Assembly (NCBI GenBank): GCA_002269645.1 | Contig: NIVC01000440.1 | Span: 186,001-250,000, forward strand | Direction: 5' to 3' | Source of the DNA: Macrostomum lignano | Taxonomy: Eukaryota | Length of the DNA: 64,000 bases | Shown: one piece after another, positions 1 through 64,000 of the stretch | Position numbering within the stretch: position 1 is the stretch's first letter | Layout: each line of letters starts with the position of its first letter | Notes under the pieces: model-generated | What the model saw: only the letters and a program-made list of their open reading frames with translations | What the model was told of the DNA's origin: nothing | Database searches by the model: none | Position numbers and translations under genes: made by a program

Positions 1-152
1 AATTCTGTGTTAAAAGCTAGTCTAGAAGTTTTCTCACCACCTCCCTCTTATATTAAAATTCCAGTAGTTGCGGGACTTTTTTGTCTTGTATCATCTTTCC
101 TATTTTATTTTCAATTTCTTAATCTACCTGTCATTTCAATTCCCCCAAAGTC

Positions 153-1705
153 TTAGCCAAGCCAGCTATCCTCATGCATCCCAGTCTCAGCTGTCTCACG
201 CATTCTCGGCTGGAAGCACTCTCCAGTAACTGTCAGCTGCCACAGCTGGTTAGTGCTCTCGTTGGCCTGCTTTGCCAATTCGGCTGCCGATTCGGCCGCC
301 GTTGCCTGCCGCTGCAGCCACAGCCGGCGCCGCCACTCCAGCAGGCCGCGCTCGCCAAGTCGCGGCGCTAGCAGAAAATATCCGGGCTGGTAGTTTACGG
401 GGGGAGTTGGTTATTTTCCAATCTTAATATAGGCGGTGGCAGTTGAAAAATTACAATAAATTAAAAAAAAATTTTTTAATAAATAACGAATAATAAACAA
501 CGAATATTTTGTTGTTTTGTAAATTCTAAAAACAACCTATTTGAACAGGACTAATATTTGAAATATATAGTGTTCCTTCTACAGATTTTATTGTACTTTT
601 TAGCTAGCTCACTAGGATTAAACGGATTATCAAAAGTTTTATTTTTGGTTGCAATACTCCATCGCTACTACTATTGAAATTATGTATGACGTGTTTGCAC
701 ACAATTGTATTACTGAAACTTAAGGTTAAAGAGGGTGGGGAGTAGAGAAAGAGGGTGGGGAGGAGAGAAAGAGGGTGGGGAGGAGAGAAAGAGGGTGAGG
801 AGGAGAGAAAGAGGGTGAGGAGGAGAGAAAGAGGGTGGGGAGGAGAGAAAGAGGGTGGGGAGGAGAGAAAGAGGGTGGGGAGGAGAGAAAGAGGGTGGGG
901 AGGAGAGAAAGAGGGTGGGGAGGAGAGAAAGAGGGTGGGGAGGAGAGAAAGAGGGTGGGGAGGAGAGAAAGAGGGTGGGGAGGAGAGAAAGAGGGTGGAA
1001 AGGAGAGTAGAGAGCTATGCGATAGAATGATTAAAAACAAAACTAAGCATAGAAACACTACGGCTCGTACCTGTACTCTAGTTATTATTTTAAATTATTT
1101 GAGCAAAGTTACAAAGGATGCTTCTATTCTAGCCCTTTAGTGGAAATATAATATAGTTCATAGGTCTGACTTTCTATCACCTTCAAATGCACAGTCATCC
1201 TTAAGAAACTTACCGCCGGTGCTACTGTATTGAGATCGCAGTTGCTGGGCAATAATCCCGGCTCCAATACCTGTCTCGCTAGACGAGCTGTTGCAACTCT
1301 TGGCTTTCTGGTATCTTCAAATGGCTGCAGCCTTTGTCCGTTTGCAGTAGTATTAGTAGCCGAAATTTGGTCACTTTGCCCATTAGTTGTTGTTGTTCGT
1401 CTTTGTTGACTTTTCCGACGAGAACGTCTGCGTGGTTTTCTTTGTTGCCTTCGACTATCGCCGCTGTCTCTACTGACGCTGCCTTCATTTTTATCGTTAA
1501 ATTCCTCACTGTCACTGCTATTCAGTTGTTCCAAGTAGTGTCTGGTTAATGTCCGTTCAAGAGTACTTTCCTCTGTAGTTAGAGTCTCTGCTGTAGTTTG
1601 GATCTCTGCTGACTCCGATACAGTGGGAATTCGCACTACTAACTGGCTGTTGTCATGGTAACTATCTGTTGATGATGTCATTGCGCGGCTGTAAAGCGTT
1701 GTCAT
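153..1705 (-). CDS. Hypothetical 2-exon protein, join(1705..1181,386..153), ~252 aa; acidic/Ser-Thr N-half with a basic NLS-like stretch
   Basis: ATG at 1705; phase-0 donor AAG|GTGATA at 1181 joins phase-0 acceptor ACCAG|CCC at 386; open to TAA at 153-155; second exon GC-rich like other exons here; no family recognised. Confidence 0.4.
731..1000. repeat. 20-bp minisatellite (GAGGGTGGGGAGGAGAGAAA), ~13 copies
   Basis: Direct reading; lies in the predicted intron of the orphan gene. Confidence 0.95.
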
Positions 1706-1827
1706 TTAGGAGTGATTTGCCAGCCGAAATGATTTGCTAAAGTTCGCAAACCTACCAAAAGCCAGGGAACCAAAGACCGACAGAAGCACTAATCGACTAT
1801 AAAAACGAGTGAACTGCCAAGAGACGC

Positions 1828-2360
1828 ACTTAACCTACCAAAATAACAACTGACCTACCGAACGAAGCACTTGACCTACCAAAATAACCACTCACCTACT
1901 GAACGAAGCACTTAACCTACCAAAATAACCACTCACCTACCGAACGAAGCACTTAACCTACCTAAATAACCACTCACCTACCGAACGAAGCACTTAACCT
2001 ACCAAAATAACCACTCACCTACTGAACGAAGCACTTAGCCTACCAAAATAACCACTCACCTACCGAACGAAGCACTTAGCCTACCAAAATAACCGCTGAG
2101 CTAGATAACGAAGCACTTAACCTACCAAAATAACCACTGAGCTACCGAACGAAGCACTTAACCTACCAAAATAACCACTGAGCTACCGAACGAAGCACTT
2201 AACCTACCAAAATAACCACTAAGCTACCGAACGAAGCACTTAACCTACCAAAATAACCACTAAGCTACCGAACGAAGCACTTAACCTACCAAAATAACCA
2301 CTAAGCTACCGAACGAAGCACAACCTACCAAAATAACAGCTGATCTACCAAACGAAGCAC
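1828..2360. repeat. ~41-bp minisatellite (CTACCAAAATAACCACTCACCTACCGAACGAAGCACTTAAC)
   Basis: Direct reading, period 41. Confidence 0.9.
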
Positions 2361-4063
2361 TAAGATAACCTAGAGAAATACTAACCTACCAAAAAGACTG
2401 AACTACTGAACGAAACACTGATACAAACGAGTAACCCAGTGCAGTCAAAAATGGTTTAAACCGAACAAATTGTACAACTTACAAGGCAGAAAGCACTTAC
2501 TTCGCGAACTATAGAAGTCGATTCACACTCTTCCAAGTCAAGCCAACTGTCTATTTAGTTTGCTTAGCAGTCGGGGTTATTGGCGTCTAGTATTTATATT
2601 ATAATAAAAAACGGACAAGTGTGTGCTCAGTGAAAACTGCGCTGCAGGCTAGAGTGGATGAATAATATACCCTTGGATCTGAGATGAAGTACCCAGTTTC
2701 GCTTCTGCTGCGCCAGCTCTGGGATGGTTTCTTTATTTTCTATAACAGACAGTACAAGCACGCGCTGAGTCTGCTTGTAGTTTGTGCTTTGTAGCCTAAA
2801 ACTTCTCTACCTCATTTACTTGGCTGCTGAAATTTAAACTTAGAAAAAAGATGAGAGTGCTCTGCAAGAAATTACAGTTAGAATAGGCTAGGCTTGCCTG
2901 GACTTGAACGGTGCTTCTCTCATGAACTCCCTAACACCCAGTTGCCACTTCTGACGCCAGTGAATTAGATGTGCCTATAGTCTGCTTCCTTCCATATTTC
3001 CGTTGTAACGGCCGCAAATAGGCTTTCTGACAATTAATTTAGCTGTGTATTAGTCAAATGTAGCTAAAATACAATTATTAAACGGAATGGAGTGGGTTAG
3101 AGATGGTATGGCTTCTTGCAAGCCATTTGATACAACGAGCAAGCAATTTAATGATCAGTGGGAAATCCCAGCGCTAACAGGTCGATTTCTCAGTACTCTA
3201 TGGTCCAAACTATGGGCTTTGGAGCAACCAATTTTATAATCCGAGCACTCATTTAGTCATTTCCAGTGTCACTGGTGTCGCATTTAAACACTGTATTAGG
3301 GGAGACAATGATATATTCTTCTGCACTATTTTTGAGTGTTAATGACAATGCAATAAAGCACAAACAGTTTGAAGAAAGAAAACAGAGCAAAAACTTAGCA
3401 AATCGAATCGAAAACTATTAGGACAGAAAATTAGCGAAAGCAGATCTCAAATGTTGCTTATCTTGTCGTAGGAGCCACGTGCTGCTGCTGCTTGATCTTG
3501 TTCTTCTAGGGCACTTTATCTGCGAAGCTCACCTCATCTTTCTTCAAAGTCTTTTTCTATCTGTTAGCCCTGGGTTTGCCCACTGATTATTATAATACTT
3601 GCTCGTAGTATCAAAAGGCTTGCAAAACGCTTTATTTAACCAATCTTTCTACTTTGATTTATGGTGAAAAACACCGTCTATGGTCTGTGGCACAAGCACA
3701 GACAGCATTGAATGTAAGACACAGAACAATTAAATTCAGGCAAGCCATCCCCGCCGTGCAAATGGAGCTAAATGAGTCCACCAGAATAAATTAATCTATA
3801 GAATTGGTATTCCATGATGCTGCAGAGAATCGCGGAGTCACGCGTGGATGTCATCACGGTTGTCTGATTTTGCTCATGCACTGCACTTCCTGGCCCGTGA
3901 AAACATCTGATTGAGCACACTGTGGTTTGACAGTTTAGCTGCAGTTGCAGACTTGTTCGCTATTTGCATCACTAAAATAAACCTTTCTTTGTCTAAAGTC
4001 TTAATATCCAACTACTCAATATTTTGAAGACAATGCTGTCCGCATACACGGTTTTCTACATAG

Positions 4064-5118
4064 ATTATCATCAAACCATATGTTGAATATGGTTGGCCGT
4101 GTCTTAAAAGGAATTCTCGACTTCATAAATAAAATAAAGATTATCCTCAAACCATAGGTTGAATATGGTTGGCAGTGTCTTAAAAGGAATTCTCGACTTC
4201 ATAAATAAAATAAAGATTATCCTCAAACCATAGGTTGAATATGGTTGGCCGTGTCTTAAAAGGAATTCTCGACTTCATAAATAAAGATTATCCTCAAACC
4301 ATAGGTTGAATATGGTTGGCCGTGTCTTAAAAGGAATTCTCGACTTCATAAATAAAATAAAGATTATCCTCAAACCATAGGTTGAAAATGGTTGGCCGTG
4401 TCTTAAAAGGAATTCTCGACTTCATAAATAAAATAAAGATTTTCCTCAAACCATAGGTTGAATATGGTTGGCAGTGTCTTAAAAGGAATTCTCGACTTCA
4501 TAAATAAAATAAAGATTATCCTCAAACCATAGGTTGAATATGGTTGGCCGTGTCTTAAAAGGAATTCTCGACTTCATAAATAAAATAAAGATTATCCTCA
4601 AACCATAGGTTGAATATGGTTGGCCGTGTCTTAAAAGGAATTCTCGACTTCATAAATAAAATAAAGATTATCCTCAAACCATAGGTTGAATATGGTTGGC
4701 CGTGTCTTAAAAGGAATTCTCGACTTCATAAATAAAATGAAGATTATCCTCAAACCATAGGTTGAATATGGTTGGCCGTGTCTTAAAAGGAATTCTCGAC
4801 TTCATAAATAAAATAAAGATTATCCTCAAACCATAGGTTGAATATGGTTGGCCGTGTCTTAAAAGGAATTCTCGACTTCATAAATAAAATGAAGATTATC
4901 CTCAAACCATAGGTTGAATATGGTTGGCCGTGTCTTAAAAGGAATTCTCGACTTCATAAATAAAATAAATATTATCCTCAAACCATAGGTTGAATATGGT
5001 TGGCCGTGTCTTAAAAGGAATTCTCGACTTCATAAATAAAGATTATCCTCAAACCATAGGTTGAATATGGTTGGCCGTGTCTTAAAAGGAATTCTCGACT
5101 TCATAAATAAAATAAAGA
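4064..5118. repeat. 76-bp tandem repeat with EcoRI site and short AACCATA/TATGGTT hairpin, ~14 copies
   Basis: Period 76 (4141 to 4217); head-to-tail, no spacers. Confidence 0.95.
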
Positions 5119-5389
5119 TGCAGTTGTTTCGTCATAACTAATAAGAGCAAAGCAATTCTTGTGCTAGAAGCCGTGCCTTGAAATCGCATAAGCCATTCAC
5201 ATGAAAATGAAATAGATAGTTTTAAACAAATTGCGAGAGATTCTGCGTGCTTCCATGTGTAAACTTGAAGCAATGTCTTGCTTAGAAGGTGTAAAATTTC
5301 AGTATTTGACAATTCGATAGTGTTGTTAGCTTCAACTGTTTTTAATAATTGGAATTCTTTCTTCCGACAGGTTGTGGTGTTTAGCAGGC

Positions 5390-6136
5390 ATGCTCTCCCG
5401 TCTCATGTGCGACCGCTGCAGACTGCAGCTTCTGCTAGCTGGCCGCCAGCACCAGTTCTTCCAGCGATTCAAAAGCGACAACTCGGCCCGCTTTGGTCAG
5501 AATCTGGGGCCGGGCGGGCCGTGGCAAAGCCGCGGAAAACCCGCAGTAGACGCGGGCGCCACGGCCACAATGTACATGTCCGCCGCGGCCGTGTTCATGC
5601 TAGGCCTATCGTACGCTTCGGTGCCGCTGTACCGCAAATTCTGCCAGATGACCGGCACCGCGTCCAACCCGCTGCTGGCTCGAGTTGACAACATCGAGCG
5701 AGTCCGCGAGATGCGACCGGTGGCCGACTGTCCGCTGGTTGTCAACTTTATCGCCGACACGCACTCGCAGTTGGCTTGGAATTTCCGGCCGCAGCAGCCG
5801 CGGGTTCAGCTGGTGCCCGGCGAGACTGTGCTGGTGTTCTACACGGCCAGGAACCCCACGGATGTGCCCGTGACCGGCATCGCCACCTACACCGTCAACC
5901 CCTACCAGGCCTCCCAGTATTTCAACAAGATCCAATGCTTCTGCTTTGAAGAGCAGCGTTTAAATCCTGGCGAAGAGGTCGACATGCCCGTGTTTTTCTA
6001 CATCGACCCGGAGTTCATTAACGACCCCAGGCTGAGAGACGTGCGCCAGATTACGCTGTCTTATTGCTTCTTCGAAGCCAAGGAGGGCCTGAGTCTGTCC
6101 CTGCCTGGACTGGCTGCGAGTCCGGCCGCCACTTGA
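5390..6136 (+). CDS. COX11: Cytochrome c oxidase copper chaperone COX11 (intronless CDS, ~248 aa)
   Basis: LSYASVPLYRKFCQMTG, WNFRPQQ, V.PGET.LVFYTA.N, YFNKIQCFCFEEQRLNPGEEVDMPVFFYIDPEF motifs; Arg/Leu-rich mitochondrial presequence; splice acceptor CCGACAG| at 5370 just upstream of ATG 5390. Confidence 0.97.
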   Translation: MLSRLMCDRCRLQLLLAGRQHQFFQRFKSDNSARFGQNLGPGGPWQSRGKPAVDAGATATMYMSAAAVFMLGLSYASVPLYRKFCQMTGTASNPLLARVDNIERVREMRPVADCPLVVNFIADTHSQLAWNFRPQQPRVQLVPGETVLVFYTARNPTDVPVTGIATYTVNPYQASQYFNKIQCFCFEEQRLNPGEEVDMPVFFYIDPEFINDPRLRDVRQITLSYCFFEAKEGLSLSLPGLAASPAAT

Positions 6137-6224
6137 ACTGATTTCTTTTACTGTTTTGGGGTACTTTATGTTCTTGTGTCTGTAGGTTTAACATGAATCA
6201 ATTCTTTAGAGCTTTGCAAGATGG

Positions 6225-7700
6225 GGAATCAGCCTCTCAGATCCTCAGTTGCTGGGCCAGCCTCCCAGAGTGTCAGTTGCTGGGCCAGCCTCCCAGAGTG
6301 TCAGTTGCTGGGCCAGCCTCCCAGAGTGTCAGTTGCTGGGCCAGCCTCTTAGATCCTCAGTTGCTGGGCCAGCCTCCAAGATCCTCAGTTGCTGGGCCAG
6401 CCTCTTAGATCCTCAGTTGCTGGGCCAGCCTCCCAGAGTGTCAGTTGCTGGGCCAGCCTCCTAGAGTGTCAGTTGCTGGGCCAGCCTCCCAGAGTGTCAG
6501 TTGCTGGGCCAGCCTCTCAGATCCTCAGTTGCTGGGCCAGCCTCCCAGAGTGTCAGTTACTGGGCCAGCCTCTCAGATCCTCAGTTGCTGGGCCAGCCTC
6601 CCAGAGTGTCAGTTGCTGGGCCAGCCTCCCAGATCCTCAGTTGCTGGGCCAGCCTTCCAGATCCTCAGTTGCTGGGCCAGCCTCCCAGATCCTCAGTTGC
6701 TGGGCCAGCCTCCCAGATCCTCAGTTGCTGGGCCAGCCTCCCAGAGTGTCAGTTGCTGGGCCAGCCTCCCAGATCCTCAGTTGCTGGGCCAGCCTCCCAG
6801 ATCCTCAGTTACTGGGCCAGCCTCTTAGATCCTCAGTTACTGGGCCAGCCTCTCAGATCCTCAGTTGCTGGGCCAGCCTCCCAGAGTGTCAGTTACTGGG
6901 CCAGCCTCTCAGATCCTCAGTTGCTGGGCCAGCCTCCCAGAGTGTCAGTTGCTGGGCCAGCCTCCCAGATCCTCAGTTGCTGGGCCAGCCTTCCAGATCC
7001 TCAGTTGCTGGGCCAGCCTCCCAGATCCTCAGTTGCTGGGCCAGCCTCCCAGATCCTCAGTTGCTGGGCCAGCCTCCCAGAGTGTCAGTTGCTGGGCCAG
7101 CCTCCCAGATCCTCAGTTGCTGGGCCAGCCTCCCAGATCCTCAGTTACTGGGCCAGCCTCTTAGATCCTCAGTTGCTGGGCCAGCCTCTCAGAGTGTCAG
7201 TTGCTGGGCCAGCCTCCCAGAGTGTCAGTTACTGGGCCAGCCTCTCAGATCCTCAGTTGCTGGGCCAGCCTCCCAGAGTGTCAGTTGCTGGGCCAGCCTC
7301 CCAGAGTGTCAGTTGCTGGGCCAGCCTCCCAGATCCTCAGTTGCTGGGCCAGCCTTCCAGATCCTCAGTTGCTGGGCCAGCCTCCCAGATCCTCAGTTGC
7401 TGGGCCAGCCTCCCAGATCCTCAGTTGCTGGGCCAGCCTCCCAGAGTGTCAGTTGCTGGGCCAGCCTCCCAGATTCTCAGTTGCTGGGCCAGCCTCTTAG
7501 ATCCTCAGTTACTGGGCCAGCCTCTCAGATCCTCAGTTACTGGGCCAGCCTCTTAGATCCTCAGTTGCTGGGCCAGCCTCCCAGATCCTCAGTTGCTGCC
7601 TCTCAGATCCTCAGTTACTGGGCCAGCCTCCCAGATCCTCAGTTGCTGGGCCAGCCTCCCAGATCCTCAGTTGCTGCCTCTTAGATCCTCAGTTTCTGGG
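6225..7700. repeat. 28-bp minisatellite (CAGTTGCTGGGCCAGCCTCCCAGA[GTGT/TCCT]) with a 336-bp (12-unit) higher-order period
   Basis: Direct reading; near-identical blocks start at 6865 and 7201. Confidence 0.95.
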
Positions 7701-8028
7701 CGAGCCTTTATCTGTTAGAAATGTGCAAAAAACTATGCAAAAAATGAAATTAGATTGTGTTCCTGTATTTCAATCTACGCTGTTATGCCCTATAGCTAAA
7801 CTCTATAGGCAGAGCTTGCGTATAATTGATAATTCAAGTACATTGCTATTGTGCCGTCCATAAGACTGGCAGTCAGCGATATAAAAATTTCAAATTTATA
7901 TTCTTCTTTTATTTTTGTCTACACTACTGTTATCAAAGTCCAATTAGTGTTAAATATGTTCTGTAACAAACTTCTTTACTACCGGTACTGATAATCACTT
8001 TCAGCATTAATAAACTAACATTGGCACA

Positions 8029-10455
8029 ATGAGCTCTTCTCGGTCCGCTAAACCTGACTATCAGGAGCTGATGGAGCAGCGGCTGGATGACTTGCGATTC
8101 CACGAAAGTAGAGGTTTGTGCGGGGATTCAGGTGTCTGGGTGAAGCTGTGGTGTGGGTGACTCATCACTGTGAAGGGTCTGGGTGAAACTGTGGTGTGGG
8201 TGACTCATCACTGTGAAGGGTCTGGGTGAAGCTGTGGTGTGGGTGACTCATCACTGTGAAGGGTCTGGGTGAAACTGTGGTGTGGGTGACTCATCACTGT
8301 GAAGGGTCTGGGTGAAGCTGTGGTGTGGGTGACTCATCACTGTGAAGGGTCTGGGTGAAGCTGTGGTGTGGGTGACTTATCACTGTGAAGGGTCTGGGTG
8401 AAGCTGTGGTGTGGGTGACTCATCACTGTGAAGGGTCTGGGTGAAACTGTGGTGTGGGTGACTCATCACTGTGAAGGGTCTGGGTGAAGCTGTGGTGTGG
8501 GTGACTCATCACTGTGAAGGGTCTGGGTGAAGCTGTGGTGTGGGTGACTCATCACTGTTAAGGGTCTGGGTGAAACTGTGGTGTGGGTGACTCATCACTG
8601 TTAAGGGTCTGGGTGAAGCTGTGGTGTGGGTGACTCATCACTGTGAAGGGTCTGGGTGAAGCTGTGGTGTGGGTGACTCATCACTGTGAAGGGTCTGGGT
8701 GAAGCTGTGGTGTGGGTGACTCATCACTGTGAAGGGTCTGGGTGAAGCTGTGGTGTGGGTGACTCATCACTGTGAAGGGTCTGGGTGAAGCTGTGGTGTG
8801 GGTGACTCACTGTGACAGGCATGTGAACCAGCTAGCAATTTAATTTCCAACCCTCAGCTGAACTTCACCGCAGCGTTCTATCGAAGTTCCTTGGCGACAG
8901 TCTGGCAGAGACTGTGCTGTCGCCCGACACCCTGCCTGAGCTCCATAGCTTGGTGCGACTGGCGGTTGAGCAGGGCTTCGACACCTTGGATGTTGCACAG
9001 TGAGTCATTGTGCCTTTGGAAGCCTCTTTCTACAGAAACCTGCGTATTTTTGCCGCCGATCTTAGCTGCACACCTTAGCTACACACCTCAGCTGCACACC
9101 TTAGCTACACACCTTAGCTACACACCTTAGCTACACACCTTAGCTACACACCTTAGCTACACACCTTAGTTACACACCTTAGCTACACACCTTAGCTGCA
9201 CACCTTAGCTACACACCTTAGCTACACACCTTAGCTACACACCTTAGCTACACACCTTAGTTACACACCTTAGCTACACACCTTAGCTGCACACCTTAGC
9301 TGCACACCTTAGCTACACACCTTAGCTGCACACCTTTGCTACACACCTCAGCTGCACACCTTAGCTGCGCACCTTAGCAACTATTATAATCCCTATTTTC
9401 CAGTCTCTCACGCCGGCTGCTCGCCAATCAGATTGAGCTGGAGAGAACTGAACTGGACAGCATCAAGCTGCAGCGATCGCTAGATTCTGTCGGCGAATGT
9501 CTTCAACAAGTTGCTGAAATGCAAGCTCAAGTTGATAGGTAGTTAAGCTTTGATATGGTTACCATGGTAACAAGTTTTTAAGTTTGCATAATTCTTGCTA
9601 AAATTTCAGTCTGCTGGAGCAAAAACTTGCCAAAAGCAGCAAGCAGGCAAGCAAAGCGGCTTCGGCTCAGCGTCAAATTGAAAAGGACTCTCTGGAGGCG
9701 AAGAAATTTCAGGCGGCTGCCGAAACGCTTGAGGTTTGTTGTCTGTTTACTTTACGGGTTTGCGTGTATATTTATTTTCGATACATATCGGCTTGATTGG
9801 TCACCGTTTGTTTTAGTTATTTTCAATACATATCGGCTGAATTAAACATCATTGGTTATAGCTATTTTTGATACATGTCGGCTGAATTGAATACCATAAG
9901 TTATAGTTATTTTCGATACATATCGAATCAATGAAACACCATTTGTTTTAGTTATTTTCAATACATATCGGCTGAATTAAACATCATTGGTTATAGCTAT
10001 TTTCGATACATGTCGGCTGAATTGAATACCATAAGTTATAGTTATTTTCGATACATATCGAATCGATGAAACACCATTAGTTTTAGTTATTTTCGATACA
10101 TATCGGCTTGTCAACACCTAGGGTCATTTTTCTATAATTCTAAGTGTCTGTTCTATTTCTCCTACTTGTAGCGGCATGTAGCGTTCGTTAATTAAAAAAT
10201 CTTTATTAAAATTTCCCGCAGGCAAATCTGCAATCGCTAGGTTTTGCCGACAATCTGACGCACGAGAGCCTGATTGAGGCGCACCTGTCTAATCAGCACC
10301 TGGCAGCTGAGAAGCAGTCTCTTCTAGCCGGCATGGCCAGGTTTAACGGATTGTCGCCAGATTTAACAGAGGCCCGCGCCGAAGTTGAAGAGCTGGAGAG
10401 AGAAGTAGCCCGGCTGCAGGCTGAGATTCACGAGCAGGGCCGGTTCCTGCTGTGA
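8029..10455 (+). CDS. HAUS1: HAUS1-like augmin complex subunit, join(8029..8113,8858..8999,9404..9538,9610..9733,10222..10455), 239 aa
   Basis: All GT-AG junctions phase-compatible, 720 nt in total. C-terminus EANLQSLGFADNLTHESLI...FNGLSPDLTEARAEVEELEREV resembles my recollection of human HAUS1 (EEQLSARGMDASLSHQSLV...YLDLMPNPSLAQVKIEEAKREL); coiled-coil composition. Gene model is more certain than the family call. Confidence 0.65.
8135..8815. repeat. 43-bp minisatellite in HAUS1 intron 1; almost every unit contains TGACTCA
   Basis: Unit GGGTCTGGGTGAAGCTGTGGTGTGGGTGACTCATCACTGTGAA, ~16 copies. Confidence 0.95.
9061..9378. repeat. 14-bp minisatellite (CACACCTTAGCTA[C/G]) in HAUS1 intron 2
   Basis: Direct reading. 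Confidence 0.95.
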
Positions 10456-10519
10456 GCTCTCGGCTCCGGTTGACATTTGAATAACAAATAATTAGGTCTA
10501 TAAAACTCGTTAGTAGAGT

Positions 10520-10730
10520 TTGAGTCCTGCTCTAAGCTACAATGGGTGAGATTTTGAGTCCTGCTCTAAGCTACAATGGGTGAGATTTTGAGTCCTGCTC
10601 TAAGCTACAATGGGTGAGATTTTGAGTCCTGCTCTAAACTTCAATGGGTGAGATTTTGAGTTCTGCTCTAAGCTACAATGGGTGAGATTTTGAGTCCTGC
10701 TCTAAGCTACAATGGGTGAGATTTTGAGTT
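10520..10730. repeat. 34-bp tandem repeat downstream of the HAUS1 stop, ~6 copies
   Basis: GAGTCCTGCTCTAAGCTACAATGGGTGAGATTTT. Confidence 0.9.
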
Positions 10731-11368
10731 GTCTAATCTAGAATAGCTATCGTTAATATTTTAATATTTTCCTCAATTCAGCCGCTGCATTCTTATGTTC
10801 ATTTAATGTCGTTGCATTTCTTAGAAATATAATTGAATTCCTGTGAATTGTGTTTGATCTATTACTTAACACATTAACTGCATAATATATTTAAGTATGC
10901 CGAAGTATTTGCAAATAAATTTCAATACAACATTGAAGCATTGTTTTGCTTTCACTATCATTTGGGCTATTATTATACATACGCATCCGTTTTTTACATA
11001 AATTGCTACTCATCTAGTAGTATGCACACTACGTAGATCTACGCAAATTTGAAGCATACATTAGTATTGTAGCTAAGTATAAAATATGCACAGAGAATAA
11101 CGCATCAAGGAGGTGATTTTAGCGGTAGAACAATTTTGCGTACATTTCGTAAAACTTTTTGAGTGGAAATGTCGAATTTTAATGAGAAAGATGTGTGACA
11201 AGTGAAACGGTTGATTGATAGGCTGATTAGTTAGTTGAGTCCTAGTCCTAGATAGGCCACTCACTTCCTTGGTGACACTTCTTTCAATTGGGCGTCTGCT
11301 TCAGTGTTTTAAGTTGCATATAATTTGCACAATCTCGGTTTTAATTACTTCCGGGATTTTGTCTCTTA

Positions 11369-11993
11369 GGTGGGCGCCCCTGTCTGTTGGTTGGCGCCCC
11401 TGTCTCTTGGTGGGCGCCCCTGTGTCTTGGTTGGCGCCCCTGTCTCTTGGTGGGCGCCCCTGTGTCTTGGTGGGCGCCCCTGTCTCTTGGTTGGCGCCCC
11501 TGTCTCTTGGTTGGCGCCCCTGTCTCTTGGTGGGCGCCCCTGTGTCTTGGTGGGTGCCCCTGTCTCTTGGTGGGTGCCCCTGTCTCTTGGTGGGTGCCCC
11601 TGTGTCTTGGTGGGCGCCCCTGTCTCTTGGTGGGTGCCCCTGTGTCTTGGTGGGTGCCCCTGTCTCTTGGTGGGCGCCCCTGTGTCTTGGTGGGTGCCCC
11701 TGTCTCTTGGTGGGTGCCCCTGTGTCTTGGTGGGCGCCCCTGTCTCTTGGTGGGTGCCCCTGTGTCTTGGTGGGTGCCCCTGTCTCTTGGTGGGTGCCCC
11801 TGTGTCTTGGTGGGTGCCCCTGTGTCTTGGTGGGTGCCCCTGTCTCTTGGTGGGCGCCCCTGTCTCTTGGTGGGTGCCCCTGTCTCTTGGTGGGCGCCCC
11901 TGTGTCTTGGTGGGCGCCCCTGTCTCTTGGTGGGTTCCCCTGTCTCTTGGTGGGTGCCCCTGTCTCTTGGTGGGCGCCCCTGTCTGTTGGTGG
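11369..11993. repeat. 20-bp minisatellite (GGTGGGCGCCCCTGTCTCTT)
   Basis: Direct reading, ~31 copies. Confidence 0.95.
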
Positions 11994-12149
11994 CTATAAT
12001 AATGATAATAATTGATTACACCTGCCCCAGTTGGGCCAGATGTGCAACCGACAGCTCAGCCGCAGCTATCGCGCAGCGCATCTGAAGGCTGCGTACGGCT
12101 GTTCAGTCCAAGGACTGGGGATCGCCACACACACCCTCAATTACATGTA

Positions 12150-12290
12150 TTATACCCCAGCTAACGCTGGCACCCATTTTACAGCTGGGTGAACTGAAGC
12201 AATGCAGAGGAAAGTTTCTTGCTAAGGGCACAAAAATCGTTCCGATTGGGTCAAGAATCGAACCCCCGACCTTCAAGTCGTGAGTACATG
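12150..12290 (-). mobile_element. tRNA-headed SINE fragment with a CORE/Meta-like central domain
   Basis: Pol III B-box GGTTCGATTC on - strand at 12255-12264; adjacent GCTGGCACCCATTTTACAGCTGGGTGAACTGAAGCAATG...AAGTTTCTTGCTAAGGGCAC resembles the reverse complement of MIR/CORE/Meta SINE cores; no clear A-box. Confidence 0.6.
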
Positions 12291-12387
12291 GTGGACATGC
12301 ACAAGTACAATTGTGCATGTGGATGCTGTGTGGATCTGGAGATAGCGAGTGGCCAATTCAGTGAGTGAAGATCTGTGCTCCTAAGTG

Positions 12388-21393
<9,006 letters not shown>

Positions 21394-21484
21394 GCTGTGC
21401 GGCGGCGCGGCACCTTTGATGCGGCCTGCGAACCGGTGCAGGGGATGGTGGATGGTTGTAAATTTCCATAATTACTGGATGGGG

Positions 21485-21980
21485 TGTTAGACAAGTAGTG
21501 GATGGGATGTTAGACTAGATGGGGTGTTAGACTAGATGGGGTGTTAGACTAGATGGGGTGTTAGACTAGATGGGGTGTTAGACTAGATGGGGTGTTAGAC
21601 TAGATGGGGTGTTAGACTAGATGGGGTGTTAGACTAGATGGGGTGTTAGACTAGATGGGGTGTTAGACTAGATGGGGTGTTAGACTAGATGGGATGTTAG
21701 ACTAGATGGGGTGTTAGACTAGATGGGATGTTAGACTAGATGGGGTGTTAGACTAGATGGGGTGTTAGACTAGATGGGGTGTTAGACTAGATGGGGTGTT
21801 AGACTAGATGGGGTGTTAGACTAGATGGGGTGTTAGACTAGTACTGGATGGGGTGTTAGACAAGTACTGGATAGGGTGTTAGACAAGTACTGGATGCGGT
21901 GTTAGACAAGTACTGGATGGGGTGTTAGACAAGTACTGGATGAGGTGTTCGTCATTTACTGGATGAGGTGTTAGACTAGA
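21485..21980. repeat. 17-bp minisatellite (GACTAGATGGGGTGTTA)
   Basis: Direct reading; just upstream of the protocadherin acceptor at 21425. Confidence 0.95.
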
Positions 21981-22391
21981 TGAGTTGTTAGTCACTAGAG
22001 GAGAGCTGTTAGGGGGTAGCTGTGGTCCGGTTTTGTTTATCTGCATTGAAAATTCAGCATTCAACTGTCCCGAACAGGTTTACAGCAGTTTTCCCCAGTC
22101 CTGAGTCAGTTGCGGCAAACAAACTCTAACAAAAATCAGTGCTGCTGACCCAGCTGCAACCTCAACTGGTACTCAAGCGTCAATCTTGGTGCTAATTGAC
22201 TTCGGCCAACTGGTCAAACAGGTTAACTGCAAGGCCAGTGAGTTATCAAAAAGCGAAAGAATATTTAGAGGAACACCTGCTTAATTGGTGCAGTTTCCAT
22301 AGCAACGAAGCAACTTGTGACAGTTTAAATTTTTGTGTGTGTCTAATTAATTGACCACAACCGGAAGTGAGTTCTGGAGATCCCGTGAGTC

Positions 22392-22399
22392 TATAAAAG
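22392..22399 (+). promoter_or_regulatory. TATA box (TATAAAAG) of the ependymin-related gene; ETS-like CCGGAAGT at 22361
   Basis: Consensus TATAWAWR about 100 bp upstream of ATG 22496. Confidence 0.6.
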
Positions 22400-22495
22400 C
22401 AACGGGACCTCCGAGGCCCAAGAAGTCCAGCAATCCAGACCTGTCCTAATTGCTTCTTCTGATCCGCGCTGAAACTCAACTCCCAAAGCAACGCC

Positions 22496-23143
22496 ATGCT
22501 GCTCAAGCTCATCGCCCTGGCCGCCATGGCCCACGTGGCCCTTGCTGGTGACTGCTGCCTGCCCGACGCCTTCCAGTTCACCATGCTGAGCGAGACTCGC
22601 CACCAGCACATGGGCAACTCCGCCATCCGCTCTCGCGTCGTGATGGCCGCCAACCTCACCGAGGGCCGCGTCGGGGTGTTCACCAGCACCAACAATGGCT
22701 ACAACAGCGCCACGTACATCAACCTGCGCAGCGGCCGCGTGTTCGTCAACAGCGCCTACGGCTGCTCCTCAATGCCCATCAACAGCGGCATCCTGGCCCA
22801 CGTGAACCGCTCCCGCTGCCTGCCCGACGACATCGGCTCCGGCGAGAGCATCAGCATCCGCCTTGGGGAGGACCTGAACGCCCGCCTGTTCACCACGCAG
22901 ATGCCTGGCAACACCACCATGAACGTACTGATTGACGACAAGTGCCATCCGATCCTGGTGAAGGTTGGCGGTCCCGGCTTTGACAGCACCAGCATCCTTG
23001 GCGACTTCCTGCCCGCCCCGCAGCCGGGCCTCCTGGACCCGCCAGCTGCCTGCAGCAACAGCAGCAGCACCACCCGGGCTGTCAACAAGAAGCGCAGCGC
23101 CGCCGTGACCCTGACCTACAACCACAGCCCAATGTTCGTGTAA
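22496..23143 (+). CDS. Ependymin-related (EPDR-family) secreted glycoprotein, intronless, 215 aa
   Basis: Signal peptide; family-like Cys/Pro pattern CCLP..F, GC, RCLP, CHP, LDPPAAC; several NxS/T sites; strongly GC3-biased codons. Confidence 0.75.
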   Translation: MLLKLIALAAMAHVALAGDCCLPDAFQFTMLSETRHQHMGNSAIRSRVVMAANLTEGRVGVFTSTNNGYNSATYINLRSGRVFVNSAYGCSSMPINSGILAHVNRSRCLPDDIGSGESISIRLGEDLNARLFTTQMPGNTTMNVLIDDKCHPILVKVGGPGFDSTSILGDFLPAPQPGLLDPPAACSNSSSTTRAVNKKRSAAVTLTYNHSPMFV

Positions 23144-23309
23144 AACCCAGCGGTGACAAATTAATTACCTGGTGATGGATCCCACTGATTACTAACTCCA
23201 AATTCAAAGAGCTGACATTCAAATAGAAACTATTTGAGTTGCTTCTGCATCTTAAAAAACTGTTTTCACCGACTTGTTTTCTTTTTCTTTTTATTTAAAT
23301 CTGATGCAC

Positions 23310-24810
23310 AAATGGGCGCCACTCTGACACAAATGGGCGCCGCTCTGACACAAATGGGCGCCACTCTGACACAAATAAGCACCAGTCTCATACAAATGGA
23401 CACCAGTCTGACTCAAATGGACACCAGTCTGACACAAATGGGCGCCACTCTGACACAAATGGGCGCCACTCTGACACAAATGGGCGCCACTCTGACACAA
23501 ATGGGCGCCAGTCTGACACCCTGAAATAAGCGCCACCCTGACAACGAAATAATCGCCAGTGTGACAACTTAAAATAGGCGCCATTTAGAAACTTTAAAAT
23601 AGGCGCCATTCAGAAATTTTAAAATAGTCGCCACATTCTGACACTTTGAAATAGGCTCCACATTCTGACACTTTGAAATAGGCGCCACATTCTGACACTT
23701 TGAAATAGGCGCCACATTCTGACACTTTGAAATAGGCGCCACATTCTGACACTTTGAAATAGGCGCCACATTCTGACACTTTGATATAGGCGCCACATTC
23801 TGACACTTTGAAATAGGCGCCACATTCTGACACTTTGAAATAGGCGCCACATTCTGACACTTTGAAATAGGCGCCACATTCTGACACTTTGAAATAGGCG
23901 CCACATTCTGACACTTTGATATAGGCGCCACATTCTGACACTTTGAAATAGGCGCCACATTCTGACACTTTTATATAGGCGCCACATTCTGACACTTTGA
24001 AATAGGCGCCACATTCTGACACTTTGAAATAGGCGCCACATTCTGACACTTTGATATAGGCGCCACATTCTGACACTTTGAAATAGGCGCCACATTCTGA
24101 CACTTTGAAATAGGCGCCACATTCTGACACTTTGAAATAGGCGCCACATTCTGACACTTTGAAATAGGCGCCACATTCTGACACTTTGATATAGGCGCCA
24201 CATTCTGACACTTTGAAATAGGCGCCACATTCTGACACTTTAAAATAGGCGCCACATTCTGACACTTTAAAATAGGCGCCACATTCTGACACTTTGATAT
24301 AGGCGCCACATTCTGACACTTTGAAATAGGCGCCACATTCTGACACTTTAAAATAGGCGCCACATTCTGACACTTTGAAATAGGCGCCACATTCTGACAC
24401 TTTGATATAGGCGCCACATTCTGACACTTTGAAATAGGCGCCACATTCTGACACTTTAAAATAGGCGCCACATTCTGACACTTTGAAATAGGCGCCACAT
24501 TCTGACACTTTGATATAGGCGCCACATTCTGACACTTTGATATAGGCGCCACTCTGACAGCCTGAAATAGGCGCCACATTCTGACACTTTGATATAGGCG
24601 CCACATTCTGACACTTTGATATAGGCGCCACTCTGACAGCTTGAAATAGGCGCCACTCTGACAGCCTGAAACAGGCGCCACTCAGACAGCCTGAAACAGG
24701 CGCCACTCTGACAGCTTGAAATAGGCGCCACCCTGACAGCTTGAAATAGGCGCCACCCTGACAATAAAATCGGCGCTATTCTGATACCTTGAAATGGGCG
24801 CCACTCTGAC
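23310..24810. repeat. GGCGCC/CTGACAC minisatellite complex (21-bp then 27-bp units)
   Basis: Units GGCGCCACTCTGACACAAATG and GGCGCCACATTCTGACACTTTGAAATA. Confidence 0.95.
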
Positions 24811-25586
24811 AGCTTGTGAATTGTGCTAAGCACAACTAAAACCATTGCTTATAAATATACGAGTATTATGGTAGGTGTTCAAATATTCGTAATTTCGGTA
24901 AAGTGACTCCACTTGGACACATGGCTTCATTAAATGAGTGAATCATATTCAAAAGACACTCATCTAATTGTTAGATCACTGATTATAGAGACATCTTAGC
25001 CTAAAATAATTACCCGAAGTTGAGAACGGTAATTGACTGCCCCAGACAGAACAGATAGCTGACAAGTCATGAGCAGGCATAGCAATTAGCACCTGGAAAC
25101 CGTGACAATTAACTCTTATCACAGCTATTAGCGCCGCGGGAGGGACCTGAGAATACAAAAGACTTCGCGGAGGTCCTCTCTATATTTAGCTATGGTGTTG
25201 TGATGCAATGGCTCCAGTGCTGCTCAGAGACAGGAGCTCATGTCAGCCATTGCTTCATCCACCCAGTCCAGCCTCTCCATTGGGTCAAGACGCAGACATT
25301 TCGCATGCCGTGAACTCGATTTGCGTTATCAGATTTTATCTGGAGCTGAGCCAGCCCTTGAAACCCATGCAGATTAGATTAGATTACTATACTGCTGTGG
25401 CGTGGGACTGGGTCTAATAGATTGGCTTTAATCCGGGGGATGGCGGGGATGGAGATGAGATTGCTGCTGCTTGAAAATAAAGTCTAAAACATGCAGTTCG
25501 ATACTTCTGTAATGCTTAGCTCCGTTCTCAATAATATTGATTTTGCGTTCCGGACTCAATTGAGTCCCCTTGACTTTGTCGCTTAA

Positions 25587-26496
<910 letters not shown>

Positions 26497-27214
26497 CACA
26501 GGCGCAGCCCAGGTGAGAGATGATGGATAGTCAGCTCCGTGACAAGCAGCTTCTGCTTTTATTAAAAAGAGCCGCAGGAGGCGGGTAGCATTTGGCAGTC
26601 AGAAACAGCTGCTGGGATTTTCTGTGGCCTAAAATCCTGGGCAGGGGCCTGGGTTGGCAGATGTTGCAGATTCTGGAGGAGAAAAGAAGACAGAGGCCCG
26701 GGTTTATCCAGTTCGGCAAGCGGAAAAGTGGACTGAAGACGGCAAAACCCTGGCAGCTTTTCTTGGAAATGAATTGTCTTAAAAGAAAAGCAATTTTTTC
26801 AGACAGAATCAGCTTGAAACCGTCTTCAAATGAAGATGTTTTTCCATTTGCTTTCGGGTGTCTCAGTCGACTTTTTCCGGGGCATTTCATTCAATCAGAC
26901 ATTTATATAGCTGAGCGAGAATTCAGACCTGCCGCCGAGGGAGGGCGGGGATTAGTGTCTTTTATGGTAGGCTTAAACTACAAGCGGCTTGAATTCTCTT
27001 TGCGAAAGGAAAGCTGAACTGATTTTCCCTGAGCTGTGTCCGCTTTTTTTGTTGAGTTCATCCAAAAAGATAGATTCATAGAGAGGCCTTCTAATGCGGC
27101 TTTTGTCCACGGCTGAAAGGGAAATGAAAAAATGATTCTTTGCTAGTTATGCGAGACTCAGATGCAGTCAGTAACCTGCGGACGGCTGAGCGGTTTGACA
27201 AAAAGGTAGACAAT

Positions 27215-27922
27215 GAGAGAGAGACAGTAGAGGTGAGATTGAGAGACAGTAGAGGTGAGATTGAGAGACAGTAGAGGTGAGATTGAGAGACAGTAGAGGT
27301 GAGAATGAGAGACAGTAGAGGTGAGAGTGACAGACAGTAGAGGTGAGAGTGAGAGACAGTAGAGGTGAGATTGAGAGACAGTAGAGGTGAGATTGAGAGA
27401 CAGTAGAGGTGAGATTGAGAGACAGTAGAGGTGAGATTGAGAGACAGTAGAGGTGAGATTGAGAGACAGTAGAGGTGAGATTGAGAGACAGTAGAGGTGA
27501 GATTGAGAGACAGTAGAGGTGAGATTGAGAGACAGTAGAGGTGAGATTGAGAGACAGTAGAGGTGAGATTGAGAGACAGTAGAGGTGAGATTGAGAGACA
27601 GTAGAGGTGGGATTGAGAGACAGTAGAGGTGAGAATGAGAGACAGTAGAGGTGAGATTGAGAGACAGTAGAGGTGAGAATGAGAGACAGTAGAGGTGAGA
27701 GTGACAGACAGTAGAGGTGAGAGTGAGAGACAGTAGAGGTGAGATTGAGAGACAGTAGAGGTGAGAATGAGAGACAGTAGAGGTGAGATTGAGAGACAGT
27801 AGAGGTGAGATTGAGAGACAGTAGAGGTGAGATTGAGAGACAGTAGAGGTGAGATTGAGAGACAGTAGAGGTGAGATTGAGAGACAGTAGAGGTGAGATT
27901 GAGAGACAGTAGAGGTGAGAGC
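27215..27922. repeat. 22-bp minisatellite (GAGAGACAGTAGAGGTGAGATT)
   Basis: Direct reading. Confidence 0.95.
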
Positions 27923-28447
27923 GATACACAGGTGAGAGAAAGAGAGACGGAGGAGAACCAGGAGCGATGGAGACTGCAGAAGAGCTGGAGCAATGCGATC
28001 GGAACAGGACAGCATCAGTGAGAAGGGCGCGCACAATTGATGGATGGGCAGGCCATGGCCAGAGGCTTCAAGCACGCAGGACTGGCTGGTGACTGACACG
28101 GGGAATTCCTGGCACAGTTGGGGATGCCATTCTTAAAAGCCCAATTGACTGGCTTGAACGGGGGCGGAGCGGCGGTCTGACGATCCCTTTCATGGGATAT
28201 TTTTCCCAGCTAGACCCTCCGACAAAGCGGCTACGGGACCCGTGTCCCTCATAATTCTACCCCAGCCTCTAACTTCATATATGAATGCTTCAAAATCCTA
28301 GCTGCTTAACTCTTCTGGGCAGTGCTGCAATGCCGAAATGCCATCTTGAAGGGGTTGGCATCTGATGCACCGAAGTTCTATTATAGATCGAGTTCAGATT
28401 CTATGAAATTTATTCTTCTCAGGGACTAAAGATATCAATAAATTTTC

Positions 28448-29402
28448 TATTTACTCACTTTCTATTTACTCACTTTCCATTTACTCACTTTCCATTTACT
28501 CACTTTCCATTTACTCACTTTCCATTTACTCACTTTCTGTTCACTCGCTTTCCATTTACTCACTTTCCATTTACTCACTTTCTATTTACTCACTTTCCAT
28601 TTACTCACTTTCCATTTACTCACTTTCCATTTACTCACTTTCTGTTCACTCGCTTTCCATTTACTCACTTTCCATTTACTCACTTTCTATTTACTCACTT
28701 TCCATTTACTCACTTTCCATTTACTCACTTTCCATTTACTCACTTTCTGTTCACTCACTTTCCATTTACTCACTTTCCATTTACTCACTTTCCATTTACT
28801 CACTTTCTATTTACTCACTTTCCATTTACTCACTTTCCATTTACTCACTTTCCATTTACTCACTTTCCATTTACTCACTTTCTATTTACTCACTTTCTAT
28901 TTACTCACTTTCCATTTACTCACTTTCCATTTACTCACTTTCCATTTACTCACTTTCCATTTACTCACTTTCCATTTACTCACTTTCTGTTCACTCACTT
29001 TCCATTTACTCACTTTCCATTTACTCACTTTCCATTTACTCACTTTCTATTTACTCACTTTCCATTTACTCACTTTCCATTTACTCACTTTCTGTTCACT
29101 CACTTTCTGTTCACTCACTTTCTGCTCACTCACTTTCTGTTCACTCACTTTCTGATCAGTCACTTTCTGATCACTCACTCTCTGATCACTCTGGTCACTC
29201 CATCCCTGATCACTCTGGTCACTCCATCCCTGATCACTCTGGTCACTCCATCCCTGATCACTCTGGTCACTCCATCTCTGATCACTCTGGTCACTCCATC
29301 TCTGATCACTCTGGTCACTCCATCTCTGATCACTCTGGTCACTCCATCTCTGATCACTCTGGTCACTCCATCTCTGATCACTCTGGTCACTCTATCCCTG
29401 AT
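28448..29402. repeat. 15-bp array (CACTTTCCATTTACT) grading into a 24-bp array (TGATCACTCTGGTCACTCCATCTC)
   Basis: Direct reading. Confidence 0.93.
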
Positions 29403-30369
29403 CAAAAGTTCACCCAACTGGAGTCTTCTGAGGCTGGCAATGCAGCTCATAAAAGCATGCTATCTGATAGTACATGATTTTATGCATCAATGCTAAAGTT
29501 CGACAGCAAATGACCTCTGTCTACATGACCCATGCAAGCATTTCCTTGATTAGTTTTTAATCTCAAAGGCCAAAGTCCAACCCCCGTGTCGAGTCCTTGT
29601 ACTTTCAACGGCAGTCAGCCGAAAATCCCCGAAATGCACGGCTGGAATCATTTTATCCGCGAATTCACATCAGACAAATTCCCAGTCAGATTAGCAGTGA
29701 CAGGCAGGGGGACTGAATGTGACAGGTGAGGTTTAGCTGTGGACTGACTGTCAACGAGACTCAACTAAAAGTCGGTACACTTGGCTTACCTGTTAGGGGT
29801 AGATCTCAACTTGGGCGACATTTTTGTTACAAAATAGAATTTTAAACTTTTACGAGCAAGTTACGAGCAAGCTACCTCATATCAAGCTAAATTTTCAGTT
29901 CTTTAGTGACAGACTTAGATTTGTATAAATTTTTAGTATATTGACTAGCAATCAGCGCCCCCCGTTGGGGATGCCAACAAAGAATGGAATACTATTTTTT
30001 GAATAAACTACATGTATAGCTTCTGATCTCAACTGTCCAGACGCGTGTAAATGTGCGTGCATGTGTGCAGCTTTTCTGGCATTCGATCTTGTTTATCCCA
30101 ATCCCTTTTTACCCTCGTCTTATACACGCAAGCATACGGGCTACAGCAGCGTTATGGGAATTTTTTCCGTAAGAATCGCTCCCTTCCTACAACCGTTCCC
30201 CACCCCAGCATAACAGTTGTTGTCGGCTTGTATTTCATGTACAGTTTGCATATCCTACAGTATTGGGCAACCGGAAGTAAGTTAAAGGTTTGTGTCTGTG
30301 CGGACGTAAAAACACTCGTGTGGTTGCAGAGCACCTTAAAAATATGTGTTCTCTTTGTGGCAAGGCAGC

Positions 30370-31370
30370 TGACAGAGAGGGAGGAAATGGAGGGGAGAGT
30401 GACAGAGAGAGATGGGGGGAGAGTGACAGAGAGAGATGGAGGGGAGAGTGACAGAGAGAGATAGAGGGGAGAGTGACAGAGAGAGACGGAGGGGAGAGTG
30501 ACAGAGAGAGATGAAGGGGAGAGTGACAGAGAGAGATGGAGGGGAGAGTGTCAGAGAGAGATAGAGGGGAGAGTGACAGAGAGAGACGGAGGGGAGAGTG
30601 ACAGAGAGAGATGAAGGGGAGAGTGACAGAGAGAGATGGAGGGGAGAGTGACAGAGAGAGATGGATGGGAGAGTGACAGACAGAGATGGAGGGGAGAGTG
30701 ACAGAGAGAGATGGATGGGAGAGTGACAGACAGAGATGGAGGGGAGAGTGACAGAGAGAGATGGATGGGAGAGTGACAGACAGAGATGGAGGGGAGAGTG
30801 ACAGAGAGAGATGGATGGGAGAGTGACAGACAGAGATGGAGGGGAGAGTGACAGAGAGAGATGGATGGGAGAGTGACAGACAGAGATGGAGGGGAGAGTG
30901 ACAGACAGAGATGGAGGGGAGAGTGACAGAGAGAGATGGAGGGGAGAGTGACAGAGAGAGACGGAGGGGAAAGTGACAGACAGAGAGAGACGGAGGAGAG
31001 AGTGACAGAGAGAGATGGATGGGAGAGTGACAGAGAGAGATGGAGGGGAGAGTGACAGAGAGAGATGGAGGGGAGAGTGACAGAGAGAGACGGAGGGGAA
31101 AGTGACAGAGAGGTTGAGAGATGAAGGGGAGAGTGACAGACAGAGAGAGACGGAGGGGAGAGTGACAGACAGAGATGAAGGGGAGAGTGACAGAGAGAGA
31201 TTGAGGGGAGAGTGACAGAGAGAGATGGAGGGGAGAGTGACAGAGAGAGACGGAGGGGAAAGTGACAGAGAGGTTGAGAGATGAAGGGGAGAGTGACAGA
31301 CAGAGAGAGACGGAGGGGAGAGTGACAGAGAGAGATGGAGGGGAGAGTGACAGACAGAGATGGAGGGTCA
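30370..31370. repeat. ~25-bp purine-rich minisatellite (GAGAGATGGAGGGGAGAGTGACAGA)
   Basis: Direct reading. Confidence 0.93.
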
Positions 31371-33218
31371 GCTGCCGTGAGTGGCGCGCATACCAGATGC
31401 TTTATTCAGCAACACTGACAGGGTGAATTTCGCACTTAAACGGCTAGGAAAATATCCAGCAAAATTTACAACCAAGCTGTCTTCAATTTCTGCTCCTAGA
31501 GGCAATTAGACCGCTAGCTAACATGCGGCAATAAAAACCTTTAGAGAATGCTTCGGGAGGCTGCATACGAGCGTACAGAATTGAAGATAGAAAATTCAAG
31601 ATCGATCTACATCAAGGAAGCTATAAGTTGAAAAAAGCAATGCTTTTCACCAGAAGTGGACCAGTGGACCTCTTGTGTAGTCAAGTGGGACTGGGCTGGC
31701 TCGAAGATACTGACGGAGCTTTAAAAAATTCTAGAAATAATTCTGCAAACACTCCGGTTAGGGGGTTTCCTACGCAAGGATTCTGTGTTGATGTCGAACA
31801 TTTTATTCTGCAAAACAGAATTTGCCTGTTTTTTTTATCGGGTGCCGGCGGTATTGACTTGGCTGCGTAAGAGTTGCTGGGGAAAAATCGATTTGACTGG
31901 TTCGAGTCCTGACCTCGCTGGCCTTTGACCTCTGACTACTCGATCGGTTTTGACGATGTGGATTGTCTCATTGCATTGAGTTGCTTTTTCATTAGGGTAG
32001 GTTTAAAGATTTTCGAATCGGGAAGGTACAAATGAAAGGTGAACAGGGCATGGCGTTGTGGAAATGGGGTGTGGGATACTCAATATGGAGTATGGGATAT
32101 GGGGTATGGGGTATAAGGTATGGGGTATGGGGTATGGGGTATGGGATACTCAATATGAGGTATGGGAAATGGGGTGTGGGATACTCAATATGGAGTATGG
32201 GATATGGGGTATGGGGTATGGGGTATGGGATACTCAATATGGAGTATGGGATATGGGTATAGATACGGGATATGGGAAAAGGAACATACGAGCTATGAGA
32301 TGAAGCATGCCACACAGGAAACGAGAGAAAGAGGCAAACTTAAAAGACTTTTTTTAGTGACTTCAGCCTTTTCCTGGGTTTATTACGATACTCAATTAGC
32401 ACACATTCAGTCGGCAGCAGCTTCTTGTCCAGCGGACTGGGGTTGGGGCGTCGGGCAAAGTGCAGTTTAAAGGCCGAAGGCGGTTTTCCATTTAAAGGAT
32501 TTCTCCCTGTCCAGCTTAGCAACCAAACTTGCGCTGCCGCCCCCCCACCCCTAGAGGCGAAGAGAAAAAAATGGGGTCCCTAACGAGGTCGACGCGTCAC
32601 TGCATGCAGCAAATCCGCACGGCGCAAGAAAGCGGCGCTTCCGACATTGAGATGGATGGATGGATTGGATTCTCCTCTTTCGCTGTGGGAGTTTTGCTGT
32701 CTGTAACTGGTATAGTGCGGGGAAATGGGGGGAGCGCTGCCCACTGCTTTGCTTGTTGCAGAAATTCGGTCTGATCAAGGCAATCAACAACTGATTCGCG
32801 CCATTTGAGCCGCTCCCAGCTCAGAGCTCACGCGGCGAAGTGCAGAAGGCTGCGCGCCAGAAATCCCCTGTTGCAAAAGAGAGGGACAGGCAGACAGACA
32901 GATGCAGGGAGCAGTTGCTGGGAGTTTGTTAGCGCGAACCTTTGCTAGGACGGAACTGCTGGTGGTGGGATTCCGCTGGAGACAAGTGTGATGCGGGGGA
33001 TTAACGAGTGGGGGCTTGCTGGGGAATGAAAGACTCGATCTAACAAGGAGCCTGGAGTTTGGGATTTTGGGCAAATTCGGTTTGTAGTTTCGAGTGGGAT
33101 CGCGCGAGCTGATCCGAATAGGGACAACAGATTGAGGCTGAGGGCTGGTGGGCTCCGGGGATACTGCTGGCCCGATTCTGTCTAAATAGAAACTCTGGTA
33201 AATTGATGCATTGATAAT

Positions 33219-35012
<1,794 letters not shown>

Positions 35013-35679
35013 CGCGCAGAGACCCGTAGCTGTCAGAAAAAGTACACCGCACAATATCCACAGCCATTCTGATAAAAACTGGAAGAATTGCCTGCGGAGG
35101 TGCCACAGGAACGAATGCAATTTTTGGCGTGTGCAGGGGGGGGGCAATCGGCACGGATCCCACAGTCGCAACAGATGCCCGAATTCGAATGATCGCTTAT
35201 CTCCGCCGCATGCATGGATTCTGGATTCGGTAGCCGAGCCCCCCCCCGCCCCCGCTTAGGCTTGTATTCCCTTAAAGTCGCAGGCACAGGGCCGGCCTGT
35301 TGTATCTCTTGACTGGGCGCCCGCCGGATTCCTTACCCGCGATATCCCAAGGATAGCTGGATGAAAACGGGGTTCCAGTCTCCCCCCCCCCCAAGAAGCA
35401 GCAACATTCCGTATAAAATTGCTGCCAGTCCAGGGAACCAATAAAACCTCTCTAGCCCGAGGTGTTGCAGCACGGGAAAGGTGTGTTCGCACTTCTTCAA
35501 CTTTTCCCTCTCCCCACTGCTTGGCATTGTGAAGTAGAATAACCTGGTGTGCGGTGGCTGGGCGGATGGACCGTAATTGTACCGAGCGCTGCTGGGTGTT
35601 CGATCCATCCGCTTTTTGTTCAATAGGGGAGAATTGCCTGCCCACTGATTTCTTTCATTTCTACTTTTTCTCAATCTAG

Positions 35680-36240
35680 CTCGCCTCTCTTTACCCTCTC
35701 TCACCTATCTTTACCCTCTCTCGCCTCTCTTTACCCTCTCTCGCTTCTCTTTACCCTCTCTCGCCTCTCTCTACCCTCTCTCACCTCTCTTTATCCTCTC
35801 TCACCTCTCTTTACCCTCTCTCCCTCTCTTTACCCTCTCTCCCTCTCTTTACCCTCTCTCCCTCTCTTTACCCTCTCTCACCTATCTTTACCCTCTCTCC
35901 CTCTCTTTACCCTCTCTCCCTCTCTTTACCCTCTCTCGCCTCTCTCTACCCTCTCTCGCCTCTCTTTACCCTCTCTCACCTCTCTCTACCCTCTCTCACC
36001 TCTCTCTACCCTCTCTTACTTCTCTTTACCCTCTCTCACCTATCTTTACCCTCTCTCACCTCTCTCTACCCTCTCTTACCTCTCTTTACCCTCTCTCACC
36101 TCTCTTTACCCCCTCTCACCTCTCTTTACCCTCTCTTCCCACTCCTTACCCTTTCTCCCCTCGCTTTACCCTCTCTCAGACTCAAGAAGGAGTCTGTACT
36201 CCCTCTCAACCCTCTCGCCCTCTTTACCCTCTCTCACCCC
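35680..36240. repeat. ~20-bp pyrimidine-rich minisatellite (CTCTCTTTACCCTCTCTCAC)
   Basis: Direct reading. Confidence 0.9.
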
Positions 36241-37214
36241 TCATTGCATTCTCTTACCTTTTTTGCCTATCACATTACCGTCAACCCTCTTGTCTATACT
36301 GCGTTTACCCGTATCCCGCACGATTTACAAGAGAAATAGTAAAAATTAACTTATAAATCATAAATCAGGTTCTAACATAGAATTTTACCCTAAGAGTGGA
36401 CTGTCTCAGGCTATGCAGGTTTTGTAAAGTTAACAGCGAATTCGAACTGATGCAGGAAGACTCGAAACGGATGAATTCGATATATGTAGCTATAGCTAGT
36501 GGTCATTAATTTACAAGGTCAGTCAGTGCCTGTGTGTCAGTCACCGATGGGGCAGGCACAAGCTATTCCCAGCTATACAGCTCCATCTTCCCTCATCCAA
36601 GTGGAAATTCCTTCGCTATAGTTGGATGCAGCTGAGACAGTGCTACTATTACAGTATTAGCAGACTTTGATTGTAACTTTTTAGCACCTGTGCGAGATGA
36701 CAGCCACTTTTCCATCTACTGGAATTGTTCCAGTTCAGAGAAAATTTAATTAAAAGGCTTTCAGTGATAGAACAGAAAACCGCTTGGATCAAGTGAGCTG
36801 ACTAGCACTGAAATAGATACGATATGACCCCAAACCCAATCTAGATGATGGAGAAGAGAGGCTGCGAACCGAAAGGTGAAAGTGAGCACACACGACTGCT
36901 CAGAGGTGGGAGGACTAAGAGGTAATTCGATGACATCAAGAGGCGGATCCTACAGTCCCTGCCCCTCCCCCAGAGTTTCCCCGTGCTCTTTCGGCTGATC
37001 CACGCGAAAGCAGGTGTCAAAGCTTTGGCCAGCTTACAGTTTAAATCCATTTAAAAATCTAGCGAGAGAGGCAGCGCACATGGCTCAGCTTCCTGCCCTC
37101 CACCATCGGCGCCACTAAGAGGGTGACGGGCACGTATAAAATCCTCGAACTAATCAGGTTTGCCGTGTATGAAAAATTGCACAATTACGGGTTGTCTTTC
37201 AGTGCTGACTTGAG

Positions 37215-37860
37215 TCAGTGTCAAGAGGCGCTCAATTTGAGTGTCAAGAGGCGCTCAATTTGAGTGTCAGGAGGCGCTCAATTTGAGTGTCAAGAGGCGC
37301 TCAATTTGAGTGTCTGGAGGCGCTCAATTTGAGTGTCTGGAGGCGCCCAATTTGAGTGTCAGGAGGCGCTCAATTTGAGTGTCAGGAGGCGCTCAATTTG
37401 AGTGTCAAGAGGCGCTCAATTTGAGTGTCAGGAGGCGCTCAATTTGAGTGTCAAGAGGCGCTCAATTTGAGTGTCTGGAGGCGCTCAATTTGAGTGTCTG
37501 GAGGCGCTCAATTTGAGTGTCAAGAGGCGCTCAATTTGAGTGTCAAGAGGCGCCCAATTTGAGTGTCAAGAGGCGCTCAATTTGAGTGTCAGGAGGCGCT
37601 CAATCAAGTTGAGTGTCAGGAGGCGCTCAATTTGAGTGTCAGGAGGCGCCTAATTTGAGTGTCTGGAGGCGCCCAATTTGAGTGTCAGGAGGCGCTCAAT
37701 TTGAGTGTCAGGAGGCACCCAAAATGTGAGTGTCAAGAGGCGCTCAATTTGAGTGTCAGGAGGCGCCCAATATGAGTGTCAGGAGGCGCTCAATTTGAGT
37801 GTCAGGAGGCGCTCATTGTGGGTGCCAAAAAGCGATGCAATCTAGTGTCAGGAGGCGCCA
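37215..37860. repeat. 23-bp minisatellite (GGCGCTCAATTTGAGTGTCAAGA) with an internal palindrome
   Basis: Direct reading; reverse-complement relative of the 23.3-24.8 kb array. Confidence 0.93.
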
Positions 37861-38259
37861 AAAGTTTGCATGTCAGTAGGAGTGCCAAGTTTGTAATAAA
37901 TATAATTTCTAATTCATGATCCATTGTCGCACAGCAACTAGTTTTAGTTACTCAGAGTATAAAAGACAAAAGACAAGAGTCAGGCGCCAGCCATGCGTTG
38001 ACTGTCAGAACAGCTCAACATCCATGATGAAGGATCGGGATTAGACATCAAAGAGATCTTACACAGGCAAGCCTAGGCTCCTTCCTATATAAAAAATGCT
38101 TTTTACTACAACATTTCTCTGTTAAACTTTCGCGTGAGGGAATCTGGTTGCGAAATTCTGCTGTACAGTACGAGCCAGACTGCATGCAAAAGGACATCGA
38201 TGTACTTGAAAAAGGGGCCTCATTATCATCACGTTGATCCACTTTATTCATTTTTTCCA

Positions 38260-39610
38260 TCAGTATACCACCCATTCTATCATTCAGTACATAACCCATG
38301 TTATCCTTCAGTACATCACCCATTCACATTTTATCCTTCAGTACATCACCCATTCACATTCTATCCATCAGTATATCACCCATTCACATTCTATCCATCA
38401 GTATATCACCCATTCAAATTCTATCCATCAGTACATCACCCATTCACATTCTATCCATCAGTATATCACCCATTCTATCCATCAGTATATCACCCATTCA
38501 AATTCTATCCATCAGTACATCACCCATTCACATTCTATCCATCAGTATATCACCCATTCTATCCATCAGTATATCACCCATTCTATCCATCAGTATATCA
38601 CCCATTCTATCCATCAGTATATCACCCATTCTATCCATCAGTATATCACCCATTCTATCAATCAGTATATCACCCATTCTATCCATCAGTATATCACCCA
38701 TTCTATCCATCAGTATATCACCCATTCTATCCATCAGTATGTCACCCATTCACATTCTATCCATCAGTATATCACCCATTCACATTCTATCCATCAGTAT
38801 ATCACCCATTCACATTCTATCCATCAGTACATCACCCATTCACATTCTATCCATCAGTATGTCACCCATTCTATCCATCAGTATATCACCCATTCACATT
38901 CTATCCATCAGTATATCACCCATTCACATTCTATCCATCAGTATATCACCCATTCACATTCTATCCATCAGTATATCACCCATTCACATTCTATCCTTCA
39001 GTACATCACCCATTCACATTCTATCCATCAGTATATCACCCATTCACATTCTATCCATCAGTATATCACCCATTCACATTCTATCCTTCAGTACATCACC
39101 CATTCACATTCTATCCATCAGTATATCACCCATTCACATTCTATCCATCAGTATATCACCCATTCACATTCTATCCATCAGTATATCACCCATTCACATT
39201 CTATCCTTCAGTACATCACCCATTCACATTCTATCCATCAGTATATCACCCATTCTATCCATCAGTATATCACCCATTCTATCCATCAGTATATCACTCA
39301 TTCTATCCTTCAGTATATCACCCATTCTATCCTTCAGTATATCACTCATTCTATCCTTCAGTATATCACCCATTCTATCCATCAGTATATCACCCATTCT
39401 ATCCATCAGTATATCACCTATTCTATCCATCAGTATATCACCCATTCTTTCCTTCAGTATATCACCTATTCTATCCATCAGTATATCACCCATTCTATCC
39501 ATCAGTATATCACCCATTGTATCCTTCAGTATATCACCTATTCTATCCTTCAGTATATCACCTATTCTATCCTTCAGTATATCACCTATTCTATCCTTCA
39601 GTATGTCACC
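38260..39610. repeat. 24/30-bp minisatellite (CCCATT[CACATT]CTATCCATCAGTATATCA)
   Basis: Direct reading. Confidence 0.95.
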
Positions 39611-40139
39611 CATTATATCCAAGTATATCTCCTATTCTATTCACTCATAGCAATCAATAACTTAGCCGACAATCAGACCCAGTTTGCCTTACCTTCTATT
39701 AAAGCGATCCGATAATCCGAGACAGCAAATCTCTAGTTCGAAAAAGCCATTCTCAAAGCAAAATAATCTTTGCAATTCGAAGTTCGTTTTGCCAGTTCAA
39801 AATCAGGCCTGACTCATTTCAAAAATCCGACACGGGCACAAGAAGCATTGGGTTTCTTAGGGAAAGGCCCGACCGGGTGAGGGGGGAAGAGATGCAATAG
39901 GTGTCCCACGTCCCCGCCTCACCCCTGCCCAGAGTTGACCAATTGGCGCGCCGCTTCTAGTAGATAACACAGAAATAAGAAACCAGCCGAACAGAGGCCA
40001 GAAGCGCCATTTGACAAGCAGAGGCTTGGCCGTTTGGAGTCTGAGTGGGAAAGAGAGCCTGGATAGGCTGACGGGAGCGAAGGGAGGCCTATAGAGTGAC
40101 ATTAGAGAGTTACAGACAAGTATAAAGGTGTTTAGATTG

Positions 40140-42320
40140 ACAACGAGAGTGAATAGGAGACTCGGAGTGACAAGTAGAGTGAATAGGAGACTTGAAGTGT
40201 CAAGTAGAGTGAACAGGAGACTCAGAGTGATAACGAGAGTGAATAGGAGACTTGGAGTGCCAAGTAGAGTGAATAGGAGACTCGGAGTGACAACGGGAGT
40301 GAATAGGAGACTCGGAGTGACAAGTAGAGTGAATAGGAGACTCGTAGTGACAACGGGAGTGAATAGGAGACTCAGAGTGATAACGAGAGTGAATAGGAGA
40401 CTCGGAGTGACAACGGGAGTGAATAGGAGACTCAGAGTGATAACGAGAGTGAATAGGAGACTTGGAGTGACAAGTAGAGTGAATAGGAGACTCGGAGTGA
40501 CAAAGTAGAGTGAATAGGAGACTTGAAGTGCCAAGTAGAGTGAATGGGAGACTCGGAGTGACAACGAGAGTGAATAGGAGACTGGGAAAGAGTGACAACG
40601 GGAGTGAATAGGAGACTCAGAGTGCCAAGTAGAGTGAATGGGAGACTCGGAGTGATAACGAGAGTGAATAGGAGACTGGGAGTGACAACTACAGTAAATA
40701 GGAGACTCGGAGTGACAACGGGAGTGAATAGGAGACTCGGAGTGACAACGGGAGTGAATAGGAGACTCGGAGTGACAAGTAGAGTGAATAGGAGACTCGG
40801 AGTGACAACGGGAGTGAATAGGAGACTCAGAGTGATAACGAGAGTGAATAGGAGACTCGGAGTGACAACGGGAGTGAATAGGAGACTCAGAGTGATAACG
40901 AGAGTGAATAGGAGACTTGGAGTGACAAGTAGAGTGAATAGGAGACTCGGAGTGACAAAGTAGAGTGAATAGGAGACTTGAAGTGCCAAGTAGAGTGAAC
41001 AGGAGACTCGGAGTGACAACGAGAGTGAATAGGAGACTGGGAAAGAGTGACAACGGGAGTGAATAGGAGACTCAGAGTGCCAAGTAGAGTGAATGGGAGA
41101 CTCGGAGTGATAACGAGAGTGAATAGGAGACTGGGAGTGACAACTACAGTGAATAGGAGACTCGGAGTGACAACGGGAGTGAATAGGAGACTCGGAGTGA
41201 CAACGGGAGTGAATAGGAGACTCGGAGTGACAAGTAGAGTGAATAGGAGACTCGGAGTGACAACGGGAGTGAATAGGAGACTCAGAGTGATAACGAGAGT
41301 GAATAGGAGACTCGGAGTGACAACGGGAGTGAATAGGAGACTCAGAGTGATAACGAGAGTGAATAGGAGACTTGGAGTGACAAGTAGAGTGAATAGGAGA
41401 CTCGGAGTGACAAAGTAGAGTGAATAGGAGACTTGAAGTGCCAAGTAGAGTGAACAGGAGACTCGGAGTGACAACGAGAGTGAATAGGAGACTGGGAAAG
41501 AGTGACAACGGGAGTGAATAGGAGACTCAGAGTGCCAAGTAGAGTGAATGGGAGACTCGGAGTGATAACGAGAGTGAATAGGAGACTGGGAGTGACAACT
41601 ACAGTGAATAGGAGACTCGGAGTGACAACGGGAGTGAATAGGAGACTCGGAGTGACAACGGGAGTGAATAGGAGACTCGGAGTGACAAGTAGAGTGAATA
41701 GGAGACTCGTAGTGACAACGGGAGTGAATAGGAGACTCAGAGTGATAACGAGAGTGAATAGGAGACTCGGAGTGACAACGGGAGTGAATAGGAGACTCAG
41801 AGTGATAACGAGAGTGAATAGGAGACTTGGAGTGACAAGTAGAGTGAATAGGAGACTCGGAGTGACAAAGTAGAGTGAATAGGAGACTTGAAGTGCCAAG
41901 TAGAGTGAATGGGAGACTCGGAGTGACAACGAGAGTGAATAGGAGACTGGGAAAGAGTGACAACGGGAGTGAATAGGAGACTCAGAGTGCCAAGTAGAGT
42001 GAATGGGAGACTCGGAGTGATAACGAGAGTGAATAGGAGACTGGGAGTGACAACTACAGTGAATAGGAGACTGGGAGTGACAACGGGAGTGAATAGGAGA
42101 CTGAGAGTGACAATGGGAGTGAATAGGAGACTGGGAGTGACAACGGGAGTGAATAGGAGACTGGGAGTGACAACGGGAGTGAATAGGAGACTGGGAAAGA
42201 GTGACAACGGGAGTGAATAGGAGACTGGGAAAGAGTGACAACGGGAGTGAATAGGAGACTGGGAGTGCCAAGTAGAGTGAATGGGAGACTCGGAGTGACA
42301 ACGGGAGTGAATAGGAGACT
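40140..42320. repeat. 30-bp satellite (GAGTGAATAGGAGACTCGGAGTGACAACGG) with a 455-bp higher-order repeat
   Basis: Equivalent blocks at 40592, 41047, 41502, 41957. Confidence 0.95.
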
Positions 42321-43314
42321 AAGGAAAGTAAAAATACTACAGAATTACAAGAGCCAGCAGATTAATAAACTGATGAAATAAACAAACACTGAATTTTTCC
42401 AAGCAGAATTTTTACTAACCAAAACTTAACTTTTAAAGCACAAGAAAACCTATAGGCAAATGAAACACTTGGCTATAGTGTATTTGAAAATAATTAACAA
42501 AAATATTAAATCAATCGGCATAACAGAGGGTTGGACAAGTTTTTAAACAATAGAATGCGTCTTATAATTGCTCGAACGCCAGCAAGAACACAGGCCAAGT
42601 GATTCACCTGGAGTACAATGAAGATACCAGGGCTTTTAGAAGGCCTATAATTAAGTGCAATTCAAATTATATCGGTTTTATGGTACTTTGAGAGTCACTG
42701 GGTAAGCACGCTTTTTTATACCGGTTAATATAATTTACTTTTATTGAACTGACAGAACAGAAATAGGCAGTGACAGACTGCTTGATTAGGATAATCAGGA
42801 GTGACAGACTTAGAGGTTCGGGAGTGACAGGCTCTAAGAGAACGGGGAGTGACAGGCTCAAAGAGAACCGGGGAGTGACAGACTCAGAGAACTGGGGAGT
42901 GACAGACTAAGAGAACCGGGGAGTGACAGACTCAGAGAACTGGGGAGTGACAGACTAAAAGAACCGGGGAGTGACAGACTCAGATAATAGGGAAGTGACA
43001 GACTAAGAGAACCGGGGAGTGACAGACTCAGAGAATAGGAGAGTGTGACACAGGCGGACAGGAAGAAGTTAGTATAGAAAAAGACTGGGAAGGTGGCGAG
43101 CATAAAAATAGAAGAAAAGGAAGAGGCATTGAGATTTCTAAAAAAACCCACAAAACCCAATGACAGTCAGCCAGTCATAACAGTTTACAAACAAGGGAGA
43201 GAAACACTGATTGAATGAAATGAATGAGACAAAAAATCAAACAACATAGGCTGTCAACGTTCAGACGCAGGCGACAGTGGCCTATACTAACTTCCGTTTT
43301 GCTAGGCCTTTGGC

Positions 43315-46300
43315 TCAGAACTGGCAGCTCACGACCGTGGCGGCTTCGGTCAGCCTCACAGAATAGCTGGTATCCGTGAACCGGTGCAGCAGCGGCTTCA
43401 AGCCCAGGTCCTTAGCCCGAACAGCTGATCCCGGTCTCGTGAGCAGCAGGTTTCCAACCGACACAACCACGAGAAATGCGGGCTCGTCTTTCAGTGCCAA
43501 GCCAGCTTTGGCCAGCATGCGGTGCAGCAATTCGAGCAGCCGGTCAGCTGAGGACTCCGGGCACTCGGCCTGCTGCTGCACCAACTGGGACAGGTTGCAC
43601 AGGGCTGATGAGACGGCCGTCTGGGAGGTTTGGGCCGAGAGTGGTTGGCTGCTTAAAGAATGACTGACTGACTCAGTGAATGACTGACTGACTCAGTGAA
43701 TGACTGAATGACTCAGTGAATGACTGAATGACTCAGTGAATGACTGAATGACACAGTGAATGACTGAATGACTCAGTGAATGATTGAATGACTCAGTGAA
43801 TGATTGACTGACTCAGTGAATGACTGAATGACTCAGTGAATGACTGAATGACTCAGTGAATGACTGAATGACACAGTGAATGACTGAATGACTCAGTGAA
43901 TGATTGAATGACTCAGTGAATGACTGACAGACTAAGTGAATGACTGAATGACTCAAACAGTGCATGACTGAATGACTCAAACAGTGCATGACTGAATGAC
44001 TCAAACAGTGCATGACTTAATGACTCAAACAGTGCATGACTGAATGAGTCAAGCAGTGCATGAGTGAATGACTCAAACAGTGCATAACTAAATGAGTCAA
44101 GCAGTGCATGACTGAATGACTCAAACAGTGCATGACTGAATGAGTCAAGCAGTGCATGACTGAATGACTCAAACAGTGCATGACTAAATGAGTCAAGCAG
44201 TGCATGACTGAATGACTCAAACAGTGCGTGACTAAATGAGTCAAGCAGTGCATGACTGAATGACTCAAACAGTGCATGACTAAATGAGTCAAGCAGTGCA
44301 TGACTGAATGACTCAAAAAGTGCATGACTGAATGAGTCAAGCAGTGCATGACTGAATGACTCAAACAGTGCATGACTAAATGAGTCAAGCAGTGCATGAC
44401 AAAACTACAAATAAGCCAGTAGTTCAGAGTCGACTCGCTCACCTGCCAGCCGGCATTCTCCTTGGCAAAGTCCAGCTGATCAATTAATTTGAGCACCGAT
44501 TTAAAATTGCCAACTAGCCAAACTTTACCAGCCTCAGTTGCAGCTAAATTGGCCAGCAGCCTGGCCGCGAGCATCTGACACGGCAGACTGCTACTAGGAG
44601 ACAGAAATTTAGCCAACAACTGAGCTACAGTTGCACTGCCGGATTCCAACAGGATCTGAGCAGCCACAGGAAATCTGCAAGCCATTCGCAGCACATCAAG
44701 CAGAGGCAGAGAGCAATCTGAAGCTCCAGTCAAGGCCGTGTCAGCAATGGACAGAATCAGTCGGGCATCGGCTGAGTCTCCCTGACTGATCCCGGATTCC
44801 ACCAGTGCGTCCAGCCGATCGGGCAGGTCTGCTGGCACCGAGGCGGCCAGTTCGCCAAGTTTCTTACGCAGCCCGGCCATGTTGCCAGCTGACAGAATCT
44901 GCAACTCCTTGTAGGGCAGGTATCTGAAAGGTGTGTGAACGCGGCTCTCATGTAGCTTTATATATACCGATGTTGCGACCTTAGATAATCAGCAGATTTG
45001 CGTGTCAGACTACTTAAAGTAAAAAACCCAAGTTCAAAGTAGTAATGTTTTTTTAATTCAAGACAATTCAATACCTATTGCATTTCAATCAGAGCTCCGT
45101 CCCAATATCCCACACCAATTAGAGAATCCCATCCCATATACCACACACTAATTAGAGAATCCCATCCCATATCCCACACCAATTAGAGAATCCCATCCCA
45201 TATCCCACACCAATTAGAGAATCCCATCCCATATCCCACACCAATTAGAGAATCCTATCCCATATCCCACACCAATTAGAGAATCCTATCCCATATCCCA
45301 CACCAATTAGAGAATCCCATCTCATATCCCACACCAATTAGAGAATCCCATCTCATATCCCACACCAATTAGAGAATGTCCCATCCCATATCCCACACCA
45401 GCTAGAGAATCCCATCTCATATCCCATACCAATTAGAGAATGTCCCATCTCATATCCCACACCAATTAGAGAATGTCCCATCTCATATCCCATACCAATT
45501 AGAGAATCCCATCTCATATCCCACACCAATTAGAGAAAGTCCCATCTCATATCCCACACCAATTAGAGAATGTCCCATCCCATATCCCACACCAGCTAGA
45601 GAATCCCATCTCATATCCCATACCAATTAGAGAATGTCCCATCCCATATCCCACACCAGCTAGAGAATCCCATCTCATATCCCACACCAATTAGAGAATC
45701 CCATCCCATATCCCACACCAGCTAGAGAATCCCATCCCATATCCCACACCAATTAGAGAATGTCCCATCCCATATCCCACACCAGCTAGAGAATCCCATC
45801 TCATATCCCACACCAATTAGAGAATGTCCCATCCCATATCCCACACCAATTAGAGAAAGTCCCATCCAATATTCTACACCAATTAGAGAATCCCATCCCA
45901 TATCCCACACCAATTAGAGAATGTCCCATCCAATATTCTACACCAATTAGAGAATCCCATCCCATATCCCACACCAATTAGAGAATGTCCCATCCAATAT
46001 TCTACACCAATTAGAGAATCCCATCCCATATCCCACACCAATTAGAGAATCCCATAAACCAGATCCCACAGTGACACTAATTAAAGAATCCCAAATATCC
46101 CAAATCCCATGCCAACAGGAGAAACACCTCACTTGGCCTTTAATTCGGGGGTGACTCCTCGTTCGCCGCTAGCGCCGCCTCCAACCCCAGCGCCGCCAGG
46201 CACGTACCGGTTGCCACCGGTGAAGGGGTCGCTAAAGCCTCTGCCGGTTCCACCGTCACTAGTGCCGCTACCGGGTATGTACCTGCCAGAGCCGGTGTAC

Positions 46301-49300
46301 GGATCCGCATAGGTGCCCTGACTAATAGTTGGAGTCTCGCCAGCGTTGGTCCTAATAAACTGGGCCACCTGATCCAGGTAGGCCTGCGGCAGCAGGTGCT
46401 TGTCAATAAATCTTTGAGCAGCGAACCAAGGATCTTCGGTGCGATTGTAAGGCAGCTTCAGAGGCGGCTTGCCTTCTTCAACGTCTACGGTGAACACAAA
46501 ATCGTAGTCTTGGCCTTCAAAACGGGTCCGGCCGCCGCTGCCGCCGCCTCCGCCGCCTCCGCTGTTGACTGTCTCTCCGCCTTCTCCGCCAACAACGTCG
46601 CCTACCTTTTGCCATCTGATAGTTATTGAAAGTGGATCAAGGGTATGAGATTGAAAATTGACTAATTGATTCCATGTATTTGAGTGGTTTGGGGTGGCTT
46701 GGGGGGCGATTCTTGGAGTGACTTGGAGGGCGATTCTCAGGGTGGATTGGGGGCGATTCTCAGGGTGGATTGGGGGGCGATTCTCAGGGTGGATTGGGGG
46801 CGATTCTCAGGGTGGATTGGGGGGCGATTCTCAGGGTGGATTGGGGGCGATTCTCAGGGTGGATTGGGGGCGATTCTCAGGGCGGATTGGGGGCGATTCT
46901 CAGGGTGGATTGGGGGCGATTCTCGGCGGATTGGGGGAGATTCTCAGGGTGGATTGGGGGCGATTCTCAGGGCGGATTGGGGGCGATTCTCAGGGTGGAT
47001 TGGGGGCGATTCTCAGGTGGATTGGGGGAGATTCTCAGGGTGGATTGGGGGAGATTCTCAGGGTGGATTGGGGGCGATTCTCAGGGTGGTTTGGAACGAT
47101 TTTCAGGGTGGCTGGGGGCGATTCTCAAAGTGGTTTGGAGGCGATTCTCGTGGTGGTTTGGGGCGATTCTCAAGGTGGTTTGGAATGATTTTCGGGGTGA
47201 CTTGGGGCGACTCTCAGAGTGGATTGGGGGCGATTCTCAGGGTGGTTTGGAATGATTTTCGGGGTGACTTGGGGCGACTCTCAGAGTGGATTGGGGGCGA
47301 TTCTCAGGGTGGTTTGGAATGATTTTCAGGGTGACTTGGGGCGACTCTCAGAGTGGATTGGGGGCGATTCTCAGGGTGGTTTGGAATGACTTTCAGGGTG
47401 ACTTGGGGCGATTCTCAAAGTGGTTTGGAGGCGATTCTCAGTGTGGTTTGGGGGCGATTCTCAGGGTGGTTTGGGGGCGATTTTCAGGGTTGCTTGGGGG
47501 CGATCCTCGATTCCTCATGGTTGCTTGGGGCGATTTTCGTGGTTCCTTAGGGCGAACCTAATGGTGATTTAATGGCAATTCTCAAGGTGGTTTGGGGCGA
47601 TTCTCATGATGGTTTGGAGACGATTCTCAGAGTGGTTTGGACTCACTTGGAATTGGGTCAAGATCAATTTCAAGATGGTTCAGGGGAGGGTAACGGTCTG
47701 AGTCTATGGTGGAAAACTGCAAAAATTATCATAAACAACAAATGGTTGTTTACTCACTTGGCCTCCTCGTTAGACCACTGATGCGCTTCAATCTTGGCGC
47801 CGCGCCTCACCATGATAACCTGGCCCTCCCGCTGACCGGCCCTGGTCAAGGCCTCCGGGCCGGGCAGCTTCTCCGTGTCCAGATCGCCGATCTTCACCGG
47901 GATGGCGCTGTCCGCGACCTCGGCTTCGTACACGGCCAGCAGGTCAGGCGGTGCCAGTCGGTGGGCTTCGGCTGTGAATACGCGAATGGCCTGGCCGGCG
48001 GGGAGTGCGAGGTGAACAGGCACACGATGCAGCTGCGAGAGGTGATGACCGCCTGACTGCCTACCTGCCTGTTTATGACTGCCCGTCTGTTTATCTGCCT
48101 GTTTACCTACTGTTAATTTACCTGTCTGTTTACTTGAATGTCTGTTTACCTGTCTGTTTATTTATCTGCCTGTTGATGAGTGTTTATCTGCCTTTTTACC
48201 TGTCTGTTTACCTGACTATTTATCTGCCTGTTTACCTACCTGTTTATTTGCCTGTTTACCTGCCTGTTTATCAATATAATAACTTGCCTGTTTATTTGCC
48301 TGTTTATTTACCTGTTTATCTGCCTGTTTATCTGCATCTGTTTATCTACCTGCTTACCTGCCTGCTGATTTGCCTGTTTATATATCTGTTTACTTGCCTG
48401 TTAACCTTCCTGTCTGTTTATCTGTTTGCTGACCTGTCCTTGTTTACCTGTATGTTCTGTATGTCCATTGGTCTGTTTGCGTGTCTGTTGACACTGTTTA
48501 CGTTTCGTTGATTTGTCTGTTTACCTATCTGTCCTCATCTGATTCTGCTTGCTAAGACTGCAGTTCTAGCTTACAGGCTTAGAGTCAGCTGACAAAAAAA
48601 GGCGCAGAGGCCCGATATAAATAAACAACTCACAGCGTCGCTGCCGGCAACAGCCAGGTCGCCATTCACTAGCCAACAGACGGCCCAAATAGACTGGCAG
48701 GGCATGGTCAGGGCCTGCAGACAGGCGCCAGTCTCCACCGACCACAATCGGCAGGTTCGATCCTCGGACGCCGAGGCGAAATGCAAAACGTCGCCGTCAG
48801 CGTCCGGGTCGGGCAGGGCGGCGACGGCGTAGACGAAACCGGCGTGACCTTCAAATGTCATCTGGCTGGAGGCGGCGTGCAGGTGCCACAGTCGGAGCGT
48901 GGCGTCGTTGCTGCAGGACACAAATCGGCGATTGGGGAGGCGGCAGAGGCCGCGAACGGCGTCGAAGTGACCAGAGAGAGTCGTCACGCTGGAGGGCTTG
49001 GCCAGCTGCTGCGGCTGTTGAGTTAATAAAATACGTATTCGTGCTTAGGATATTATTACTAACAGCTATAAAATCCCAGTTCCCTAATCTGAAATCCCAA
49101 TTCCCTAATCTGAAATCCCAATTCCCCAATCTGAAATCCCAATTCCCTAATCTGAAATCCCAATTCTATAATCTAAAATCCCAATTCCCCAATCTGAAAT
49201 TTCAATTCCCTAATCTGAAATCCCAGTTCCCTAATCTGAAATCCTAATTCCATAATCTGAAATCTCAGTTCCCTAATCTGAAATCCCAATTCCCTAATCT

Positions 49301-51413
49301 AAAATCCCAATTCTCTAATCTAAAATCGCAGTTCTCCAATCTGAAATCCGAATTCCTTAACCTGAAATCGCAATTCTCCAATCTGAAATCCCAATTCCAT
49401 AATCTGAAATCCCAGTTCCCCAATCTAAAATCCCTATTCTCTAATCTAAAATCGCAATTCTCCAATCTGAAATCCCAATTCCCTAATCTGAAATCCCAAT
49501 TCAACCATTTTAAATCTATTTTCCAACCTGAAATCCCAATTTCTAAATCTGAAATCCCAATTCTCTAAGCTAGAATCCCAAATTCTCCAACCTGAAATCC
49601 CAATTCCCCAATCTGAAATCCTAATTCCCCAGTCTGAAATCCCGATTCCACATATTGAATCCTCAACCCTCCCACTTGAAATCCCGACTCCCCAAATTGA
49701 AATCCCAATCCCACAATCCGAAATTCGAAGTCCCAGTTACCAGTTCAGTCTCGCCATCCTTATCCGTGCCGAGCTCCATCGGCCACAGCTTGATCTGTCT
49801 GTCCGCCCCGGCCGTGGCGACCAGCGCCTCCTCCGGGTCGAAGCTGATAGCGGACCAGACCGCCGCCTCGTGGCCGCCAGCGAACACGGCCACGCAGCGG
49901 TTGCGACGCCACAGTCGAGCGGTTCGGTCCCAGCTGGCGCTGAGCAGCTGGCGGCCGCTGGATCCGTGCGGGCCGGCGCAGCTCAGGCCGCAGACGTTCG
50001 CTTCGTGACCTTCGAGACGAGCGACTGGCTCGGGCGAGTCCAGGGTGAAGGCGAATATTACCTGGTTGAGAGGGGGGCATTTGGCGATAGGATACAATGG
50101 GATTTTATCCAAAAAGTTATCAAGAAAGGGATAGAAAGTTATATATATATATTGAGAATAAGAGGACTTTATGGGGAAATATGAAGGGGAGAATAGGGAT
50201 TCATGGGGAACATGGTGGGAAGTAGCGGGATTCATGGGGAATATGGTGGGGAGAATGGGGATTTATGGGGAAATATGATGGGGAGAATGGGGATTTATGG
50301 GAAATATGATGGGGAGAATGGGGATTCATGGGGAATATGGTGGGGAGAAGGGGATTCATGGGGAAATATGATGGGGAGAATGGGGATTCATGGGGAATAT
50401 GGTGGGGAGAAGGGGGAATTCATGGGGAATATGGTGGGGAGAATGGGGATTTATGGGGAAATATGATGGGGAGAATGGGGATTCATGGGGAATATGGTGG
50501 GGAGAATGGGGATTTATGGGGAAATATGATGGGGAGAATGGGGATTCATGGGGAATATGGTGGGGAGAATGGGGATTCATGGGGAATATGGTGGGGAGAA
50601 TGGGGATTTATGGGGAAATATGATGGGGAGAATGGGGATTCATGGGGAATATGGTGGGGAGAATGGGGATTTATGGGGAAATATGGTGGGGAGAATGGGG
50701 ATTTACGGGGAAATATGGTGGGGAGAATGGGGATTTATGGGGAAATATGGTGGGGAGAATGGGGATTTATGGGGAAATATGATGGGGAGACTGGGGATTC
50801 ATGGGGAATATGATGGGGAGAATGGGGATTTATGGGGAAATATGATGGGGAGAATGGGGATTCATGGGGAATATGGTGGGGAGAATGGGGATTCATGGGG
50901 AAATATGGTGGGAGAATGGGGATTTATGGGGAAATATGATGGGGAGAATGGGGATTCATGGGGAATATGATGGGGAGAATGGGGATTTATGGGGAAATAT
51001 GATGGGGAGAATGGGGATTCATGGGAAAAAATAATAATAAGGAATTAAGAATGCGACGAAAACACAGGGAATAATGAGTAGTACTCTCCCATCTCCCAGC
51101 TACCCACCTTGTCCATTCCAGCGGTGTACAGCAGGCCACCAGGGCACCAGTCGCACGGGTCCATCCAAGCAACGGCATTCACGTAGCCGGCATGCGAGCA
51201 CAGGCCCAGGCACTCCGTGTAACCAACCGCTCCATCTTCAGCAGCCAGATCCGGACTCCAAACTCGAGCTGTTCGATCGCGACTGGCGCTGGCGATACAG
51301 GCAGCCCCAGACAGGGCAGGGGAGGTCACCGAGCACAGGGCTTTCACGTCTTTCTCGTGGCCTAGAAGGCTGCAGCTCAATCTGTAGGGTCGGAACGTGC
51401 TGGCCGATGCCAT
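43315..51413 (-). CDS. PLAA: Phospholipase A2-activating protein (Doa1/Ufd3), join(51413..51108,50061..49741,49014..48634,47990..47758,46615..46133,44923..44443,43620..43315), 836 aa
   Basis: WD40 propeller ([57 protein letters not shown]); PFU domain ([39 protein letters not shown]); PUL repeats; all junctions GT-AG, phase-consistent, 2511 nt. Confidence 0.95.
43660..44400. repeat. 20-bp then 24-bp minisatellites rich in TGA(C/G)TCA, last PLAA intron
   Basis: TGACTGAATGACTCAGTGAA and TGACTGAATGACTCAAACAGTGCA units. Confidence 0.93.
45108..46050. repeat. 31-33-bp minisatellite in a PLAA intron
   Basis: CCCATCCCATATCCCACACCAATTAGAGAAT. Confidence 0.93.
46690..47650. repeat. G-rich ~24-26-bp minisatellite in a PLAA intron
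   Basis: GGGGGCGATTCTCAGGGTGGATTG variants. Confidence 0.9.
49070..49720. repeat. 21-bp minisatellite in a PLAA intron
   Basis: CTGAAATCCCAATTCCCTAAT. Confidence 0.9.
50165..51025. repeat. ~31-bp G-rich minisatellite in PLAA intron 1
   Basis: GGGGAGAATGGGGATTCATGGGGAATATGGT variants. Confidence 0.9.
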
Positions 51414-51519
51414 GGGTACTTCTGTCTGGGATTGGCTTGGTGCTTGGATTGTCCTGGCTTTGCCTTGGCAACCGCGGCTTTCAGCTGCAGTGGAAAAAAT
51501 AATCTTGTATTAGAATTTT

Positions 51520-52320
51520 TTGGGAGATCTGGTCGCTGGGGTGAGGTCTGGTAGCTGGGGTGAGATCTAGTAGCTTCAGGTGGGATCTGGTAGCTGGGGT
51601 GAGGTCTGGTAGCTTTAGGTGAGATCTGGTAGCTGGAGTGAGGTCTGGTAGCTTTAGGTGAGATCTGGTAGCTGGGGTAAGATCTGGTAGCTGGGGTGGG
51701 ATCTGGTAGCTGGGGTGAGGTCTGGTAGCTGGGGTGAGATCTGGTAGCTGGGGTGGGATCTGGTAGCTGGGGTGAGGTCTGGTAGCTTTAGGTGAGATCT
51801 GGTAGCTGGGGTGAGGTCTGGTAGCTTTAGGTGAGATCTGGTAGCTGGGGTAAGATCTGGTAGCTTCAAGTGGGATCTGGTAGCTTGAAGTGAGAATCTG
51901 GTAGCTTAGATGAGATCTGGTAGTTGGGGTGAGGTCTGGTAGCTTTAGGTGAGATCTGGTAGCTGGGGTGAGATCTGGTAGCTTGGGTGAGATCTTCTGG
52001 TAGCTTGGGTGAGATCTGGTAGCTGGGGTAAGATCTGGTAGCTTCAAGTGGGATCTGGTAGCTTGAAGTGAGAATCTGGTAGCTTAGATGAGATCTGGTA
52101 GTTGGGGTGAGGTCTGGTAGCTTTAGGTGAGATCTGGTAGCTGGGGTGAGATCTGGTAGCTTGGGTGAGATCTTCTGGTAGCTTGGGTGAGATCTGGTAG
52201 CTTGAAGTGAGAATTTGGTAGCTGGGGTGAGATCTGGTAGCTGGGGTGAGATCTGGTAGCTGGGGTGAGATCTGGTAGCTTGGGTGAGATCTGGTAGCTT
52301 GGGTGAGATCTGGTAGCTTG
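51520..52320. repeat. ~19-20-bp minisatellite between the F-box locus and PLAA
   Basis: GAGATCTGGTAGCTGGGGT variants. Confidence 0.9.
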
Positions 52321-52701
52321 AGCCTATAATCTGGCATACAAAATGACAGGATAAAAATGAATTTAAATAGAGAGAAACAGCAACAATTATTAATATATGA
52401 ATATATTAGTTTAACAGTTTCAATTTAAATATTAGGGCAGTAAATAAAAAGGAGTAAAAAATTAAGCATCCGAACTACACGCAAATGTGACAGATTTATT
52501 TATGATTGAAAGCAAAATCAGAAAAATCTTTCTCTTTGAAGCCGATACTTAATTATATCACGAATATGCCAATGATCAATGGCTACTTAAGGCAATAAGT
52601 AGTTAAAAAATAGATTTGGAAATATAACAGAACTGTGTAATTAAATCAGGTTTAAAAACTGAGTGCTTTCTTTTATTTGTATCTTTCACATTATTGGAGA
52701 T

Positions 52702-54116
52702 TCACAAAAACATTACTTTAACAGGTCTGGAAGCTCTTTGAATAAAGCACGGCTTGTTAAACTTGCACTTCTTCAAGTGCTTTGACTGCCAGGCTCCCGG
52801 GGGCAGGCGCCCTGGAAGGAAATGGTTCGAAATAGGGATATTAGTGTTATAATTGTTATTTAATAAGAGTATATTTCCTTACCCTCACCTGTCTCTCTAC
52901 CCTCACCTGTCTCTCTACCCTCACCTGTCTCTACCCTCACCTGTCTCTCTACCCTCACCTGTCTCTCTACCCTCACCTGTCTCTCTACCCTCACCTGTCT
53001 CTCTACCCTCACCTGTCTCTCTAACCTCACCTGTCTCTACCCTCACCTGTCTCTCTACCCTCACCTGTCTCTACCCTCACCTGTCTCTCTACCCTCACCC
53101 GTCTCTCTACCCTCACCTGTCTCTCTACCCTCACCCGTCTCTCTACCCTCACCTGTCTCTCTACCCTCACCTGTCTCTCTACCCTCACCTGTCTCTACCC
53201 TCACCGGTCTCTCTACCCTCACCTGTCTTTACCCTCACCCGTCTCTCTACCCTCACCTGTCTCTCTAACCTCACCTGTCTCTACCCTCACCCGTCTCTCT
53301 ACCCTCACCTGTCTCTACCCTCACCTGTCTCTCTACCCTCACCTGTCTCTCTACCCTCACCTGTCTCTCTACCCTCACCCGTCTCTCTACCCTCACCTGT
53401 CTCTCTACCCTCACCCGTCTCTCTACCCTCACCTGTCTCTCTACCCTCACCCGTCTCTCTACCCTCACCTGTCTCTCTACCCTCACCTGTCTCTCTACCC
53501 TCACCTGTCTCTCTACCCTCACCTGTCTCTACCCTCACCTGTCTCTCTACCCTCACCTGTCTTTACCCTCACCCGTCTCTCTACCCTCACCTGTCTCTCT
53601 AACCTCACCTGTCTCTACCCTCACCCGTTTCTCTACCCTCACCTGTCTCTACCCTCACCTGTCTCTCTACCCTCACCTGTCTCTCTACCCTCACCTGTCT
53701 CTAACCTCACCTGTCTCTCTACCCTCACCTGTCTCTCTACCCTCACCCGTCTCTCTACCCTCACCCGTCTCTCTACCCTCACCTGTCTCTCTACCCTCAC
53801 CTGTCTCTCTACCCTCACCTGTCTCTCTACCTGGCCTACTTTCACCGGCATTTGTATCTTCTTCAATAAATATTGAATAAGCATTAAAATTGACTTGCTC
53901 ATTCACACCTTTGCTTTCATCAGTGCTCTCGCTGACGCAATTCTCGTTGCCATAGCAACCAGCAGAGTCAACAGTGACTAGGCCATCGTTGCCAGCACAA
54001 TAATCGGCATATCTGGCCCCGCAGCCAAGGTAGGCCAAAGGACAAGCATTCTCTGCCTCCATCAGTCCAAGGTCAGTAACCTGCTGGGCATGCCAACAGC
54101 ACAAAAATGCTATTTG
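52702..54116 (-). CDS. Diverged F-box-less duplicate of the 3' part of the FBXO30/40-like gene, join(54116..53909,52811..52702); alternative 3' module or pseudogene
   Basis: WHAQQ...CPLAYLGC matches WHAAQH...CPLAYLGC; LPPGAWQSKHLKKCKFN..RPVKV matches [22 protein letters not shown]; phase-1 donor/acceptor match, TGA at 52702, AATAAA (- strand) at 52672-52677. Confidence 0.6.
52870..53830. repeat. 16/18-bp minisatellite reading CAGGTGAGGGTAGAGAGA on the - (sense) strand
   Basis: Direct reading, ~50 units. Confidence 0.95.
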
Positions 54117-54827
54117 CTATTTGAATGATAATTTATTGTACGCTTGAATAAACAACTGTCACGCCAATTATACAACGCTACAGTTGCAGTCTTTGTACAC
54201 GCGTGCATTTAGGCTCAGGAATAGGGGATAGCTAGAGAGGATAGGGAGAGGAAAGAGGGAGAGAGTAGACAAGGAGACAGGGCGAGAAGTAGACAAGAAG
54301 AGTAGACAGGGAGAGAGTAGATATGGCGAGAGTAGACAGGGAGAGAGTAGATATGGCGAGAGTAGATATGGCGAGAGTAGACAGGGAGAGTAGAGAGGGA
54401 GAGAAGTAGACAGCAAGAGTAGACAAGGAGAGAGTAGAGTAGAGAGGGAGAGAGTAGACACGGAGAGAGTAGAGTAGAGAGGGGAGAGTAGACAGAGAGA
54501 GTAAACAGAGAGAGAGTAGACACGAAAAAAAGTAGCCTGGGAGAAATATTGGACAGTGAAGATAGTAGGTAAATGGAAGAGGTAGACCGGTAGGTAACAG
54601 ACAAACGAGCTGGCTAAGAAAAGAGATCAGGAAGTGAAAAACTCTATCAGCGCATATAACGGTAAATGGGTTTAAAAACGCAAACGATAAGCATGCAACA
54701 TGAGGCTCTGATCTGAGGCTTACAGTTAGCTTAAATCTCCACAAAATACTTTACAAGCCCAGCAAAGAGGAAAAATGGTAACTAAGGAGGAAACCAAAAG
54801 CAGACAGAAACTCCATTACATTACAGC

Positions 54828-55210
54828 CCTTCATTCAGCACTACTGTCTCCCTTCATTCAGCACTACTGTCTCCCTTCATTCAGCACTACTGTCTCCCTT
54901 CATTCAGCACCAATGTCTCCCTTCATTCAGCACCAATGTCTCCCTTCATTCAGCACTGCTGTCTCATTTCATTTAGCACTACAGCCCCCTCACTCAGCAC
55001 AGGCAGCACTGCTATCCCCCTCACTCAGCACAGGCAGCACTGCTATCCCCCTCACTCAGCACAGGCAGCACTGCCATCCCCCTCACTCAGCACAGGCAGC
55101 ACTGCCATCCCCCTCACTCAGCACAGGCAGCACTGCCATCCCCCTCACTCAGCACAGGCAGCACTGCCATCCCCCTCACTCAGCACAGGCAGCACTGCTA
55201 TCCCCCTTCA
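54828..55210. repeat. 23-bp and 31-bp minisatellites; the 31-bp unit overlaps the last codons and stop of the F-box gene
   Basis: CAGCACAGGCAGCACTGCCATCCCCCTCACT. Confidence 0.9.
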
Positions 55211-55746
55211 GCGGAGGCAGCACTCGCACTCGCACAGGAGCGGTTTGAGTCTCGGATCGCTGGTTGAACTCGCAGCTGGCCAGATGCTTCGACATCCAAG
55301 CGGCAGCTGGCAGACCCCCTGGCCGGTGATGGTCGAATGCGGCTTGGCCGGAGGCGAACCAGCGGGCTCTGCTTGGTTTGGACACCTGCCGCCAACCGGT
55401 GATACCGGTGGGGCTCTGGTTAGCCAGCAGCTCCCAGCCAAGTTCAACGCAACAGCTTCGGCCGCGGCGCCAACGATCGTCATCAAGACGGTGGCGCATC
55501 GCCCGGCAAGTTGAGCGAAGGCACAACAGGGCGTGGCTGTCCAGGTAGGACAGAATGCGATCGATCAGCTCGTCTGGTAGGGTCATGAGGCCTGGGCCTG
55601 GGTGGAAGTTGATAGGCGCAGAGATAGCTGTGTCTCACTTTGCCACCGGCCTGCATGCTGCCTGCCTGCCTGCCTGCCTGCCTGTCTGTCTGCCTGCCTG
55701 TCTTAGTGTCTGTCTGCCTGTCTGTCTGCCTGTCTGTCTGCCTGTC

Positions 55747-55782
<36 letters not shown>

Positions 55783-55817
55783 GCCTGTCTGTCTGTCTGT
55801 CTGTCTGTCTGTCTGCC

Positions 55818-55854
<37 letters not shown>

Positions 55855-56100
55855 GCCTGTCTGTCTGTCTGTCTGTCTGTCTATCTGCCTGTCTGTCTGT
55901 CTGTCTGTCTGCCTGTCTGTCTGTCTGCCTGTCTTAGTGTCTTAGTGTCTGTCTGCCTGTCGTCTGTCTGTCTGTCTGTCTGTCTGCCTGTCTGTCTGTC
56001 TGTCTGTCTGCCTGTCTGTCTGTCTGCCTGTCTGTCTGTCTGTCTGTCTGTCTGCCTGTCTGTCTGTCTGCCTGTCTGTCTGTCTGTCTGTTGCCTGTCA

Positions 56101-56135
<35 letters not shown>

Positions 56136-56165
56136 GCCTGTCGTCTGTCTGTCTGTTGCCTGTCA

Positions 56166-56200
<35 letters not shown>

Positions 56201-56207
56201 GCCTGTC

Positions 56208-56251
<44 letters not shown>

Positions 56252-56329
56252 TAGTGTCTTAGTGTCTGTCTGCCTGTCGTCTGTCTGTCTGTCTGTCTGT
56301 CTGCCTGTCTGTCTGTCTGTTGCCTGTCA

Positions 56330-56364
<35 letters not shown>

Positions 56365-56413
56365 GCCTGTCTGTCTGTCTGTTGCCTGTCATCTGTCTGT
56401 CTGTCTGCCTGTC

Positions 56414-56449
<36 letters not shown>

Positions 56450-58308
56450 GCCTGTCTTAGTGTCTGTCTGTCTATGTATGTCTGTCTGGATACATATCCC
56501 AATCAATCGCCCCGAAATCGTCTCCAACCCGTACCCCACTCACTACAGTAGCCATCATCATCGCTAGAATCGTCTCCAACACCGCTAGCCTTCTCATCGC
56601 CAAGACAACCAACAGAGGTATCTCGGCGAGCGAAAGCGTGCCCGAACAGATCGAACACGAGGCCTTTATCGCCTGTGAAGCGGGCGGTGCAGCCCAGGTA
56701 GGCCAGCGGACAGACTGTCTCAGCCGCGAGGGTGTCGCTGCCGGACAAGTTGGGATACAGGCGGAGGTGCTGCGCCGCGTGCCAAGAGAATTCGTCGCGA
56801 CGAACAACCTGTGCGGCAGAGAGCGGAGGAGATTAGAATAACCGCATTACTAATGGTTACCTTAAAAAGATGATAAAGATCTTTTGATAAACTTTATAAA
56901 ACACATCAACTAAAGATAATAAAAGGATTGACTTAGTAACAAAGTACAGAATCCTGCAGATTCTTGAGTACGGACACCTGTAAGATACTTGAGTACAGAC
57001 ACCTGTAAGATACTTGAGTACAGACACCTGTAAGATACATGAGTACAGACACCTGTAAGATACTTGAGTACAGACACCTGTAAGATACTTGAGTAAAGAC
57101 ACCTGTAAGATACTAGAGTACAGACACCTGTAAGATACTTGAGTACAGACACCTGTAAGATACTTGAGTACAGACACCTGTAAGATACTTGAGTACAGAC
57201 ACCTGTAAGATACTAGAGTACAGACACCTGTAAGATACATGAGTACAGACACCTGTAAGATACTTGAGTACAGACACCTGTAAGATACTTGAGTACAGAC
57301 ACCTGTAAGATACTTGGGTACAGACACCTGTAAGATACTTGAGTACAGACACCTGTAAGATACATGAGTACAGACACCTGTAAGATACTAGAGTACAGAC
57401 ACCTGTAAGATACTTGAGTACAGACACCTGTAAGATACTTGAGTACAGACACCTGTAAGATACTTGAGTACAGACACCTGTAAGATACTAGAGTAGACAC
57501 CTGTAAGATACTTGAGTACAGACCCCTGTAAGATACTTAAGCAGACAGCACAGAACCCGCAGCTCACCTGAGAGCACACCCGAGCACCGCGCGGACGCCA
57601 ATCGTGAGCCCTCGGACAGCCGTCGCCAGGATTAACAAACGCCAAGTGATGATTGACAAGCTGCGGCAGCGGAGGCTGGTGTTGATGAAGATTTGGCGAC
57701 TCGGCAAGGCAGCTCAGAATCCGAGCGGACAGGCCGCTGCTTGGCAGTCGATGAGGCTGCTCGGCCGATTTCTCCCCAGCCTCTTCTTTATCATCATCAC
57801 GATCGCCGAGTCCTTGACTACGGTAGCCTAGCAACTGGTCTAGCGGCTCACTGCCAGCCCGATGACCTTCTCCATAATTGTTGTTATTAGCAACAGACTT
57901 GGCAGACTTACTGTTACTGTAATTATTATTACTAGACGCCGGCCGACGCTCTTTAAGCATCAGCGACAGGCAGAGGGCGCTGTCGAAATTCGATCGACAA
58001 AATCCGTCCCCATCCGGACAGGCGACGCTCATGGATGACGTCACGAACTCCGGGAACAGCATCAGCGGGCACTGGACAATGGAGGCCGGACAGACAGGCA
58101 GGTGACTGGCCAACTGCTGACGAGGCAATCGCCTGTCGCAACCGTAAGCAACATTGATGCAGGGGACCAGCTGCCTGGGACAAATCAACAGGTGATCCGG
58201 CCGTTTGCAGGCGTGGAAACAGGCACCGCAGTCGCAGTGAATCATGTCGCAGCCGAGGTCGCAGCTGCGCCTGTGACAGCGGCAGCAATGATTGGCGCAG
58301 ATGTTGTC
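55176..58308 (-). CDS. FBXO30: FBXO30/FBXO40-like F-box protein with N-terminal TRAF-type zinc finger, join(58308..57568,56808..56544,55597..55176), ~475 aa without initiator Met
   Basis: [10 protein letters not shown]...[31 protein letters not shown]...[12 protein letters not shown]; RRDEFSWH...CPLAYLGC; F-box [17 protein letters not shown]; C-terminal HLASCEFN. Phases 0 and 1 match. Cannot separate FBXO30 from FBXO40; no genomic ATG seen at the 5' end. Confidence 0.88.
55665..56480. repeat. (CTGT)n degenerate microsatellite in an F-box gene intron
   Basis: Direct reading. Confidence 0.95.
56965..57540. repeat. 25-bp minisatellite in F-box gene intron 1
   Basis: GAGTACAGACACCTGTAAGATACTT; sense strand reads ...TCTTACAG|GTGTCT... 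Confidence 0.95.
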
Positions 58309-58431
58309 CTGAAAATAGGTTCAGATATCACGTGGTATGTAGCAGTTGGGCTTTTGTTTTTGTTGGAAATGCAATTCGCTAATTAGCAATGAAAGTGGGA
58401 GCCGAATATTTGATTGCTGACAATTTATGCT

Positions 58432-58555
58432 AAGGTTGGGGTTCAGGTTGGGTTTGGGGTTCAGGTTAGGGTTGGGGTTAGGGTTCAGGTTAGGGTTGGG
58501 GTTCAGTTTAGGGTTAGGGTTCAGGTTAGGATTGGGGTTCAGGTAAGGGTTGGGG
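58432..58555 (+). repeat. Interstitial degenerate telomere-like hexamer array (TTAGGG/TTGGGG/TTCAGG)
   Basis: Direct reading; same sequence type flanks the LINE at 59062-59077 and 62894-62925. Confidence 0.85.
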
Positions 58556-58565
58556 CACCTTCAGG

Positions 58566-58876
58566 CATACATGCACAACCTCTAAAATTCGGTCGGCCAT
58601 GCGACTTTGTTTTAACAAAAATGCGACGTAGTTTTTAGCCAAAATGCGACGTAGTTTTTGGCCAAAAATGCGACTTACATGTAAAAAACCCTAACGCAAA
58701 ATTAACTTTGGGTAAACGGCAGGAGTAACTATGACTGTCTTATTAAGTCAAAATGCCTCGTCAGCTACTTAGTACTACTTCGGTATTTTTTGGGTGGGCA
58801 TTTTTGCGACTTCCTTGGTTGGCCGCCAAATCGGTCGGCCGGATCGGCCGACTCGGCCGACTGTTGGGCATGTATG
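58566..58876. mobile_element. MITE copy A (CATACATGCACAAC..GTTGGGCATGTATG, 8-bp TSD CCTTCAGG) carrying a 28S rDNA fragment at 58710-58773
   Basis: TIRs match 13/14; TSD at 58558-58565 and 58877-58884; subterminal AAAATGCGAC repeats. Confidence 0.85.
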
Positions 58877-58896
58877 CCTTCAGGTTGGGGTTCAGG

Positions 58897-59061
58897 CATA
58901 CATGTGCAACCTTGGGAATCACCCAGCCATTTCTATTGGCAAAACACACATGTAAGTCACTATTGGTTCAGGTTAAGAAAGGGTAAACTCTAATAGCATT
59001 TTACATGTATGTGTTGCACATAGAAATGGCCAGGTGAATCCCTAGGTTGCAGCCAAGCATG
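58897..59061. mobile_element. Short related MITE/hairpin element with ~50-bp internal inverted repeats
   Basis: Starts CATACATGTGCAACC, ends GGTTGCAGCCAAGCATG; flanks GGTTCAGG/GGTTAAGG (7/8); 50-bp arms match 42/50. Confidence 0.65.
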
Positions 59062-59077
59062 GGTTAAGGTTAGGGTT

Positions 59078-62893
<3,816 letters not shown>

Positions 62894-62970
62894 TAAGGTT
62901 AGGGTTGGGGTTAGAGGGTTCAGGTCAAGATTGGTAGTCAATTTATAGCATGTTGATATTTGTTATTAAT

Positions 62971-63231
62971 CATACATGCGCAACCCCCCTGATTTACACT
63001 GGCCATGCGATTTACTTTTTGACCAAAAATGCGACTTACCTGTCAAAAAACCCAAAATTTTGGGTAAACGACAGGAGTAACTATAACTGTCTTATAAGGG
63101 CTAAATGCCTCGTCATCTAACTAGTGCTACGTCTGTATTCTTTGGGGTGGGCATTTTTGCGACTTACCCCTGGTCCACCAAAATTTACAGTGGCCAGATC
63201 GGCCAGGTCGGCCAGCAGTTGCGCATGCATG
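62971..63231. mobile_element. MITE copy B (CATACATGCGCAAC..GTTGCGCATGCATG, 8-bp TSD TTATTAAT) carrying a 28S rDNA fragment at 63062-63125
   Basis: TIRs match 13/14; TSD at 62963-62970 and 63232-63239; same internal layout as copy A. Confidence 0.88.
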
Positions 63232-64000
63232 TTATTAATAGTAAAATGCCTACTAAGTTTTTGTGTTATAGTTTATATAAAATATTAAACAACTTATACT
63301 TAAACTCAAAAAACAAAATTTGCTATAGTTAAGGACTTTAATGAGGGTCCCATGATTAGCCAATGCCCATATGTATATAGAAGGCAAATTTCAATAAAAA
63401 CAAAAAAGTTAATATATAGTCATATAGACTAGGTTTTTTGGAAATGATTAGGCCCTAGCTTTGTAATGCAATTATATAAATAAAATGAAATTTGAAATTA
63501 GAAATACAAAAAAATAAAGAAAGTTAGGCTAATTTGTCATAAGAAAAACTTTAAAAATATTTATTTAGCTTTCTGCCTTTCTTTAAAATGATAATAAATA
63601 AGGGTTAGACAAGATCTTGATCTTGGTTATCAAGATCTTAGAACTTTAATAAATGGCTATTAAAAAAACTTATCTTTACAAAAATAGATGCTTTCGATTA
63701 TTTTATTAAGCCTATGCTGCCTATTTTTAAAATTAAGAAATGGTAATTTCCAGCATTAAAAGCCAACAATTGTTAGGCCCTAGGCCTATTGTGACTGTTT
63801 ACAGTGATTATATAAATAGTAAGACAGTTGTTTTAATAGTCAATATATAAAACAAATCTATATACAGTATACTAATTTTGTGCTGTTTGTCAGTCAGTCA
63901 GCCAGTCAGTTGGTCTGTCATTGATTTTTTTAGAACTATCTCTCTGGTCTGGCCAATTTTTTTTTAAATCAGCTTTTAAAAAATTGTATTTTTTAATTTT

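What the first reader, a model, noticed from the sequence alone, without database searches (positions are those of the whole stretch)
52672..54137. F-box-less duplicate 3' module: possible decoy isoform of the FBXO30/40-like E3 adaptor
Seen: downstream of the F-box exon are two diverged exons repeating the CPLAYLGC segment (54116-53909) and the SKHL..C.FN tail (52811-52702). They splice in phase (G|GTGTGA to TTCCAG|GG), end in TGA with AATAAA about 25 nt later, and omit the F-box. Their acceptors (54116 or 54080) are phase 0, as is the donor of zinc-finger exon 1 (57568). A separate AATAAA at 54132-54137 could end the F-box isoform. Known: the F-box binds SKP1. Inference: alternative last-exon choice could give a protein with the zinc finger and tail but no SCF link, a built-in competitor. 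The frame is open despite heavy divergence, which suggests selection.
Basis: partly seen in the sequence, partly recalled or inferred. Interest (0 to 1): 0.72.

Follow-up and report, generated by a model that had tools for sequence, protein, structure and literature searches.

The report
F-box-less partial duplicate beside flatworm F-box gene
Just downstream of a Macrostomum lignano FBXO30/40-like ubiquitin-ligase adaptor gene lies an old, partial copy of its 3' half that has lost the F-box yet still reads as an intact, conserved two-exon coding unit; whether it is made as an alternative ending of the gene, as its own small trans-spliced gene, or not at all is unproven.

Summary
The window is Macrostomum lignano, identical to Mlig_3_7 contig NIVC01000440.1. 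The minus-strand gene has zf-TRAF_2, F-box and F-box_4 domains.

Two diverged exons lie downstream: dupA (54080-53909) and dupB (52811-52702). They repeat the CPLAYLGC block and the SKHL..C.FN tail, splice in phase 1 like exons 2 and 3, end in TGA followed by AATAAA, and carry no F-box remnant in any frame.

The copy is old:
- 44% amino-acid identity to the parent.
- Third codon positions are 56% different.
- All homology blocks stay in one frame.
- Profiles built from other phyla still recognise both exons.

A diverged second copy in the genome (L001) keeps the ORF, all splice sites and the AATAAA. It has fewer substitutions in the exons than in the flanks and only one indel, which is in frame. 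Neutral decay is therefore unlikely, though omega of about 0.5 is not significant.

The "alternative last exon / decoy" reading has no direct support. No annotated or predicted protein joins exon 1 to dupA. In this organism the geometry fits a separate SL-trans-spliced downstream cistron at least as well. Function is untested. Interest is modest.

The parts
57568..58308 (-). Canonical exon 1. It encodes the TRAF-like zinc finger (zf-TRAF_2) plus a low-complexity linker. The acceptor is TATTTTCAG| at 58310-58309, with no genomic ATG upstream of the finger. The donor CAG|GTGAGC is phase 0.
   Evidence: PF15965, E = 5.7e-18. The GenBank proteins of all three copies are 5'-partial and start 0-4 codons after this acceptor.
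56544..56808 (-). Canonical exon 2, encoding [10 protein letters not shown]...CPLAYLGC. The donor A|GTGAGT is phase 1.
   Evidence: tblastn to P0001 gives 97.8% identity. Family HMM A scores it at 35.3 bits.
55180..55597 (-). Canonical exon 3, encoding the F-box and the F-box_4 tail (..[14 protein letters not shown]..). The stop TGA is at 55182-55180.
   Evidence: (PF12937, PF15966, PF00646).
54132..54137 (-). AATAAA. This is the first poly(A) signal after the canonical stop and lies about 1 kb downstream of it, in a 3' UTR that is mostly minisatellite. It sits 51 nt upstream of the dupA acceptor and is conserved in L001.
54081..54116 (-). Degenerate 5' remnant of the exon-2-like copy, reading ..AFLCCWHAQQ in the same frame as dupA. 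It is GU/T-rich and ends in the acceptor AG at 54082-54081. It differs from L001 at 1 of 35 aligned bases. A TAG at 54119-54117 closes the frame upstream in this copy.
53909..54080 (-). dupA, the diverged copy of the 3' two-thirds of exon 2 (CPLAYLGC block). It has a phase-0 acceptor, a phase-1 donor G|GTGTGA, and an internal ATG at 54062-54060.
   Evidence: Family HMM A scores it at 15.3 bits. The syntenic copy is at L001:14216-14366, with a 21-nt in-frame deletion.
52812..53908 (-). Intron of the duplicate module. It is almost entirely an 18-nt minisatellite (52880-53831, about 54 copies). No F-box-coding remnant is present.
52702..52811 (-). dupB, the copy of the last roughly 35 codons of exon 3 (SKHLKKCKFNK tail). 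It has a phase-1 acceptor TTCCAG|GG and a stop TGA at 52704-52702. Homology to the parent (NHFLPG versus DHHRPG) starts only 6 codons upstream of the acceptor.
   Evidence: Family HMM B scores it at 12.9 bits. The syntenic copy is at L001:15962-16068.
52672..52677 (-). AATAAA, 25 nt after the dupB stop. It is conserved in L001.
51411..51484 (-). Start of the next gene on the same strand, a WD40 protein of about 860 aa. The acceptor is CACTGCAG| and the annotated gene begins 2 nt after it. The ATG is at 51413-51411.

Best explanation
An ancient partial tandem duplication copied the 3' half of this FBXO30/40-like gene (an exon-2-like and an exon-3-like segment) to a site just behind the gene. 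The F-box-coding part and the RRDEF..H block were later lost. What remains is a two-exon, 93-codon reading frame that keeps only the CPLAYLGC block and the SKHL..C.FN tail.

That frame has been kept open and spliceable by purifying selection for most or all of its history (shown by comparison).

How it is expressed is inferred only. I favour a separate small downstream cistron. The polymerase would read through the canonical poly(A) site. The orphan acceptor at 54081|54080, 51 nt past that AATAAA, would receive the spliced leader, whose terminal ATG is in frame. The product would be a protein of about 94 aa (87 aa if the internal ATG at 54062 is used).

Such a protein cannot bind SKP1 through an F-box. 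It could still bind whatever the C-terminal Cys/His motif pair binds. A regulatory or competitor role is possible but untested.
For: **Identity and synteny.**
- The organism and gene are identified.
- Three genomic copies exist: L003 (identical to the window), L002 and L001. All carry the module in the same position.

**Deep-time constraint.**
- Over 99 aligned codons, 44 amino acids are identical to the parent.
- Differences at codon positions 1, 2 and 3 are 0.38, 0.37 and 0.56.
- All homology blocks stay in one frame despite several indels.
- The donor phase is inherited from exon 2.
- Simulation gives P(ORF intact) below 1e-3 once neutral divergence reaches 0.25 substitutions per site.
- HMMs from other phyla recognise both exons.
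- Among positions aligned in both copies, 15 match the family consensus in both. A further 4 match only in the duplicate and 3 only in the canonical copy.

**Recent constraint, window versus L001.**
- Exons have 11 substitutions in 261 nt and one 21-nt in-frame deletion.
- Flanks have 31 in 362 nt (BLAST alignment, Fisher p = 0.035) or 58 in 424 nt (MAFFT alignment, p = 4e-5), plus 6 indels, five of them not multiples of 3.
- AG, GT, AG, the ATG and the AATAAA are all kept.

**Expression route.**
- The M. lignano spliced leader ends in ATG. About 30% of genes are trans-spliced and 15% lie in operons, with a modal intercistronic distance of about 100 bp after repeats are removed (PMC8629364).
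- The canonical gene itself appears to take its ATG from the leader.
- The next gene's annotated start is 2 nt after an acceptor.
- The only poly(A) signal of the canonical gene lies 51 nt before the dupA acceptor.
Against: - There is no transcript, junction read, SL read or peptide evidence of any kind.
- The transcript-based GenBank annotation has no gene here. This is weak evidence, because that pipeline dropped non-coding transcripts, minor isoforms and repeat-overlapping transcripts (PMC5730564). The usual 100-aa ORF minimum of the ORF caller is my own knowledge.
- The dupA acceptor (CAGCAG|) fits the reported trans-splice motif [T/C]TNCAG at only 5 of 6 positions.
- Between the two copies the changes are 7 non-synonymous to 4 synonymous. 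Omega is about 0.49 and is not significantly below 1 (p = 0.20).
- L001 has deleted the conserved GNDGLVTV block and moved the stop one codon earlier.
- Synonymous divergence (0.07) is below flank divergence. Part of the conservation may therefore be at the nucleotide level, for example the downstream element of the poly(A) site.
- Pfam does not recognise the product.
- The AlphaFold single-sequence model is uninformative (pLDDT 39).
Confidence: 0.45

Rival explanations
1. dupA and dupB are alternative terminal exons of the same gene. The exon 1 donor (57568) skips exons 2 and 3 and the first poly(A) site and joins dupA. The result is a protein of about 341 aa with the N-terminal TRAF-like finger and the duplicated tail but no F-box, which could compete with the SCF-bound form.
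For: - The phases fit: the exon 1 donor and the dupA acceptor are both phase 0, and dupA and dupB are both phase 1.
- Each terminal module has its own AATAAA.
- Tandem duplication of terminal exons is a known route to alternative 3' ends (own knowledge).
- The constraint evidence is the same as for the best explanation.
Against: - No protein with the exon 1-dupA junction exists among the hits to the full canonical query, which shares all of exon 1.
- The splice would have to skip two good acceptors and a poly(A) site 51 nt upstream of its target.
- The ancestral exon-2-type acceptor and the RRDEF..H block have decayed. A TAG at 54119 closes the frame upstream, and the 54116 acceptor is not conserved in phase in L001.
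- Phase match alone is a 1-in-3 chance.
Confidence: 0.2
2. A non-functional relic. The module would be a decaying partial duplicate sitting in the 3' UTR or intercistronic DNA. It may be transcribed passively, with its open frame surviving by luck or because it died only recently. Its sequence conservation would come from non-coding roles, such as the poly(A) downstream element or splicing and processing signals for the read-through transcript to the WD40 gene.
For: - It is not annotated in the transcript-based GenBank annotation.
- It has lost two of the four conserved blocks of the parent half, RRDEF..H and the F-box.
- Omega is not significantly below 1, and dS is below flank divergence.
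- A conserved block is deleted in L001.
- There is no Pfam hit, and the AlphaFold model has low confidence.
Against: - The joint probability that neither copy acquired a stop or a frame-breaking indel at the flank divergence is about 0.02.
- Over the much longer time since the duplication that probability is effectively zero, yet all blocks remain in frame and family-consensus residues are kept as well as in the parent.
- A strong new acceptor sits exactly at the homology boundary of dupB, in the one phase that restores the tail's frame.
- Exon GC is about 50%, against 28-42% in the flanks.
Confidence: 0.3
3. A C-terminal extension isoform. An internal donor near the end of exon 3 (..APVR|GTGCGA, after 55230) would splice to dupA. 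The protein would keep the F-box and carry a second [12 protein letters not shown] module, as in UniRef model A0A1I8IGE3.
For: Two UniRef gene models made on another assembly of the species (P0008 and P0002) use the 54080 acceptor after exon 3, and P0008 also uses the 53909-to-52811 junction. The internal donor is phase 0.
Against: - The underlying assembly carries indel errors. P0008 frameshifts inside dupB, and P0002 runs on into the WD40 gene.
- GTGCGA is a poor match to the reported donor consensus GT[G/A]AG (PMC8629364).
- The transcript-based annotation ends the protein at the normal stop in two of three copies; the third is frameshifted.
Confidence: 0.05

Closest known systems
FBXO30/FBXO40-type F-box proteins (Pfam zf-TRAF_2 PF15965 plus F-box_4 PF15966)
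   Same: - The parent gene has both domains.
- It has more than 130 homologues at E <= 1e-10 across animals, with the same block order: RRDE..H..H, CPLA..GC, F-box, HL..C.FN.
- The duplicate keeps the CPLA..GC and HL..C.FN blocks.
   Different: The duplicate module has no F-box and no RRDE..H..H block. On its own it also has no N-terminal TRAF-like finger. Pfam does not detect it.
Alternative terminal exons created by tandem exon duplication
   Same: The homologous exon pairs (exon 2/dupA and exon 3/dupB) lie in tandem, have the same splice phases, and each set has its own poly(A) signal.
   Different: No junction evidence exists. The duplicated acceptor has moved and the first poly(A) signal sits immediately before it. 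That layout is more typical of an intercistronic region than of a regulated alternative-exon choice.
Downstream cistrons of SL-trans-spliced operons in M. lignano (PMC8629364, PMC5730564)
   Same: - The module is in the same orientation as its neighbours.
- An acceptor lies 51 nt after the upstream gene's AATAAA.
- The neighbouring genes start at acceptors.
- The leader's terminal ATG would be in frame.
   Different: No SL reads were examined. The acceptor matches the trans-splice motif at only 5 of 6 positions. The ORF is unusually short.
MicroProteins and dominant-negative F-box-deleted constructs (own knowledge: small paralogue-derived proteins that keep only an interaction domain; F-box-deleted beta-TrCP and similar constructs trap substrates)
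   Same: A truncated derivative of a multi-domain protein that keeps a putative interaction motif and lacks the effector-coupling domain.
   Different: There is no evidence here that the retained motifs bind substrate, that the product exists, or that it competes.
Unprocessed partial-duplicate pseudogenes
   Same: It is a truncated tandem copy lacking 5' exons and a promoter of its own.
   Different: It has no stop or frameshift in three genomic copies, its splice signals are retained, and its substitution and indel rates are lower than in its flanks.

Membership tests
FBXO30/40-type F-box protein (parent gene) | N-terminal TRAF-like zinc finger (PF15965) | tested here: met
   E = 5.7e-18, 65.7 bits against a cutoff of 27, in exon 1.
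FBXO30/40-type F-box protein (parent gene) | C-terminal F-box with the F-box_4 extension (PF15966) | tested here: met
   PF15966 at 32.3 bits (cutoff 32), PF12937 at 32.9 bits, PF00646 at 27.5 bits, in exon 3.
FBXO30/40-type F-box protein (dupA+dupB product) | F-box | tested here: not met
   No Pfam hit. The family HMM finds no F-box remnant in any frame between 55180 and 52400.
FBXO30/40-type F-box protein (dupA+dupB product) | Family-conserved CPLA..GC block and HL..C.FN tail | tested here: met
   Custom HMMs from non-Macrostomum homologues score 15.3 and 12.9 bits. Consensus residues are retained.
Alternative last-exon isoform of the parent gene | Transcripts joining the exon 1 donor to the dupA acceptor | not testable with these tools
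   No read data are available. No such protein appears in the sequence collections.
Alternative last-exon isoform of the parent gene | Compatible splice phases and separate poly(A) signals | tested here: met
SL-trans-spliced downstream cistron (operon member) | Same orientation and a short repeat-corrected distance from the upstream gene's poly(A) signal to an acceptor | tested here: met
   The distance from AATAAA to the AG is 51 nt. The criteria come from PMC8629364.
SL-trans-spliced downstream cistron (operon member) | Acceptor motif [T/C]TNCAG and SL-containing reads at the acceptor | tested here: inconclusive
   The motif matches at 5 of 6 positions (CAGCAG|). SL reads could not be tested.
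Protein-coding sequence under purifying selection | Open frame, in-frame indels only, and fewer substitutions than the flanks across independent copies | tested here: met
   The result rests on only one informative comparison (window versus L001).
Protein-coding sequence under purifying selection | dN/dS significantly below 1 | tested here: inconclusive
   Omega is about 0.49 from 7 non-synonymous and 4 synonymous changes, p = 0.20.
Unprocessed pseudogene | Disabling mutations (stops, frameshifts, lost splice sites) | tested here: not met
   None in the window/L003, L002 or L001. In L001 the stop moves one codon earlier.

The most novel reading that the evidence does not exclude
An SCF substrate adaptor and an F-box-less mini-paralogue derived from it are co-transcribed from one promoter as successive cistrons of a flatworm operon. 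The mini-protein would be a closed version of a TRAF-type CCHC finger that is split by the F-box insertion in the parent. It would compete for the adaptor's partner, giving a stoichiometrically coupled built-in antagonist.
Probability: 0.12. Interest if true: 0.6.

Novelty: new member of a known kind. Interest (0 to 1): 0.3.

Why it matters
If the module is expressed, it would be a natural F-box-deleted derivative of an E3 adaptor. That is the kind of construct researchers build artificially as a dominant negative. Here it would sit next to, and probably be co-transcribed with, its parent in a tractable flatworm that supports RNAi and transgenesis.

It would also be a small ORF of about 94 aa that standard pipelines miss because of the 100-aa cut-off.

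If it is not expressed, it is an ordinary partial duplicate. Either way the locus shows that the current annotations of this gene are incomplete. The start codon seems to come from the spliced leader, and the UniRef models are fused or truncated.

Tried and rejected
- **Tail search.** A search of the 93-aa dupA+dupB product against 5.8 billion proteins found one word-sharing candidate and nothing at E <= 10. This has little power, because no read-derived proteins of this gene appear in the collection either.
- **Pfam.** No hit for the product, even at E <= 10.
- **PDB sequence search.** The canonical C-terminal half finds nothing.
- **AlphaFold.** The single-sequence model of the product has pLDDT 39 and is uninformative, so it was not taken to fold search.
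- **Literature.** Gene identifiers and FBXO30/40 were not found in the M. lignano papers or their supplements.
- **Rejected idea: dupA and dupB are 5' exons of the downstream WD40 gene.** dupB ends in a conserved stop plus AATAAA, and the WD40 gene has its own acceptor and ATG. The P0002 fusion needs a frame change.
- **Rejected idea: recent gene conversion or a recent copy.** Third codon positions are 56% different.
Full report
**Observation**

On the minus strand the window carries a three-exon gene:
- Exon 1 is 58308-57568.
- Exon 2 is 56808-56544.
- Exon 3 is 55597-55180, with the stop at 55182-55180.

- dupA (54080-53909, or from 54116) contains ..[15 protein letters not shown]...
- dupB (52811-52702) contains ..AWQSKHLKKCKFNK.. 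and ends in TGA.
- AATAAA follows the TGA by 25 nt (52677-52672).
- The dupA donor (G|GTGTGA) and the dupB acceptor (TTCCAG|GG) are phase 1, like the exon 2/exon 3 junction.
- The exon 1 donor and both candidate dupA acceptors are phase 0.
- AATAAA at 54137-54132 is the only canonical or ATTAAA signal between the canonical stop and dupA.

Every coordinate in the finding checks out. The similarity is beyond chance:
- tblastn gives E = 4.6e-5 for dupA and 7e-6 for dupB within the window.
- Profile HMMs that I built from homologues of other phyla score dupA at 15.3 bits and dupB at 12.9 bits. All other frame pieces of 55180-52400 score about zero.
- No F-box remnant appears in any frame.

**Organism and gene**

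- The canonical protein is 98% identical to M. lignano PAA69239.1 (BOX15_Mlig018569g1).
- It carries zf-TRAF_2, F-box-like and F-box_4 domains. That domain pair defines FBXO30/40-type proteins (own knowledge).
- There are 361 homologues at E <= 1e-3, from many animals.
  - L003 is identical to the window in the tested segments.
  - L002 is 99.5-100% identical.
  - L001 is a diverged copy.
- All three show the same gene order: DPCD on the opposite strand, then the F-box gene, then the duplicate module, then a WD40 gene of about 860 aa.

**Anatomy of the duplicate**

- Homology to exon 2 begins upstream of the 54080 acceptor. ..CCWHAQQ.. corresponds to ..FSWHAAQH.. in the same frame. It continues through [13 protein letters not shown] and S.GC.G.E to a donor at the homologous position and phase.
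- The RRDEF block is unrecognisable, and in this copy a TAG (54119-54117) closes the frame upstream.
- Homology to exon 3 begins only 6 codons before the dupB acceptor (NHFLPG versus DHHRPG). The acceptor AG lies in the CCAGGG that is also present in the parent.
- The roughly 95 codons encoding the F-box are gone. The intron between dupA and dupB is almost entirely an 18-nt minisatellite.
- The module is therefore a 5'- and internally truncated copy of the 3' half of the gene. It retains two short family-conserved Cys/His blocks.

**Is it maintained by selection? Deep time**

- Over 99 aligned codons, 44 amino acids are identical. Differences at codon positions 1, 2 and 3 are 0.38, 0.37 and 0.56.
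- The duplication is therefore old, at roughly 1 substitution per site at third positions.
- All blocks remain in one frame across several indels.
- Simulated neutral evolution of the 93 codons leaves an intact frame with probability 0.02 at d = 0.137, 0.001 at d = 0.25, and about 0 at d = 0.5. The indel rate was taken from the flanks.
- At positions aligned to the family profile in both copies, 15 match the consensus in both. Another 4 match only in the duplicate and 3 only in the parent. An example is HLKKCKFNK against the consensus HLKKCPFNK, where the parent has HLASCEFNQ.

**Is it maintained by selection? Recent time (window versus L001)**

- Exons have 11 substitutions in 261 nt and one 21-nt in-frame deletion.
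- Non-repeat flanks have 31 in 362 nt by BLAST alignment (p = 0.035) or 58 in 424 nt by MAFFT alignment (p = 4e-5).
- The flanks also have six indels, of 8, 5, 3, 10, 1 and 4 nt.
- Both acceptors, the donor, the internal ATG and the AATAAA are retained.
- In L001 the junction codon changes (Gly to Glu), HLKKC becomes HLEKC, and the stop moves one codon earlier.

**Caveats on the constraint evidence**

- There is only one informative pairwise comparison.
- Omega is about 0.49 from 7 non-synonymous and 4 synonymous changes, and is not significant (p = 0.20).
- Synonymous divergence (0.07) is lower than flank divergence.
- Divergence is heterogeneous along the locus. The canonical gene is 0.7-2.9% diverged including its introns, while this region is 4-13% diverged.
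- L001 has deleted the conserved GNDGLVTV block.

I conclude that long-term coding constraint is well supported. Present-day constraint is likely but not proven.

**How would it be expressed?**

No tool here gives transcript data.

Arguments against leaning on annotation:
- The GenBank annotation is transcript-based. It was filtered for coding potential, dominant isoforms (isoform-frac 0.75) and repeat overlap (PMC5730564). A 94-aa ORF or a minor isoform would therefore be dropped.
- Two UniRef models made on another assembly of the species do use the 54080 acceptor, and one also uses the 53909|52811 junction. They attach the exons after exon 3. They also contain frameshifts or run into the WD40 gene. 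This shows only that gene predictors see these exons.

Relevant biology, from PMC8629364:
- The modal intercistronic distance is about 100 bp after repeats are subtracted.
- The 35-nt leader ends in ATG.
- An acceptor without an upstream cis donor is sufficient for trans-splicing.

The canonical gene itself seems to use this mechanism.
- All three GenBank proteins are 5'-partial and begin 0-4 codons after the TATTTTCAG| acceptor at 58308.
- No genomic ATG precedes the zinc finger.
- M+DNICANHCC aligns with homologues such as MDHTHCDNC.
- The WD40 gene's annotated start is 2 nt after an acceptor.

In a read-through transcript, the exon 1 and exon 2 donors are consumed by their own acceptors. 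The dupA acceptor, 51 nt past the AATAAA, is then an orphan acceptor. With the leader's ATG in phase 0, it would give M-VTDLGLMEAEN... Both fit the phases and neither is shown.

**What might the product do?**

- The product lacks the F-box, so an SKP1 link through that domain is excluded.
- The two retained blocks look like the two halves of one TRAF-type CCHC finger (C-x6-C ... H-x3-C). Compare exon 1's CINVAYGC-x11-HLPVC.
- When the F-box insert is removed in silico from the family consensus, the joined sequence gives sub-threshold hits:
  - zf-TRAF_2: E = 1.7e-4, 22.5 bits against a cutoff of 27.
  - zf-TRAF: E = 0.047.
  - Sina_ZnF: E = 0.09.
- The M. lignano sequences themselves give no such hit.
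- This is a lead, not a result. It would explain why exactly these two blocks were co-retained, and it suggests a small zinc-binding interaction module. A competitor ("decoy") role is conceivable but entirely inferred.

**Comparison and novelty**

- The parent is a member of the FBXO30/40-type family.
- The module fails the family's defining F-box test. It is best described as a truncated paralogue, a partial tandem duplicate.
- Partial duplicates, duplicated terminal exons, operon cistrons and dominant-negative truncated paralogues are all known kinds.
- What is new here is only this instance, which is unannotated in GenBank.

Interest is modest (0.3). It would rise if transcripts and a competitor function were shown.

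Noticed in passing
window 58310-58296 (minus strand); L003:9986-10003: The canonical F-box gene has no genomic start codon. All three GenBank proteins are 5'-partial and start at or just after the TATTTTCAG| acceptor. The M. lignano spliced leader ends in ATG (PMC8629364), so the initiator Met is probably donated by trans-splicing. The UniRef models instead start at an internal Met inside the zinc finger.
   Followed up: partly
window 60003-62804 (+ strand), with broken frames at 59100-60003: An intact 933-aa ORF encodes reverse transcriptase plus RNase H, from a non-LTR-type retroelement. It lies antisense, just upstream of the F-box gene. The spacing between DPCD and the F-box gene is 6.5 kb in L003 and the window, but 2.3 kb in L001 and 3.2 kb in L002, so the insertion seems specific to this copy.
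   Followed up: partly
window 58560-58440, about 59100-59040, about 62930-62890: Degenerate (CCCTAA)-like, telomere-repeat-like tracts flank the retroelement region.
   Followed up: no
L002, at the equivalents of window 55435 and 55255: The L002 copy of canonical exon 3 has two 1-nt deletions. As a result the GenBank protein PAA63329.1 (P0004) is frameshifted through the end of the F-box_4 domain and its SKHL tail. This is either an assembly error or a decaying gene copy. The duplicate module in L002 is intact.
   Followed up: partly
window 51524-52320, 52880-53831, 54275-54522, 54827-55207, 55658-56488, 56943-57538: Every intron, the 3' UTR and the intergenic spacers of this locus are filled with long tandem arrays. 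The unit lengths are 19, 18, 15, 23/31, 4 (GACA) and 25 nt. Array lengths differ between the genomic copies.
   Followed up: partly
window 58560-55180 versus 54840-52590, compared with L001: Divergence between the two copies is very uneven. It is 0.7-2.9% across the canonical gene including its introns, but 4-13% from the 3' UTR through the duplicate module. This may reflect gene conversion over the canonical gene or a local difference in mutation rate.
   Followed up: no
Family-wide (P0009-P0072); window exons 2 and 3: In FBXO30/40-type proteins the CPLA..GC block and the C-terminal HL..C.FN block resemble the two halves of one TRAF-type CCHC zinc finger, with the F-box domain inserted in its loop. 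Removing the insert in silico from the family consensus gives sub-threshold zf-TRAF_2 and zf-TRAF hits.
   Followed up: partly
UniRef A0A1I8FDM1 (P0002) and A0A1I8IGE3 (P0008): The public UniRef models of this locus are chimeric or frameshifted. P0002 fuses the F-box gene, dupA, dupB (in the wrong frame) and the downstream WD40 gene into a single 789-aa protein.
   Followed up: yes
P0010 (604 aa, representative library): A homologue from another organism contains two complete CPLA..GC, F-box and HL..C modules in tandem within one protein. Duplication of this module has therefore happened elsewhere, in that case without loss of the F-box.
   Followed up: no

Follow-up and report, generated by a model that had tools for sequence, protein, structure and literature searches.

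A spliced-leader AUG as the probable start codon of an FBXO30/FBXO40-type F-box gene in the flatworm Macrostomum lignano

The supply of an initiator codon by a spliced leader (SL) is a known flatworm mechanism. The SL AUG was shown to act as initiator in Schistosoma in 2006 (Cheng et al., 2006, as relayed in PMC9851317 and PMC12582326), and by the account given in PMC9851317 the AUG of the Schistosoma mansoni SL is in frame in 28% of cases and more than 40 cDNAs depend on it. In the mRNAs described in that work (Cheng, Cohen, Ndegwa and Davis, 2006, J Biol Chem 281:733), as far as later papers relate it, an SL with a 3'-terminal AUG is spliced in frame onto an exon lacking a start codon, and the AUG of the SL encodes the initiator Met. 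AUG forms the 3' end of every flatworm SL reported. Macrostomum lignano uses a single SL of 35 nt, CGGTCTCTTACTGCGAAGACTCAATTTATTGCATG, with ATG at its 3' end (PMC8629364), the terminal sequence being published as ...TTTATTGCATG (PMC8629364; PMC10468722); ATG likewise closes the SLs of M. cliftonense and M. hystrix and is noted by the authors as a likely start codon (PMC10468722). SL trans-splicing affects 30-39% of M. lignano genes, among which conserved genes are over-represented (PMC8629364; PMC5730564), and the top motif at the SL acceptors is [T/C]TNCAG (PMC8629364). A further related phenomenon is that of the slORFs of nematodes, Oikopleura and trypanosomes (slORFfinder, PMC9851317), in which the SL rather than the gene likewise gives the start codon.

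The gene considered here lies in a stretch of 64,000 nt of contig NIVC01000440.1, hereafter the window, which was compared with three loci of the M. lignano assembly GCA_002269645.1 (Mlig_3_7), namely L001, L002 (on NIVC01000440.1) and L003, the contigs of the two paralogous loci being NIVC01001855.1 and NIVC01001338.1. L002 is collinear with the window and 100% identical to it over all three exons, which places the gene in a flatworm, as the original prediction had presupposed; the SL of this species ends in ATG, in keeping with the accompanying statement that flatworm SL RNAs end in AUG. It is likely, at a probability of about 85%, that this F-box gene is SL trans-spliced at 58309|58308 and that the SL AUG is the sole start that gives a complete 476-aa protein. 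The ATG of the Macrostomum SL has already been noted in the literature and, since the mechanism has been known from Cheng et al. (2006) onward, the locus does not represent a new kind of system. It is a new, well-supported example of an SL-AUG start together with a database correction, and its more novel part is technical: a probable imprint of the SL in the reference assembly. Compared with the S. mansoni mRNAs, as these are related in later papers, M. lignano is a free-living macrostomid and not a trematode, the recipient gene is FBXO30-like, and the junction is deduced from annotation and an assembly footprint instead of from cDNA. Unlike the slORFs, which mostly begin with near-cognate NUG codons and are often alternative ORFs, the M. 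lignano gene would have its main, conserved ORF restored by a canonical AUG.

The gene model was obtained by mapping the GenBank protein onto the window and comprises three exons, all with canonical GT-AG borders, and 475 codons without the added Met. The features that bear on its start are the following:

58324..64000, minus strand: outron and upstream region, dropped if the gene is trans-spliced (satellite, repeat element, LINE, AT-rich stretch)
58321..58323, minus strand: in-frame TGA of the outron
58309..58320, minus strand: acceptor and pyrimidine tract, the proposed trans-splice site with its junction at 58309|58308; TTTCAG fits [T/C]TNCAG
57568..58308, minus strand: coding exon 1, 247 codons, DNICANHCC...VCSQ, donor CAG|gtgagc, 100% identical to L002
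58066..58293, minus strand: TRAF-like zinc finger, Pfam PF15965, whose first ligands H7-C8-x2-C11 (58290-58276) lie 5' of the first ATG
58243..58245, minus strand: first genomic in-frame ATG, codon 22, the start in the UniProt/WormBase ML2 models
56544..56808, minus strand: coding exon 2, ...CPLAYLGC...DDDGYC, acceptor cag|GTT, donor A|gtgagt
55176..55597, minus strand: coding exon 3, which holds the F-box (~55583-55464) and closes with the TGA stop (55178-55176)

On the minus strand, the pyrimidine tract and acceptor (58309..58320) read acctattttcAG, with the AG at 58310-58309, and exon 1 opens at 58308 in phase 0, directly after TTTCAG; the exon-side sequence is GACAACATCTGC, and the codons across the junction are TGA ACC TAT TTT CAG|GAC AAC ATC TGC GCC AAT CAT TGC TGC CGC TGT. 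The TGA at 58323-58321, five codons 5' of exon 1, shuts the frame upstream, and ATG is absent from this stop through codon 21, the first in-frame one being codon 22 at 58245-58243. An ATG placed before 58308 opens a frame that continues across the three exons to the stop at 55178-55176 and encodes 476 aa. With AUG at the 3' end of the 35-nt SL and an exon that opens in phase 0, the AUG of an SL joined at 58308 falls into the frame of the main ORF, and no stop intervenes.

Judged by its predicted protein, the gene is an FBXO30/FBXO40-type F-box gene of M. lignano. Residues 6-81 of exon 1 align with positions 2-85 of the 93-position zf-TRAF_2 profile (PF15965; E=7e-19, 68.6 bits, cut-off 27), and this domain scores 65.7 bits in the full-length protein. 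F-box-like (32.9 bits, cut-off 24.3), F-box (27.5 bits, cut-off 20.5) and, barely, F-box_4 (32.2 bits, cut-off 32) all exceed their Pfam cut-offs, and the protein has the RRDEF...CPLAYLGC motif, as do homologues. The original prediction had described an F-box gene whose first coding exon follows a strong acceptor in phase 0 and whose first ATG, at 58245, lies inside the zinc finger; each of these points is confirmed, the last by the protein begun at Met22, which matches zf-TRAF_2 from profile position 26 only. With the FBXO30/FBXO40 (MUSA1-type) proteins the M. lignano protein has in common the N-terminal zf-TRAF_2 with an H-C-x2-C that starts within ~8 residues of Met, the central RRDEF...CPLAYxGC motif and the C-terminal F-box/F-box_4; it is much shorter than they are (476 aa versus some 600-790 aa in the named homologues and the longest ones compared) and has a low-complexity linker.

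Of the homologues that have a name, the closest carry the annotation F-box only protein 30-like or 40-like. When residues 1-120 of the exon were searched exhaustively without a profile, two proteins proved near-identical, and their 90% cluster has six members, all from M. lignano, none of which begins with MDNIC. Identity of the zinc finger to homologues outside Macrostomum is 32-56%, and the nearest of these (P0125) comes from a Tara Oceans marine contig, which proved uninformative as a clue to the SL. A word-indexed protein search with exon 1 and exact look-ups of the window ORFs gave no match, and the gene IDs were not found in the paper texts and supplements searched.

The conservation of the N-terminus bears directly on where translation begins. 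Among 145 homologues that start with Met, 127 have an [HC]CxxC motif near the N-terminus; its leading residue is commonest at position 7, 8 or 11 in these 127, and 3-20 residues precede HCxxC. In exon 1 the motif is H7-C8-C9-R10-C11, and a single added Met would bring the His to residue 8, one of the modes. Codons 1-21, which are without ATG, thus encode the conserved H-C-x2-C of zf-TRAF_2 (codons 7-11) and must therefore be translated, whereas a start at Met22 would remove this ligand set.

The GenBank models of the three copies (PAA82949.1, PAA63329.1 and PAA69239.1) are all 5'-partial and have no upstream exon. The mRNA and CDS of PAA63329.1 (L001) start exactly at the junction, with GAC and DNICANH...; the exact-junction evidence comes from this paralogue because in L003 and in the window's own copy the models start 9 and 12 nt downstream of the acceptor, respectively. 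The GenBank models are RNA-seq-based and come from the TBONE pipeline, in which transcripts are cut wherever SL-trimmed reads form a peak (PMC5730564); a 5'-partial model that starts at GAC is what TBONE yields on cutting at an SL-read peak. The ML2-based UniProt entries A0A1I8IGX7, A0A1I8JRH5, A0A1I8IGE3 and A0A1I8FDM1 (P0273-P0275 and P0122) start at Met22 and have a truncated zinc finger, and one such model, 789 aa long, fuses the F-box gene to PLAA and is riddled with frameshifts. Over the CDS of 1,428 nt the window copy differs from L001 by ~4 codons and a 2-nt gap and from L003 by 17 codons, and SNPs at codons 26 and 28 serve to tell the copies apart; synonymous versus non-synonymous differences among the copies stand at 3:1 and 9:8, counts too few for judging selection. 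The copies have 98-99.7% identity, and reads map to more than one of them. A Met supplied by the SL would mend both the 'partial' GenBank entries and the UniProt entries begun at Met22, and other M. lignano models that are 5'-partial probably need the same start correction.

The 5.7 kb upstream of the acceptor are made up of satellite, repeat element and LINE. A TTAGGG-like satellite (58434-58555) is followed by the repeat element, the LINE (59077-63230, plus strand, ~4.15 kb) is antisense to the F-box gene, and an AT-rich stretch (63230-64000) fills the rest of the window, outside which the divergent DPCD gene follows. The LINE is missing from both paralogous loci (L001 and L003) and is therefore a recent, copy-specific insertion. 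A scan of the upstream DNA for mini-exons of the form ATG...(phase 0)|GTRAG gave 5 candidates, all in repeats, versus 3.3 +/- 2.0 in shuffled sequence, and looser ATG...|GT combinations number 99. The view of the original prediction that no ATG-bearing exon precedes the gene is borne out by this chance-level result and by the models of the three copies. The next gene upstream is DPCD in each of the three loci; it lies on the other strand at a distance of 2.3-6.5 kb, the entire gap being 2.3-3.2 kb in the paralogous loci, and none of the three has a same-strand upstream gene within about 1 kb (repeat-adjusted). Given the strand and distance of DPCD, the F-box gene is not a downstream member of an operon; at most, it is possibly the first gene of a unit formed with PLAA.

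A footprint of the SL is seen at the junction itself in the paralogous loci. The four-base block before GAC is GCAT in L001 and L003 and TTCA in the window (ccTATTGCATG|GAC versus ccTATTTTCAG|GAC), and the TATTGCATG that abuts GAC in both paralogues is exactly the last 9 nt of the SL:

L001:9992-10000 and L003:9983-9991 (Mlig_3_7 assembly): SL 3' end TATTGCATG replacing the acceptor TATTTTCAG

In an alignment of 200 nt around the junction, the three loci differ by this 4-nt block and 2 SNPs and are otherwise identical. Four adjacent, specific substitutions at the junction of copies with near-identical CDS are thus not ordinary divergence. Mlig_3_7 was polished by Pilon with Illumina DNA reads and STAR-mapped RNA-seq reads (PMC5730564), and because of this polishing the block is read as an imprint of the SL-to-exon junction. 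Reads that start within the last few SL bases mismatch the genome at exactly the four block positions, and the simplest reading is that SL-junction RNA-seq reads probably overwrote TTCA with GCAT in two copies. Consistent with an imprint, the GenBank models of L001 and L003 leave out the ATG of the block and remain partial, and in ML2, an independent assembly, the models of each of the three allele types have Met22 as their start. There is also a precedent, in that the 'SL RNA' first reported from ML2 maps to the 5' end of the trans-spliced Mlig013257.g1 (PMC8629364). Since L001 and L003 also have two nearby SNPs in common, the block could go back to one inherited event rather than to two independent imprints. 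The block presupposes an SL-GACAAC junction RNA either way, as an artefact and as a real change templated by RNA. The joining of the SL at this acceptor hence rests on the start of the L001 model at the junction and on the SL suffix next to GAC in L001 and L003; the window copy itself would by extension be trans-spliced, with translation starting at the SL AUG. The original prediction of a trans-spliced gene that depends on the SL for its start codon thereby gains support from partial models in three copies and from an SL 3' end fused to GAC in two.

Other explanations of the missing start codon place it elsewhere in the genome. A cis-spliced exon located beyond the LINE or the window could give the ATG and zero or few codons, in which case 58309 would be an ordinary intron acceptor. 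Cis and trans acceptors are indistinguishable from sequence alone, and in parasitic flatworms acceptor sites are extensively common to both modes (PMC12582326); moreover, a few extra codons fit the range of residues that homologues have ahead of HCxxC, and the 99 looser ATG...|GT combinations would provide candidates. Nevertheless, such an exon is very improbable: candidate mini-exons with a GTRAG donor are no more frequent than expected by chance and are confined to repeats, the RNA-seq-guided models of three copies are flagged 5'-partial with no upstream exon, the paralogues have merely 2.3-3.2 kb between the gene and DPCD, and the SL 9-mer abuts GAC in two loci. Translation from the internal ATG at 58245, with the 21 preceding codons as 5' UTR, is the least probable of all the readings considered, even though it uses the first genomic ATG, is adopted by the four ML2-based models and yields a protein that keeps the zf-TRAF_2 match from profile position 26 on. 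The codons it leaves untranslated encode the H-C-x2-C present in 127 of the 145 homologues and correspond to profile positions 2-25, and the frame opens precisely at the acceptor. In addition, if the SL is added, its AUG lies upstream and in frame, so that a scanning ribosome would meet it before Met22.

Two further explanations take the ATTGCATG of the paralogues as real DNA. In one of them it is a genuine genomic start; the window copy would be a variant that has lost it and a duplicate that is silent or in decay. ATG-GAC is present in two of the three copies of the assembly, the LINE lies upstream of the window copy alone, and the state common to L001 and L003 would be ancestral on the coding-sequence tree. 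This account would need four adjacent substitutions by which an SL suffix became a [T/C]TNCAG acceptor without mismatch, precisely at the junction, while the CDS differs at only ~4 codons plus a 2-nt gap (L001) or 17 codons (L003). Also against it, the window copy has an intact 475-codon ORF and canonical splice sites, the 5'-partial GenBank models of L001 and L003 leave that ATG out, the ML2 models begin at Met22 for every one of the three allele types, as would be expected of an assembly with no ATG further upstream, and RNA-seq polishing of the assembly is documented (PMC5730564). The chance of this account is slim and falls between those of a cis-spliced exon and of a Met22 start. The other explanation, an unlikely one, is that the gene took up the SL 3' end, AUG included, as a copy of a trans-spliced mRNA. 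RNA-templated repair or conversion would then have removed the acceptor and made the copies SL-independent, and these recent duplicates would display both states of a transition from SL dependence to SL independence.

Under the preferred reading, SL trans-splicing of a gene without a start codon of its own, transcription from the region common to the gene and DPCD would yield the pre-mRNA, its outron would be removed up to 58309 together with the copy-specific LINE, and the SL would be joined at 58308. The mature mRNA would read ...UUAUUGCAUG|GAC AAC AUC UGC..., with the SL-exon junction ...TTTATTGCATG|GACAACATCTGCGCC, and the SL AUG, 32 nt from the cap and with G at +4, would open the 476-aa protein. 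The window copy, with its 4.15-kb LINE upstream, may be poorly expressed. The gene is a clear candidate for SL-AUG dependence in a flatworm that is capable of transgenesis. The block in the paralogues suggests, in turn, that RNA-seq polishing may have written SL bases into Mlig_3_7 at trans-splice acceptors. If general, such imprints would create false genomic ATGs and erase AG acceptors, skewing acceptor-motif statistics and start-codon calls, which matters for the mining of acceptor motifs and for transgenes designed from Mlig_3_7.

Matches to the SL elsewhere in the window were rejected as candidates. The window has no SL RNA gene: the sole near-match to the SL 3' end, with 1 mismatch at 62938-62952, falls within a repeat element, is no better than chance and lacks support from Rfam; matches of 7-8 nt to the SL suffix at 12819, 19213, 29531, 38183, 37872 and 54692 are followed by no ORF and are attributed to chance.

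The PLAA gene, downstream on the minus strand, has its own ATG at 51413, and its annotated 5' end is also at an acceptor (51482-51495). In L001 and L002 the GenBank CDS of PLAA is 5'-partial and starts 2 nt past ttccactgcag|CT, with the exon running from 51484; the corresponding acceptor sites are at L001:16320-16340, L002:16800-16820 and L003:16985-17005. An SL AUG joined there would be out of frame and would form a 37-codon uORF overlapping the PLAA ATG. The L003 site reads ccattgATG|CTC and is possibly a second, imperfect SL imprint. The best UniRef match of PLAA is 63% identical, this entry being a divergent or error-laden ML2 model. The two genes lie on the same strand, separated by 3.7 kb that are mostly tandem repeat, and might be one transcription unit. 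Between the stop of the F-box gene and PLAA, an ORF at 53694-54116 (minus strand) repeats the CPLAYLGC motif of exon 2; UniProt A0A1I8IGE3 uses it as a 3' exon, and it may be an alternative exon or the remnant of a partial duplication.

Repeats also dominate the remaining DNA around the gene. The LINE is a non-LTR retrotransposon with an intact ORF of 933 aa (60003-62804; RVT_1 and RNase_H) and one frameshift, near 59470, in its endonuclease region. It is flanked by two direct copies of one repeat family (58644-58805 and 63005-63157), 81-84% identical and each preceded by TTAGGG-like satellite, one of which falls within the segment missing from the paralogues. Introns and intergenic DNA are largely tandem repeats (56943-57538, 55658-56488 and 50171-54522): intron 1 holds 24 units of a 25-mer, intron 2 ~830 bp of (CTGT)n, and the intergenic DNA satellites of 18-39 nt.
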